Shown here: piece after piece, positions 1 to 64,000 of the stretch
Layout: each line of letters starts with the position of its first letter
How positions within the stretch are numbered: position 1 is the stretch's first letter
Assembly (NCBI GenBank): GCA_963810935.1
Contig: CAWEPK010000008.1
Location: 544,001-608,000 of the forward strand
Origin: an uncultured delta proteobacterium
GTDB taxonomy: Bacteria; Desulfobacterota; Syntrophorhabdia; Syntrophorhabdales; WCHB1-27
Direction: 5' to 3'
Length of the DNA: 64,000 bases
Translations under genes and position numbers: made by a program
The notes under the pieces: model-generated
Seen by the model: the letters and a program-made list of their open reading frames with translations, nothing else
What the model was told of the DNA's origin: nothing
Databases searched by the model: none

Positions 1-1536
1 AGGCGCGACCGCGTAGCGCACGCGTACCTTTTCGCAGGCCCCAGGGGCGTCGGCAAGACGACTATCGCCAGGATACTCGCAAAGGCGGTCAACTGCGCGC
101 AAGGCGTAAAGGAAGAGCCGTGCGATGAATGCGAGACCTGCAAGGCTATAAACAACAGCGGCTTCGTTGACGTCATCGAGATCGACGCCGCCTCCAACAG
201 GGGCATAGACGAGATAAGGGAGCTCCGGGAGACGGTGCGCTACCTGCCTATGGCGGGCAGGCGCAAGGTCTACATCATCGACGAGGCGCACATGCTGACC
301 GACCCCGCGTTCAACGCGCTCCTGAAGACCCTGGAGGAGCCGCCGGGCCACAATATCTTCATCCTCGCAACGACCGAATCCCACAAGATACCTTACACTA
401 TCGTATCCAGGTGCCAGCGCTTCGATTTCAGGAGAATATCGGAATCGGCGATCATGGAGCAATTGCGCCGGATCTGCCTCTCGAAAGAGATCGAGTGCGA
501 CGAGAGGGCCCTTAACTACATTGTCCGTGAGGCGGACGGGGGGCTGCGCGACGCGGAGTCGATACTCGACCAGGTAATCTCGTACAGCACAGCGCACATC
601 GCCGAGAAAGACGTGATCGACGTGATCGGGGTGGTCCGCAGGGATGTCGCCTATGAGATGGTGAAGAGCATCGTCGAGAAGGACCCAAAGGAGGGCCTCT
701 CCCTCATCGCCCGCACCCTCGAAGAAGGGAACGACGCCTACCAGGTCTACAAGGCGCTTCTCTCTTTCCTGCGCGACCTGCTCATGATAAAGCTCTGGCA
801 AGGCAGGCCCTCTTTCGTCTTTATGGACGACGAGGAGTATAAAAGGGCGACAGACCTTTTGAAGACGGTCGAGTATTACGAGATACAGAACATGGTACAC
901 CACATGCTCAAGACGGAGGACCTTATCCGGGGCGTCTTCCCCAGGGCGTCATTGGAGGTCCTCTACGTGAACCTCTACAACCTGTCGCAGCTTCGGGACG
1001 TAGAGGCAATGATAGATGCGGGCGAGCGTAAAGGAGCCCGAAGCCAAGAACCGGCTGACGCGCCACGGGCGAGCCGGCCCCCCGAGCCGCAGAAACCCGA
1101 GCAGCCGGCGGCAGCCCACAAGCCGTTTACGCCGCCGCCTGTCCGGACTGCTCCCGCAGTTGACGCCGGAGCACCCACCGAGCCCTCTTTCAGGCAGGCA
1201 TCCGATTCCAGGCAGGCGGACCCCGCGGACTCGCCCGATTCTTCAGGGCAGGCCGACAACTTCGTCTCTTACCTCAGAGAAAAAAGCAAGATGCTTTTCG
1301 CAATGCTCGCCTCATCGGAGATGACGGCCGTAGATGAAAAGCTGCAAGTCGCTATAAACAAACAGACAGCACTGCTGGCGAGTGACGCCGGAATCGCCGG
1401 TGAGCTGAAAAAACATGCGTCGGCCTTCTTCGGCAAAGATATGACCGTCCGCTTCGTCGACGGCGGCGAGGCAAAGACCGATACTATAGATGACTATATG
1501 CGGGAAGCCGAGACCGTGTTTAACTCGCAGGAATAA
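1..1536 (+). CDS. dnaX: DNA polymerase III subunit gamma/tau (5'-truncated by window edge)
   Basis: Frame 1 is open from base 1: HAYLFAGPRGVGKT (Walker A), EPCDEC..C Zn motif, EIDAAS, IIDEAHML, SRCQRF; Pro/Ala-rich linker; followed by ybaB-recR. Confidence 0.97.
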   Translation, partial: RRDRVAHAYLFAGPRGVGKTTIARILAKAVNCAQGVKEEPCDECETCKAINNSGFVDVIEIDAASNRGIDEIRELRETVRYLPMAGRRKVYIIDEAHMLTDPAFNALLKTLEEPPGHNIFILATTESHKIPYTIVSRCQRFDFRRISESAIMEQLRRICLSKEIECDERALNYIVREADGGLRDAESILDQVISYSTAHIAEKDVIDVIGVVRRDVAYEMVKSIVEKDPKEGLSLIARTLEEGNDAYQVYKALLSFLRDLLMIKLWQGRPSFVFMDDEEYKRATDLLKTVEYYEIQNMVHHMLKTEDLIRGVFPRASLEVLYVNLYNLSQLRDVEAMIDAGERKGARSQEPADAPRASRPPEPQKPEQPAAAHKPFTPPPVRTAPAVDAGAPTEPSFRQASDSRQADPADSPDSSGQADNFVSYLREKSKMLFAMLASSEMTAVDEKLQVAINKQTALLASDAGIAGELKKHASAFFGKDMTVRFVDGGEAKTDTIDDYMREAETVFNSQE

Positions 1537-1557
1537 TCGGCTTCATAAAAGGAGGCA

Positions 1558-1875
1558 ATGATGTCAAAGGGTTTCGGGCAGATCCTCAATCAGGCAAAAA
1601 AGATGCAGGAGCAGTTCCAGAAGCTTCAGGAAGAGATGGAGACGAAAGTCGTCGAGGGGCAGTCGGGCGGCGGTATGGTCACTTGCGTGGTAAACGGAAA
1701 ACAGGACCTCGTCTCCCTCAAGATCTCCGACGAGATATGGGAGGAGCACGACAAGGAGATGCTGGAAGACCTGGTCGTGGCCGCCATCAACGAGGGCCTG
1801 GGGAAGTCCAAGGACATGTGGAAGGAAGAGCTGTCGAAGATAACAGGCGGCATGCAGCTTCCCTTCGGTATGTAA
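1558..1875 (+). CDS. ybaB: YbaB/EbfC nucleoid-associated protein
   Basis: QAKKMQE, GQSGGGMV, EMLEDLVVAAIN; RBS AGGAGG; between dnaX and recR. Confidence 0.95.
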   Translation: MMSKGFGQILNQAKKMQEQFQKLQEEMETKVVEGQSGGGMVTCVVNGKQDLVSLKISDEIWEEHDKEMLEDLVVAAINEGLGKSKDMWKEELSKITGGMQLPFGM

Positions 1876-1878
1876 TAA

Positions 1879-2491
1879 ATGTATTATCCGGAACCCATCG
1901 AGCGACTCATAGAGAACCTGACGAGACTACCCGGCATCGGAAGGAAGAGCGCGACGCGCCTTGCCTTTTTCCTCCTCAACTCCAAGACCGAATACGTGGG
2001 CGAGCTGAGCAAAAGCATCATGGAGGTGAAGGAAAGGATCAAGTTGTGCAGCACCTGCTTCAATATCACCGACCTGGACCCGTGCCGCATATGCAGGGAT
2101 GAGAAGCGCGCACGCGATACCCTTTGCGTAGTCGAGGAGCCTTCCCACCTGATGGTGATAGAATCTGCGTTCCCCGGCATCTACCGTTACCACATACTCC
2201 ACGGCGTCATAAACCCGATAGACGGTATAGGCCCCGAAGAGATCAGGATACCGGAGATGCGTGAGCGCATAGCCAGAGAGAACATACGGGAGTCTGATTA
2301 TCGCAACGAACCCTACGATAGAGGGCAACACAACCGCCCATTACATCGTGGAAATGACTAAATCGTTCAACCTTAAGGTAAGCCGCATCGCCTCCGGCAT
2401 CCCCATAGGCGGCGACATAGTCTATATCGACCCGCTCACCATAAAGAGCGCCATCGACAACAGGAGGAGCCTGAAAGAGGACCGGTCATAA
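1879..2491 (+). CDS. recR: Recombination protein RecR (one extra base near 2293, probably a sequence error)
   Basis: LPGIGRKSATRLAF, C4 Zn finger, CVVE; after a +1 shift it continues LIIATNPTIEGNTTAHY...SRIASGIPIGGD...TAA at 2489-2491. Confidence 0.93.
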
Positions 2492-2522
2492 AAAAGCGCC
2501 GGTCAGCTAAATAACGTATCTT

Positions 2523-3179
2523 ATGGATATCATCAAATACGCGTTCGACATCATTGTCCACCTGGATAAGCACCTCGGTCTCGTGATCCAGCAGTACGGC
2601 GTCCATACGCACATACTTTTGTGCCTGGTCCTTTTCTGCGAGACGGGGCTTGTCGCCACGCCCTTCCTCCCCGGCGATTCCCTTCTGTTTGCAGCGGGCG
2701 CTTTCGCCGGTCTCGGGTCGCTCGACATCGGCTGGCTTGTTGCCTCGCTGCCGATAGCAGCCATGCTGGGCGACTCATCGAATTACTGGATCGGGCGCAA
2801 GGCAGGGCCGAAGGTCTTTTCCAGTGAAAGCTCGCGCCTGCTCAACAGGCGGCACCTCGACAGAACGCACGAGTTTTACGTGAGGTACGGCGGGAAAACG
2901 GTTATCATCGCACGGTTCGTGCCCATAATCAGGACATTTGCCCCGTTCGTGGCAGGCGTAGGCGCGATGTCGTACGGCCGGTTCCTTGTCTTCAGTATTG
3001 CCGGCAATATCGGCTGGGTGCTCATCTTCACCCTGGCCGGCTACTTCTTCGGCAATATCGCCCTGGTCAGGCAGAATTTCACGCTGGTGATCCTGGCGAT
3101 CATCATCATATCCGTGCTGCCGGGCGTGATGGGCTACATGCGCGAACGGCGCAAGCTAACTGCCGGGACAGAATCTTAA
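2523..3179 (+). CDS. dedA: DedA family membrane protein
   Basis: FCETGLVATPFLPGDSLLF, ARFVPIIRTFAPFVAG. Confidence 0.95.
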   Translation: MDIIKYAFDIIVHLDKHLGLVIQQYGVHTHILLCLVLFCETGLVATPFLPGDSLLFAAGAFAGLGSLDIGWLVASLPIAAMLGDSSNYWIGRKAGPKVFSSESSRLLNRRHLDRTHEFYVRYGGKTVIIARFVPIIRTFAPFVAGVGAMSYGRFLVFSIAGNIGWVLIFTLAGYFFGNIALVRQNFTLVILAIIIISVLPGVMGYMRERRKLTAGTES

Positions 3180-3209
3180 CTCCATAAAAACCGACAAACG
3201 AAAGTTCCT

Positions 3210-3638
3210 TTAGTGTCCCGGGTGGCCGCCCGGGCTTCCGGGTGCGCCGTCATGGCCGTCAGGCCCTCCCGGTGCGCCGTGTCCACCGGGCGCCCCGTGC
3301 TCAAAAACCTCGTGTCCCGGCGCCCCGTGCTCGAAATGCTCGTGGGCGCCGAACTGCTCCTCATGGGGCTGGTTCCAGTACCCGCCGTAAAAACCCGGAT
3401 AGTAGAACTCCGGATATTCTTCGTACTCATCGTAGGGATAGTAATCGTTGTAAGGGTAACCGGAGCCGGCGTACGGCTGAAAATATGGATCGTACGGATA
3501 TGGGTCGCGCCCGAGGGGATATTCGTTGTAGGGATACGTATACGGAGAATATTGATACTGGGCTGATGCCGGAGCTGCGTATGCCACGATGCACAGGATG
3601 ATTGCGGCTGCCGGCAGGAACAGCAAAAGCCTCTTCAT
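3210..3638 (-). CDS. Hypothetical secreted low-complexity protein (Tyr/Pro-rich, His/Gly-rich repeat tail)
   Basis: ATG at 3638 with AAGGAGG RBS; signal peptide MKRLLLFLPAAAIILCIVAYAAPASA; (FE)HGAPG repeats. Confidence 0.75.
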   Translation of the reverse strand: MKRLLLFLPAAAIILCIVAYAAPASAQYQYSPYTYPYNEYPLGRDPYPYDPYFQPYAGSGYPYNDYYPYDEYEEYPEFYYPGFYGGYWNQPHEEQFGAHEHFEHGAPGHEVFEHGAPGGHGAPGGPDGHDGAPGSPGGHPGH

Positions 3639-3817
3639 GAGGGCCTCCTTCGTTGCGGCCCGGCCGCCTTTTCGGAGCAGACAAAGCCGCGAAGTGATAA
3701 CAAAACATAGTGCGGCTCCCCCAAAAGGGCAACGGGGCGGCGAGATAGCGGGCTGCGGAACCATAATTGACAAATAGCGCTCCCGCGGGGCACAATCTTG
3801 GACCGGAGGCAAAAATA

Positions 3818-4819
3818 TTGGACGTTGCGGTCTCGGTCGTCCTGCCTGTCTATAACGCGTTGCGCGCCTCTCCGCGCTACCTGCCGGAGGCCATAGAGAG
3901 CGTGCTCGGCCAGAGTATGCGCGACTTCGAGCTTGTCGTAGTCGATGACGGCTCGGACGAAGATTACGGGCCGGTCAGGGCGCGATATACGGACAACCGC
4001 ATAGTCTGGCTGCGCCTTGAAAAAAACGGGGGGCAGGCGGCGGCCCGCAACGTCGGTGTCGATCGGGCAAGGGGCAAAGTGGTCGCCTTCATCGACCAGG
4101 ATGACCGGTTTTACCCGGAGCGCCTGGAGCGCGGTGTGGAGGCGTACAAAGATTGCATAATGACATACTCCGACATCGACGAGATCGACGCGGACGGCTC
4201 TATAATGACGCCGAGGGCGCTCGCCGCCCACCAGCCCGGAAGACACCCCATAAAATCGCTGCCCGACCTGCTGGCGTGGGATTCCCTCGTCCTCCCCGGC
4301 ACATGCCTTCTGGCCAGGGAGACGTTCCTCGCAACCGGCGGCTTCGACCCGCAGCTCTCGGGTTACGAGGACGATGATTTTTTTGTCCGCGTCTTCCGGA
4401 TGGGGCCTGTTCGCTTCATCGAAACGCCGCTGCTACAGTACCGCATATACCCGGAGAGCTACAGGTCGAGCAGCCGGGTTGACGCGAGCCGGCGCAACTA
4501 CTTCCGCAAGCTCGTAAGCGCCTTCCGCGACGGCGACCCACCCGGCCGTTACTGGGTGCGCGACAGGATTGCGCCCAGGTTTTCCGGCCTCTGGCTGACC
4601 CGCATCCGCTATGCCCTGCGTGCATCCGACGCCGAAACCTACCGGATGGCCGTGCGCGAGCTGGCCGAGACATCCGCTTACGGCCCGCCCCGTCTGCGGG
4701 CAGGCGGCGCAATCCTTGGCCGTATCCCCTACCCCGCCGCCCGCGTGGTATACAAACTCCCTCGATTCAGCTATCTGGCGCGCGTCATCTTCGGTATGCG
4801 CCGCAGGCCTAAACGATAA
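3818..4819 (+). CDS. Glycosyltransferase family 2
   Basis: VSVVLPVYN, VVDDGS, AARNVG, FIDQDD, YEDDD; TTG start after GGAGG. Confidence 0.9.
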   Translation: MDVAVSVVLPVYNALRASPRYLPEAIESVLGQSMRDFELVVVDDGSDEDYGPVRARYTDNRIVWLRLEKNGGQAAARNVGVDRARGKVVAFIDQDDRFYPERLERGVEAYKDCIMTYSDIDEIDADGSIMTPRALAAHQPGRHPIKSLPDLLAWDSLVLPGTCLLARETFLATGGFDPQLSGYEDDDFFVRVFRMGPVRFIETPLLQYRIYPESYRSSSRVDASRRNYFRKLVSAFRDGDPPGRYWVRDRIAPRFSGLWLTRIRYALRASDAETYRMAVRELAETSAYGPPRLRAGGAILGRIPYPAARVVYKLPRFSYLARVIFGMRRRPKR

Positions 4820-4887
4820 AAGGCTTCGAGGCCCCTTTTGTGCTATAATTATCAAGCAAAAACGCGGATAGACGGTCTCAAAGACAT

Positions 4888-5220
4888 ATGCACGAGCTTG
4901 CAATTACCCAGAACATTATAGACATCGCTGTAAGTCAGGCGCAGGACAGGAAGATAACAGGCATCAACCTGGTAATCGGCGAGCTTTCGAGCGTCGTAGA
5001 GGATTCGATACGCTTCTGCTTCGATGTGATATCGAAGGAGACCCCGGCGGAGGGCGCCACGATCGCCATTGTCAGGGTCCGGGCGGTGCTGCGTTGCGTA
5101 TCCTGTGGACATGAGTTCGGGATGGACACGGCGGGTGTTTGCCCCGCCTGCGGCAAGCGCGGCGGGGAAATAGCCGCCGGCAAGGAATTCTACATGGAAA
5201 GCATAGAGGTGGAGGACTAA
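4888..5220 (+). CDS. hypA: Hydrogenase nickel insertion protein HypA
   Basis: MHELAI, two CxxC motifs, GKEFYMESIEVE. Confidence 0.96.
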   Translation: MHELAITQNIIDIAVSQAQDRKITGINLVIGELSSVVEDSIRFCFDVISKETPAEGATIAIVRVRAVLRCVSCGHEFGMDTAGVCPACGKRGGEIAAGKEFYMESIEVED

Positions 5221-5225
5221 AGAGA

Positions 5226-5864
5226 ATGAAGATCAAGGTAGTGAAGAACATCCTGGACGCCAACGAGCAGATGGCAGCGGAGAACAAGGCCGTTTTCAAG
5301 AAGAAAGGCTTAACCGTGCTTAACGTCATGGCGTCGCCGGGTGCGGGCAAAACAAGCCTTATACTGAGGACCATCGAAGAGCTGGGCAGGCCGCTCGCAG
5401 TCATCGAGGGCGACATAGCCTCCACCATCGACGCAGAGAAGGTGAGTGAAAAGAAGGTGCCTGTCGTCCAGATCAATACGGACGGGGGCTGCCATCTGGA
5501 CGCGGCCATGATAAAGACATCCCTCGAGAAGCTGAAGCTGGACGGCGTGAAATACCTCTTCATCGAGAACGTGGGCAACCTCGTCTGTCCGTCCGAGTTC
5601 GTCCTCGGCGAAGACAAAAGGGTGCTCGTCGCGTCGGTGCCCGAGGGCGACGACAAGCCGTTCAAGTACCCCGGCATGTTCGCGACAGTCCAGGCCATCG
5701 TCCTCAACAAGATGGACATTCTCCCTTACATCGACTTCAGCGTCGCCCGCTTTCTGGAAGGCGTGCGTGCAGTCAACCCGAAGGCCCCTGTCTTTCAGGT
5801 CTCGTGCAAGACGAAGGAGGGGCTGTCCGATTGGATAGGCTGGCTGAAAAAGATCCGGTCCTGA
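5226..5864 (+). CDS. hypB: Hydrogenase nickel incorporation GTPase HypB
   Basis: SPGAGKT, GGCHLDA, ENVGNLVCP, EGDDKPFKYP, NKMD. Confidence 0.96.
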   Translation: MKIKVVKNILDANEQMAAENKAVFKKKGLTVLNVMASPGAGKTSLILRTIEELGRPLAVIEGDIASTIDAEKVSEKKVPVVQINTDGGCHLDAAMIKTSLEKLKLDGVKYLFIENVGNLVCPSEFVLGEDKRVLVASVPEGDDKPFKYPGMFATVQAIVLNKMDILPYIDFSVARFLEGVRAVNPKAPVFQVSCKTKEGLSDWIGWLKKIRS

Positions 5865-8143
5865 AGCATGTCACGGTACAGGGCGTAGTACAGGGCGTCG
5901 GCTTCCGCCCCTTCATCTACAGGCTCGCCCGCGAGCACAACCTTTCGGGCTGGGTCGCCAACACGAGCAGCGCAGTAGAGATCGAAATTGAAGGGCGCGG
6001 AGCTGACGTCGAGACGTTCATCTCCCGCATCGCGAGCAATGCACCGCCCAGGGCGCGCATAGAGACGGTGCGTGCTTCCGATTCATCAGCGCCCCGTGGC
6101 CTCAAAGGTTTCGAGATACGCGAGAGCCGCACAGACGCAGGCTATCAGCTCATATCGCCCGATATCGCCACCTGCCCCGACTGCTTGGCCGAATTGCTCG
6201 ACCCAGGCGACAGGCGGTACCGCTATCCCTTCACAAACTGCACCAATTGCGGCCCCCGCTTCACCATCATCACCGACATACCCTACGACAGGCCGAACAC
6301 CACCATGGCGCCCTTTCAGATGTGCGAGCTCTGCAGGCGCGAGTACGACGACCCACTCGACCGCCGGTTCCACGCACAGCCTAACGCCTGCCCGGTCTGC
6401 GGGCCGAAGGTATGGCTCACCGATGCGATGGGCCGGAAGGCGCCTTGCGACGGTGATGACGCCATCCGTGAAGCTGCGCGCCTCCTGCGTGGAGGGGCCG
6501 TAGTTGCAATCAAAGGCCTCGGCGGTTTTCAGCTTGCCTGCGACGCGACCGACGCCGCGGCGGTGACCGCGCTGCGGACAAGAAAGAGAAGGCCCGATAA
6601 GCCCTTTGCCGTCATGTTCCGGGACGTTGAAGAAGCGCACCGCCATTGTGCGGTCACCGATGCCGAATCGCGCCTCCTTTGCGCACCGGAAGCCCCCATC
6701 GTGCTCCTTGCCTGGCGGCCGGAATCGAATATCTGCGCACCCATCGCACCCGGAAACCTGTACCTGGGCGCGATGCTGCCCTGCACGCCGATCCACCACC
6801 TTCTGGTCCGCGACTTCGGCGGCCCCCTCGTAATGACGAGCGGCAACCTCTCGGAAGAGCCTATCGCAAAGGACAACGACGAGGCGCTGCGCCGCCTCGG
6901 AGGGCTGACCGATTATTTTCTGTTCCACAACAGGGACATACATTCGCGATACGACGACAGCGTCTGCCTGGCAAACCGTGAAACGCCCGAATCGATCAGG
7001 CGGGCGCGCAGCTATGCCCCCTACCCTGTCAAGCTTCCTTTCGCAACAAGGCCCATCCTTGCAGTCGGCGCGCAGGAGAAAAATACCTTCTGCCTGACAA
7101 GGGACGAGTTCGCCTTCGTCAGCCAGCATATAGGCGACTTGGAAAACGTGGAAACTCTCGACCACTTCACCGAGACCGTCGAGCTATACAAGAGGCTCTT
7201 TCGCATCGAGCCTGAGGTGCTTGCCTGCGACCTGCACCCCAACTACCTTTCGACCCGTTACGCGCGCGCACTCGTTGGCGCATTGCCGCTCTTCGGCGTC
7301 CAGCACCACCATGCGCACATCGCCTCCTGCATGGCGGAGCACGGACTCGTTGGCCCGGTCATCGGCGTCGCATTCGACGGCTCCGGCTTCGGCACAGACG
7401 GCACTGTCTGGGGCGGCGAATTCCTCATCGCCCGATACGACGGCTTCGAGCGGGCCGCATGCTTAGAACCCATGCCGCTGCCGGGTGGAGAGGTCTCGAT
7501 AAGAAGGCCCTATCGCCTCGCCTTCGCCTACCTGCACGCCCTCGGCCTGGACACGGCCGGTCTGCCCACGATTGAGGCCATAGCAGAAGAAGAGCGGGCG
7601 ATCATTACTACGCAAATCGTCCGGCACGTCAACACGCCGCTGACATCCTCCGCAGGCCGCCTGTTCGATGCTGCATCGGCCCTCCTGAACGTGGTGCGGA
7701 CCGTCAGCTTTGAGGGACAGGCAGCCATCGGCCTTGAAATGGCAGCCACGGGCGCAGCCGCCGGGCCCGGCACGCCTTACCCCTTCTCCATCGAGGAAAC
7801 GGAAGGCCCTTCCCTCGTAAGGCTGGCCGACCTTTTCGCCGGCATATGCAATGATGCCCGTTCAGGCGTCCATGTCCCGGAGATTGCCTTCCGCTTCCAC
7901 CTCACGGTGGCCCGCATGATAAGCGAGGCAGCAGCCGGCATCGCGTCGAGGACAGGCATCAAGACCGTCGTGCTCTCCGGCGGCTGCTTCCAGAACAGAC
8001 TCCTTACGGACCTTGCCGCGGACCTCCTGAAAGATGCAGGCCTCAATTGCCTCACCCACAGGCAAGTCCCCTGCAACGACGGCGCCATCAGCCTGGGCCA
8101 GGCAGCAATCGCCCACGCGAGGATGGTTATCAACAACCGCTAA
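5831..8143 (+). CDS. hypF: Carbamoyltransferase HypF
   Basis: GVVQGVGFRPF, Zn fingers, KGLGGF, DLHP, QHHHAH, NDGAISLGQ; TTG start 10 nt after AAGGAGG. Confidence 0.96.
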   Translation: MDRLAEKDPVLKHVTVQGVVQGVGFRPFIYRLAREHNLSGWVANTSSAVEIEIEGRGADVETFISRIASNAPPRARIETVRASDSSAPRGLKGFEIRESRTDAGYQLISPDIATCPDCLAELLDPGDRRYRYPFTNCTNCGPRFTIITDIPYDRPNTTMAPFQMCELCRREYDDPLDRRFHAQPNACPVCGPKVWLTDAMGRKAPCDGDDAIREAARLLRGGAVVAIKGLGGFQLACDATDAAAVTALRTRKRRPDKPFAVMFRDVEEAHRHCAVTDAESRLLCAPEAPIVLLAWRPESNICAPIAPGNLYLGAMLPCTPIHHLLVRDFGGPLVMTSGNLSEEPIAKDNDEALRRLGGLTDYFLFHNRDIHSRYDDSVCLANRETPESIRRARSYAPYPVKLPFATRPILAVGAQEKNTFCLTRDEFAFVSQHIGDLENVETLDHFTETVELYKRLFRIEPEVLACDLHPNYLSTRYARALVGALPLFGVQHHHAHIASCMAEHGLVGPVIGVAFDGSGFGTDGTVWGGEFLIARYDGFERAACLEPMPLPGGEVSIRRPYRLAFAYLHALGLDTAGLPTIEAIAEEERAIITTQIVRHVNTPLTSSAGRLFDAASALLNVVRTVSFEGQAAIGLEMAATGAAAGPGTPYPFSIEETEGPSLVRLADLFAGICNDARSGVHVPEIAFRFHLTVARMISEAAAGIASRTGIKTVVLSGGCFQNRLLTDLAADLLKDAGLNCLTHRQVPCNDGAISLGQAAIAHARMVINNR

Positions 8144-8171
8144 TATCCTCGGCCGTATCCATCCTCGGATC

Positions 8172-8200
8172 TTGTATGGTCCCCCGATCTGTCGTATACT
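8172..8200 (+). promoter_or_regulatory. Putative sigma70 promoter for hypCDE
   Basis: TTGTAT-N17-TATACT, 8 nt before the hypC ATG. Confidence 0.5.
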
Positions 8201-8208
8201 AAATTTCC

Positions 8209-8436
8209 ATGTGTCTAGCGGTACCTGCTCTCATCACCAGGATCGACGGCGCCATGGCCGATGCCGAGCTTGCCGGCAACATGACCCGCGTCAACGTACT
8301 CTTCACCCCTGAAGTCAAAGTGGGTGACTACGTCATCATGCACGCCGGGTACGCGATAAGCGTAATGGACAGCGCCGAGGCGGAGGAGACGTTCCGGCTG
8401 CTTGAAGAGATGGCGGGCTTCGATGCTGACGGGTAA
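8209..8436 (+). CDS. hypC: Hydrogenase maturation chaperone HypC
   Basis: MCLAVP, VGDYVIMHAGYA. Confidence 0.97.
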   Translation: MCLAVPALITRIDGAMADAELAGNMTRVNVLFTPEVKVGDYVIMHAGYAISVMDSAEAEETFRLLEEMAGFDADG

Positions 8437-9502
8437 TACCTTCCGCGATCCGGCGGTCGTAGAGAAGCTGAAAGACCGCATCCGGGCCGCGTCGCAGAAA
8501 TCCATCAAGGTGATGGAGTTCTGCGGCACCCACACCCACGCCATACACCGGTACGGCATCAGGCAGATGCTGCCGCCCACCGTAGAGATGTTTTCCGGCC
8601 CCGGCTGCCCCGTCTGCGTCACGGACAATACCGATATAGACCACGCCATCGCCCTTTCGAAGCTCCCCGGAGTCATCGTAGCCACATTCGGCGACCTTCT
8701 GAAAGTGCCCGGCAGCGCAGGCAGCCTCCTAACGAGCAAAGCGGAAGGGGCGGCGGTTATGATGGTCTATTCGCCGCTCGACGCCCTCGTCCTTGCAGCC
8801 GACAACCCGGCCTGCCGCGTCGTCTTCCTCGGCATCGGGTTTGAGACAACGGCCCCGGCCGTCGCGGCCTCCATCGCCGAGGCAAGCGAGAGGGGGCTAT
8901 CCAACTATTCCGTTCTATCAATGCACAAAGTGACGCCACCCGCAATGAGGGCGATCCTCGACGCGAAGGAGATAGCCCTCGACGCGATCCTTTGCCCCGG
9001 CCACGTCAGCACGGTGACCGGAGCAGACGCCTGGCGGTTCGTGTCTGAAGATTACCACATACCTGCCGTAGTGGCCGGCTTCGAGCCGGTGGACATCATG
9101 CTGGCCGTCTCTCAGATCGTGCACCAGTGCGAATCAGGCAACGCCCGTGTGACCAACGCCTACCCGCGCAGCGTGACCGATTCAGGCAACGGGCCGGCCC
9201 GCGAGATGATGGACAAGGTTTTCGAGACTGCTCCCGCAAGATGGCGGGGCCTCGGCGAGATCCCGGCAAGCGGGCTTTCCGTGCGCGCAGCTTATGCAGC
9301 CCACGACGCGCGCCGCCTCTTCGACGTGGAAGTCCCGGAAAGCCGGGCACCCGTTGGGTGCAGTTGCGGCGAAATCATCAGGGGCATCATGCGGCCCGAC
9401 GCATGCCCGCTTTTCAGGACCGTCTGCACGCCGTCCCACCCTGTCGGGCCATGCATGGTCTCGTCAGAAGGGAGTTGCTCCGCCTACTACCTCTATGGAT
9501 AA
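8423..9502 (+). CDS. hypD: Hydrogenase formation protein HypD
   Basis: MEFCGTHTH, SGPGCPVC, GFETT, PGHVS, GPCMVSSEGSC. Confidence 0.97.
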   Translation: MLTGNTFRDPAVVEKLKDRIRAASQKSIKVMEFCGTHTHAIHRYGIRQMLPPTVEMFSGPGCPVCVTDNTDIDHAIALSKLPGVIVATFGDLLKVPGSAGSLLTSKAEGAAVMMVYSPLDALVLAADNPACRVVFLGIGFETTAPAVAASIAEASERGLSNYSVLSMHKVTPPAMRAILDAKEIALDAILCPGHVSTVTGADAWRFVSEDYHIPAVVAGFEPVDIMLAVSQIVHQCESGNARVTNAYPRSVTDSGNGPAREMMDKVFETAPARWRGLGEIPASGLSVRAAYAAHDARRLFDVEVPESRAPVGCSCGEIIRGIMRPDACPLFRTVCTPSHPVGPCMVSSEGSCSAYYLYG

Positions 9503-10520
9503 AGAAATGGATGAAAAGCTGATATTACTCGGTCACGGCAGCGGAGGAGGCTTGAGCCACGATCTTATCGACGGACTTTTCGTCCGCCACTTCGGCAACC
9601 CCATCCTTCTTCCCCTGGAAGACGCATCGGTCTTCGACCTGCCTCCCGGCAAGACGGCCTTCACGACGGACAGCTACGTAGTCAAGCCCATCTTTTTCCC
9701 TGGCGGGGACATCGGCCGGCTGGCCGTCTGCGGCACTGTTAACGATCTCTCCATGCGCGGGGCCAGGCCGCTCTACTTGAGCACGGGCTTCATAATCGAG
9801 GAAGGCTTCAGCCGCGCCGATCTTGAGCGGATCGTCATCTCCATGAGCGAGGCGGCGCGAGAAGCGGGGGTCTCCATCGTCTGTGGAGATACGAAGGTCG
9901 TAGAGAGGCGGGCAGCCGACGGCGTCTTCATCAATACTGCGGGCGTCGGCCTGATACCCGCAGGCGTGAGCATCTCCGTGCAAAACGCCAGGCCGGGCGA
10001 TGTCGTAATCGTGAGCGGCACGATCGGCGACCACGGCGTCACTGTCCTTTCACAGAGGCAGGGTCTCCATTTCACGACCCCTGTCAAAAGCGACGTAGCC
10101 CCGCTGAACGGTCTTGCGCAGGCCATGCTCGAAGTCGCCCCGGCGGCCGTGCATGCCATGAGAGACCCTACAAGGGGCGGCATAGCGACTACGCTGAAAG
10201 AGATTGCCTCCGGCTCCTCGGTCGGGATAGAGATAGTAGAGGACAGCATCCCCGTGTCGGAGGCGGTCGGCGCAGCATGCGAGATGCTGGGCCTCGATTA
10301 CCTGTACTTGGCGAACGAGGGGAAGCTCGTCGCCGTCGTAGCCGAAGACCGGGCAGACCACATCCTATCGGCGATGAAAGCCAATATTTACGGCCGCAAC
10401 GCGGCCGTTATCGGACGCGTGACTGCGGACCACCCCGGCATGGTCAGCGTCAAGAATGCATTTGGCGCAAAGCGCATCGTCGAGATGCTCGCAAGCGACC
10501 AATTCCCGCGGATCTGCTGA
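9495..10520 (+). CDS. hypE: Carbamoyl dehydratase HypE
   Basis: HGSGG, FTTDSYVV, GDTKVV, MRDPTRGG, C-terminal PRIC. Confidence 0.97.
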   Translation: MDKEMDEKLILLGHGSGGGLSHDLIDGLFVRHFGNPILLPLEDASVFDLPPGKTAFTTDSYVVKPIFFPGGDIGRLAVCGTVNDLSMRGARPLYLSTGFIIEEGFSRADLERIVISMSEAAREAGVSIVCGDTKVVERRAADGVFINTAGVGLIPAGVSISVQNARPGDVVIVSGTIGDHGVTVLSQRQGLHFTTPVKSDVAPLNGLAQAMLEVAPAAVHAMRDPTRGGIATTLKEIASGSSVGIEIVEDSIPVSEAVGAACEMLGLDYLYLANEGKLVAVVAEDRADHILSAMKANIYGRNAAVIGRVTADHPGMVSVKNAFGAKRIVEMLASDQFPRIC

Positions 10521-10547
10521 CAGAAGCCTTTGTCGATCATTTTTTGC

Positions 10548-10599
10548 TTGACAACATCGTCTACAACAGATACAATCGTAACACACTGTAATTACAGTG
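10548..10599 (+). promoter_or_regulatory. Sigma70 promoter followed by a perfect 16-bp palindrome (candidate operator)
   Basis: TTGACA(10548)-N17-TACAAT(10571); CACTGTAATTACAGTG at 10584-10599. Confidence 0.7.
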
Positions 10600-10809
10600 C
10601 TTGCACGGTTTTTCACCCACAGCATAGCACGACCCCACAAAACTCATATCAAAGGAAATAGAGAAAAAGGTAACCACTGAGGAAGGGCGCGCAAGCTCCA
10701 CCCCGCGCTGCCCGCCTCTCCGAAAGACCGGCCGTGCGGGGAGACGGCCTTGTGACACAGCCGGATACATAAACATTACGGGAACGAAGGTAAAGGCTAG
10801 GAGGCAAAC

Positions 10810-11517
10810 ATGAAGTGGCTGAAGGTCTTTGCGATACCCGCCAGTCTTCTGCTGATATTGCTCGGCATAGCTTTACCTGCGAACGCGGAGCTTTACCTGT
10901 ATATGACCACAAGTCCGACCCTTCCGAGTTCTTATGTCGGCACTGGAAGCGACACCGTGTCCTTTTCGGGACCGATCGGCAACTGGACTACGAATTTCAC
11001 AACCGGCATCAAGCTCACCAGCCAGGGCCCGGCCAACATCGATCTCAATTCCGTTAACCTGACTTCAGTAGGCGCAGGCACTCTCTACATCTATCTGGTG
11101 GGAACCGACCTTTGGGCCTACGAGCAGAAGTGCTTGTTCACGGCCAGCGTGACAACGATGGGCAGCGTCACTTTCGCCGGTTACTATAACGCAAACAATT
11201 CCAGCACCCCGTCCGCCGGGGGATGGACCCAGGCCGTCAGCTTGCCCGCTGTCGGCTCATACGCCTCGAACCCGGCCGGTGTTCCTTCCTCCTTCGCCCA
11301 AGATACAACGTTCCCACAAAACTTGGCGCAGAACACCACTTACTCGTTCATGGAAACCGCCGTAATATCTCACACGTCCGGAAATCAGGTAACGAGCTTC
11401 AATGAAGAGGTGTCGGCAGGCACACATATGCCGATACCGGGCGGTGTCTGGCTCCTCGGCGGGGCGCTTATGGGGTTGATAGGCATAAAAAGGCGGATGA
11501 CGGGAAAAAAGGGCTGA
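10810..11517 (+). CDS. Secreted Ser/Thr-rich protein with PEP-CTERM/VPLPA-CTERM-like sorting signal
   Basis: Signal peptide ending ANA; C-terminus MPIPGGVWLLGGALMGLIGIKRR (motif + TM helix + basic tail). Confidence 0.85.
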   Translation: MKWLKVFAIPASLLLILLGIALPANAELYLYMTTSPTLPSSYVGTGSDTVSFSGPIGNWTTNFTTGIKLTSQGPANIDLNSVNLTSVGAGTLYIYLVGTDLWAYEQKCLFTASVTTMGSVTFAGYYNANNSSTPSAGGWTQAVSLPAVGSYASNPAGVPSSFAQDTTFPQNLAQNTTYSFMETAVISHTSGNQVTSFNEEVSAGTHMPIPGGVWLLGGALMGLIGIKRRMTGKKG

Positions 11518-11540
11518 GCCTCCGTCCTTGCCATATAGCA

Positions 11541-11570
11541 AAAAGGGCGAGGCATCTGCCTCGCCCTTTT
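11541..11570. terminator. Bidirectional intrinsic terminator
   Basis: AAAAGGGCGAGGCA-tc-TGCCTCGCCCTTTT between convergent genes. Confidence 0.9.
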
Positions 11571-11588
11571 AATTTCCCTTATCGCGCT

Positions 11589-12914
11589 TTACGTCCCCAT
11601 CTCCCACGAGGAGAGGTACTTCTTTTGTTCCCGGGTCAGCTTGTCTATCAGCACGCCCCTGGTCGCCAGCTTCAGCAGCGCCACCTTCTTGTCTATCTCT
11701 AACGGCACGCCGTAAACCTTCTTCTCAAGCTCTTTTCCCTTCTTCCACACATATTCGGCCACGAGCGACTGGTTGGCGAAGCTCATGTCCATGACCTCCG
11801 AGGGGTGACCCTCGGCTGCGGCGAGGTTGATAAGCCGACCTTCGCCCAAAAGATATATCTTCTTCCCGTTCTTGAGCGCGTATTCGTCAAGGAAGGGCCG
11901 CAGCCGCCTTTTCGATTTCTTCATAGACTCAAGCGCCTCGATATCAACCTCGACGTTGAAGTGGCCCGAGTTGCATAATATCGCCCCGTCCTTCATGCGC
12001 TCGAAATGCTCTTTCCGCAGCACGCGGACATCGCCCGTGACCGTGATGAAAATATCGCCCGTCCTGGCCGCCTGCCCCATCTCCATAACCTCGAAGCCGT
12101 CCATGACCGCTTCCAGGGCGCGCAATGGGTCAACCTCAGTCACTATGACGTGGGCGCCCAGGCCTTTGGCCCGCATCGCCACGCCCCTGCCGCACCAGCC
12201 GTATCCGGCGATGACGAAGCGGGAGCCTGCAACGAGCATGTTGGTGGCGCGGAGAATGCCGTCCATCGTGCTCTGCCCCGTGCCGTACCGGTTGTCGAAC
12301 ATATGCTTGGTGGATGCGTCGTTCACGGCGATAATGGGGAACCTGAGCACCCCTTCCCGCTCCATGCTCTTCAGGCGGATGACGCCCGTGGTAGTCTCCT
12401 CGGAGCTGCCTATCACGGCATCCATCAGCTTCTTTTTGCGGGCCGGCGCAAGGCGCATTACCCAGTCTTTGACTTTCGGGTGGAGCCCATCGTACCGCTT
12501 GAGAGCGATCATGTGCAGCGCCCCGACAAGGTCTGCCCCGTCGTCCATCGTCAGGTTGGGCTCGAATGCGAGCGCCTTCACGATGTGCGCGTAGTAACGG
12601 TTCTCGTCCTCTCCCTTGACTGCGAAGACGGAAACGCCAGTATGCTTCACCATGCTCGCCGCTACGTCGTCCTGAGTGGAAAGCGGGTTGGAAGCGCAAA
12701 CGAGCACCTCGGCGCCCCCGGCTTTGAGCGTTGCGGCCAGGTTGGCCGTCTCTGTAGTTACGTGCAGACAGCAGGAGATGCGCGCGCCTTTCAGGGGACG
12801 CTCTTTCTTGAACCTCTCCCTTATCATCCTGAGCACCGGCATCCGCCGCTCGGCCCATTCGACCTTGTACCGCCCGGCATCAGCGGTTTTGATGTCTTTA
12901 ACGTCGTAATCCAT
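11589..12914 (-). CDS. ahcY: Adenosylhomocysteinase
   Basis: CLHVT, SNPLSTQD, EETTTG, KHMFDNRYGTGQS, GYGWCGRG, GHPSEVMD. Confidence 0.98.
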   Translation of the reverse strand: MDYDVKDIKTADAGRYKVEWAERRMPVLRMIRERFKKERPLKGARISCCLHVTTETANLAATLKAGGAEVLVCASNPLSTQDDVAASMVKHTGVSVFAVKGEDENRYYAHIVKALAFEPNLTMDDGADLVGALHMIALKRYDGLHPKVKDWVMRLAPARKKKLMDAVIGSSEETTTGVIRLKSMEREGVLRFPIIAVNDASTKHMFDNRYGTGQSTMDGILRATNMLVAGSRFVIAGYGWCGRGVAMRAKGLGAHVIVTEVDPLRALEAVMDGFEVMEMGQAARTGDIFITVTGDVRVLRKEHFERMKDGAILCNSGHFNVEVDIEALESMKKSKRRLRPFLDEYALKNGKKIYLLGEGRLINLAAAEGHPSEVMDMSFANQSLVAEYVWKKGKELEKKVYGVPLEIDKKVALLKLATRGVLIDKLTREQKKYLSSWEMGT

Positions 12915-12939
12915 TTATCCTCCAGTCGATCATGTAGTT

Positions 12940-13028
12940 GTGAGGGGGGAGGCTCCATGCGGCCGGGGCACCCGCCCGACGTAAGGAGGGAAGGGTCGCC
13001 TGGAGGGGGCGCTGAACAGCCCCCTCAC
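12940..13028. repeat. 89-bp palindromic intergenic element with 9-bp terminal inverted repeats
   Basis: GTGAGGGGG...CCCCCTCAC ends; internal GAGGGGGC-gctgaaca-GCCCCCTC hairpin. Confidence 0.5.
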
Positions 13029-13062
13029 GTCGTATTCCGTTTCGCCCCCGGTTAGCCTAAGG

Positions 13063-14226
13063 TCACGCACCGGCCTGTTTCTTGATCGCTTCCACCATGT
13101 CGAGCTTCTCCCAGGTGAAATCGGGATCGTTCCTGCCGAAGTGGCCGCAGCAGGCCGTTTTCTTAAATATGGGCCGCAGTAAGTCGAGCCTCTCGATGAT
13201 CTTCCTCGGCCTCAAGTCAAAGATCTCCGTGATTATCTTGGCGATGCGGTCTGGGCTTATCTTGGCGGTCCCCTGCGAATCGACGTTGACCGAGACGGGC
13301 TCCGCAACCCCGATAGTGTAAGCAAGCTGCACTTCCAGGCGGTCGGCAAGGCCGGCGGCAACTACGTTCTTGGCTATGTAACGCGCCATGTACGATGCGC
13401 TCCTGTCCACCTTCGACGGGTCCTTGCCGGAGAAGGCGCCGCCGCCGTGACTGCCCACGCCGCCGTACGTATCTACGATGATCTTCCGGCCCGTCACACC
13501 GCAGTCACCCTTCGGACCGCCGACGACGAACCTTCCGGTGGAATTGACGTATATCTTTGTGTTCTTGTCCATAAGCTCGGCAGGCACCACCTTATTGATG
13601 ACCTCGGCGATCACGCCATCGCGCACCATGGCCTGCGTCACGTCGGGGTTATGCTGCGCGGCGATGACCACTGAGTCGACCCGCACCGGCGCCCTGTCCA
13701 CGTACTCTATGGTCACCTGGCTCTTTCCGTCGGGCCGGAGGAACGAAAGCGAGCCGTCCTTCCTTGCCTCTGCAAGCCTCTGGACGAGCCTATGGGCATA
13801 CATGATGGTCATCGGCATATATTCCGACGTTTCATTGCAGGCAAAGCCGAACATCAGCCCTTGGTCGCCCGCACCCTGCTCGTGTTCTCCCGTCTCGTTG
13901 ACCCCCATGGCGATGTCGGGCGACTGCTCGTCTATCGCCGTCAGGACGGAGCAGGTCTCCCAGTCGAACCCCATGGCCGAGTTGTTATAACCGATGCCCT
14001 TGATCGTCTCCCTGACGATATCGGGGATATGAACATAAGTGCTTGTCGTGATTTCGCCACCCACAAAGGCAAGACCCGTAGTGACAAGCGTCTCGCAGGC
14101 GACCCTCGCCCTCTTGTCCTTGGCAATGATTGCGTCCAGCACGGCATCGGAGATCTGATCCGCGACCTTATCCGGGTGCCCCTCGGCAACCGATTCTGAA
14201 GTGAAAAGAAATCTGGACATGCTCAT
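13063..14226 (-). CDS. metK: S-adenosylmethionine synthetase
   Basis: [25 protein letters not shown]. Confidence 0.98.
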
Positions 14227-14255
14227 ATGGGACTACCTCCTAGTAAATTGTGTGT

Positions 14256-16025
14256 CTACGCAAAATCCTCGGGAAATAGGGCCGACATCTCTTTTCTCAG
14301 CAACTGCTCGCTTTCTTTCGCCGACTCTTTGGAAAATATCTCTTTCACCAGGTCCCTGCAGTAGGTGTGACCCAGCCCCCTTACGATCTTTTTGACCCTC
14401 GGGATGGAGTAAGCGTTCATCGACAGCTCGTCCATGTCGAGACCGAGGAGTATGGGTACGTATAACGGCTCGCCCGCCATCTCGCCGCACAGGCAGACCT
14501 CGATCTTGCCGGCGTGCGCGTCATCGACCGTCTTCTTGATCATGCGCAGCACGGCCGGATGAAGCGGCTCGTACAGATACGAGACGTACTCGTTGATCCT
14601 GTCTATGGCAAGCGTGTACTGGATCAGGTCGTTCGTCCCGATGCTGAAGAAATCGACCTCCTTGGCCAGCAGGTCCGTAATCATGGTCGCCGAAGGCACC
14701 TCGATCATGATGCCTATCTTGATCCCCTCGTCGAACGGGACCTTCTCATCCTTCAGCTCCGCCATGCATTCGCGCAGGACCGCCTTCGCCTTCTTCACCT
14801 CGTCCATGCCCGAAACCATGGGGAACATGATGCGAAGCGGCCCGTAGGCGCTCGCCCTCAGCAAACCCCGGAGCTGCGCCTTGAATATCTCGACTTCCTT
14901 GATGCACAGGCGTATGGCCCGGAGGCCCATGGCAGGGTTGATCTCTTTCGGCACCTCGATCTTGGAGGCAAACTTATCGCCGCCTAAGTCCAGTGTGCGG
15001 ATAGTTGTATATGAGACCTTCCTGTTTTCGGCAAGCTTCCTGTATATGTGGTAGTGGTCCATCTCGGTCGGGAGCGTCTTGCGCGACAGGTAAATATACT
15101 CTGTCCGGTAAAGCCCGACTCCCTCCGCCCCGTACCGCTCGACGATATCCATCTCGGCCAGAAGCTCTATATTGGCGCCGACCCTTATCCTGAAGCCGTC
15201 CTTCGTTTCCGACTTCAGCTTGGCTATGCGCAGGTACTCCTTCCTCTGGGCGTTGCGGTGTACCTGCCTCACCAGGTAGTCCTTCTGCACTTCGGCCGAC
15301 GGGTTCAGGATAACGACGCCGTGGTCGCCGTCAATGATGATCGTGTCGTTGCTCCTCGCAAGCGACGTGACCTTGCCGAGGCCGACTACGGCCGGTATCT
15401 CCAGGGCCCTTGCCACGATCGACGTATGGGAGGTGCGGCCCCCCACATCAGTGACGAACCCCGACACCTTGTGCAGGTCGAGCTGGATCGTGTCCGCCGG
15501 AGAGAGGTCGGGGGCTACTATAATAACCTTCCCCCGCATGCCCTTGGCGTCCACGCCGGAGACCTTGCCCTTCACCATCATCCGCAGGAGCCTCTGATAG
15601 ATATGGTTAAGGTCCTGCCCCCTCTCGCGCAGGTATGGGTCCTCCACCTTCTCAAAACTGGAGAGGAACCTGGAAACGACCATTTCGAGCGCCCACTCCG
15701 CGTTGACGTGCCGCTTCCTTATGATATCGACCACGTCTCCCGTGAAATAGGCGTCCTGCAGCATAAGCATGTGGGCGTCGATAATAAACGCGTGCTTGCG
15801 CACCTCGTCATCGGGGATGGAATCCTTGACGCGGGAGAGGTCTTCGATCGCGCCTTTCACGGCGCCCCTGAACTTGCTCAACTCTTTCTCGACCTGCTCT
15901 TCCCTTATCTGGTGCTTGGCGACATGTACCTTGCCCCGCTCCAGCAGGTACACCCTGCCTATAGCGATGCCGGACGACACAGCCGTGCCGTTAAGCTCTG
16001 TTTGAGGCAATTTATTGTTGTTCAT
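14256..16025 (-). CDS. ptsI: PTS enzyme I
   Basis: GGRTSHTSI, GVGLYRTE, RTLDLGGDK, FSIGTNDL, CGEMAG. Confidence 0.97.
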   Translation of the reverse strand: MNNNKLPQTELNGTAVSSGIAIGRVYLLERGKVHVAKHQIREEQVEKELSKFRGAVKGAIEDLSRVKDSIPDDEVRKHAFIIDAHMLMLQDAYFTGDVVDIIRKRHVNAEWALEMVVSRFLSSFEKVEDPYLRERGQDLNHIYQRLLRMMVKGKVSGVDAKGMRGKVIIVAPDLSPADTIQLDLHKVSGFVTDVGGRTSHTSIVARALEIPAVVGLGKVTSLARSNDTIIIDGDHGVVILNPSAEVQKDYLVRQVHRNAQRKEYLRIAKLKSETKDGFRIRVGANIELLAEMDIVERYGAEGVGLYRTEYIYLSRKTLPTEMDHYHIYRKLAENRKVSYTTIRTLDLGGDKFASKIEVPKEINPAMGLRAIRLCIKEVEIFKAQLRGLLRASAYGPLRIMFPMVSGMDEVKKAKAVLRECMAELKDEKVPFDEGIKIGIMIEVPSATMITDLLAKEVDFFSIGTNDLIQYTLAIDRINEYVSYLYEPLHPAVLRMIKKTVDDAHAGKIEVCLCGEMAGEPLYVPILLGLDMDELSMNAYSIPRVKKIVRGLGHTYCRDLVKEIFSKESAKESEQLLRKEMSALFPEDFA

Positions 16026-16285
16026 GTCTCACCGAAGCCGTCCTCGATCAGCCGCCGCAAGTCGTCGAAAGCATCCTGCTCGTCGGTACCGTCGACCATG
16101 ACAGTAAGCTTTGTCCCGAGAGGACAAGCGAGCATCAGCAACCCCATGATGCTCTTTCCGTTCACCTTCTGGCCGTCCTTCTCAACCCAGACGTTCGATT
16201 GGTAGGATGACGCCTTTTTAACGAACTGGGCCGCGGCGCGCGCGTGCAGGCCGAGCCTGTTTCTTATCGTGAAAATCCCTTCCAT
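16022..16285 (-). CDS. ptsH: HPr phosphocarrier
   Basis: GLHARAA, NGKSIMGLLML. Confidence 0.96.
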   Translation of the reverse strand: MEGIFTIRNRLGLHARAAAQFVKKASSYQSNVWVEKDGQKVNGKSIMGLLMLACPLGTKLTVMVDGTDEQDAFDDLRRLIEDGFGET

Positions 16286-16290
16286 CAGCG

Positions 16291-16701
16291 CTATTCTGCC
16301 TTCCTTATGTTCAACACGTCGGTTGCGAGGTATATGTTCTTCTTGCCGTAGCTCGCTATAAAACCGGCCAGCTCGGGGAGGCCCTTGCCCTGGCGGTAAG
16401 TCACGAGCTTGATGAGCATCGGGAGGTTCGTGCCCGTCACTACCTCCACCTTGCCTGCTTCCAGAAAGGAGAGGCTGATGTTGGAGGGCGTGCCGCCGAA
16501 CATATCCGTCAGTATGACGGCGCCCTGGCCGGCATCGACGCTCTTCAGGGCGTCGGTGAGCTTCTTCTTTATCTTGTCGACGTCTTCGTCAGGGAAGATA
16601 TCGACGTACTGGAACTGTTCCTGCTTCCCGACTATCAACTCGGTGGCGGCGACCATCTCTCGGGCAAGGTTGAAATGAGCCACAACAACAATACCAATCA
16701 T
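16291..16701 (-). CDS. PTS EIIA, mannose/fructose-type
   Basis: IVVVAH, LTDMFGGTPSN, GTNLPML. Confidence 0.93.
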   Translation of the reverse strand: MIGIVVVAHFNLAREMVAATELIVGKQEQFQYVDIFPDEDVDKIKKKLTDALKSVDAGQGAVILTDMFGGTPSNISLSFLEAGKVEVVTGTNLPMLIKLVTYRQGKGLPELAGFIASYGKKNIYLATDVLNIRKAE

Positions 16702-17552
16702 CGCCCCTCCTTGTCGATGTCCCGGTGCAGCACCGTCACATTATAACCCATGATACGCAGGTGCCCCTCCAGCTCGTTCGCGATCGCCGGCGAGCGGTGC
16801 CTGCCCCCCGTGCATCCGATGCAGATAGTGAGGTAGCTCTTGCCCTCACGCTCGTAAAGCGGGATCAGGCTGACGAAGAAATCAAGCAGCATCGGGAAAA
16901 ACCGGTCGTACGTCTCGTTCGACTTCACGTAGTCCGCAACGTCGCCGGCAAGCCCGGTCTTCTCCTTCAGCCCCGCTACGAAAAACGGGTTCGGGAGGAA
17001 GCGGACGTCCTGCACGAGATCGGCTTCCAGCGGTATCCCATAGCCGAACCCGAAGGAGACCAGGTTTATCTTCATCCTCTTCTCGCCGCCGCCGTACGTG
17101 CTGATGACGAAATTCCGCAGGCCGTTCGTCGTGAAGAGCGATGTGTCGATAACCTTGTCGGATATCTCCTTGATCCAGTTCATCTCCACCCGTTCGCTGC
17201 TGAGCGCCTCCCTGATGCTCGATGCGTCGTAAAACGGGTGGCTCCTCCGCGTCTCCTTAAACCGCCGCAGCAGCATCTCGTCGGTGCAGTCCAGGAATAT
17301 CAGCTCGACGTCGTACTTCTCCTTGACCTTGCTCAGCACCAGTTTACCTTCCTCGAAGAATTCCCTTTCCCGTATATCGATCACGAAAGCTGACTTGGAC
17401 AGCTTCGATTCCGGGCTCGTCGAAAGCTCCAGGAAGTTTCGCAGCAGCACCAGCGGGAAATTATCTACGCAGAAATATCCCGCGTCTTCGAGCGCCTTAA
17501 GAAACGTAGTCTTCCCCGACCCTGAAATGCCGCTGAGGATGACCGTCTTCAT
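16698..17552 (-). CDS. rapZ: RNase adapter RapZ
   Basis: GISGSGKT, ETRRSHP, DVRFLPNP, GCTGGRHRS. Confidence 0.96.
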   Translation of the reverse strand: MKTVILSGISGSGKTTFLKALEDAGYFCVDNFPLVLLRNFLELSTSPESKLSKSAFVIDIREREFFEEGKLVLSKVKEKYDVELIFLDCTDEMLLRRFKETRRSHPFYDASSIREALSSERVEMNWIKEISDKVIDTSLFTTNGLRNFVISTYGGGEKRMKINLVSFGFGYGIPLEADLVQDVRFLPNPFFVAGLKEKTGLAGDVADYVKSNETYDRFFPMLLDFFVSLIPLYEREGKSYLTICIGCTGGRHRSPAIANELEGHLRIMGYNVTVLHRDIDKEGR

Positions 17553-18490
17553 TCTTCACCCTCTTTCCGCGCAGACCGCAATACCCGCTTCTCCAGGTCG
17601 CGCGCTGTATCTATCCCATCCGTCTTGAGCACGTGGTTCCTGCACGCCAGCTCTATTACCGCCGATACGTTCCGCCCGGGACTTATGGGGATACGTATGA
17701 GCGGCAGGTCCAGGCCCAGAAGGCGGTACTTTTCATTGCCCAGGCCGACCCTCTCGTAGTCCGCGCTGTTATCCCAGTCCACAAGCTCTACTACCAGCTC
17801 TATCCTCTTGCTCGGCCTGACTGCCGCCACGCCGAAAAGCTGCCGTATGTCCACTATGCCGATGCCCCTTACCTCCAGGAGATTCCTGAGCATCTCCGGA
17901 GATCCTCCCACAAGGTCCAGGGCTCCTATCTTCTTTACCTCAACTACGTCGTCGCTCACGAGGCGAAAGCCGCGCATGACCAGGTCAAGGGCGTTCTCGC
18001 TCTTGCCTATGCCGCTCCTGCCGATAATGAGCGCCCCAACGCCCACGATCTCCATCAGCACGCCGTGGACGATGTCCGAAGGTGCGAGCATCTCCTCCAA
18101 GCCGCGCGCGAGCCGCTCGATGAAAACGGCCGTCACGAGCCTGCTCCGGAGCAGCGGTATTTTCCTCTCTCCGGTTTCCCTGAGCAGGCACTCGGGCACT
18201 TTCAAACCGCGCGTGACGACGAAGCACGCGACGTCCCGGCTGCACAGGTCGTGCACGATCCTCTCGCTCTCACCACCCGGAAGGCCCCTGAGGTAGGATA
18301 TCTCGGTGTAGCCGAGAATCTGCACCCTGTGCGGGTGAAGGTAGACCATGTAGCCGGCTATAACGAGGCCCAGTTTCTGGATCCTCGGGTTGTATATCTT
18401 TTTTGAGAGCCCTTCCGCGCCCGCGATGATATCGAGCTCCAGGCCGTAGGTCCTATCTTCGAGGATCTGTCGAACCGTTATGCCCTTCAT
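17549..18490 (-). CDS. hprK: HPr kinase/phosphorylase
   Basis: HGVL, GRSGIGKSE, LVSDD, LEVRGIGI, PGRN. Confidence 0.96.
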   Translation of the reverse strand: MKGITVRQILEDRTYGLELDIIAGAEGLSKKIYNPRIQKLGLVIAGYMVYLHPHRVQILGYTEISYLRGLPGGESERIVHDLCSRDVACFVVTRGLKVPECLLRETGERKIPLLRSRLVTAVFIERLARGLEEMLAPSDIVHGVLMEIVGVGALIIGRSGIGKSENALDLVMRGFRLVSDDVVEVKKIGALDLVGGSPEMLRNLLEVRGIGIVDIRQLFGVAAVRPSKRIELVVELVDWDNSADYERVGLGNEKYRLLGLDLPLIRIPISPGRNVSAVIELACRNHVLKTDGIDTARDLEKRVLRSARKEGEE

Positions 18491-18954
18491 CCACCGAACT
18501 TTTTGTCCTCTTCGACGATATCGCCGTACAGGTCCCCGTCCCCGCCTTGCTCGATCAGGCGTTTTCTAAATGACGGGTCTCTCAGCACACGCGATATCCG
18601 GGACAGCATCTGGATGTGAAGCCCGGCAGAGTCCTCCGGCGCCAAAAGCAGAAACACGATGTGAACGGGCTGCCCGTCCACCGCGTCGAAGTTTATGCCC
18701 GTCTTAGACCTGCCGAAGGCGCACAACAGGTGCGTCAGGCCTTTCATCTTCCCGTGCGGTATGGCGACACCGTCGCCAATGCCCGTGCTGCCTAGCTTTT
18801 CGCGCTCCAGGATGACGCCGACCGCCTCGTCCACACTCTCTATGAGGCCTGTTTCCTTCATGGCCGTCGTCAGCTCTTTAAGCACTTCTTCCTTCGTCGA
18901 TCCCTTGAGGTCTGCAATTACGCAAGATTCCCTCAGGGCATCACCCATCTTCAT
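18487..18954 (-). CDS. ptsN: PTS EIIA(Ntr)
   Basis: REKLGSTGIGDGVAIPH; rpoN operon context. Confidence 0.93.
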   Translation of the reverse strand: MKMGDALRESCVIADLKGSTKEEVLKELTTAMKETGLIESVDEAVGVILEREKLGSTGIGDGVAIPHGKMKGLTHLLCAFGRSKTGINFDAVDGQPVHIVFLLLAPEDSAGLHIQMLSRISRVLRDPSFRKRLIEQGGDGDLYGDIVEEDKKFGG

Positions 18955-19475
18955 AGGGCCCTTCCCCTCGTTTCGATAAGGCTGAAATTGCCGTCTTTCC
19001 GTTTGTACAACACGCAGACGTTGCCCCTCTCGATCTCCCGGAATATGATGAAACCGTCGCCGGAGGCGGCCAGCTGCATCTTCGCCTCTTCGGGGTCCAT
19101 CGGCTTGGCGTCAATGGTCCGCTGCATGATGACCTGCGGGCCTCTCTCTTCCCTCTCGCCTTCCGGATACTTCGGCTTGCCCTCACGGTACTGCTTCACC
19201 TTGTCCCGGTACCGCGACAGCCGCGTCTCCAGCTTGTCGAGTATGCTGTCGACGGCCGCGTGCATGTCGTCCTTCACGTCGTGCGCGTTTATGACCACGC
19301 CGTTGAGGGTAAACATCACGTCCACCCTCTGCCTGTACTTGCGCTCGAGGGAAAGGACCACGTGGAGGTCAAGCGAGCTTTCGACGAACTTTTGCAGCCT
19401 TGAAAGCTTCTCTTCCACGTACTTTTTCAGGTCGTCATCCGGTGCGACCCGCCTGAAGGCGATAGTGATATCCAT
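18951..19475 (-). CDS. hpf: Ribosome hibernation promoting factor (long HPF)
   Basis: YVEEKL, DMHAAVD, KPMDPEEA, VLYKRKDG. Confidence 0.94.
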   Translation of the reverse strand: MDITIAFRRVAPDDDLKKYVEEKLSRLQKFVESSLDLHVVLSLERKYRQRVDVMFTLNGVVINAHDVKDDMHAAVDSILDKLETRLSRYRDKVKQYREGKPKYPEGEREERGPQVIMQRTIDAKPMDPEEAKMQLAASGDGFIIFREIERGNVCVLYKRKDGNFSLIETRGRAL

Positions 19476-19593
19476 GTTACCCCCAGAACATACTAATTAC
19501 GAACCGGCGGCAAGCCTGGTTCGCTAAAAGCAGTTGCCCCGGCGCCTCGCTCTTCGCTCTACGAACAAAAGCGGCCGTCCGGCGCCCCATTTA

Positions 19594-20956
19594 TCAATCA
19601 AGCCTCCGCCGCTCGCGCGAAGACTGGATATGCAGCACTTCCCTGTACTTGGCGACCGTCCTCCTGGCTAGCTTCGCGCCGAACTTCTCTTTGAGAAGGA
19701 CCACGATCTCCTCATCCTTCAGCGGGTTGCGCCTGTCTTCCTTTTCGATGATCTCGGAGATGCAGTCCATCACTGCGTTGGCGGACTGCGCGTCCCCGTT
19801 CTCGCTGCCGATGCCCGTCGTGAAGAAGAACTTCATCTCGAAAACGCCGCACGGCGTGCCCATATACTTGTTGCTCGTTATCCTGCTCACTGTCGATTCG
19901 TGTACGCCCACGTAGTTCGCAACATCTTTCAATATTAGAGGCTTCAGGCAGCGCACCCCCTTATCGAAAAACTCCTTCTGAAAATCGACGATGCTCTTCG
20001 CGACGAGGTAGAGTGTCCTCTGTCTTTGCTGCAGGCTCTTCATGAACCATTCCGCCTGCTTGATCTTCTTCCTGATGTACTCCTTGGCGTCTCCGTTCAC
20101 CCTGTCCTTTACGAAGAGATCGACGTAGTACCTGTTCATCTTTAGGTCCGGAACGTCCTCGTCGTTCAGAAAAACTTCGAAGCCGTCCTCCCCTTTGACG
20201 ACGTGGACGTCGGGGACGACGTAGATCGGCTGGTCGCTTTCGAAATTGCGGCCCGGCTTCGGGTCGAAGCTCTTGATCTTCTCGAAGATCGTCCTGATCG
20301 CATCTATCGAATAGCCGGTCCTCTTAGCAATCTCCTTAAGGTCCGACCTCCTGAAGAGGTCGAAGTGGTTGTTGACCACGTCCTCGAAAATCACGTCCTT
20401 CTCGCCGGTCTCCGCGTACTGGATGAGCAGGCATTCCCTCAGGTCGCGCGCCCCTACCCCTGCCGGGTCCAGCTTCTGGACCTTCTTGAGCGCCCCTTCC
20501 AGGGCGGCTACGGGGATTGCGGACATCTGCGATATCTCTTCGAGCGTGGTCGAGAGATAGCCGTTGTCGTCTATGTTCTCAATGATCCATTCGGCGCAGA
20601 TCCTCTCGTCGGAGGAAAAATCGGATACCCCCGACTGCCAGCGCAGGTAGTCGCGCAGGCCCGCCGCTTTCTTCACGATGTTCTCGTAATCGGGGTAGTC
20701 CTTGTCGTCGCGCGGGGTAAACTCCTCGGACGGCGAGTACCTTTCGAGCCATTCCAGGACGTCTTCCTTCTTCGGCGTCTCCTTTTCCTCCGCCGGCTCT
20801 TCCTGCATCTCCAGGACGGGGTTCTCTTTAATCTCCTGCTCTATGGCCTCTATAAGCTCAAGCTGCGAGAGGCTGGAGCAGCTTGATGGCCTGCTGCAAC
20901 TGGGGTGTCAGCACCAATTGCTGCGCGAGCTTTTGGGTCTGCTTAAGTTCCAGCAT
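19594..20956 (-). CDS. rpoN: RNA polymerase sigma-54 (one extra C near 20872, probably a sequence error)
   Basis: MLELKQTQKLAQQLVLTPQLQQAIKLLQ [+C] LSQLEL...ENPVLE; DPAGVGAR; HESTVSR; RpoN box ARRTVAKYRE. Confidence 0.95.
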
Positions 20957-21698
20957 TAATGTAAAACTCCTCGCCTAGATAAACCTCTCGGGCAAGCTTG
21001 CTTTTGGCTATCTCGAACGGGTCGCCCTCTATCAGTATCCTCCCGTCGTTTATTATGTATGCCCTGTCGCAAATGGGCAGAGAATCGCGCACGTTGTGGT
21101 CGGAGATAAGAATGCCTATGCCCCTCTTCTTCAATCCCAGGACGATCTTCTTCAGGTCGGAGATCGATATGGGGTCGATGCCGGAGAACGGCTCGTCGAG
21201 GAGCATGAACTTGGGGGCTATCATCATGGCCCTGGCTATCTCGAGCCTCCTGCGCTCGCCGCCCGAAAGCAGGTCTGCGCTGTTGTCCGCAAGGTGCGCC
21301 AGCCTGAACGAATCCAGCACCTCCTGGATCTTATGCCCCATAACGCTCCTGTCCGTCTCATGGAACTCCATGATGGACCTGAGGTTGTCCCTGACGCTCA
21401 TTTTCTTGAAGATGGACGGCTCCTGGGGCAGGTAGGTAATCCCTTTCCGGGCACGCAGGAACATGGGAAGGTCCGTCAGGTTGTCGTCATCCAGCTTGAT
21501 CTCCCCCGCATCCGGCCGTATGAAGCCGATAATCATGTAAAAACTGGTCGTCTTGCCTGCTCCGTTGGGCCCGAACAGGCCGACTACCTCTCCGGTGTCC
21601 ACGTAAACAGCCACATCGTCCACTACCTTCCGCGAATCGTACGTCTTCGAAAGGTGCTGCGCACTTAGCACAGACGCCGGTTTTACCGGTCCCGTCAT
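20943..21698 (-). CDS. lptB: LPS export ABC ATPase LptB
   Basis: GPNGAGKTT, YLPQEPSIF, LSGGERRRLE, LDEPFSG, EVYLGE. Confidence 0.96.
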   Translation of the reverse strand: MTGPVKPASVLSAQHLSKTYDSRKVVDDVAVYVDTGEVVGLFGPNGAGKTTSFYMIIGFIRPDAGEIKLDDDNLTDLPMFLRARKGITYLPQEPSIFKKMSVRDNLRSIMEFHETDRSVMGHKIQEVLDSFRLAHLADNSADLLSGGERRRLEIARAMMIAPKFMLLDEPFSGIDPISISDLKKIVLGLKKRGIGILISDHNVRDSLPICDRAYIINDGRILIEGDPFEIAKSKLAREVYLGEEFYINAGT

Positions 21699-21711
21699 TC
21701 TTCCTTCCATT

Positions 21712-22629
21712 TTATCGAGCCCGCGGCTCCAGCTTCATTTTCGGCTCTTCCACCGAGAATTTGTCGCCGGCCATGTCATAAATTATCGTGTCCCCTTGCA
21801 TGTCTACCTTGTCCCTGATAATCCGCGGGTGGTCCGTCAATATTACCTTATCTTCCTTAAAATAATATACTGCCCGCTGACTTTTAGCAATAGTCCCCTT
21901 AGATAGGATCTTTACGCTGCCGGCGGCGTCGATCTTCTCCATTTCGTCCTGGTTGGAGAGCACTTGCACCCTGTCGCAATACATGTCCATCTTCTCGCCT
22001 TTGACCACCACGTCGCCTTCGAAGATGTACGTATTGTCTTTTAACAGGTACACGAACTTATTGGCGGTGAAGGTGTACTTGCCCTTCTCCTCCTGTATGT
22101 TCCCGCTGACGTCCTTCTCGACGGTGATGACCTGGTCTTTCGTGTCCGCCCTCAGACCTATACCCTTCATCGTGAACTTCTTGCCCTGGAGGTCCACGGG
22201 CGCCGTTGTATACGCGAGCGACTTCTGGAAATCGAACTCCATGGACGGGCTTTTGATGATGTACTCGCCCTTGTAGAAGACCTCCACACCCTGGACGCTT
22301 CCGACCTCTTTGACCGTATCCATCGTCCCCTTTACGCCCGTAAAGGTTACAATAGTGTCGGGCTTGGGCTTGTAGGTCCCCTTTATGCCCTCCATCTCGA
22401 CTATCGGCTTATCGATATACTTTCTCATGATGTCGGCCCGTATCTCCCAGTCGATGATGCCCTTTTTCTCCCCGGAGTACTTGATGTCCTTGAAAACGAT
22501 GACCTGCTTGCCCTCCTGTTTTACGTTGGAGGTGGCCCTCTCCGGCTTTTGCAGGAAGAAATAACCCGCGAGGATGATGATGCCTACGATAAAAGCGACT
22601 GCTATATAGACGATTTTGTTGCGGTTCAT
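21712..22629 (-). CDS. LptC-LptA (OstA) fusion protein
   Basis: N-terminal TM, LptC-like beta domain (to about aa 180), then OstA-like FEGDVVV...IDAAGSV...AVYY...VILT; occupies the lptC/lptA slot. Confidence 0.75.
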   Translation of the reverse strand: MNRNKIVYIAVAFIVGIIILAGYFFLQKPERATSNVKQEGKQVIVFKDIKYSGEKKGIIDWEIRADIMRKYIDKPIVEMEGIKGTYKPKPDTIVTFTGVKGTMDTVKEVGSVQGVEVFYKGEYIIKSPSMEFDFQKSLAYTTAPVDLQGKKFTMKGIGLRADTKDQVITVEKDVSGNIQEEKGKYTFTANKFVYLLKDNTYIFEGDVVVKGEKMDMYCDRVQVLSNQDEMEKIDAAGSVKILSKGTIAKSQRAVYYFKEDKVILTDHPRIIRDKVDMQGDTIIYDMAGDKFSVEEPKMKLEPRAR

Positions 22630-22656
22630 GTTGCGGGTCCTATAAGCCGCATGGAC

Positions 22657-23621
22657 TTATACGATCTTCGCTTTCAGCAGGTCGTGGATATGGAGCACGC
22701 CGATCGGGTGCTTGTGCTCGTCCTTTTCGAAGACAAAGAGGGACGTAATCGAGTATTCCTCCATTTCTTTGAGGGCGCGTGCCGCAAGAGCGTCCTTACC
22801 GATGCCCTTTGGGTCCTTGGTCATCACGTCCACGGCCCGCAAGGAGAGCATATTTTCGTATTTCTCGAAGGCCCTCCGGAGGTCGCCGTCGGTGATTATA
22901 CCCGTCAGCTCGTCCTGACTGTTGAAAACGCCCGTCATGCCCAGCCTTTTCGACGTAACTTCCATGATCGCCTGCCGCATCGGCGCTTCCTCGTAAACGT
23001 GGGGCAACGCCTGCCCCGTATGCATCACGTCCTCCGCCTTGAGGATAAGGCTCCTGCCGATGCTGCCGCCCGGGTGGAGGAGCGCCAGGTCGTCCACCGT
23101 AAAGTTCCTCTCCTTCATTAAAGCTACGGCCAGCGCGTCACCCAGGGCAAGGGTCGTAGTGGTGCTCGACGTAGGGATGAGGTTGTACGGGCATGCCTCT
23201 TCGACCCGCACGTCCAGCACGACGTCCCCATGGCGAGCTATAGTGGATTCCCTGTTGCCCGTGACTACGATGCTCACCATGCCCATACGCTTTATCCACG
23301 GCAGGATCTTGATTACCTCCTCGGTCTCTCCGCTGTTGGAGATAATGAAGAATATGTCTTCTTTACGGACTATGCCCAGGTCGCCGTGGACCGAATCCGC
23401 CGGGTGGAGGTATATCGACGGCATGCCGATGCTGGAGAACGTGGCGGCTATTTTCTTGGCTACGAGGCCCGATTTGCCTATACCGGAGAAGACGACCCTG
23501 CCTTTCGTCGCGCAGACGGCGTCCACGGCCCGGTCGAAGTCTTCGTTGAGCGTCTCCATCACCTGGAGGATCGCGCGGGCTTCCTTCTCCAGGACCTCTC
23601 TGCCTATGGCAACGTGCCTGC

Positions 23622-23625
<4 letters not shown>
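22657..23625 (-). CDS. kdsD: Arabinose-5-phosphate isomerase (SIS + CBS)
   Basis: GIGKSG, HGDLG, SNSGET, PTSSTT, HPGG, HIHDLL. Confidence 0.96.
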
Positions 23626-27260
<3,635 letters not shown>

Positions 27261-27264
<4 letters not shown>

Positions 27265-28550
27265 ATGCGCCCCTGCTCGATGCGCACGTGGATGCTCTGG
27301 CCGCTGATGAAGTCCTGCTTGTCCAGCTCGGCCTTCGCGTCCAAAAGGTCGCCTTCGGCGGCCTCGTGCGTAAGCATCACGATAGGCACATACTCGTTCT
27401 CTCCCCGGCCTTTCTGCGTAACGGCCGCTATGCTTATCCGGTGGTCGGCCAGTATCCCCGATACACGGGAGAGGACGCCCGGCTTGTCCTCCGTCTTCAG
27501 CCTGACATAGAATGAGGAGACCGATTCCCTGCTCTTTTTAACCCTTCTGCCGTTTTCCGCGAGCCGCGCGGCCGCCCTGCGGCACCCCGCGGCCTTCCTG
27601 ACGGCCATATCCACGATGTCGCTCACAACCGCGCTTGCAGTCGGGTCGGCGCCCGCGCCCTTGCCGTAATAGAGGTTCGGACCGACCCTGTCGCCCACAA
27701 TATAGACCGCGTTATAGACGTCACCCACGCTGCTCATCAGGTGGCCGGCGGGCAGCATGGCAGGCACAGCCCGCGCCTCTATAACCCCGTCCTCTTCGCT
27801 CGCGACAGCCAGGAGCTTTATCTTATAGCCCAGCTCTTCTGCGAAGGCGATGTCTATCGGCTCTATCTGCGAGATCCCGCCCATGCCTATGTCCGCCATT
27901 GAAAGGGGATACCCGAAGGCCAGGCGGGCCAGTATGCAGAGCTTGTGGGCCGCGTCGATGCCCTCCACGTCGAAGGTGGGGTCCGCCTCCGCGAACCCGG
28001 CGGCCTGCGCCTCCGCCAGCGCTTCTGCGAAAGGCAACCCCTCGGCGCTCATCCGCGTGAGGATGTAATTGCTCGTCCCGTTCAGGATGCCGAGGATGTA
28101 GCCGATCCTGTTGCCTACCAGGCCGTCCCGTATCGCCCTTATGACAGGTATGCCGCCGCAGACGGACGCCTCGAACCCTAACTCACAGCCGCACTCGGCC
28201 GCAGAAAGGAATATTTCGTTCCCTTTTTCAGCAAGGAGGGCCTTGTTTGCGGTAACGACCCACTTGCCCGTGCCGAATGCAGACGTGATGAAGGCCCCTG
28301 CGACGCCGGTGCCGCCTATCAGCTCTACGATGATGTCTATCGATGGGTCGCCGATCAGCTCCTCGGCGGTCCTGAAGAACCCCGGCCCTTCAGCGCCCGC
28401 GCCGTCGCGCCTGGCGGCGTCGATCTCCGCAGCGCCCGCCACGACTATATCGAGACCGGTCCTCTGCGCTATGAGCGAGCGGTGTTCTTTAAGGAGGCGA
28501 TATGTGCCGCGGCCTACAGTGCCGAGACCTATGATGCCGACCCGGATCAT
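27261..28550 (-). CDS. hom: Homoserine dehydrogenase with C-terminal ACT domain
   Basis: [46 protein letters not shown]. Confidence 0.97.
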
Positions 28551-29728
28551 CTTTTCCTTACTGAGAGCGCGCCCTTGATGCCCTTCACCGCCTGCTTTAT
28601 CCTGTGCTCGTTCTCTATGAGCGCGAACCTTACATATCCTTCGCCGTACTCACCGAACCCCCTGCCGGGCGACGTTGCTACCTTGGCCTCTGCAAGGAGC
28701 ATCTTCGAGAATTCGACGGAACCCATCGACTCGAACTGCGGGGGGATCTTAGCCCAGACGAACATCGTGGCCTTCGGCGGCTCGACGTGCCACCCGCACC
28801 GGTTGAGGCCATGGCAGAGGGCGTCCCTCCTTTTCCGGTATTCTTCGCTGATTTCGTGCACGCAGGAGTTCTCCCCGTTCAGGGCGATGATCGAGGCGAT
28901 CTGTATGGGCTGGAAGACGCCGTAGTCGAAATAGCTCTTGAGCCTGGTAAGGGCTGCGATCATCTGCTTGTTGCCGACCGCGAAACCCACCCTCCAGCCG
29001 GGCATCGAATAGCTTTTCGAAAGGGTGAAAAGCTCCACGCCCACGTCTTTGGCCCCTTTTACCTGGAGCAGGCTGGGGGCCGTGTAGCCGTCGAAGACGA
29101 GGTCCGCATAAGCGAGGTCGTGCGTCACCATCAGATTGTGCTCTTTGGCAAAAGCGACGATACGCTTGAAGAAAGCAAGATCGACTACCTCGGTGGTCGG
29201 GTTATTCGGAAAGCTGAGTATGAGCATCTTCGGCTGGGGCCAGGTGGTCTTGACCGCTATGGCCAGCCGCTCGATAAACCCGTCCAGGGGCAGAAGCGGT
29301 ATAGTCCGGAGGTCCCCGCCCGCTATCACGACCGAGTATGTATGTATGGGGTATGTGGGGTCCGGCACGAAGACTACGTCCCCCGTGTTGACGGTCGCCA
29401 GCACGAGGTGACCGATCCCCTCCTTGGCGCCCATCGTGACGATGGCCTCCGTCTCCGGGTCTATCGAAACCTTGTACCTCCGCCGGTACCAGTCGGAGAT
29501 CGCATTGCGCAGCTTGGGTATCCCCCGCGTCACTGAATAGCGGTGGTTCTTGGGGTTGGATGCGGCCTCGACCATCTTGGCGACTATGTGCTTCGGCGTC
29601 GCCATGTCGGGGTTGCCCATGCCTAAGTCTATGATGTCCTCTCCCTTGTGCCTGGCCTCGATGAGTAAATCCCTTACAATGTTAAACGTATACGGGGGCA
29701 GGCGGGAGATGCGGTTAAATTCGTCCAT
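28547..29728 (-). CDS. alaC: Class I/II PLP aminotransferase, AlaC-like
   Basis: [38 protein letters not shown]. Confidence 0.88.
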
Positions 29729-29921
29729 TGGATGAGAAATTAACATACATGACCACCTTAATCAACACATACCTTGTGGGTATGTATGAGCGGCTGACTC
29801 CTGTGCTGCAAACGGTTGAGGGCCACGTGCGGTTGCATACACCGCAACTAATAATTCCCTTGACAATCTCTTACTCCACCGGCTATGTTGAATGGGCAAG
29901 CCAAACTTATGGGGGTAAGTT

Positions 29922-30407
29922 ATGGGGAATGGGTTAGTCAGCTTCATTTACCGTCTTAGCAGATTCATGCAGGTCATAGCCGGCATCGCGCTGGTGTTCA
30001 TGATGAGCCTCACCACGTGCGACGTCATCCTGCGCATATTCTCACGACCGATTATCGGCACTTACGAGATGGTTGCCTTTACCGGTGGGGTGGTAATAGG
30101 CTTCTCGCTACCGATTACGTCTTTCGTGAGAGGGCAGATCTTCGTAGATTTCTTCTACCAGAAATTCCCTAAGTTCTGGCAAAACGTTCTCAACGTGGCA
30201 ACACGCCTCATATCTATGGTTCTCTTCCTCTTTATCGGCGCGAACCTTATGATACTGGCCTCCGACATGGTAAAATCCGGCGAGGTATCCTTGACCCTGC
30301 AACTTCCGTTTTACCCGATTGCATACGGGATAGGCATCTCCTGCTTCGTACAGTGTCTGGTGCTGATAGGGGACCTGATAAAGATCGCAGGAGGCCAATA
30401 TGAATGA
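29922..30407 (+). CDS. TRAP transporter small permease DctQ
   Basis: 4 TM, DVILR, GTYE, GQIFVD. Confidence 0.9.
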   Translation: MGNGLVSFIYRLSRFMQVIAGIALVFMMSLTTCDVILRIFSRPIIGTYEMVAFTGGVVIGFSLPITSFVRGQIFVDFFYQKFPKFWQNVLNVATRLISMVLFLFIGANLMILASDMVKSGEVSLTLQLPFYPIAYGIGISCFVQCLVLIGDLIKIAGGQYE

Positions 30408-31704
30408 AATAGCCGTAGGACTAATAGACCTTGGGCTCCTGCTGATCCTCTTCCTGACGGGCATCGAGCTAGGCTTCGCCATGGCCATCATGGGGTTCAT
30501 AGGCTTCGCATACCTCGTTTCCGTGCCGGCGGCGTTCAACCTGCTTGCCAAGGACACTTTCGACACCTTCGCGAGCTACGGGTTCACGGTCATCCCACTT
30601 TTCATCTTCATGGGGCAGATCGCCTTCAATGCAGGCATAGCGAAGAAGCTCTTCGACTCGGCCCATAAATTCCTGGGCCACATACCCGGCGGGCTCGCCA
30701 TAGCGACCGTGGCCGGGGCGACTATCTTCAAGGCCATCTGCGGCTCTTCACCAGCGACGGCCGCAACGTTTGCGTCGGTCGCCGTCCCGGAAATGGACCG
30801 CTTCGGCTACGCCCGGAAGCTCTCGACAGGCATCGTCGCCACCGTCGGCACACTGGGCATCCTTATACCGCCTTCCGTCACGCTGATCGTTTTCGGCGTC
30901 ATCACGGAGCAGTCGATCGGCAGGCTTTTCATGGCGGGCCTCATCCCCGGCCTTCTGATCGCCCTGTTCTTTATCTTTATCATCGTCGGCTGGGCGAAAA
31001 TGAACCCTGCCATAGCACCGAGGAGCCCTAAGTTTCCCTGGAACGAGCGCATCAAGTCCCTGCCCGCAGTCATGTGGCCGGTAATCATTTTTCTCGTCGT
31101 CATAGGCGGGCTCCTGAAAGGCTTCTTTACACCCACCGAGGCAGGCAGTGTAGGCACTGCGGCGGTGCTCGTCTTCGCACTTGCCCAGCGGAGCCTGGGC
31201 TGGAAGAACTTCATAAAGGCGGTCGATGAATCGCTGCGCACCGCGTGCATGGTGATCATCCTCATCGCCGGCTCGGCCATTCTGGGCCATTTCATCGCAG
31301 TGACCAATATCCCGTCGCTGGCCGCGGACTGGATCGCCGGCCTGCCGCTCCACCGCTACATCGTGATGATTATCATCGCGGTCTTCTATCTCCTCGGCGG
31401 TTCCTTTATCGACGACCTTGCCTTCATGATACTCGCGACGCCGATCTTTTACCCGGCCATCATCAAGCTGGGCTTCGACCCTATGTGGTTCGGCATTATG
31501 ATAGCGATCACCGTCATGGTGGGCGTCGTGATACCACCCGTTGCGATCAACGTCTTCGTGGTGAAGAACATAACGAAAACGCCGTTCAGCGTGATTTACG
31601 GAGGGGTCTATCCTTTCCTTCTGTCTCTGGCGTTCATGGGCATACTGCTCTTCATATTCCCGTCGATTGCGACGTGGCTGCCGAACCTGCTGTACCAAAA
31701 GTAA
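30400..31704 (+). CDS. TRAP transporter large permease DctM
   Basis: IPLFIFMG, CGSSPAT, LIPPS, FTPTEAG, IPPVA. Confidence 0.93.
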   Translation: MNEIAVGLIDLGLLLILFLTGIELGFAMAIMGFIGFAYLVSVPAAFNLLAKDTFDTFASYGFTVIPLFIFMGQIAFNAGIAKKLFDSAHKFLGHIPGGLAIATVAGATIFKAICGSSPATAATFASVAVPEMDRFGYARKLSTGIVATVGTLGILIPPSVTLIVFGVITEQSIGRLFMAGLIPGLLIALFFIFIIVGWAKMNPAIAPRSPKFPWNERIKSLPAVMWPVIIFLVVIGGLLKGFFTPTEAGSVGTAAVLVFALAQRSLGWKNFIKAVDESLRTACMVIILIAGSAILGHFIAVTNIPSLAADWIAGLPLHRYIVMIIIAVFYLLGGSFIDDLAFMILATPIFYPAIIKLGFDPMWFGIMIAITVMVGVVIPPVAINVFVVKNITKTPFSVIYGGVYPFLLSLAFMGILLFIFPSIATWLPNLLYQK

Positions 31705-31724
31705 GGGTATTATAAAGGAAAAAT

Positions 31725-31769
31725 AACCGGTCCGGGACAAGGCTGCAAAGCCTGCGTCCGGGACCGGTT
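31725..31769. terminator. Extended hairpin between convergent dctM and degP
   Basis: AACCGGTCC...GGACCGGTT with inner GGAC/GTCC and AGGC/GCCT stems. Confidence 0.6.
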
Positions 31770-31783
31770 TGTTACTGGAGGCG

Positions 31784-33229
31784 TTATTGCAGCGAGACGT
31801 AGAACGTCGTGTTCCCCCTCTTGACGAGGATGAGGACTGTCGCCCCCTTCCCCGCTTTCGATACCGATGCCCTGTATTCGTCAAGCTTCCTTATCGGGCG
31901 GCGGTTCACTTCCTTGATGATATCGCCCGGCTCTATGCCCGCCTCGTCCGCAGCACTGCCCTTGGCAACGTCGAGGACGATCACGCCCGTCTTCTCAACA
32001 GAGCCCATCTCCTGCTGCACCTCAGGCGTGATATCCCCCAGAGTCATGCCGAAATCGGACGGCTCAAGCTCCTTGCGTGCGGGCGGCGCTGCTTTTTCTT
32101 CCGCAAGCTCTTCTATCTTTACCGGCAGCGCCAGCTCCTTCCCCTCTCTGACGACCGTCACCTTTACGGTGCTGCCGACGGGCGTCTCCGCCACCATGAG
32201 CGGCAGGTCCGACATGGCCTTTACTTCTTTTCCGTTGAACCTGACGATTATGTCCCCTCTTTTGATGCCGGCCGCCTGAGCGGGGCTCTTGGGCTCGACG
32301 TCGCCCACGAGCGCGCCGACAGGCCGCTTCATGCCGAACAGCTCGGCCATTTCCGGCGTCACCTCCTGAATGGAGACGCCGATCCATCCGCGCACGACCC
32401 TTCCCTTCTCCCGGAGCTGGGCGACCACGTTCTTCGCCACGCTGCTCGGAATGGCGAAGCCTATGCCCTGCCCGGTCGCGACTATGGCGGTAGTGATCCC
32501 CACCACCTCGCCGCGCAAGTTAATGAGCGGCCCGCCGCTGTTGCCCGGATTGACGGGGGCGTCCGTCTGTAGAAAATTGTCGTACGGCCCGGTCCCTATG
32601 ACCCTGCCGGTACCGCTGATTATCCCCTGCGTGACCGTATGGGCAAGGCCGAAGGGGTTCCCTACGGCGAGCACCCAGTCGCCCACCCGCATCCGCTCGG
32701 AGTCGCCCAAAGACAGCATGGGAAGGCCCTGCACAGGCGTGGTTATCTTGATCAGGGAGAGGTCGGTCTTGGAGTCCCTCCCTACGACTTTCGCCTTGAA
32801 TTCCCTTCCGTCCGTGAGGCGCACCGTAATAGCCGACGCCCGTCTGACGACGTGGTAATTTGTCAGGATGTAGCCCGCCTGATCGATGATCACACCTGAG
32901 CCCAGGCTCCTCTGTTTCAGCTCCCTGTCGGGTATATCCCCGAAAAACCTTTTGACGAAGCTGTCGAGCTGCCCTTTTTCCTCCTGCTCCCCCGGTCCGA
33001 AAAAGAACTGGAAGGGGTTGCCGGGTATTTTCACGGTAGTGAGGGTGCTGATGTTGACAACCGCCGGCTTGACCGTATCGACCAGGTCCGCAAAGGACGG
33101 CAGCGCGCCGCCGGGCGGGTCTGCCGCCGGTCCCTTCTTGTTCTCGCAACCCGCGCTCTGGCAGAAGAACATAGCGGCGACGATGCTGAGCAGAGCGATC
33201 CGCGACATGCGTCTCACGACTCTTCCCAT
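31784..33229 (-). CDS. degP: DegP/DegQ (HtrA) serine protease with two PDZ domains
   Basis: SLGSGVI, TNYHV, DLSLIK, QTDAPVNPGNSGGPL. Confidence 0.93.
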   Translation of the reverse strand: MGRVVRRMSRIALLSIVAAMFFCQSAGCENKKGPAADPPGGALPSFADLVDTVKPAVVNISTLTTVKIPGNPFQFFFGPGEQEEKGQLDSFVKRFFGDIPDRELKQRSLGSGVIIDQAGYILTNYHVVRRASAITVRLTDGREFKAKVVGRDSKTDLSLIKITTPVQGLPMLSLGDSERMRVGDWVLAVGNPFGLAHTVTQGIISGTGRVIGTGPYDNFLQTDAPVNPGNSGGPLINLRGEVVGITTAIVATGQGIGFAIPSSVAKNVVAQLREKGRVVRGWIGVSIQEVTPEMAELFGMKRPVGALVGDVEPKSPAQAAGIKRGDIIVRFNGKEVKAMSDLPLMVAETPVGSTVKVTVVREGKELALPVKIEELAEEKAAPPARKELEPSDFGMTLGDITPEVQQEMGSVEKTGVIVLDVAKGSAADEAGIEPGDIIKEVNRRPIRKLDEYRASVSKAGKGATVLILVKRGNTTFYVSLQ

Positions 33230-33405
33230 AGTCCCCCCGGTAGTTTTGCTGTGGCTTATTGATAAAGATAATGCCGATATCCACTCTTTTAAAGGCGGGG
33301 ACTGCTAAATGGGATGCGTGCCTGGATACTTAGGACGCGGCATCGCAAAAGGCGGCGGGCCATCTTATGCCAACGGAAAAATTGCCCGGATACAGCCCTC
33401 TACTA

Positions 33406-33434
33406 TTGACTACAGGCGCGATAGCAGTTAAAAT
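33406..33434 (+). promoter_or_regulatory. Sigma70 promoter of tRNA-Phe
   Basis: TTGACT-N17-TAAAAT, 8 nt before the tRNA. Confidence 0.7.
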
Positions 33435-33442
33435 TGGGCAGT

Positions 33443-33518
<76 letters not shown>

Positions 33519-33776
33519 TCTACGCCCCATAAACCTTTGTAATCCTGATATTTGAACCTCAATTTCAATGCTTCCTCGGAGTGGTACAGAGAATGGCACA
33601 TAGGAGGAGCTGATGAACAGCCTCGTAAAGCGGAAAGGACAATACTACTTTCGAATGGCTGTCACGCGCCACCTGCTGTCGGGCATACAACGCTGGACTA
33701 CCGAGAAGCGAAGTAAGTGGAGTTGGAGAGCAGGAAGCGCCACGAGAACAAGCCGCCTTTCCTGGGACAATCAATG

Positions 33777-33807
33777 AAAAAGGCAGGGACCGTTTCCGAC
33801 CCCTGCC
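33777..33807 (-). terminator. Intrinsic terminator of the VPLPA-CTERM gene
   Basis: Minus strand GGCAGGG...CCCTGCC followed by a T run. Confidence 0.8.
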
Positions 33808-33828
33808 GCAGAACGCATTTGGAGTAGC

Positions 33829-34470
33829 TTATCTTTTGAACCTTCTCCTAAGTACACCGAGACCCAGAAGGCCGGGGGTGAAGAGAAGAATGCCCGCAGG
33901 GAGGGGTACGGCGTTGGAGTTGGCGTTGACGTCCATCATGAACGGGTTAGTGCTGGCGGCGGTGCCCCACGAGCTACCGTTATTTCCGCTATAGTAGACT
34001 CGAAAACCCGATCCGTTCCCGCTAGTATCGGGCGTACTTTGCCAAAATAGATTGCCGGTACTACCGTTAAGGTTAAGGACCACCCAGTATATCGAGTTGG
34101 GGTTGAGATTGATGCCGCTTGCGGTAAAGGTAGTAAGGCTGGCGTTATTATAAACGGTGTAGCTCCCCGGCGAGGTAAGGGTACCGACTAGGGTGCCCGG
34201 TTGGCCGTTCCCCGTACCCGTGTTCGTGAAAATCGACACGGTGGCCGTCGTTCCCGCAGTGTTGACCGACATGTCGAGGACCACCGACGACAGGTTGTAG
34301 GACGAGGAACCGGTCGAGAAGCTCTGGGCCCACCAGGTATTGGCGCCGACGGTACCCTCGCCTGTGGAGCTATTGCCAAGGTTGTTGAAGAGAACATCTG
34401 CATTGGCGGCAGGGGCGATGAACGTCAATGCAATGGCAAGAGCGAAAACAACGATGAGCAGTTTTTTCAT
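33829..34470 (-). CDS. Secreted Ser/Thr/Asn-rich protein with VPLPA-CTERM sorting signal (choice-of-anchor R-like domain)
   Basis: Signal peptide ending ANA; WAQSFSTG; C-terminus VPLPAGILLFTPGLLGLGVLRRRFKR; AGGAGG RBS. Confidence 0.9.
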   Translation of the reverse strand: MKKLLIVVFALAIALTFIAPAANADVLFNNLGNSSTGEGTVGANTWWAQSFSTGSSSYNLSSVVLDMSVNTAGTTATVSIFTNTGTGNGQPGTLVGTLTSPGSYTVYNNASLTTFTASGINLNPNSIYWVVLNLNGSTGNLFWQSTPDTSGNGSGFRVYYSGNNGSSWGTAASTNPFMMDVNANSNAVPLPAGILLFTPGLLGLGVLRRRFKR

Positions 34471-34534
34471 TTTGTCTCCTCCTGTTCGGCAGAGGCTTTT
34501 ATTGGACCTGACTGCTGGTCATTGTCGGTCCTTA

Positions 34535-34640
34535 ATCAAACCGGCCCGGCCGTCTAACTGGTGGGTACCTTCGAAAACGCGTCTCCGAGACCCGTTGGCT
34601 TCCCGTCCGCCCTCGCGGACGGTTTAGTTTTGGCTGATGG
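34535..34640 (-). ncRNA. GEMM-I (c-di-GMP-I / c-AMP-GMP class) riboswitch, variant pocket
   Basis: Minus strand CAAAACUAAACC-GUCC-GCGA-GGGC-GGACGGGAAGCCAACGGGUCU...AGACGGCCGGGCCG; P1 AUCAG/UU(U)GAU; located in the 5' leader. Confidence 0.8.
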
Positions 34641-34644
34641 ATGA

Positions 34645-34674
34645 AGTGTAAAACAATGCATAAAATATTGTCAA
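34645..34674 (-). promoter_or_regulatory. Sigma70 promoter directly upstream of the riboswitch
   Basis: Minus strand TTGACA-N18-TACACT. Confidence 0.65.
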
Positions 34675-34884
34675 GAGAAAAAAGGGGCGGCGTATTTCGA
34701 TCCGTGGCTCACGCTTCTATCTACCTGAAGCATCAAGGCTTTACGCAAACTGAACTGATGAAACCGATAGTTCTGCGTGGGGGTGCCCGGACTTCATACG
34801 ATAATGCGTGAAATGCCTGCCATCGTCGCTGACATGGTTCCGTCATACACATCCCGGACCCGGTTTATGGCATAATAGATACCC

Positions 34885-35823
34885 ATGGAACCGTCCATCA
34901 TAGATGTCAGGGACCTCGTAAAAAGATACGGGGACAAAACCGTCGTCGGGGGCATCACCTTTTCGGTGACCGAAGGTGAGATATTCGGCCTCCTGGGCCC
35001 CAACGGCGCAGGGAAGTCGACTACGATCTCGATCCTATCCACGCTCATCCTGTTCGACGGAGGGGACGTTTTCGTCGCCGGCCTCGACCTCAGAAGCAGT
35101 AAGGCGGCCATTAAGCCCCTTATCGGCCTCGTCCCCCAGGACCTGGCAATATATCCTTCGCTGAGCGCCAGGGACAACCTGACATTCATAGGCAGGATAT
35201 ACGGTCTCTCGGGCGCCGCTCTTGCCGGCCGGGTAGACGAAGTGCTCGACCTAGTGCAGCTTACGGACCGGGCCGGCGATCCCGCCGGCAGCTTCTCCGG
35301 GGGCATGAAGCGGAGGCTCAACATAGGGGCCGGGCTCATGCATAAGCCCCGCGTTCTTTTCCTCGACGAGCCGACGGTCGGGGTCGATCCGCAGTCCCGC
35401 AACTTTATCTTCGACCATATAGAAAGGCTGAACGAAGAAGGCATGACTATCATTTACACAACGCACTATATGGAAGAGGCGGAGCGCCTCTGCGACAGAG
35501 TTGCCATCATGGACAGCGGCAGGATACTTGCCGTCGATACCGTACGGGGTCTAATCGGCCTGGCAAAGGGCGGCGTTATCTTTCTCGGCGTCCCTCCGGA
35601 ATCGACGGAGACAGTGGGAGCATCCTTAAGCTCTTCGGACATTCCCTCAACCTTAGCGGCCGACGGGCTGCTAAAGATAGAGGCGCATAGCGTGGACGAG
35701 AGCCTTCCCAGGGTGATAGCCGTTTGCAAGGAGCGGAATATACCGATCCTCTCCCTCGAGCTTCATAAGCCGAGTCTGGAGACGGTCTTCCTACACCTGA
35801 CAGGAAGGAGGCTCCGCGATTGA
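34885..35823 (+). CDS. ABC exporter ATP-binding subunit (DrrA-like)
   Basis: GPNGAGKST, FSGGMKRR, LDEPTVGVDP, TTHYMEEAE. Confidence 0.95.
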   Translation: MEPSIIDVRDLVKRYGDKTVVGGITFSVTEGEIFGLLGPNGAGKSTTISILSTLILFDGGDVFVAGLDLRSSKAAIKPLIGLVPQDLAIYPSLSARDNLTFIGRIYGLSGAALAGRVDEVLDLVQLTDRAGDPAGSFSGGMKRRLNIGAGLMHKPRVLFLDEPTVGVDPQSRNFIFDHIERLNEEGMTIIYTTHYMEEAERLCDRVAIMDSGRILAVDTVRGLIGLAKGGVIFLGVPPESTETVGASLSSSDIPSTLAADGLLKIEAHSVDESLPRVIAVCKERNIPILSLELHKPSLETVFLHLTGRRLRD

Positions 35824-37076
35824 AGGCCGTGATGAACCAGCTCTTCGCCCTCACGTGGAAAGACCTGAAATTGTTCTTCAAGGACCCGAAGGCCATGGTC
35901 CTCATATTCCTTCAGCCCTTCCTCTTCATCGTCATCATGAGCTACGCGCTTGCCGGTGTCTTCGGCTCCGGAAAGCCCATCACGATACTGGCAGTAAACG
36001 AAGACAGAGGGAAAGATGCCGCATCGGTAATAAATGGCCTGTCCGGCCTCTCGGGAATAACTGTCGAGACGGCCTGGAAGGGCGCGCCGGTTACGGGGAA
36101 AACAGCGGAAGAGCTTATCACCGGAGGGAAGAGGGCCCTTGCGGTCATATTTCCTCCTGATTTTTCTTCTGTCCTCGAGAGCGTTCCCGCGGGGCCGGGG
36201 AGGCCGTCGACGAAGGTGTTACTAATGGTGGACCCGGCTACACCGGCATCGGTGACCGGACCCGTGCTCGGAGCCATCCAGGGGATGACCGAGCGGACGG
36301 CCTTCACGGCAAGGATGCCGGGCGGCATAGATTATCTCTTCGATCACTATAATATGACCGGAGCCGGCATCAGCCGGGAAGAACTAAAGCGAAGGGCCGG
36401 GGACTCCATCTCCCGCAGCGGCGGCGACAAAGTGGTCACCGTGGAGAAGGTGACGCCGAAAGCCATGAAAATGGAGAGGTTCCCTGATTCATTCCAGCAG
36501 AACGTACCGGGGTACACGATCTACGGCGTTTTCTGGATCGCGAGTCTCCTTGCCGCCTCCGTGCTCAGGGAAAAGCGCGAGGGTACCCTAACGAGGCTCG
36601 TGGCGGCGCCCGTAAGCAGGTCCGTCGTGCTTGCGGGAAAACTCATCCCTTATTATCTGATAAACGTCCTCCAGATCGCCATCATGTTTGGCGCGTCGAC
36701 GCTTCTCTTCAAAATCTCCTTCGGCCGCTCGGCCTCCGGCCTTATACTGACGAGCCTCACTCTCGCAGCCTGCGCCACCTCGCTCGGCATCATGATTGCG
36801 GCCTTCGCCAGGACGGAGGCACAGGCAAGCAGCCTGACCGTCCTGCTCCTCCTTATTCTCTCCGCCCTCGGCGGCTGCTTCGTCCCACGCTTCCTCATGC
36901 CCCCGGCATTGAAGGCTATAGGCTTGATAACACCTCACGCCTGGGCGCTCGACGCTTATCAGGACCTCATTGTAAGGGGGTATGGCTTCGTCGACGTGGT
37001 CCCCAAGATTGGGGTGTTGGCGGGCTTCGCGATCCTCTTCTTTATCATCGGCATCCGGCGCTTCCGTTTCGAGTAA
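35820..37076 (+). CDS. ABC-2 type permease
   Basis: KDLKLFFKD, large extracytoplasmic loop, REKREGTLTRL, LGGCFVP, TPHAWA. Confidence 0.93.
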   Translation: MKAVMNQLFALTWKDLKLFFKDPKAMVLIFLQPFLFIVIMSYALAGVFGSGKPITILAVNEDRGKDAASVINGLSGLSGITVETAWKGAPVTGKTAEELITGGKRALAVIFPPDFSSVLESVPAGPGRPSTKVLLMVDPATPASVTGPVLGAIQGMTERTAFTARMPGGIDYLFDHYNMTGAGISREELKRRAGDSISRSGGDKVVTVEKVTPKAMKMERFPDSFQQNVPGYTIYGVFWIASLLAASVLREKREGTLTRLVAAPVSRSVVLAGKLIPYYLINVLQIAIMFGASTLLFKISFGRSASGLILTSLTLAACATSLGIMIAAFARTEAQASSLTVLLLLILSALGGCFVPRFLMPPALKAIGLITPHAWALDAYQDLIVRGYGFVDVVPKIGVLAGFAILFFIIGIRRFRFE

Positions 37077-37134
37077 AGCACGCGCTGCAACATCGCACCC
37101 GGCAATCGTCAGAATACCTGACCGCCGTCTTTGT

Positions 37135-39084
37135 TCATGTGGCGAGGGATTGCCTTTGCTTCTCGCCGCGCCTTTTCGCTATCTGCATGACGACTACTGC
37201 TCCGAGGATTACACAACCGATGATATCCTGCATCGATCCGGCATAAAACAGCAGCAGGCCGGCGATGCCCAGGGCAATCCGTCCGATTGCGCCGATTTCG
37301 CTAATCAGGTAACCACCCACGCAGCCGGAAAGCGCCCAGACACCCGCAAGGGCCGTCAGGGTGACGACAATTATATTGAGGACGGGGCCTTGAAGCAGAA
37401 GGCCGACGCCATCCGGTGAAGACGCGAACATGAAGGGGACGATGAAGGCAGGCAGCGTATACTTCCAGGCAAGCATCGTCGTCTTGAACGGGTTGCCGCC
37501 TGTAATGGCCGCAGCCGCGAACGGCGAAAGGGCCGTCGGCGGCGACACCTCGGAGAGGACCGCATAATAGAAAATGAACATGTGGGCAGCCGCCTCGGGC
37601 ACGCCGAGCTTTACCAGGGCGGGCGCCGTCATCACTGCGGCAATGATGTATGATGCCGTGATAGGAAGGGCCAGTCCAAGGACAAGAAGGATCAAGGCGG
37701 TGAAGATCAGCGTCATATAGAGGCTGCCGCCTGCTATATCGACGATGATGCCCGAGAACTTGAGTCCTATACCCGTGAGGTTAATGACGCCGACGATGAT
37801 GCCCGCGCATGCGCAGGTAGCCGCAACGCCCAGGACCTGCTTCGTCCCTGCAGCCAGAGCTTCGATCAGCTTACGGGGAAAAAGCGCCGAAACCCTGTTG
37901 AGGAAGCTCGTCGCAATGGCGATCAGGATGCTGTAAAAGACCGCCGTGATCCCGGTGAACCCCAAGGCCATGAATATGACGATAGTGACCAGGGAGGCAA
38001 AGTGAAACCAGTACTGCCTGGTAAGCGCCACGACATCTATCTTTCCCAGGCTCACATGCTTTAGCCCGAAGCGGTGCGAGTCGCCCTGCACCATGAAAAG
38101 GATGGAGGCATAATAGAGGATCGTCGGCACGGACGCCATTATCAGGACCTGGAGGTAGGATATCCTCAATATCTCGGCGATGAGGAACGAGGCCGCGCCG
38201 AGGACCGGCGGCGAGAGTATGGCCCCTATGCCGCCCGCAGCCAGAAGACCCCCGGCCGAGTCCTTGTCGTACCCTGAACGCTTGAGGAGCGGCCAGGCGA
38301 CGGACCCCAGGGTAACGGTAGTGGCAGCCCCGCTGCCCGACACCGTCCCCAGAAGGAACGACGCGAGAGTCACCGCACGGCCCGCCCCCGCACGGCTTTT
38401 ACCCATGCAGCCGAGCGCAAAATCGACGAAGAACTGGCCCGCCCCGGATAGCTCCAGAATGGCCCCGAAAATCGTAAAGAGTATGATAAAAGTCGAAGAG
38501 ACCTCCACCGGCGTGCCGAACAGCCCGTTCAAGGTCATGTACTCAAGGGCCACCATGCGGGTGATCGTATAGCCGCGGTGTCCCCAGGGCTCCGGCAGGA
38601 TACCGCCCCAGTAGGCGTATGCTATGCAGACCAGGACGACGATCGGGAGCGCTATGCCTGTCGCCCTGCGGGTCGCCTCAAGGACAAGGATGCAGGCGAG
38701 CACGCCGAGCGCTACGTCCATCGGCAGGGGGTTCGGGACGCGGTACATGAATGCTTCGAGGTCGAGGAACGGGTAAGCAAACGCTACGAAGACTAAAATG
38801 GCAAGGAAGATATCGACTGCAAGGGCGCGCTGTTTGAGTCCGCGGGAAGGCGGGTAGTAAAGGAAAGTGAGCATCAGGATCAGCATGACGTGCACGTACC
38901 GCACGACCTGCGTGATCATGGAGGCGAATGCACCGTAAAGGGCAAAGAGGGAGCAGAAAACGGCCAGGGCTGTCGCTATGTACCACATCGGCCCCGTGAA
39001 CTTCCGGGTCGGGGCCTCGAACTCCTCAAGTATCTCCTCGGCCTTTTCGGCCGATATGGTCTCCAGCCTGTCCTGCTCCTCCAC
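37135..39084 (-). CDS. TAXI-TRAP fused 4TM/12TM permease
   Basis: LEATRR, GLFGTP, SGSGAA, PPVLGAASF, GLALPIT, SEVSPP. Confidence 0.93.
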   Translation of the reverse strand: MEEQDRLETISAEKAEEILEEFEAPTRKFTGPMWYIATALAVFCSLFALYGAFASMITQVVRYVHVMLILMLTFLYYPPSRGLKQRALAVDIFLAILVFVAFAYPFLDLEAFMYRVPNPLPMDVALGVLACILVLEATRRATGIALPIVVLVCIAYAYWGGILPEPWGHRGYTITRMVALEYMTLNGLFGTPVEVSSTFIILFTIFGAILELSGAGQFFVDFALGCMGKSRAGAGRAVTLASFLLGTVSGSGAATTVTLGSVAWPLLKRSGYDKDSAGGLLAAGGIGAILSPPVLGAASFLIAEILRISYLQVLIMASVPTILYYASILFMVQGDSHRFGLKHVSLGKIDVVALTRQYWFHFASLVTIVIFMALGFTGITAVFYSILIAIATSFLNRVSALFPRKLIEALAAGTKQVLGVAATCACAGIIVGVINLTGIGLKFSGIIVDIAGGSLYMTLIFTALILLVLGLALPITASYIIAAVMTAPALVKLGVPEAAAHMFIFYYAVLSEVSPPTALSPFAAAAITGGNPFKTTMLAWKYTLPAFIVPFMFASSPDGVGLLLQGPVLNIIVVTLTALAGVWALSGCVGGYLISEIGAIGRIALGIAGLLLFYAGSMQDIIGCVILGAVVVMQIAKRRGEKQRQSLAT

Positions 39085-39132
39085 CGCACTTCCTCCCTGA
39101 ATTACCGTAAAACCGGTCTTGCCGTCACTTCG

Positions 39133-40116
39133 CTACTTCCAGGCGCCGTGCTCCTTGTAGTATTTGATCGCGCCCGGATGGAAAGGTATCTCGGCGAGGT
39201 TGGTCGCGGCCTTGAGGTTCAGCTTCATCGCCTCTTTATGGACTGCGACCAGGTCCGCCTTCTTCTCGAAAAGGCTTTTCGTTATTGCATAGACCAGCTT
39301 TTCATCCATCTTATCCATCGTTACGAATATAACGGGCACGGAGATCGTCTTTACATCCGCGTCCTGCCCCCTGTACGTACCCTTCGGTATTACCGCATCG
39401 TAATAGATGCGTCCGTGCTTCTTTACGATGGCAGGGAGATAGGACTGGACGTCCATCAGCTTGTAGCTCAGGCCCGGCGTTGCGCCGAGGTCGAGCATGG
39501 AAGCCGCAGGCAAGCCCGTAGCGAAGAAGAAGCCGTCTATCTTTCTATCTTTGAAAGCGTTTGCAGACTCGCTCAGGCTTATGCGCTCCCGCTTGAAGTC
39601 CTTGACAGGGTTGATGCCGGCTGCCTCCAGGAGCTTTCCGGCGACCATCTCGTGGCCGCTGCCCGGCGCGCTCGTCGAGATGCGTTTCCCCTTCATATCC
39701 TCAAGCTTGTTGATCCCCGGCACCACGACCACGTGGGCGATATCCGGATAGAGGACCGCTATGGCCCGCACGTTCACCTTGCCCGTGCTCGCGTAATATC
39801 CCACCCCTTTAATCGCTTCCGATGCGGCGTCGCTCTTCGTGAACGCGAAATCGAGGGAGTTGTTCTGCAGCATCTTAATGTTATCGACGGCCCCCGGCGT
39901 GACCTCGGCCGTTGCCTGAGTACCCGGGACATTTGCCGACATCACCTTGGCGATGGCGCCACCGTAGATGTAATAAACACCGCCGACGTCTGCGGTCCCT
40001 ATCGATACCCTCCGGACCTGGGCCTCCGAGGAGGCGCAGGTCATAAGGATGGCCGCGAGGGCAACCAACGTGGCGACGACCGCTGTAATCCCGCACCTGC
40101 TCGTTGTTCTTCTCAT
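39133..40116 (-). CDS. TAXI family TRAP substrate-binding protein
   Basis: Signal peptide, IGTADVGGVYY, TPGAVDN, APGSG, IPFHPGAIKYY. Confidence 0.94.
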   Translation of the reverse strand: MRRTTSRCGITAVVATLVALAAILMTCASSEAQVRRVSIGTADVGGVYYIYGGAIAKVMSANVPGTQATAEVTPGAVDNIKMLQNNSLDFAFTKSDAASEAIKGVGYYASTGKVNVRAIAVLYPDIAHVVVVPGINKLEDMKGKRISTSAPGSGHEMVAGKLLEAAGINPVKDFKRERISLSESANAFKDRKIDGFFFATGLPAASMLDLGATPGLSYKLMDVQSYLPAIVKKHGRIYYDAVIPKGTYRGQDADVKTISVPVIFVTMDKMDEKLVYAITKSLFEKKADLVAVHKEAMKLNLKAATNLAEIPFHPGAIKYYKEHGAWK

Positions 40117-40140
40117 ACTACGTACCTCCTCGATAAATGG

Positions 40141-41782
40141 TTATCCACGCGCGTTCTGCACTATCTCGACGCCGGGCGAGCCGTCCGGCCGCCGTGAAAC
40201 GACGATCCTTTTTTTCCAGTCCGGGTCTGTTGCCGGAAAATCCTCCCGGTGGTGCGTTCCCCTGCTCTCTTCGCGCGCCAATGCGGCACTCGCAATGAGC
40301 GAGCCCGTAACGAGCCGGCTCTGAAGGACAGCGCTGCCGCCTTTCCCGGCACTCTGGATCGCATCGAGGACTTCCTTGAGTCCCTTCGCGGACCTTATTA
40401 TAGTCATGTTCGAGTAATAAAGGGCGGCCATCCGGTCCATCAGCTTCTTGTCCGCATCGGAAAGCGGCGTGATGCCGGGGTCCGCGAGCCGGGGTTGCCT
40501 GCCCGCCTTTCCTGCTTCGGCCGCCTGTCCTGCCGCCGCGCGTCCCGCCCGGTACCCGAAGACCTGCGTATCTATAAGATTGTTTCCCCCCGGCCTGTCC
40601 GACCCGTGCACGCCCCCGGACGCCTCGCCGGCGGCGTATAAGCCCTCTACGCCGGTGAAGCCGTCCGCGTCTATCAATATGCCGCCGTTGAAGTTCTGGA
40701 CGACAAGGCCGACCTCCAACCGATGGCGGGCCAGGTCTATCCCTGCGCCGAGCAGGGCCTTGTAGGTCACGGGCGCCTTGCTCATGAGCGTTTCCCGGCC
40801 GACGTGGGTCACGTCGAACCAGACGGCCCCCGACGGAGTCCCCCTGCCCTCCATGACTTCCCTGAAGACGGCGATGTCGAGGTACTTCGCATCCGTCCTC
40901 ACGGAAAACGGGTAGGACATGGCCTTCAGGTCGAGCACCGCGTCGGGGCTGACTCCGGCCGGGCAGTAACGGGAGAGGAACTCTTCGCCCTGCGTATTCG
41001 TCAGGCGCGGACGCAGCCTCCACATATGGCTGTGGATAATGAACGTAATGGGCGTGTTGAAGACCGCCGGGCCCACCTGGAAAAACTCAAGGTTGACCAG
41101 GCGCGCTCCCGCCCTGTATGCCATCGACCATCCGTCCCCCTCGACAGTCGGGGGGTTGACGTTGTGACTGAAGATCCTGCCTGCGCCCCCGCTTGCCAGA
41201 ACGGCTGACCGGCTCTTTATGAAGAAGGTTTCACCGTCCGCGAGGCCGACTGCGCCGCAGACCCTTTTCTCATCGTCCTGCACGAGGTCGAGGACACGGC
41301 TGCCTTCCATCACACGGACGCCTCAGCTGCCCGATCCGCCCTTTAAGTGCGCGGACCATTTCCTTTCCCGTCGAGCCTCCGCAGGTCAGGGAACGCGCCT
41401 TCGTGCATCCCGATAGCTTCCGCTGCACTATGCGCCCGCCGTCTGCGTCGAACGCGACTCCCATCTCCATAAGCTCGCTTACGCGGTCGCACGCCTCGTC
41501 TGCGATTATCCTTGCCAGCGCAGGGTCGCCTAGGCCGCCGCCCGTCTCGATTATGTCGCGGTAAAAGACATCCGGGTCGTCCCCATCGCCTTCGAAGTTG
41601 AAGGGGGCGTTGATGCCGAGGCTTTCGGAGGCGATGAGGTTCGTGCTCCCGCTCGACCCGAAACCGCCCGCCACGACCAGGAGCACATCGAGGCCGGGGT
41701 ACGCCCGCTTCGCCTCGTATGCGGCCCTGCTTCCCGCAGCGCCGCCTCCTATGACAAGGACATCACAGCCAAGCTCTCTCAT
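40141..41782 (-). CDS. SdhA/FrdA/NadB-like FAD-binding oxidoreductase (one extra A near 41323)
   Basis: DVLVIGGGAAG; joins ...GRIGQL [+A] GVRVMEG...; LASGGAG, GDG..MAYRAGA, GLYAAGE, REESRGTH. Confidence 0.88.
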
Positions 41783-41808
41783 CTCCCGCGACCCCCTCGA
41801 AGATGCGT

Positions 41809-42483
41809 CTATTTTTCTTTAAGCCCCTTGGCCTCCAGGCTCTTGTTGAAACCGTAAAGCTCCAGGGTCGTTTCGCCTTTCTTCAGCTTCTCCATGATGA
41901 TCTTTTCTTTTTCCACCCTGGCCTTGCACGCCGCCAGGACCGTCGCTATCTCCTCACGGGCCACTATGACGACGCCGTCCGCGTCACCGAAAACGAGGTC
42001 GCCCGGATTCACCGTGATTCCCCCTATGAATATCGGATAGTTGATGAGGCCCAGCGAGTCCTTTGTAGTCCCTTTGATGCACAGCGACCGCGTGAACATA
42101 GGAAAGCCCATGTCGATGATGGCGCGCGAGTCGCGTACGGAGCCGTCCATAACCATCCCGGCGATGCCCCTTACCTGGGCAGCAAAGGTCATCACCTCGC
42201 CCCAGGGCCCCGCCTCCGTGTAGCTGCCTGTCGTTATCACCAGCACGTCGCCCGGTCCCGCGACGTAGATGGCCTTGTGGAACATCAGGTTGTCGCCGGG
42301 GCGGCACTTCACCGTTACCGCCGGGCCGCATAACCGGCTCGAAGGGTCGATGGGCTTGATCTCACTCGATAAGGCGCCCTTGCCGCCCGATGCCTCGTGT
42401 ATAGTAGCGCTGTCTAAATCCGCGAAGCCCTTAATCAGCTCCTGAGGCGGACGGACAATTTCATTGATTACATGAGGCTCCAT
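41809..42483 (-). CDS. RraA/LigK-family aldolase (HMG/CHA aldolase-like)
   Basis: ATIHEA, GPAVTV, GDNLMFH, WGE, DGSVRD, PGDLVFGDADGVV. Confidence 0.88.
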   Translation of the reverse strand: MEPHVINEIVRPPQELIKGFADLDSATIHEASGGKGALSSEIKPIDPSSRLCGPAVTVKCRPGDNLMFHKAIYVAGPGDVLVITTGSYTEAGPWGEVMTFAAQVRGIAGMVMDGSVRDSRAIIDMGFPMFTRSLCIKGTTKDSLGLINYPIFIGGITVNPGDLVFGDADGVVIVAREEIATVLAACKARVEKEKIIMEKLKKGETTLELYGFNKSLEAKGLKEK

Positions 42484-42495
42484 GTTACCTCCGTT

Positions 42496-43938
42496 TCATT
42501 GGGCTACCACGATGCCGAGGCGGCCTGCCGCTTCTATCGCGGCCTCCAGGCTCGGCTCCGCGTCTACGATGGCGAGGCGCCCCCCGCCCCTGTTGCGGGA
42601 ATCGACCATCGCACTCCCTTCTGCAGTCTCGATCCTGATGCGCTGGACCTCAGGCTCTTTGACCTCGACGAGCTCGATGGGTATCTTGCGGCTAAGGACG
42701 TCGGCGACGACCTTGCGGTAGCTTTCGATATCGTCTGTGGCCGATCCGTAAACTGCGCCCATCAGTATGCCTGGGACGTTGATGGCCCGGCGCGAGAAGA
42801 GGTCGGAGGTCAGCTCGATGCGGATGCGCACGGGCTCTCCGCCGGCAAGCTCGTGGCAGATGCGCCCCATGTTCGTCGGCGATCCCACCGCCATGCTGCT
42901 GCCGCCGAAGACCACGTCGCCCAGCGAGTGCCTGATGGAAGGCGACTGGGCCGCGAGGCTGCGCACCTCCTCCCTCGCTTGCCGGAGCACCTCCTCTTTC
43001 TCGGCCGCCTCCTTCGCCAGCACTTCAGGGCTGACGAACTTTTCCACGTTCTCGTCGCGCTCGAAAAATGGGCGCAGGTACCGGATATTGATCGGTGTGA
43101 TTACAGGCGCCGCCTCTCTGTGTATCCTGGCAGCCATCGCCACCATCGCGTCCACGTCGACCGGCATGGGCAGGGATGTCTTCAGCACGAGGTTTGCCGC
43201 CTGGTTGCCTATAAGGATCGCAGCGCTTATATGGAGCGCGCAGAGCCCCGGCACCATCACGCGGGGCGTGCAGGGGACTGCAATCGTGGGCGATAGGGCA
43301 AGCACCAATGCCTTGCCGACCTGGGTGGGGCTCCCGCCCCTAAGCTCCGTGAGGACGGCGGCCGTTACCGCGGCGCCCGCTCCGATGCCTTCCATATTGC
43401 AGCCCGTCGTTGCCTTGCCCGCGCGGAAAATGCCACCGATCTTCAGCATGAGGGCGGTCGCGTGGGCGATCTGCCCGGCCGGGTAAGGTTTTTCTTTGAG
43501 TGCCCTCAAGAGGCCCGTATAAGGGCACGAATCGCCCGTGCCTGCGCAGGGCCGCAGTCCTATTTCATGGTTTCCCACCTCTGTCGCAAGGGTATAGGTT
43601 AGGGCCCGGTTGATGAAATCGTCCTCGATCTGGGCGGGACCGTTCTTATTCTCCCGGTTCAGGTCGGACGCAACGCTGCCCAAAAGGAAGCTCTTGCCTT
43701 CGGTGAGGCCAAGCTCGCACGCGCTTAAGTTGTGGCGGAAGGCCCCGGTCACCTCCGCGAGAAGCTCCTCGTAGCCCATCTTCTCCTGCGCCATCGCCTG
43801 GGCGACGACCAACGCAGAAAGCGGAGCGCCCTGCCTTTCAGCCATCTCGATCAGCTCCGTGAGCGTGTAAGGCTTGGCCGGGTCAGCGGCAAAGCCGCCG
43901 ACGAGCCTTTCCGTAATCTCTTTGAGTGTATCTGTCAT
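42496..43938 (-). CDS. Fe-S L-serine-dehydratase-like protein, alpha-then-beta fusion
   Basis: PCAGTG, GCNMEG, PCTP..GLC (alpha-type Cys motifs); C-terminal VFGGSSMA resembles beta-subunit MIGPSSSH. Confidence 0.7.
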   Translation of the reverse strand: MTDTLKEITERLVGGFAADPAKPYTLTELIEMAERQGAPLSALVVAQAMAQEKMGYEELLAEVTGAFRHNLSACELGLTEGKSFLLGSVASDLNRENKNGPAQIEDDFINRALTYTLATEVGNHEIGLRPCAGTGDSCPYTGLLRALKEKPYPAGQIAHATALMLKIGGIFRAGKATTGCNMEGIGAGAAVTAAVLTELRGGSPTQVGKALVLALSPTIAVPCTPRVMVPGLCALHISAAILIGNQAANLVLKTSLPMPVDVDAMVAMAARIHREAAPVITPINIRYLRPFFERDENVEKFVSPEVLAKEAAEKEEVLRQAREEVRSLAAQSPSIRHSLGDVVFGGSSMAVGSPTNMGRICHELAGGEPVRIRIELTSDLFSRRAINVPGILMGAVYGSATDDIESYRKVVADVLSRKIPIELVEVKEPEVQRIRIETAEGSAMVDSRNRGGGRLAIVDAEPSLEAAIEAAGRLGIVVAQ

Positions 43939-43962
43939 TCGAGCCTCAAGCGGAACACCCGC

Positions 43963-44628
43963 CTACCTCTTCGACTGCAAGGAGTGGTATCCGAATTTCT
44001 GTCTAGCCTCTTTAAGCGAGAGCCCGCCCCTGACCGCTTTCTCGATCCTGTTTTCCGCCTTCTCGATATCGAGGGCGAGCTTCAGGACCTCCTCGGCCCT
44101 CTCGTGGGGGACGACCACCACCCCCGTGTCGTCGCCCACCATTATATCGCCCGGCTTTACCTGGGTCTTTCCTATCGAGACGGTCACGTTCATCGCCTCG
44201 ACCATCACCCGGTCCTTGCCGGTCATCATGAACCTCCCACGTGTGAATATGGGGTACTTCTCTTTTATTATGTACGGCACGTCGCGGCAGACGCCGTCGA
44301 TGACCGTCCCGGCGATCCCTTTTTGCTTCGCCACCATCGTAAGGATATCGCCCCAGACCGTGCAATCCGTCCGTCCGTAATTGTCCAGGACGATGACGTC
44401 TCCCGGCTCGACTATGTCTATATAATCGCCGACTGTCCCCTTGACCTGCCCGATAGGCACGTACCGTATGGTGAAGGCGGGGCCTGCCATCTTCGCTCCC
44501 TGCACTACGGGCAGTATCCCTTCGCAGCCGCCCCTGAGACCGAACGCGTCGAGGGCATCCGAGATGGCGGCGGTGGGAAGGGAGACGAAACCTTTTACGA
44601 TTTTTTTGGCCGGCCGTGGAATCTCCAT
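43963..44628 (-). CDS. RraA family protein (aldolase-like)
   Basis: ISDALD, GPAFT, WGDIL, DGVCRD, PGDIMVGDDTGVV. Confidence 0.88.
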   Translation of the reverse strand: MEIPRPAKKIVKGFVSLPTAAISDALDAFGLRGGCEGILPVVQGAKMAGPAFTIRYVPIGQVKGTVGDYIDIVEPGDVIVLDNYGRTDCTVWGDILTMVAKQKGIAGTVIDGVCRDVPYIIKEKYPIFTRGRFMMTGKDRVMVEAMNVTVSIGKTQVKPGDIMVGDDTGVVVVPHERAEEVLKLALDIEKAENRIEKAVRGGLSLKEARQKFGYHSLQSKR

Positions 44629-44637
44629 CTGCTCCTC

Positions 44638-45309
44638 CTATTTCTTCAGCATCTGCTCGTAGTTATACTTGCTGTCGACCTCCAGGATGTCCATGCCCGC
44701 AAGTATGTCGGCCTTCATCGCTTCCTCCTTCCGGAGGATATCTTCGGCGGCAGAGACGACTTCCTCGAGCTTCTCCGGGGGGATGACGACCATTCCGTTC
44801 ACGTCCGCAACGATGATATCGCCCGGGCGCACCTGGACGTCGCCCAGGCGTATGGGGCAGTTGAAGTCCTCCTGCATGATCCTGCCGCGCGCGGTTATCG
44901 GCACTACGCCGCGCGCGAATACAGGGAACCCTATCTCCTGGCAGAAGTCGATATCCCTCGCTGCGCCATCGACGACTACGCCGGAGACGCCCCGTTTCTG
45001 CGCTGCGCAGGAGAGGATCTCCCCCCAGCAGTTGTTGTATAGATCGCCCCTGTTGTCGATGGCGATGATGTCGCCCGGCGATGCGGACGCAATGGCGTCG
45101 ATCCCTAGGTGGCGCTTTGATTTCACCATGCCCGCCGCCGTCATTTTGATCGTGGCCGCCAGCCCGGCGATCTTCGGCATGCCGAAGAGTGGACGGATGC
45201 CGATTACGGCGCCGCGCAGCCCGGTCGCGTCGAGCGCATCCGCCAGGTTTGTCGTCGAAAGCCTCTCCAGCCGCCCTCGGTAGGCAGCGTCGAACGCCTC
45301 TGCATTCAT
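44638..45309 (-). CDS. RraA family protein (aldolase-like)
   Basis: LADALD, WGEIL, DGAARD, PGDIIVADVNG. Confidence 0.88.
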   Translation of the reverse strand: MNAEAFDAAYRGRLERLSTTNLADALDATGLRGAVIGIRPLFGMPKIAGLAATIKMTAAGMVKSKRHLGIDAIASASPGDIIAIDNRGDLYNNCWGEILSCAAQKRGVSGVVVDGAARDIDFCQEIGFPVFARGVVPITARGRIMQEDFNCPIRLGDVQVRPGDIIVADVNGMVVIPPEKLEEVVSAAEDILRKEEAMKADILAGMDILEVDSKYNYEQMLKK

Positions 45310-45326
45310 CTCGGTCGCCCCCCTTC

Positions 45327-46518
45327 TCACTTATAGACTAACCGCGGCGCATAGGTCGGGCAGACCTCCGTGCACATGCCGCAGACATCACACGCCTTCG
45401 CGTCGATCACCGCACCCGCCTTGGTCACGGTGATGGCGTCGTAAAAACAGACTCCGCAGGCAGACGCCGCATTTGGTGCATTTGGCCGTATCGATCACCA
45501 CGGCTACATTCTGGGGCTTTCTCGGGACTTCGGCGGTCTTGACCATGTTGGGCAGGGCGATGCCCCTTATGTCCTTCAGGCTTTTATATCCCTTAGCCTC
45601 CATCCAGGCGGACATGGAGTCCTGCCATCTCTGGGACACCTTGTAGCCCTGCATCATGATGCCGACGCCCGATTGCACGAGGGTGGCGCCGACCATCAGG
45701 TAGCGCACCACGTCCTGCCATTCCCAGGTGCCGAGGCCCGCGATAATGGGTATTTTCAGTTCCTTAGCCGCCTGGCCTACCAGCTTCAGTCCGTAGCCCA
45801 CGAGGTAGGGTCCGCCGTAACCACCGATTGCGCCGAACGGGTAAGGCTTCGCGGTTTCGATGTCGAGCGTGATGCCGGAAAGCCGGGCGGACATGTTGAC
45901 CGCATTGGCGCCTGCCTCCTCGACCTGCTTCGCTATGATAACGGGGTCGTTCGTCTGAGGTGTGATCTTCACGCTGAAGGGCTTCTTTAAGACCTCTTTG
46001 CATGCCTTGACGAACTGGTAGGTGAGATCGACTGCGCCCGCCCCCATCTTGATGCCCATGTCTGCGGCAAAGGGACAGGAGTTGTTCAGCTCGACCCAGT
46101 CCGCCTTCGTCTTGTTGACGAGGGTGCACATCTCGATCCATTCGTCCATGCTGGAACCGGACAGGCTGGCGATGACAACGCCCGTATCGCCGACCAGGTC
46201 TTTTGCCTTGTCGATGTCCTTCATGTACGTCGGGTAATCGTAGGCCGAGCATTCCTCAAGTGAGCGAAGGGTGAAGGCGTGGGGCAGCTTGTCGGGATAT
46301 CCCGGATATTCCCTGTAGTCTATCAGCTTGAACCTCGGCCTCGGGAACTCGCGGCCCAGCTTTCCGCCTTCGCCGAAAAGAGACTTGGCGATGACGGCGC
46401 CGGCGCCTCCTTCAATGCCCTTTTTCATCGCCTTTGCGTTCATCGTGGGCGTCGCCGAGCCGACGACGATGGGGTTCTTGAACCGAACTCCTGCTATCTC
46501 AGTCGAAAGGTCGACCAT
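45327..46518 (-). CDS. Dihydroorotate/dihydropyrimidine dehydrogenase (PreA)-like FMN protein with C-terminal 2x[4Fe-4S] domain (one extra base near 45452)
   Basis: FKNP, GAVIAKS, ELNNSCP, VKITP, GGYGG; CTKCGVC..[+1]CFYDAI...CDVCGMCTEVCP, TGA at 45327. Confidence 0.85.
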
Positions 46519-46534
46519 GTTATAAACTCCTCCT

Positions 46535-47281
46535 TTACCGTTTTTTTCGAGTATCTTTACGGGACTCCCGCAATGGTAACTCTTTATCCTGAAGCGCCGT
46601 CTGGATCTGGCCTATATGCTCGAGCATTATGTCTCTGGCGTCCTCCGAATTGCGCTCCGATATGACCTTGAAGAGCTTATCGTGGTAGTCGAGCGTTCTC
46701 TGCACGGGCTTTTCGGTGAGGACGATGGCGGACGAGACGTTATTCTCCATTATGTCCAGCATCGAATCGATCATGAAGAAGATCACCGGGTTCTCCGACG
46801 CCTGCGAGATGATCCGGTGAAACTCAAGATTAAGGAGCCTCGCGTCGGTCGGGTTCTTCTTTTTGAGGCACTCCCTCGTCTCCTCTATGTTCTGCTTCAA
46901 CTGCGCGAGCGCCTCATCCTTTATCCGCATGGCCGCCAGGGCCACTGAGAACGGCTCTATGGCGAGCCTCGCCTCGGTGAGGTCGGCGATCTTGATATTG
47001 CCGAGAGAAAACATGTCCTGGAGGAAGTTGTTGCCCGTCTTGACGCTGGGATCGACGAGAAAGGCGCCGCCCTGCATGCCCCTTCTAATCTCAAGAATGC
47101 CCGTATATTCGAGCTTCTTGAGCGCCTCCCGCACGGTGACACGGCTGCACTGGAACTGCTCCATTAGCTGCCGCTCGGACGGCAGCTTCTCACCCGGCGT
47201 GATCTTCTTCTGAAAGATCGCCTGCTTTATCTGCTCGATTATCGCCTCAGAAATCCTGTCTGTCCTGACTGATTTAAACAT
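46535..47281 (-). CDS. FadR/GntR family regulator (wHTH + FCD)
   Basis: PGEKLPSER, SRVTVREAL, EARLAIE, FHRII..ASEN, MLEHI. Confidence 0.95.
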   Translation of the reverse strand: MFKSVRTDRISEAIIEQIKQAIFQKKITPGEKLPSERQLMEQFQCSRVTVREALKKLEYTGILEIRRGMQGGAFLVDPSVKTGNNFLQDMFSLGNIKIADLTEARLAIEPFSVALAAMRIKDEALAQLKQNIEETRECLKKKNPTDARLLNLEFHRIISQASENPVIFFMIDSMLDIMENNVSSAIVLTEKPVQRTLDYHDKLFKVISERNSEDARDIMLEHIGQIQTALQDKELPLRESRKDTRKKR

Positions 47282-47577
47282 GTCCCCCTATGCCTCATCC
47301 TTGAATCATATACATCATACATCCAAATGTTAGTCCTTTGTCAACACGAAAAACTACCGGACAAGGTCCGTTAAATGACCTGTTCCCAGCAAGGCCGGTA
47401 TTAATGCCTCTTGAAAGGTGGAAACCTGCTTTTGCCCATGGCCGATTTTAATTGACAACGGGCTGTGGGGAGTCAGATAATGGATGAATTTGCAAAAGCC
47501 CAGGAGCCGGCGAGAGCGGGGTGGAAAGTCAGTGAGTCCCCCTGCGGGGCCGTACAATCGGCGACTAAAAGGCGGAC

Positions 47578-49524
47578 GTGGACAAGACGCTCTTTAAAGC
47601 ACAAAAAATAGCGGTAAAACAGGTTGGACCGAAACCTCGGACGCTACTGATCTGCATCGTCCTTGCGGTCGTCGTCGCCTGCGCCTTCTGGCAGGTTGCC
47701 CGGTGCGACTTCATTAACTTCGACGATCATGTTTACGTAACCGAAAACAGCCACGTGTTGAACGGCCTGACTATTGAAGACCTGCGTTGGGCTTTCACCG
47801 TCGGGTATGCCGGCAACTGGCATCCCCTGACCTGGATGTCCCACATGCTGGACGTCCAGATCTTCGGCCTGAACCCCGCATGGCACCATCTGACTAACCT
47901 CTTGTTCCACATCGCCAACACCATCTTGCTCTTTCTAGTCCTTTTCAGGATGACAAAGGGTCTCTGGCAAAGCGCCTTCGTGGCAGCCTTGTTCGGCATA
48001 CACCCCGTGCACGTGGAATCGGTAGCCTGGGTTGCCGAGCGCAAGGATGTGCTTTCCACCTTTTTCTGGTTGCTCACCATGGGTGCCTATATCCGCTACG
48101 TCGAGCAGCCACTGTTTAAGAGATATCTGGTCCTGATCGCCTGTTTCGCCATAGGTCTTACGTCAAAACCAATGCTTGTGACCCTTCCCTTCGTCCTTCT
48201 CCTTCTCGATTATTGGCCGCTGCGCCGTTTCGAGCAACAAGCACCGGTCCTGAATATGCCGCCGGAGGAAACCAAAGAGAAGAAGAGAAAAAGAGAATCC
48301 CGCACCCGGCAGCCGGTCGGGCAGCTTGCGGAAGGGCAGACGAGCTATTCTTTTCGACCGGCGTCGATAGGCCCTATCCTCAGGGAGAAGATACCTCTGT
48401 TTGGTCTGGCCGCACTCTCTTGCCTGCTCACATACGCGGCCCAGCAGAGAGAAGGCGCGGTGATATCGACGGATGCACTGCCGCTCTCGGGCCGCATCGC
48501 CAACGCCTTCGTCTCGTATGCTGTCTATATAGGCAAAATGTTCTGGCCGGCCGATCTTGCAGTTTTCTACCCCTATCCATCGTCCTGGCCGCAATGGCAA
48601 ACCGCCTTGGCTGTGCTTCTCTTTGCAGCCGTAACTGCTGTAGTCATACTATGTGGTCGAAAATACGGCTATCTCCGAATGGGATGGCTGTGGTACGCAG
48701 GCACGCTCGTGCCTGTGATCGGCTTCGTGCAGGTGGGCAGGCAGGCAAGCGCCGACCGTTATACTTATATCCCCTTCATTGGGCTCTTCGTGATCATCGC
48801 GTGGGGTATCCCCGACCTCATTAAAAAATGGCGGTACCGGAGGCAGGCACTCGCCGCCTCATCGATAGTCGCGCTATCCTGCTTTTTCGCCGCTACCTGG
48901 CTGCAGGTCGGCTACTGGCAGGACAGCATCACCCTGTACGACCATTCACTCGCCGTTACGTCCGACAGCTCTATCGTGCTCAACAACAGGGGCAACGCCC
49001 ATAGTCTGAGATTTGAGTACAAAAGGGCAATGGCCGATTTCGACAAAGCCATCGAGATGGCGCCCAAAGACGCGGAGACGTACAACAATAGGGGTGCACT
49101 CTACAATGCACTGGACGACTATGCCCGGGCCATAGCCGATTTAGACCGGGCTATCGAGATCGACCCACATCATAAAAGAGCATATTATAACCGGGGGGTA
49201 GCCTACGCCAAGGGGCCGGGGGACTACAGGAAGGCAATAGCCGACTTTGACATGGCTCTCACCTTGAAGCCTCCGATCGCGACTGAAGTTTATAGGAGCC
49301 GAGGCGCCACCTGGGGAGCGATAGGCGACTACGCCCAAGCGATAGCCGATTTTAACAAAGCCATAGAAGCCAACCCCGGAAATGCGCAAGCGTATTTTAA
49401 TCGCGGGATGGCATACCGCCATATCGGCAACGATGCCAGTGCCATGGATGACCTTAGGGAAGCAGCGCGGCTCGGCAGTCAACCGGCAAACAACGTTCTC
49501 CGCAACCAAGCGGCAGGCCGGTAG
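47578..49524 (+). CDS. TMTC-like GT-C membrane glycosyltransferase with TPR tail
   Basis: FINFDD, WHPLT, HPVHVESVAWVAERKD, SKPM, ADRYTYIP, multiple TPRs. Confidence 0.88.
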   Translation: MDKTLFKAQKIAVKQVGPKPRTLLICIVLAVVVACAFWQVARCDFINFDDHVYVTENSHVLNGLTIEDLRWAFTVGYAGNWHPLTWMSHMLDVQIFGLNPAWHHLTNLLFHIANTILLFLVLFRMTKGLWQSAFVAALFGIHPVHVESVAWVAERKDVLSTFFWLLTMGAYIRYVEQPLFKRYLVLIACFAIGLTSKPMLVTLPFVLLLLDYWPLRRFEQQAPVLNMPPEETKEKKRKRESRTRQPVGQLAEGQTSYSFRPASIGPILREKIPLFGLAALSCLLTYAAQQREGAVISTDALPLSGRIANAFVSYAVYIGKMFWPADLAVFYPYPSSWPQWQTALAVLLFAAVTAVVILCGRKYGYLRMGWLWYAGTLVPVIGFVQVGRQASADRYTYIPFIGLFVIIAWGIPDLIKKWRYRRQALAASSIVALSCFFAATWLQVGYWQDSITLYDHSLAVTSDSSIVLNNRGNAHSLRFEYKRAMADFDKAIEMAPKDAETYNNRGALYNALDDYARAIADLDRAIEIDPHHKRAYYNRGVAYAKGPGDYRKAIADFDMALTLKPPIATEVYRSRGATWGAIGDYAQAIADFNKAIEANPGNAQAYFNRGMAYRHIGNDASAMDDLREAARLGSQPANNVLRNQAAGR

Positions 49525-49589
49525 CCTGCAAGTAGGAGGCATTCCCTGGTCCTTCCGGGGACCATCCTGCCCGAGGCCGGGGGCTTTGG

Positions 49590-50810
49590 TCAACCGCGCC
49601 AGAATTTGTTGGCCAGGATGACGGTTATGCACTGAAAAACGAGAATTACCGCCACGCAGCCCGGCCAGCCTGCCTGCCTCCAGAAGAAGCCGGGGATAAC
49701 GGAGCCGACGAAGCCTCCGAAATAATAGAAAGAAACGTAGAGCCCTCCGGCCGACGATTTGGCGTTCAGGGCGACCTTGCCCACGTGGATCAACGCGGCC
49801 GACTGGCAGACGAACACGCCGGAAGACTCCATGATGAGCCCGATGACGATTACCGGCAGACTATGGACGAGCGTGAGCGACATACCCGCTGCGCACATGA
49901 CCGTCGCTCCCGTCAACGTCTTGAGTGGGCCTATCCGGTCGATAACGCGGCCGGACAGGGGGGTTATTACGGTCCCCACCAGGTAGACGGCGAATACCGA
50001 GCCCAACGCGGCCGGCCCAAGGAAAAAGGGCTTGTCCGCCAGGTAAAAGTTTACATAGGTGAAGGCGCCCACAAGGCAGGAAAGGACGGTGAACCCGACC
50101 GCATAGGTCGCAAGAAGGTCGGGGTTTCGCAGATGGGCGCCCATGGTGCGTACGGCCGACTGGCCGCGCCGCCGGACAAACCGCGTCGAGGGAGGCAGGA
50201 GCCACCACGTCACAAGTGCCACGGTAAGGCTCACTCCGGCCAGGATCAAAAACGCGCCGTGCCAGTCCCATCTTGACTGCGCCAGGCCCACCACGAAGCG
50301 CCCGCCGAAGCCGCCCAGGACCGTCCCCGTAACGTAAGTCGTCATCGTCGCGCCGGCCGATCCCGGCTCCGATTCTTCGGCGACATAGGCGATTGCGACC
50401 GCCATGATGCCGGGGATGAAACACCCCTGGACAAATCGCCATGCCACGAGCTGGCCAAGGCTTGATGCCGTTGCCGTCATGGCTGTGGCCGCGGCAAGGC
50501 ACAGGAGGGACGCCACGATGACCCGCTTGCGCCCCATCCTGTCGGAGAGAAGGCCTACCAGCGGGGCTGTCAAGGCAACGGCAAGGATGGTGGCACTCAC
50601 CGTCAGGCTCACGTGAAGCTCGGAGGCCCGGAAAAATTCCCTGAAGCGGGGCAGAAGGGGCTGGGTGGCGTAGACGGGGGCAAAAGTGCCGATGCCTGTA
50701 ATGAAAAGGGCTACCAATCTGATAGACCTGCGGGAGGGCGACGCCGCCCCTGTTGTTGCCTGTTTTTCCACCGATTCTCCCGTCCTTTTGTATACCAAAG
50801 AGTAACGCAT
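49590..50810 (-). CDS. MFS transporter, YnfM-like (start may be GTG at 50771)
   Basis: YATQPLLP, SDRMGRKR, RFVQG, AYVAEE, LYVSFYYFGG. Confidence 0.92.
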   Translation of the reverse strand: MRYSLVYKRTGESVEKQATTGAASPSRRSIRLVALFITGIGTFAPVYATQPLLPRFREFFRASELHVSLTVSATILAVALTAPLVGLLSDRMGRKRVIVASLLCLAAATAMTATASSLGQLVAWRFVQGCFIPGIMAVAIAYVAEESEPGSAGATMTTYVTGTVLGGFGGRFVVGLAQSRWDWHGAFLILAGVSLTVALVTWWLLPPSTRFVRRRGQSAVRTMGAHLRNPDLLATYAVGFTVLSCLVGAFTYVNFYLADKPFFLGPAALGSVFAVYLVGTVITPLSGRVIDRIGPLKTLTGATVMCAAGMSLTLVHSLPVIVIGLIMESSGVFVCQSAALIHVGKVALNAKSSAGGLYVSFYYFGGFVGSVIPGFFWRQAGWPGCVAVILVFQCITVILANKFWRG

Positions 50811-50903
50811 ACGGCGGAGGGTATCAAGAGACGAACGTCGCGGGATGGCCGGGGTCTGCCGGATTAGACGATCTTTATGTCTTTGAATGCGGAATGGGTC
50901 AGG

Positions 50904-51332
50904 CTACGAGGCGATGAACCTGCGCAGGAAAAGGTCTTCTTCCTCTTTCGATTTGCAATGGTAGGTGTCTTTGATCATTTTACGAAGGGTAGCGCCGTTG
51001 GCTCCCACTTTTTCCTCCGCCTGGGACATATCGACCGCCTCCAACTCCTCCTGCGTGAAGCCTGCGCTCGGCATCAGGTTGATCGTCCAGATGTCCTTCG
51101 CGTTGACCATGTCCCCGTTCGACAACCTGATGGTCTGAAGCATATCGTAAAATTTTGCGGGACCTGTGCCGGACATAACGGCAAGCGCCAGCCCTTCGTC
51201 CAGCGTCACGTCGATTGCAGGCCTGCGCCGGAAGAAGGTGACGTCGCATCTATGCCCGAGCGCGGACACGGCCAGTATCTGGCGGCCGAGCAGCTCGAAC
51301 CTGCGTCCGAATATATCCTCAAATTTATCCAT
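50904..51332 (-). CDS. Hypothetical protein
   Basis: 142-aa ORF with protein-like composition and host-like codon usage, co-oriented downstream of moeA. Confidence 0.7.
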   Translation of the reverse strand: MDKFEDIFGRRFELLGRQILAVSALGHRCDVTFFRRRPAIDVTLDEGLALAVMSGTGPAKFYDMLQTIRLSNGDMVNAKDIWTINLMPSAGFTQEELEAVDMSQAEEKVGANGATLRKMIKDTYHCKSKEEEDLFLRRFIAS

Positions 51333-51392
51333 CCTTCAATCCTGCCCGTCAAAAATCGATCCGGCCGCTAAAAGCGCTTGTGCGGACGTCGG

Positions 51393-52697
51393 TCATATCT
51401 CGTCGTGGTCGATCAACTGGATCGCGACCTTTTCTCCGGCCCTTATCTTCGTGCTGCTTTCCGGGATCACTATCAGGCAGTTCGCCTTGCTCATCGAGCG
51501 AAGCTCGGACGATTTCTGGTTCCCCGTCGTCGAGACGTAGAACTCGTCGTTCCTTATGGTGAAGCGGCCCCGGAGAAGGTTGACCGCGCCGGAGCGCTTG
51601 CTCACGTCTTCTTCCAGGAACGCACTGACTACCGGCTTGTTTAACTTTTTAGCGCCCATCAGCTTGAGCAGGGCGGGCCTTACGAACTCGATGAACGACG
51701 TAAGGGTCGGGACCGGGTAGCCAGGCAGGCCGAAAACAAGCTTGCTGCCCTTTTTCCCGAAGGTGCATGGTTTGCCCGGCTTGACGTTGATCCATTCGAA
51801 AAGTATCTCGATGCCCAGCTCGGAATAGACCTCTTTGATAAAATCATACTTCCCCATCGATACCCCGCCCGTCGATATCACAACATCGGCTTCGAGGGCT
51901 TCGAGGAGCTTCACCTTCGTCTTCTCCTTCGTATCCTTGGCTATGCCGAGGTAATGAGGGATGGCGTTGTACTTACGCACCTCCGAGTAAAGCATGTAAG
52001 CGTTGACGTTCCTGATTTGGCCGATCCCTATCTTCTCGCCCACCTCGGCCAGCTCGTCTCCGGTGGAAATGATCGAGACGTCCGGCCGCTTGTATACCCT
52101 GACGGTGTCATAGCCCAGCGACGCAAGGATGCCCACGTCAGCGGACCTGAGCCGGTCTCCCTTCTGGAGCACCTTATCGCCTTTCTTTATATTCTCTCCA
52201 GCGCGCTTGCAGTTACTGTCCTCGACCGCTTCGCTGAAGATGCTTACGTAACCTTCTTTTTCTTTCGTATTCTCGAAGGGGACAACGGAATCGGCCCCCT
52301 GCGGTATCGGGGCGCCGGTCATGATCCTTACGGCGCCGCCGCTTTCCACTTTTATTCCGGCGGCTGAAGCCCCGGCCCGCAACTCCCCGGTGACCTTAAG
52401 CCTCACGGGTTTGCTCTTCGACGCGCCGCGCGTCCCGGCAGCGATCAGTGCGTAGCCGTCCATCGCCGAATCGTCGAAGGGCGGTATCATGATATCGGAT
52501 ACGATGTCTTCGCGGAGGATGCGGTTGAACGACTCCACGACGGGGATCGTCTCGCCGCCGAGGGGTTTCACGGCATTCAGGATAATCCGCTGCGCTTCCG
52601 CAACGGAGACAGCCGCACTCCCGTTTTCACCGTGACGCGTTTTGCGCGAGCGGAAGATACCCGTTTCGCGCACGCTTGCTTTATGTTGTGACTGCAC
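51393..52697 (-). CDS. moeA: Molybdopterin Mo/W insertase MoeA
   Basis: SAMDGYA, IMTGAP, STGDEL, TGGVSMG, KPGKP, GLPGYP. Confidence 0.95.
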   Translation of the reverse strand: MQSQHKASVRETGIFRSRKTRHGENGSAAVSVAEAQRIILNAVKPLGGETIPVVESFNRILREDIVSDIMIPPFDDSAMDGYALIAAGTRGASKSKPVRLKVTGELRAGASAAGIKVESGGAVRIMTGAPIPQGADSVVPFENTKEKEGYVSIFSEAVEDSNCKRAGENIKKGDKVLQKGDRLRSADVGILASLGYDTVRVYKRPDVSIISTGDELAEVGEKIGIGQIRNVNAYMLYSEVRKYNAIPHYLGIAKDTKEKTKVKLLEALEADVVISTGGVSMGKYDFIKEVYSELGIEILFEWINVKPGKPCTFGKKGSKLVFGLPGYPVPTLTSFIEFVRPALLKLMGAKKLNKPVVSAFLEEDVSKRSGAVNLLRGRFTIRNDEFYVSTTGNQKSSELRSMSKANCLIVIPESSTKIRAGEKVAIQLIDHDEI

Positions 52698-52706
52698 GTG
52701 CCTGCC

Positions 52707-53252
52707 CTAATTCTCTCCCTTGGCCGCAATACGCGAGACGGTATCGACGACCGTCTGCAAACCGTATTTATCGACCATGGAGCCCAGGCCCGCCTCGACC
52801 TGCTCTATCTCCACCTGCTCGTCAATTTCCTCTTCACGCTCTTCGTAAGTGAGGACGTTGCTAAGGCAGACCTGTACGCACATCGGCTTTTCCAGCGGCG
52901 GGTCGCTCTCGCACAGATCGCACTTGAGCGGCAGGCCGGAGTCCGGCTCCTTAAAAAGGTCCCTGGAAGGACATGAGGCCCTGCAGAAGCCGCATTCGTC
53001 ATATTCTTTGCCGTCGATAATATACTTGTCCCTGCCCATGCACTCGGCAGGCGTATATTCGCCGGCAAAGACGGGCAGCCATATATTCTTCACCCTGTGG
53101 GTGATGATCTGGATGCGCGACCGCGCAGGGTTGTTGCTGCTGTACTGCGGGTTCGCGTGGAATGCGGAGCAGACGATCTCACACCCGCGGCAGCCGTTGC
53201 ACTTGTCGGCATCGACCTTGATTGTCTTGACGATTTTCTTAATCTTTGCCAT
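52707..53252 (-). CDS. bamC: Class II benzoyl-CoA reductase Fe-S subunit BamC-like
   Basis: CNGCRGCEIVC, NPARSRI, YDECGFCRASCPSRD, LPLKCDLC; overlaps the bamB stop. Confidence 0.88.
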   Translation of the reverse strand: MAKIKKIVKTIKVDADKCNGCRGCEIVCSAFHANPQYSSNNPARSRIQIITHRVKNIWLPVFAGEYTPAECMGRDKYIIDGKEYDECGFCRASCPSRDLFKEPDSGLPLKCDLCESDPPLEKPMCVQVCLSNVLTYEEREEEIDEQVEIEQVEAGLGSMVDKYGLQTVVDTVSRIAAKGEN

Positions 53253-55208
53253 TGTTCAATATCCCTCTCTTTTCTAGGTCTTCAGCGACATAAGTCAAGT
53301 CGAGCTCCTCCAGCCTTTCCCTGGTGGGAACGCCGTCCATATTCCAGCCCTTGTACGTATAGTACGTGGACAGGAGATCTTCCTCGAGCTCCGGGACCCT
53401 CTTCTTCCAGTGGTCCTTCGGCGGTTTCTCGTCGGCCCTTCTCATGCCCCGCCTGTTGTTGAACGCCCTGTGGAGGTTCCGGCTCCTGTTGACTATCTTC
53501 TTGAGCCCCGCTTCGTCTACGTCCATCCCGGTAGCCGCAGATATCAGCTTCGGGTAGTTGTGGATATGATACGGGGGCTTGAGACAGAACGACGACATGC
53601 CCGCGCAGACGCAGCAGGCGTCGTCGATGTTATGCAGCATCTCCATCCAGTCCACGATCTCGGCGCACATGTTCGGCGTCGGGAAGTTAGGTATCGCTTT
53701 CTCCCCGCGGATATCCCAGTCGAGGAGGTACTGCTTGAAATGCTCGTCGGGAAGCTGCGGCCAGTCTTTAACGAAGGCTTCCCTCTGCTCCATCGTCGGG
53801 AAGGCAGATTGCGGCCACTGTCCCTCGATCTGCGTGATGCTGATCTTCTCGTTCGTCGAGTACATAAGAAAATAAAGGGGATCGAGCATGCCCAGCTTGA
53901 GTGGCAACTGCTCGTGCCGCTTGATGGTGTTGTGGTCGAATTCCTCAGCCCCGTTGCCGATGGCCCGCGCGGCGTAATAAACGCCGTCCGCGAGGACGTC
54001 CCCGATCCCTTCCCTGCGGGCGATCCTGTCGAGGAGCCAGAAGAACCTCCCCTCCTTGTCGGCGGGACATCCATCGAAGTCCTTGTCGGTGAGGATGCCG
54101 GCATCGTACAGCTCGACGGCGAAGGCCATGATCTGCGGAGTGGAGAAAGAGTCGAACCCGTACTCCGTGGCTTTTTGCAGGATCCTGAAGTTGAAGCCCA
54201 GGTCGTCTACCATTGCCCCCATGCAGTATGTGAGCTTGCCGAAGCATTTCATCATGTAATAGGGGGATTCCTGGTAGGAGACAAGGGCCCCGCAGTGCTG
54301 CGGGCAGTTGAAACAGCTTATCAGCCGCTTTACCGCCTCGTGCTGCGCCGCGATCCAGTTCGTCTCGTTTTCCTTACTCCAGAAGTCTCTTCTTCTGGTG
54401 CGGGCATTACCCCACATAAAGTTTTCCGTATGCCACTTTTCATCGGTGTGGACCATCTCCTGGGGCGACCCGATGCCCGAGAGGATCGTCATGACGTCCG
54501 GGATAGGGTTCGCGTTCCGGTAATTTATATATTCCGTCACGCCCTTCATGAGCTCCATGAATTCTGCGCCCCTGGCGAGGTTGACGTCCTTCGTCCCCCG
54601 GACGGCCACGGCCTTGACCTTCTTGTCCCCCAGGACTGCACCGCCGCCGAGCCTCGATGCGCTAGACCGGGACTGCTCGATGGAGGCCGTGAAGCACCTG
54701 TTCTCGCCGGCCAGGCCGATAGCGGCCACCTGTATCCTGTGGTCACCCAATTCTGCCCTGATAAGGTCCTGCGTCTCGACGGCGCCCCTGCCCTTCAGGT
54801 GCGTGGCGTCGCGGAGCTCCACCTTGTCGTTGTTTATCCATATGTAGACCCAGTCCGGCGATTTGTTGCGCAGGACGACTTTATCCCAGCCTGCATATTT
54901 CAGCTCGGCCGAGAAAAACCGCCCATCATCGGATAGGCCAGCAGGTGCGATTGCGGGGAAACAAAGGTGACGACCGTCCGGTTCGCGCTGAAAGCAGGTG
55001 TCGCGTTGAACAAGCCGGAGTCGATTATCAGCATATTATCGTCGTCGAACGGACCGACTTCAGGCCCGACCCTGTCCCAGTGCATCTTGACGCTCGTGCC
55101 CAGCCCCCCAAGGTGGGTTTCCATCATCTTCGGGTCCGTTTCCACCCGCTCGATGTTCCCCGACGCCAGGTCGATTTCCAAGTTGTAGCCCGTTTCGGCG
55201 TATCTCAT
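53239..55208 (-). CDS. bamB: Tungsten-containing class II benzoyl-CoA reductase catalytic subunit BamB (AOR family); one T missing near 54914-54918
   Basis: MRYAETGYNLE, MMGGF[+T]FSAELKYAG, GSPQEM..DEKWHTENF.WGNARTRR, CFNCPQHC, MMKCF, KPPYHIHNYP; closely resembles Geobacter BamB as recalled. Confidence 0.9.
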
Positions 55209-55269
55209 CTCTTACCCCTTTCGGATGCTCTGTCTGGATTGCTTGTGAATTATCTCTCAAATAAGGTTA

Positions 55270-55298
55270 TTTATATCAAACAGACCCCCCTCTGTCAA
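55270..55298 (-). promoter_or_regulatory. Sigma70 promoter of bamB
   Basis: Minus strand TTGACA-N17-TATAAA. Confidence 0.7.
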
Positions 55299-55683
55299 TA
55301 CAAATAGTAACCTGAAATCCGTAATTATTACAAGAACGGACAAATAGCATAAAACGGTGGGCGGAAGCGGGAATTTACCGGAGCACTATTGCTCCCTTGT
55401 GAAAGTGTTCAGCCCTTCAAATTATCTGTTATTCCAGGCCCAGTATCTTCCATTCTGCGGCACAGTCCCGGACCGGTTTTACTCCTCTGGTGCGAACCTC
55501 GGCTTATTCGTCAAAATATCATGCGTTTTGTACGTTTTTTATGCGCTTTTATGTTGCGCTTCTCGCTTCTTAGGTCTAATATGTAGCGCTATACGGGTAG
55601 CAACGAGAGATGTAAGGGGAAGATCATTGGTTGTCAGACTTTGGTTGATATATGCGACGGCTGAATTCGCGCTGAGGTGAGAG

Positions 55684-56286
55684 ATGAAAGTCCTCGTATG
55701 CCTGAGCAGCAATATCCTTTCTGAAGGGATTCGCAATCTTTTGGTCAAGAACGGCCACAAGAGCGCCGTGGCAGGCCACAATGGGTCCGTGCCGGCAGAC
55801 TTTGCTCCGGACGTTATACTGGTCGATATCGCCAGCGCCGGCAACAGCTTTCTTACGAGCCACCCCGGCTCAAAGGTCCTGCTCGTCGATACGGGCGTCG
55901 ATAAAGAGAAGATTGTAAATACCCTGTTCCTTTACCGGCTCCACGGAGTCATCTCGTTAGAGACGGAGCTTCCCCTCTTCGAAAAGGCCTTACAGGTCGT
56001 CTCCGCCGGCCAGATCTGGGTTGATAACAATACCCTCAAAGCCTTCCTGCGGGAAGGCGCCCCGCCGCAGGCCGCCCAGAGAGGGACAGGCGTCACGGAA
56101 AGGGAGAGGGAGATCATAGAGCTGGTCTGCCGCGGGTGGAGCAACAGGGAGATAGCAGGCCATCTTACACTTAGCGAACACACCATAAAAGCCCACCTTA
56201 ACCGGATATTCAGAAAATGCAATGCTTCCAGCCGCTCGAAGCTCATCACGATGATGATGCGGCAGGAACGCGAAACTACTCTCTGA
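55684..56286 (+). CDS. LuxR/NarL family regulator with atypical receiver domain
   Basis: C-terminal TEREREII...GWSNREIA..L.LSEHTIKAH; PDVILVD. Confidence 0.92.
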   Translation: MKVLVCLSSNILSEGIRNLLVKNGHKSAVAGHNGSVPADFAPDVILVDIASAGNSFLTSHPGSKVLLVDTGVDKEKIVNTLFLYRLHGVISLETELPLFEKALQVVSAGQIWVDNNTLKAFLREGAPPQAAQRGTGVTEREREIIELVCRGWSNREIAGHLTLSEHTIKAHLNRIFRKCNASSRSKLITMMMRQERETTL

Positions 56287-56368
56287 TCGGACAATCCTTC
56301 ACCGGCAGCCTGGATAATTTTAGCCACCCCTGACACATAGGCAGTATAATAGTGTTAGGAGGTCAACC

Positions 56369-57493
56369 ATGATTATCGGCATCCCCAAAGAGATCAAGGT
56401 CGAGGAGAAACGCATAGCCATAGTGCCCGGCGGGGCGGAGGCCCTGGCTGCGGAAGGCCATAAAGTGCTCGTGGAGACCGGCGCCGGCCTGGGCAGCGGC
56501 TTCGATGACGCTGAATACGTACGGGCCGGGGCCGAGATCGTGTCCGATGGAAAGGCGGCTTATGCCCGCTCGGACATGGTGCTCAAGGTCAAGGAGCCGC
56601 TTCCGGTAGAATGGCACCTGCTTAAGGAAGGCCAGGTCCTGTTTACTTATCTCCATCTGGCCGCCTCCGAGGCGCTCACGCTTGCCCTGCTGAAGAAGAA
56701 GGTCGTCGCCATAGCGTACGAGACCGTAGAGACCGAGGAAGGTTTTCTTCCCCTTTTATGGCCCATGAGCGAGATCGCCGGCCGGATGGCGCCGCAGGAA
56801 GGCGCGAAGTACCTGGAAGAGACCTACGGCGGGCGGGGGGTCCTTCTGGGCGGAGTGCCCGGTGTCCCCCCGGCCAATGTGGTGATACTGGGCGGAGGGA
56901 GCGTGGGGTCAAACGCGGCCCGCGTGGCGGTCGGCATGGGCGCCTGCGTGACGGTGCTCGACACGTCGGCGAAGAGGCTCCGCGAGATCGACGAAATGTA
57001 TAGGGGCCGGATAGTAACAATGATAGCCGACAGCTATAACGTGAGAACGGTCCTCTCCTTCGCCGACCTCGTTATCGGGGCGGTGCTCGTTCCCGGCGCA
57101 AAGGCGCCGCGCCTCATCACACGGGCCATGCTAAAGACCATGAGGCCCGGCGCCGTACTTGTCGACGTAGCGATCGACCAGGGGGGCTGCGCGGAGACGT
57201 CGAAGCCTACTACCCATGACGACCCGGTTTACGTCGAGGAAGGGATAGTCCATTATACGGTGGCCAACATGCCGGGCGCTGTGCCCAGGACTGCGACAAG
57301 GGCCCTCACCCTCAACACGCTGCCCTACGTCATCGCGATAGCCAAATATGGCTGGAAAGAGGCAAGCCGCAAGGACCCGGCGCTCAGGCGGGGCGTCAAT
57401 ATGGTTGAAGGGAATATCACCTATAAAGCGGTGGCTGAGGCGTTTAACCTGCCGCACTGCCCGGTGGACGAGCTATTGGGGCAAGATAGCTAA
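56369..57493 (+). CDS. ald: Alanine dehydrogenase
   Basis: [41 protein letters not shown]. Confidence 0.97.
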
Positions 57494-57510
57494 GGCAAAA
57501 CTAAAAACAA

Positions 57511-57602
57511 TGACGCGCTCCACGGCGGCCGGGGTGTTTCCTGCGCCGAACGCGACGACAAAACTAAGCGCGAAAAACACCCGGACACCGCGGAGCGCGT
57601 CA
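57511..57602. repeat. 92-nt imperfect inverted repeat between convergent ald and rpoD
   Basis: TGACGCGCTCC/GGAGCGCGTCA, CCGGGGTGTTT/AAACACCCGG, GCGC/GCGC nested stems. Confidence 0.75.
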
Positions 57603-57603
57603 A

Positions 57604-59187
57604 CTATACGTCAGCGAAGCATTTCAGGCGCTTGGCCCTGGACGGGTGGCGCAGCTTGCGCAACGCCTTCGCCTCAATCTGCCTTATCCTCTCCCTCGTC
57701 ACCTCAAATACCTGGCCGACCTCTTCGAGGGTATGATCGCATTTCTCGCCGATGCCGAACCTCATCCTTATTACCCTCTCCTCTTTAGGGGTCAAGGTTG
57801 ATAATATCCTGTCGAGCTGCCGGATGAGGTCGTGGAATATGACCGAATCCTGCGGCACAGTGGCGTTCTTGTCCTCTATAAGATCGGAAAGGTGGGTATC
57901 TTCGTCGTCGCTGACCGGCGTCTCCAGCGAGATCGGCTCCTTGGTGATGCGGAGTATCTTTCTTATCTTATCGACCGAGAATCCGATCTTCTCCGCTATC
58001 TCGTCGGGCAGGGGCTCCCTTCCGAGGTCCTGGACCAACTCGCGTGACACCCTGACGATCTTATTTATCGTCTCGATCATGTGGACCGGGATCCTTATGG
58101 TACGCGCCTGGTCTGCAATCGCCCGCGTGATTGCCTGCCTGATCCACCAGGTGGCGTAGGTGCTGAACTTGTAGCCCCGGCGGTACTCGAACTTCTCCAC
58201 AGCCTTCATGAGGCCGATATTGCCCTCCTGCACCAAGTCCAGGAGGGAAAGGCCCCGGTTGATATATTTCTTTGCTATGCTGACCACAAGCCTGAGATTG
58301 GCCTTGATAAGCTCGTTCTTTGCTTCCAGGCCGTCATTGTCCGCCTTGCAAATGCGGCGGTAGAGCTCTTTCATGACGGGGGCAGGCACACCCGTCTCCT
58401 CCTCGATGCCGGCGATTTTTTCGCGAAGGTCCTTCAATCTCCTGGCCGCGCCGTTCCTGGCCGGCTGCGACTGCCGCCCTATCTCCATCTCGATCTTCTC
58501 GATCCGCTCCACGGCGTGTTCCATTCTGTTCTTTATCCGGTCTACTATCTTCCGGCTCAAGGCTATATCACCGGAGATCTGCCGCATCTCCGCCTGGCAG
58601 CGCGCCTTTTCTCTCTTGTCCTCCGTCTTCATCGACCTCAGGTATACCTGGCTCAGCGCCTCCAGCAGGTGGACGATCTTTTCCTTTTGTGCGTCCTCTT
58701 CGCCCATCTCCTCGCCCTCTTCCGTCTCAGGGGCAATCTCGGAGAGGCTCAATTCGGACATCTTGAGGCTCGAATAAAGGTCGAGGAGTTCCTTGATCGT
58801 CCCCGGATAAGAAAGAAGGACCTCCCTGACTTCCTCTTTTGCCTCCTCGATGCGCATGGCAATCTCTTTCTCGCCGTCCCTGGTGAGGAGGCCCACGCCG
58901 CCCATTTCCTTGATGTAATGCTTGATGGGGTTTGACAGCTCTTCGTCGTAAGGGGCCTCGAATCCGTCCTCGAAGCCTTCCGCGTATTTATCGCCCGGCA
59001 GTAATTCCCCCTCACCCTTATCGATGTCGAAGAGGTCGATGTCATCGAAAAACGCCGCCTGTTCCTCGCCTGCCGGGGCGAGCATCAGGTAAAAATCACC
59101 CGTTTCCTGGCCTTCGTCGTATGGAAGAAAACGCTTGGTCCCGCCGAACTCGAACGCCTTGATGCTGCTTCCCATATCCTCGGACAT
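57604..59187 (-). CDS. rpoD: Primary sigma factor RpoD
   Basis: [46 protein letters not shown]; downstream of dnaG. Confidence 0.96.
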
Positions 59188-59194
59188 AGTAACC

Positions 59195-60916
59195 TCACTT
59201 GGCGGATTTATTCTTCAAGGCCGTAAGCACGTTCCTCTTCTTTTCGAGCAACTCCCGTAAAGCCCCTTCGTCACCTCTTTTTTCCGCATCTGCCAGCATT
59301 GCGGTAATACCCATGTGCTCTTCTCTGGTGATCCTGTTCTCTACGTAGGAGAGGTAATCGGACACGGTCCTCTCCACTTCCAGCTCGTCATATTCAGCCA
59401 CGTCCATGGCCGAGCGGACCGCCTTTTCCCTTAGCTCCGGCTTCTCCAGAACGTTCAGAAAAAGACTGATATCCAGACTCGCATGCTGCTCGTAATAGCT
59501 GGTCAGGCTGGACAACACTTCCCCGAGGTCTTTATCCTTTATCTGCGCTTCCACCCCCTTTCCTTTAATAATTTTAAGGAGTTCCGGCCTATTCAATAGA
59601 ATGCCTACGACCTTCTCCTCTATAACGTTCCTCGTCTGTGCACCGTTGTCGCCTTCGATCTCTTTGCGGGCGTCAGTCAGGTTGTCCCAGAAGCGGTATT
59701 CCTCCACGCCTGTCATCTCGGAAAGCCGCTGGACGTAGAGACTCTTTTTCACCGTGTCCCTCATACCTTCCAGGTAAGGGACGACCGATTTTATGAAGGC
59801 CAACCGGCCCTCCAGGGTGCCGACATCGAATTTTTTGGCATGGAGGTCGAAGAGATAATCAAGGACGCCTTTCTTGCCCTCCATGGCCTTCAGGAACCCG
59901 CTCAGACCGTGGGCGCGCACGAAGCTGTCCGGGTCATGCGCCTCGGGCAGGACGACCATGTTCCCGTTGATCCCCATCTCGGCAAGCGGCGTGATGAGGC
60001 GCAGGGCGCTCTTTATGCCGGCCTCGTCGCCGTCGAGCATCAGGGTGATGTTCTCGGTGTAATTCCGGAGGCGCGTCAACTGCTCCTCCGTGATGGAGGT
60101 CCCGAGCGTCGCCACCGCGTTTTTCGCTCCGGCCGCGTGGAGCGTGATAAGGTCGAAATACCCCTCGACGATAATCGCCTCGTCCTTGTCGATTATCTCC
60201 CTTCTGGCCGCGTCGAGGCCGTAAAGTATCGACCGCTTGGTGAAGATGGCCGACTCCGGCGAGTTGATATATTTCGGCAGGACGTCCTTGCCCATGGCGC
60301 GCCCCCCGAAACCAACCACTTTGCCCCTGGCGTCCCGAATAGGGATGATTAGCCTGCCGCGGAATATGTCGTACAGCTCGCCCGTGTCCCGCGTCTTCAT
60401 TATGCCGGAATTGATGAGAAGGTCGAGGGGCGCCCCGAGACGCGCCGCAAGCTCTTTGCCCTTGTAGCTCCTCCGCTCGCTGTACCCGAGCTTGAATTCG
60501 TCCACCACGGGGCCCGCGATCTTCCTGTCGGACAAATACCTCATCGCGGACGGATCCCGTTTCAGGCAGTTGTGATAGTGGTCGGCCAGCTTCGCGAGGG
60601 CATCGAATACGGGGGTCCGGGCGGAGGCTATCCTGCCTCTGGACTCCACCCCCACTTGCTGGGCGAGGGTCTCCAGCGCCTCCTGGAATGACGTTCTTTC
60701 GTATTTGGCGATGAAATTGACGGCGTTGCCGCCTTCGTGGCATCCGAAGCAATAATATATTTGCTTCTCGATACTTACGCTGAATGACGGAGTTTTCTCT
60801 TTATGGAACGGGCAAAGTCCTATGAAATTCCTCCCGCTTTTCCTTAACTTTACGTACCGGGAGACAACATCGAGGATGTTGACCCTTCCCAGCACTTCAT
60901 CAAGAACGGAGCTCAT
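59195..60916 (-). CDS. dnaG: DNA primase
   Basis: [33 protein letters not shown]. Confidence 0.97.
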
Positions 60917-63207
60917 AGCAACTCTACGATCGTAATACCGGAGTTCTTTTCGTCTTTCTTTATGTCTTTTATGTGGCCGGCCTCGGAAAGGTGCTCCCTG
61001 ATCGCCCGCATGAGCCTCCCGGTGCCGATGCCGTGGAGTATGCGGACATTTTGTGTGCCGTGGACTATTGCCCTGTCGACGAACCTGTCCACCTCTGAAA
61101 GGGCCTCATCCACGCGCAGGCCCATCACGTTGATCTCCGGGACCTCGATGTCGCTGACGTTGACCTCTATCGGCGTCTGCTTGTTCTCCGGCTGGCGGCC
61201 GATCAGATCGACATAATCCTTCTTGATCCGCATCCGCATATTGCCGATGACGATCTCCGCCATCCCCTTCTGGCCGTCGATCTGGGCAACATAGCCTTCT
61301 TTCCCGATAGTGCGAACCCTGACGTAGTCGCCTTCGTGTATCTCGCCCTGGTGGTGGACGGCCTTTTTCTCCGGTATGACCGTCGATCTCAAGGCCGCCG
61401 CCTTCTCCTTGGCGGCCCGGAGCGATTCCCGGTCTTTTTTGGCAATCTCTTTGGTTATCTCATCGATCTGCGCCTCCAGGGCGGCCACCTTCTCCCGGCA
61501 GCGCTCTTCGGCGCGGGCGATATACTCATCCCGCTTCGCCCGGATGGTCTCGAGGCGCTTGTGCATATCCTCCCTGTAGGCGGCAGCCTTGCGCTTCTCC
61601 TCCTGGGCGGCCTTCGTTTCCGTCTCCAGGCCGCGCACAAGGTCGTTCAGCACGTATTCCTGCTTGCCCAGGTAGTTCGCGCTCTTGTCGATGATCTCCT
61701 GCGGCATGCCGCTCATCTGCGCCACCTTCAGGGCGTTGCTGACCCCTGCCGCCCCGTAGACGAGTCTGTAAAGGGGTTTCATGGTCCGGGAATCGAAGTC
61801 CGTCGCAGCGTTCAACGCGAAGGGATGGGAGGCACCGTACGCCTTCAGGAGGTTAAGGTGGGTCGTCACCATCACCTTGCAGCCCTTTTCGACGAAGGCG
61901 TCGATAATCCCCATAGCAAGGGCCGAGGCCTCCTGCGGCTCCGTGCCGCCGCCGATCTCGTCGATCAGCACCAGCTCCCCGCCCAAAGCGCGCTCGTAAA
62001 CGCTTTTAATTGCCTCGACATGGGCCGTAAAGGTCGAAAGCTCCATCGATATGTCCTGCTCGTCGCCCATTACGGCGTAGATACCGGGGAACAGGCAGAC
62101 CCTCGGCGTCGCCTTTGCCGGGATGAACATGCCCGCCGCGGACATGACAAGGAGAAGGCCGGTCGTCTTAAGGGCCACCGTCTTGCCGTCCGCGTTGGGC
62201 CCGCTGATGATGATCGCCTGTTTATCTTCCCCGATAACGATATCTATCGGGATGGCCCTTTCGCCCTTGGAGAGCCTGATAAACGGGTTGACCGCCCCCT
62301 TTATCTCTATAGCGCCCCCTTCAGCCACCACCGGCCTTACGCCGTCGAAGGCGGAGGCGAACTGCGCGAGGCAGTGGTGCAGGTCGAGGTCTGCGATGAC
62401 GTCGAGCATCTCCGCCATTTCTTTCGCATAGCGGCGCACCGAGCGGGTCAGCTCTGCAAGTATCCGTTTTTCTTCTTCTTTCTCCTCTTTTTCGAGGACG
62501 CTGATGGTGTTGTTGACTTCCATCGTCTCTACGGGCTCGACGAAGGAGGTCTTCAGGGAATGGGAATAATCATGGACTATGCCGGAAAAGAACTGGTTGT
62601 AATTCGGTTTGAGGGGTATTACGTACCTGCCGTTCCTGACTGCTATGTAGTTATCCTGAACGACGGGCCTTACATCGTCCCTCTCCATGATGCGCTCCAG
62701 GGAGCGCCTTGCCCTTTCCTTATGCTGGTAAAGGTCGGATCGTATCCTGGAAAGCTCGTAAGAGGCGCTGTCTTCGATGAAGCCCTCCTCGTTGACGGTT
62801 TTCCTGATCCTGGCCGCTACCTCCGGCAGCGCCTTTATGCCCTCGATGACGGACTCGATGTAGGCGCCCTTCTTTATCGCCTTCCGGAGGAACGCCGAGA
62901 CGCCTTTGCAGCTTGCCAGGAAATGGCCGACGGCAAGGAAATCAGTTATCTCCAGGGTGAATTCCGCCAAATTTAGACCGGCCAGCGCTTTCCTGATGTC
63001 CGGGGTGTCCCCGAGAGGGACCGGGCCGTGCGGGCGGACCACGTCGAGTACGGCCTCTATGCGGTCCTGACGATCCCCAATCTCAGAGATTGTCGCTAAA
63101 GGTCTTAAATTATTAATCTTTTCGTCTATGAAACCGGTTGATGAATGGCGTTTTATGACTTCGAGGAGTCTGAGGTAGTCTAAGTATTCGAAGGTTTTGT
63201 CTGCCAT
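60913..63207 (-). CDS. mutS2: Endonuclease MutS2
   Basis: GIVHD, SGPNADGKT, LSTFTAH, LIDEIGGGT, TTH, Smr HGIGTG. Confidence 0.95.
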   Translation of the reverse strand: MADKTFEYLDYLRLLEVIKRHSSTGFIDEKINNLRPLATISEIGDRQDRIEAVLDVVRPHGPVPLGDTPDIRKALAGLNLAEFTLEITDFLAVGHFLASCKGVSAFLRKAIKKGAYIESVIEGIKALPEVAARIRKTVNEEGFIEDSASYELSRIRSDLYQHKERARRSLERIMERDDVRPVVQDNYIAVRNGRYVIPLKPNYNQFFSGIVHDYSHSLKTSFVEPVETMEVNNTISVLEKEEKEEEKRILAELTRSVRRYAKEMAEMLDVIADLDLHHCLAQFASAFDGVRPVVAEGGAIEIKGAVNPFIRLSKGERAIPIDIVIGEDKQAIIISGPNADGKTVALKTTGLLLVMSAAGMFIPAKATPRVCLFPGIYAVMGDEQDISMELSTFTAHVEAIKSVYERALGGELVLIDEIGGGTEPQEASALAMGIIDAFVEKGCKVMVTTHLNLLKAYGASHPFALNAATDFDSRTMKPLYRLVYGAAGVSNALKVAQMSGMPQEIIDKSANYLGKQEYVLNDLVRGLETETKAAQEEKRKAAAYREDMHKRLETIRAKRDEYIARAEERCREKVAALEAQIDEITKEIAKKDRESLRAAKEKAAALRSTVIPEKKAVHHQGEIHEGDYVRVRTIGKEGYVAQIDGQKGMAEIVIGNMRMRIKKDYVDLIGRQPENKQTPIEVNVSDIEVPEINVMGLRVDEALSEVDRFVDRAIVHGTQNVRILHGIGTGRLMRAIREHLSEAGHIKDIKKDEKNSGITIVELL

Positions 63208-63216
63208 AAATGGGCT

Positions 63217-63675
63217 TCACGACGGTCTTTGCGAAGACAGCCTGCTTTTCACCATTTCACTCAGCACCTTCCCATCTACCCGGGACCCTAATTTTGCCGT
63301 CAGGACCTTCATTACCTTCCCCATGTCCTTCAGGTCTTTCGCCCCCAGCTCAGTTATGGCCTCCTGCACCTCACGGGCCACCTCCTCTTCGGACAACTGG
63401 GCGGGCAAAAACTCTTTCAAAATCTGGAGCTCTTTCTCCTCCTTTTCCGCAAGGTCCATCCGCTGTCCCTTCCTGAAGCTATCGATCGATTCCACGTGCT
63501 GTTTTATCATCGTTTTGACGACCCCGTGAAACTCATCTTCGGACAGCGGATTTCTTTTTTCGATTTCTTTATAGCTGAGCGACGACAGAAGCATACGCAG
63601 GACGGACACCCTTAAGGCATCCTTACCCTTGAGCGCTTTTTTCAGGCCTTGCTCAATATCGTCTTTGTATGCCAT
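63217..63675 (-). CDS. yqeY: GatB/YqeY domain protein
   Basis: LPAQLSEEE, KDMGKVM, VDGK; follows rpsU. Confidence 0.94.
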   Translation of the reverse strand: MAYKDDIEQGLKKALKGKDALRVSVLRMLLSSLSYKEIEKRNPLSEDEFHGVVKTMIKQHVESIDSFRKGQRMDLAEKEEKELQILKEFLPAQLSEEEVAREVQEAITELGAKDLKDMGKVMKVLTAKLGSRVDGKVLSEMVKSRLSSQRPS

Positions 63676-63679
63676 TCCC

Positions 63680-63889
63680 TTAGTAGAGGCCCTTTTCCAT
63701 CTTTCTTCTCATCTTCTTGAGGGCCCTTTTCTTGGCTGCGAGGATTTTCTTTTTTCTTTTGACGCTAGGCTTTTCGTAATGCTCTCTTCTTTTGATCTCG
63801 GACAGTATGCCTGTCCGCTCGCACTTTTTCTTAAACCGTTTCAGGGCGCTCTCAAATGACTCTCCGTCTCTTATAATAATTGCCGGCAT
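63680..63889 (-). CDS. rpsU: 30S ribosomal protein S21
   Basis: [22 protein letters not shown]. Confidence 0.97.
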
Positions 63890-64000
63890 GCATCATTCCC
63901 CTCCCTCCATCTATGACAGTTTTAGAAAAGTCATATATTAAACTCCAAATTCGCCCCCCAAGTCAAGATAATCTTTTTCAAGCGATGGGTTTCGCGTTGC

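Follow-up and report, generated by a model that had tools for sequence, protein, structure and literature searches.

The window analysed here, a 64,000-nt stretch from an uncultured delta proteobacterium, carries nine co-oriented genes on its minus strand (37135..47281). The spacing of 9 to 48 nt given by the first-pass annotation is confirmed by coordinates and gaps alike: counted from the GntR/FCD gene, the gaps are 16, 17, 9, 24, 12, 26, 24 and 48 nt, with the stop of the PreA-like gene taken as 45327. A purine-rich stretch precedes every gene. The leading gene (46535..47281, on the minus strand like all features below) encodes a GntR/FadR-family regulator that exceeds the Pfam cut-offs for GntR and FCD and falls under all named NCBIfam cut-offs. 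Ahead of it, at 47328..47344, lies a putative FadR-type operator with a conserved -35 box (TTGACA-AA-GGACTAACA). The pattern TTGAC-N2-5-GG[AGT]CTA occurs upstream of close GntR orthologues in 21 of 22 regions, which are related rather than independent loci, and is matched 10 times across the entire 4.06 Mb genome.

At its other end, the operon closes with a TAXI solute-binding protein (39133..40116) and a fused TRAP permease (37135..39084), above the cut-offs of TIGR02122 and TIGR02123, respectively. The TAXI protein has lysine at the position of TtGluBP Gln78/VcGluP Gln93 and alanine for Ser75, residues whose roles in the glutamate site are covered in the accessible part of PMC11574862; judging from these replacements, it is probably not a glutamate binder. 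The TAXI-TRAP, present in 4 of 35 RraA-type loci, does not belong to the core and is an interchangeable accessory.

Two of the genes are frameshifted in the window by single extra bases at 41324 and 45451, both missing from the contigs of four of four short-read runs (Logan contigs, all from a single study that may have sequenced the source samples). Both frameshifts are assembly errors, and the scenario of real frameshifts in a decaying operon does not hold. Frame-corrected, the two products measure 396 and 546 aa, with 396 and 548 aa in relatives. A third indel of like type lies at 54913, in an unrelated gene. Gene order is identical in genomes G001, G016 and G018; the locus of G012 is rearranged and that of G005 reduced and cut by a contig end. 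With its genes also co-occurring elsewhere, the description of the cluster as a conserved catabolic operon stands, and none of the nine genes encodes a CoA enzyme. The altered active sites noticed earlier are real, and since they are invariant or nearly so across 13 to 14 orthologues, they do not reflect decay.

The second gene (45327..46518; DHO_dh domain; assembly frameshift at 45451) encodes a PreA-like FMN enzyme with a 2x[4Fe-4S] tail, which we propose to be a reductase of a (ring) C=C bond. Scored as the frameshifted ORF, it reaches 185 bits against the PRK08318 cut-off of 335. The orthologue in G018 keeps the catalytic cysteine of ELNNSCP and shows MSAR for MINT, and the eight Fe-S cysteines are invariant in 14 rows. 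No PreT partner was found among the nine genes by Pfam/NCBIfam profile matches. The second redox enzyme (40141..41782; assembly frameshift at 41324) is an SdhA/NadB-fold flavoprotein, encoded in an operon that lacks an SdhB partner; it matches FAD_binding_2 and Succ_DH_flav_C, remains below every NCBIfam cut-off, and the model of an orthologue superimposes on SdhA 7D6V with a TM-score of 0.82. R295 and R396 are invariant in 13 rows; R396 aligns to the arginine of HGxNR, and R295 is presumably the catalytic arginine. The SdhA/FrdA/NadB fold and its arginines are kept. Three motifs are altered (QFHP to Q[VI]GP, HYxxGG to QNFNGG and AHT to STN); the dicarboxylate-binding and covalent-FAD histidines are gone, and the substrate site is rebuilt.

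The gene previously described as serine-dehydratase-like (42496..43938) instead encodes a putative [4Fe-4S] hydro-lyase, full-length and 48% identical over 455 aa to a gene of the Eubacterium barkeri nicotinate cluster that we take to be Hmd, 2-(hydroxymethyl)glutarate dehydratase. The neighbour of that gene is the enamidase 2VUN. The protein of the operon has its serine-dehydratase alpha-type part first and the beta-type part last, and Cys180, Cys223 and Cys233 are near-invariant in 72 alignment rows. An assignment as L-serine dehydratase (SdaA/SdaAB) was rejected, with 31 bits for TIGR00718 against a cut-off of 243; identity falls from 45% within the Hmd-like family to about 30% for canonical L-serine dehydratases, and comparison of a model with 4RQO (E 7e-6, TM 0.43) indicates a relationship by fold only. 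A PDB sequence search returned spurious ribosomal matches alone, and an ESM Atlas search SDH_alpha clusters without names alone. Proteins of the window clade share conserved substitutions of their own (E120, D261, N284 and D379), and their substrate may have changed.

The RraA set accompanies the Hmd-like gene at 35 of 83 loci and the B12 mutase module (Mgm/Mii/MgmL/Dml) at 36, with no locus having both; a search for full-length Mgm succeeded in 2 of 2 controls and in none of 37 carrier genomes. That RraA-linked Hmd arose twice, in two separate clades, is unsupported (p-AU 0.12). The RraA-type Hmd proteins may form a single clade, in which case this exclusivity may count once, as one phylogenetic split. 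In 6 of 10 Firmicutes-clade loci, Ena, Hgd and Hmd adjoin RraA genes, a D-2-hydroxyacid dehydrogenase and a LarA-family isomerase. Genome G000 (93% complete) yielded no Mgm, Mii or Dml, and its Hgd-like matches reach only 35 to 38% and lie in other clusters. In a sister cluster, for example that of Thermacetogenium phaeum, Hmd is replaced by aconitase X, likewise an Fe-S dehydratase of beta-hydroxy acids: of 80 PreA loci, 21 carry aconitase X, 14 Hmd and none both. The substitute is closest to 7CNR, presumably mevalonate-5-phosphate dehydratase, a UbiD-paired enzyme whose substrate is a tertiary beta-hydroxy acid, and lies far under the LhpI cut-off (314 versus 700).

Three genes encode RraA-fold proteins: RraA1 (44638..45309) and RraA2 (43963..44628), both with RraA-like matches, and RraA3 (41809..42483). 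In the tree they fall into three orthologous clades; RraA1, shared with aerobic loci, and RraA2, 48 to 58% identical to aerobic orthologues, each form a clade of their own (SH-aLRT 98 in both cases), and all three proteins have the metal/pyruvate motif G[ED]..DG..RD. RraA3, earlier labelled LigK-like and a putative aldolase of that type, matches 3NOJ (E 1.3e-50), passes the HMG/CHA aldolase model PRK09262 (219 bits, cut-off 179) and stays below TIGR02798 (192, cut-off 304.5); RraA1 and RraA2 remain under the PRK09262 cut-off at 98 bits each. The core RraA is RraA1, while the LigK-like RraA3 is often absent. RraA1 is the commonest in PreA loci (34/80) and RraA3 the least retained (11/80); several long loci lack RraA2 or RraA3, and two (L022 and L150) have no RraA gene at all.

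RraA genes also occur in aerobes. In nine aerobic plasmid loci, hand-picked from 154 records of which 111 are of one genus, RraA1 and RraA2 adjoin a LigY-like amidohydrolase in six and an aminotransferase only in three. The Aminobacter copy, the one compared with the PDB, matches LigY at E 2e-122 and LigJ at E 6e-59. In G375, the neighbour of the RraA trio is a class III dioxygenase, and the 13-kb contig there has no LigY-like gene. The LigY product is CHPD, according to the accessible part of PMC6874591, and the accessible part of PMC12673573 proposes for strain SYK-6 a route from CHPD via HMG to two pyruvates, in which the hydratase figures as unidentified. CHPD is the enol of 4-methylene-2-oxoglutarate. 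We found no precedent for hydratase or isomerase activity of an RraA fold.

The cluster is patchily distributed across phyla, including Desulfobacterota, Chloroflexota, Bacillota (among them human-gut Oscillospiraceae) and metagenome contigs. The cultured carriers named for PreA orthologues are T. phaeum, Moorella stamsii and Lawsonibacter hominis, so that the substrate can be sought by induction screens. A literature search outside subscription journals found no description of the gene combination, in agreement with the earlier statement that no known pathway has it; the Hmd homologue nevertheless links the operon to a characterized one, that of nicotinate. A riboflavin preprint (10.64898/2026.02.13.705874), in its accessible part, concerns a different cluster, and the T. 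phaeum proteome supplement PMC12674515, as far as accessible, has one RraA row, at low level and not mapped to the cluster.

On balance, we lean toward a CoA- and B12-independent route in which the PreA-like reductase, the flavoprotein and the Fe-S lyase, acting in an order that is not fixed, would generate 4-methylene-2-oxoglutarate. In this route, the carboxylate brought in by the TAXI-TRAP would carry no amino group and would double as the ligand that lifts FadR-type repression. The PreA-like enzyme would reduce an alpha,beta-unsaturated carboxylate, as a counterpart of Hgd, from which the Firmicutes version would obtain its hydroxymethyl group, and the flavoprotein would oxidize the alpha C-H of a hydroxy or amino acid or of a saturated ring, a job for which other versions may employ a D-2-hydroxyacid dehydrogenase, a LeuB-like enzyme or an aminotransferase. 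Beta-elimination of water or a ring heteroatom by the Hmd-like lyase, or by aconitase X, would leave an exocyclic methylene. RraA1 and its partner RraA2, as Mg-dependent enzymes enolizing 2-oxo acids, would then shift the double bond of 4-methylene-2-oxoglutarate/CHPD and add water to give 4-hydroxy-4-methyl-2-oxoglutarate (HMG), which RraA3 would cleave to two pyruvates. The statement of the first-pass annotation that sequence cannot give the substrate is too strong: comparative context indicates a specific intermediate, if not the imported compound.

As to the compound itself, we tentatively suggest a 2,4-dicarboxylate of the furan or pyrrole type, with a five-membered ring that is heteroaromatic or partly reduced and would open without a hydrolase. 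Heteroaromatic precursors fit the cluster UbiDs, which are closest to HmfF, and the ADH/AOR genes that recur in the loci. An example would be the 2,4-disubstituted furan of methanofuran after oxidation of amine, alcohol and aldehyde; the natural supply of furans and pyrroles of this kind (methanofuran, melanin oxidation products) is modest. Were the substrate a fully aromatic 2,4-dicarboxylate, it is hard to see what the flavoprotein would do, and loss of CO2 through a decarboxylase would depart from the C6 skeleton. More speculative still, the operon could encode the first route by which a five-membered heteroaromatic dicarboxylate is broken down independently of O2, CoA and B12, with a DHODH-fold enzyme dearomatizing it, an Fe-S lyase opening the ring by heteroatom elimination, and an RraA pair of new isomerase/hydratase chemistry, identical with the missing aerobic CHPD hydratase, delivering HMG to the aldolase. 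The pyridine and pyrone dicarboxylates and orotate analogues named earlier are not favoured because the operon lacks a ring-opening amidohydrolase.

Two other readings are each unlikely. In one, the Hmd-like protein or aconitase X would hydrate a 4-oxalomesaconate-type tricarboxylate to CHA, RraA3 would yield pyruvate and oxaloacetate, RraA1/2 would tautomerize or decarboxylate, and PreA, flavoprotein and UbiD would make the enoate from an aromatic polycarboxylate. The 7CNR-like aconitase X, the passing of the CHA aldolase model by RraA3 and the dioxygenase neighbour in G375 suit this, but RraA3 is the RraA least retained, and the loci with Ena, Hgd, Hmd and RraA, like those with an aminotransferase only, point to a hydroxymethyl or methylene C6 acid.

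The other, equally improbable, starts from ordinary 2,5-furans (furfural, HMF, furoate and FDCA): ADH/AOR would oxidize, UbiD (de)carboxylate, PreA dearomatize and the flavoprotein re-oxidize, RraA enzymes would add water to a linear 2-keto-3-deoxy acid and split it, and dehydration of glycerate or a ring intermediate would fall to the Fe-S lyase. These substrates are abundant, Fe-ADH is present in 9 operons and AOR in 6, and the best match of the cluster UbiD is HmfF 6H6V (E 3e-78 versus 2e-52 for the next family). At the positions of HmfF H296, R304 and R331, both arginines are found in 19 of 21 locus UbiDs and the histidine in 14 of 21, a pattern that may be common to non-furan UbiDs. The role of the histidine is given in the accessible part of PMC7976604, and a 2011 review (PMC3223595), in the part accessible, calls anaerobic furan pathways uncharacterized. 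However, the linear skeleton offers Hmd-type chemistry no natural step, the LigY, aminotransferase and Ena/Hgd contexts stay unexplained, the window operon lacks UbiD, ADH and AOR, and three of the genome's six UbiDs, those aligned, all lack the first arginine.

Distinctly less probable is that the operon serves nicotinate fermentation as a lower branch without B12, with 2-(hydroxymethyl)glutarate or 2-methyleneglutarate itself as substrate, for all that the Hmd homology, the exclusivity with Mgm and the Ena and Hgd genes of six Firmicutes loci speak for it. 2-Methyleneglutarate lacks the 2-oxo group on which an RraA enzyme would act; Ena and Hnr, like Mgm, Mii and Dml, were not found with these queries in G000, nor Hnr in any of 10 Firmicutes-clade genomes; and Ena-like genes occur with similar frequency in relatives lacking Hmd (31/55) and in those having it (3/6), and lie in a separate Ndh/Ena/Hnr cluster. 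Genome-level enamidase co-occurrence (14/37 carriers) was dropped, control relatives showing 34/61. Dipicolinate would leave Hmd without obvious use in the operon; gene functions for dipEFG are not given in the accessible part of PMC11472048. Vitamin B6 was rejected because the supporting neighbours (class II aldolase-like, lactonase-like, NMT1) are too rare, at one to three loci each, and its C2 methyl misfits CHPD. Finally, a decaying or chance cluster, made up of broken genes, an ordinary serine deaminase and regulators of RNase E, as the window frameshifts and the database name L-serine dehydratase might suggest, is rejected as next to impossible by the four runs free of both indels, the conserved order and co-occurrence, the low sda_alpha score and the metal/pyruvate motif kept by all three RraA proteins.

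What had been an anonymous anaerobic cluster of several phyla now yields specific assays. For the CHPD-to-HMG step of lignin-biphenyl catabolism in SYK-6, RraA1/RraA2 are direct candidates, and this reading of the pair, if true, would give two large, so far unassigned RraA clades a function. Hmd-family and aconitase X lyases stand in for each other, the operon would be a B12-free alternative beside the E. barkeri mutase route, and should the substrate be a furan, the long-open question of anaerobic furan biodegradation becomes testable.

Among known systems, PreTA and class 1B DHODH share with the operon the FMN barrel, the catalytic cysteine and the 2x[4Fe-4S] tail; unlike PreTA, the operon has neither PreT nor dihydropyrimidinase, and the pyrimidine-binding residues are replaced (MINT to MSAR). 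The late steps of E. barkeri nicotinate fermentation, which Alhapel and colleagues reportedly described in 2006, are Hgd, Hmd, Mgm, Mii, DmdAB and Dml. The likeness lies in the full-length Hmd homologue with its identical three cluster cysteines, and in sister loci of Firmicutes Ena and Hgd are retained as well; Mgm, Mii, MgmL, Dml, Ena and Hnr, however, are absent from the operon and were not found in G000, and the RraA trio, the PreA-like enzyme and the SdhA-fold flavoprotein occupy their place. Protocatechuate and gallate 4,5-cleavage end with LigU/LigJ/LigK and GalD/GalB/GalC, and the operon resembles them in its logic of isomerization, hydration and retro-aldol cleavage and in the LigK-like RraA3, but has two extra RraA clades and no PrpF-type isomerase or amidohydrolase hydratase. 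Sister clusters carry an aconitase X pair, HmfF-like UbiD and UbiX, recalling the aconitase X and UbiD/UbiX module (archaeal mevalonate pathway; cis-3-hydroxyproline dehydratase) and HmfF, yet embedded in an uptake and catabolic cluster with PreA, flavoprotein and RraA. The DDVA lower pathway (LigZ/LigY to CHPD), as set out in the accessible parts of PMC6874591 and PMC12673573, has an end identical to the one proposed here, HMG to two pyruvates, and RraA1/2/3 orthologues adjoin aerobic LigY-like and class III dioxygenase genes; the hydratase candidate published there is UxuA, not the RraA pair. In contrast with that pathway, the anaerobic operon has no oxygenase or LigY, and the CHPD skeleton would arise by redox chemistry and Fe-S elimination.

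The nine minus-strand genes at 37135..47281 are separated by gaps of 9-48 nt and belong to the families that the first-pass annotation had named, although its reading of the fifth gene as serine-dehydratase-like did not hold: the protein scores 31 bits against the true SdaA model (cut-off 243) and has a homologue in the Eubacterium barkeri nicotinate fermentation cluster. Its predicted model bears a loose resemblance to L-serine dehydratase 4RQO. The lyase belongs to a tight family, with 1150 matches among 8000 scored candidates and full-length members down to 45% identity, the next group following after a gap at about 30%; the window's own clade carries specific substitutions. The E. barkeri relative (48% identity over 455 aa), a cluster neighbour of the enamidase 2VUN, we take to be Hmd, the 2-(hydroxymethyl)glutarate dehydratase. 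Alhapel et al. in 2006 are said to have described this conversion to 2-methyleneglutarate. PMC9304392 bears out the upper nicotinate pathway, as far as 2-formylglutarate.

A genome scan with the Hmd-like lyase gave 202 relatives, 80 of which were kept; with two further relatives and the window, these make 83 loci. RraA genes were present at 35 and the Mgm/Mii/MgmL/Dml module, which includes the B12-dependent mutase Mgm, at 36; no locus had both, and 12 had neither. None of the 37 carrier genomes, many of them incomplete, yielded a full-length Mgm (17 match the B12-binding domain only); both controls were positive. The RraA-type Hmd proteins divide between two groups, one of Desulfobacterota/Chloroflexota and one of ten Firmicutes members, and since a single clade was not rejected (p-AU 0.12, 22 rows), the mutual exclusion may reflect one event. 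Partners in the former group are the PreA-like protein (13/35 loci) and the flavoprotein (15/35), many contigs being short; in the latter they are a D-2-hydroxyacid dehydrogenase (7) and a LarA-family isomerase (7), with Ena and Hgd in six loci as well. Hnr was found in none of the ten Firmicutes-group genomes, so the substrate there is probably not nicotinate. Six gut Firmicutes loci (L050, L060, L063, L065, L070 and L081), in genomes without Hnr, combine distinct Ena and Hgd with two AA_synth genes, isochorismatase, Zn-ADH, LarA group 22 and RraA, and their gene content suggests a cyclic-enamide substrate. A third Hmd context, seen in Betaproteobacteria (L036, L046, L047, L057), brings together cupin, MmgE/PrpD, aconitase, LeuCD and TctC, with RraA and Mgm both absent. 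TAXI/TRAP genes occur at 4 of the 35 RraA-type loci, their place being taken elsewhere by ABC, TTT, MFS or DctP-type transporters. The operon itself is rare: when 401 genomes of the phylum were compared, five had an RraA1 match, which adjoins Hmd in four of them.

A search centred on PreA yielded 105 metagenome matches, and the 80 kept, which include several near-duplicates, contained the flavoprotein at 47 loci, RraA1 at 34, RraA2 at 20, RraA3 at 11, Hmd at 21 and aconitase X (AcnX) at 14, with Hmd and AcnX together at none. Among the 32 loci of at least 8 kb, the counts were flavoprotein 28, RraA1 25, Hmd 14, AcnX 10 and UbiD 9. From these numbers we take the core to be PreA, flavoprotein, RraA1 and one Fe-S hydro-lyase; some loci lack RraA2/3 or every RraA gene. 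One genome, in which a protein named from Thermacetogenium phaeum has a 100% match, carries PreA, flavoprotein, RraA1, RraA3, RraA2, an AcnX pair and GntR, plus a second PreA, UbiD, TRAP and UbiX. By source name, PreA orthologues also occur in Moorella stamsii, M. glycerini, Lawsonibacter hominis and Flavonifractor, which are known from PreA alone. Recurring inside the operons are Fe-ADH (9 loci), AOR (6), MmgE/PrpD (4), class III aminotransferase (3) and M20 deacylase (2).

Several variants stand apart. L213-L214 (G513:C1:2407900-2427400) is a near-identical PreA pair 8 kb apart, the cluster being followed, by eye, by UbiX, 2-oxoacid oxidoreductase-like and type 2 IPP isomerase-like genes. 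At L138:4485-6256 a corrinoid protein and a URO-D/MtaA-like methyltransferase lie within the operon, so the precursor used by that lineage may be O- or N-methylated. L041 lacks the flavoprotein; it has a different PreA clade (30%) along with MmgE/PrpD, LeuB-like and LeuCD genes. The window's own genome (G000) holds a separate AcnX pair (45%) at C17:204500-214000 with GntR, a DctP-type TRAP and, by eye, LarA-like and metallo-hydrolase-like genes, probably another catabolic cluster.

The altered active sites noted in the first-pass annotation were confirmed. ELNxSCP and eight Fe-S cysteines are conserved in PreA, but MSAR replaces MINT and brings in an arginine that would suit a carboxylate. The flavoprotein has the SdhA fold, with the covalent-FAD histidine and both substrate histidines replaced, and Gly, His, Gln and Cys invariant across 13 orthologues; its substrate is therefore expected to be new, neither fumarate nor aspartate. 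In the TAXI protein, Lys stands where the amino-binding Gln would be and Ser75 is replaced by Ala; the roles of these positions are those given in PMC11574862. All three RraA proteins retain the metal/pyruvate motif, and only RraA3 passes the aldolase model. Elsewhere in G000, by eye, an SdhA-fold paralogue without SdhB lies beside IlvD-like and KDG kinase/aldolase-like genes (C9:116700-127100), and an XDH-family cluster includes hydroxypyruvate-isomerase-like and tartronate-semialdehyde-reductase-like genes (C8:282400-293400).

RraA1, RraA2 and RraA3 form three clades (SH-aLRT 98, 98 and 99) that also contain aerobic proteins. Plasmid records with an RraA1 match number 154, of which Ralstonia accounts for 111. 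Nine aerobic plasmid loci, picked by rank and genus, were viewed. A LigY-like amidohydrolase adjoins RraA1 and RraA2 in six of them (two Bradyrhizobium, pNL1, Rhodococcus, Aminobacter, Polymorphobacter), five of which have a class III dioxygenase too; in the other three, from Ralstonia, Cupriavidus and Bosea, a class I/II aminotransferase takes the place of the amidohydrolase. Against LigY the Aminobacter enzyme scores E 2e-122, against LigJ 6e-59; the LigY match is known from this copy alone, the other five being 38-55% identical to it. The LigY product is CHPD, according to PMC6874591; CHPD is the enol of 4-methylene-2-oxoglutarate. PMC12673573 proposes that CHPD proceeds via 4-hydroxy-4-methyl-2-oxoglutarate (HMG) to two pyruvates, lists the SYK-6 hydratase as not identified, and nominates UxuA in Paenibacillus for the step without biochemical proof. 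The aminotransferase alone would yield 4-methylene-2-oxoglutarate from 4-methyleneglutamate, and Ena, Hgd, Hmd and a 2-hydroxyacid dehydrogenase would yield it from hydroxylated tetrahydro-oxonicotinate. Three unrelated upstream sets would meet at one intermediate, which is our main argument.

In the route that we propose, imported substrate would be reduced by PreA as an alpha,beta-unsaturated carboxylate and oxidized by the flavoprotein at the alpha carbon; the Hmd-like lyase would eliminate water or a ring heteroatom to give 4-methylene-2-oxoglutarate, RraA1/RraA2 would isomerize and hydrate this to HMG, and RraA3 would cleave HMG. We lean towards this route as a whole, by a modest degree. 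Because the operon has no hydrolase, any ring has to open by way of an enol ether or enamine. This speaks for a 2,4-dicarboxylate of the furan or pyrrole type, or one that is partly reduced, a substrate we name only tentatively. The accessories (HmfF-like UbiD, ADH, AOR, aminotransferase) are compatible with furan- or pyrrole-type precursors. Against the route, a fully aromatic substrate would give the flavoprotein no role, a decarboxylase would shorten the skeleton, and both the loci short of RraA genes and the substitutions in the lyase clade fit it poorly.

Passage through a 4-oxalomesaconate-type/CHA intermediate instead seems unlikely to us. Ordinary 2,5-furans are likewise an improbable substrate. 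In their favour, HmfF is the closest match of the cluster UbiD, and 21 locus UbiDs compared at HmfF H296/R304/R331 keep both arginines in 19 and the histidine in 14. Anaerobic furan routes were uncharacterized as of 2011, according to PMC3223595. A branch of the nicotinate pathway is very improbable. Ena-like genes are present in 14 of 37 carriers, but this co-occurrence failed its control: they are also found in 34 of 61 relatives, including 31 of 55 without Hmd, where they sit in a separate Ndh/Ena/Hnr cluster. Ena, Hnr, Mgm, Mii and Dml have no match in G000, and the window's operon has no tie to nicotinate. Relatives L115-L122 carry an upper nicotinate cluster (Ndh, Ena, Hnr, ApbE-like, AA_synth) in which Hgd, Hmd and Mgm were not seen. 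By eye, four of the loci have an aldehyde-dehydrogenase-like gene; a route from 2-formylglutarate to glutaryl-CoA is possible there.

Decay of the cluster through real frameshifts, which the first-pass annotation had entertained, can practically be dismissed: the PreA-like and flavoprotein genes have one break each within the window, but the single bases at 45451 and 41324 are absent from contigs (not raw reads) of 4/4 soil-metagenome runs, from one study and possibly the samples behind the window's assembly, and read-through gives 396 and 546 aa, against 396 and 548 aa in G018 and G016, which share the gene order. The same error type affects an unrelated gene at 54913. The operon is intact. 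That gene, of the aldehyde:ferredoxin oxidoreductase family, lies with an Fe-S partner at 52707-55208 (-), its split being an assembly indel (4/4 runs); the pair resembles class II benzoyl-CoA reductase BamB/BamC. Two low-complexity secreted proteins are encoded at 33829-34470 (-), with a PEP-CTERM-like sorting tail at its end (by eye), and at 10810-11517 (+). At 47328-47344 a -35 box is followed by GG[AGT]CTA, a pattern found upstream of 21 of 22 close regulator orthologues (the loci being related) and 10 times in the whole genome; we regard it as a putative repressor site.

In the literature searched, with most subscription journals outside its scope, we found neither this gene combination nor the Hmd/AcnX interchange nor an RraA hydratase/isomerase of the kind proposed. 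Every part of the operon has a known fold.
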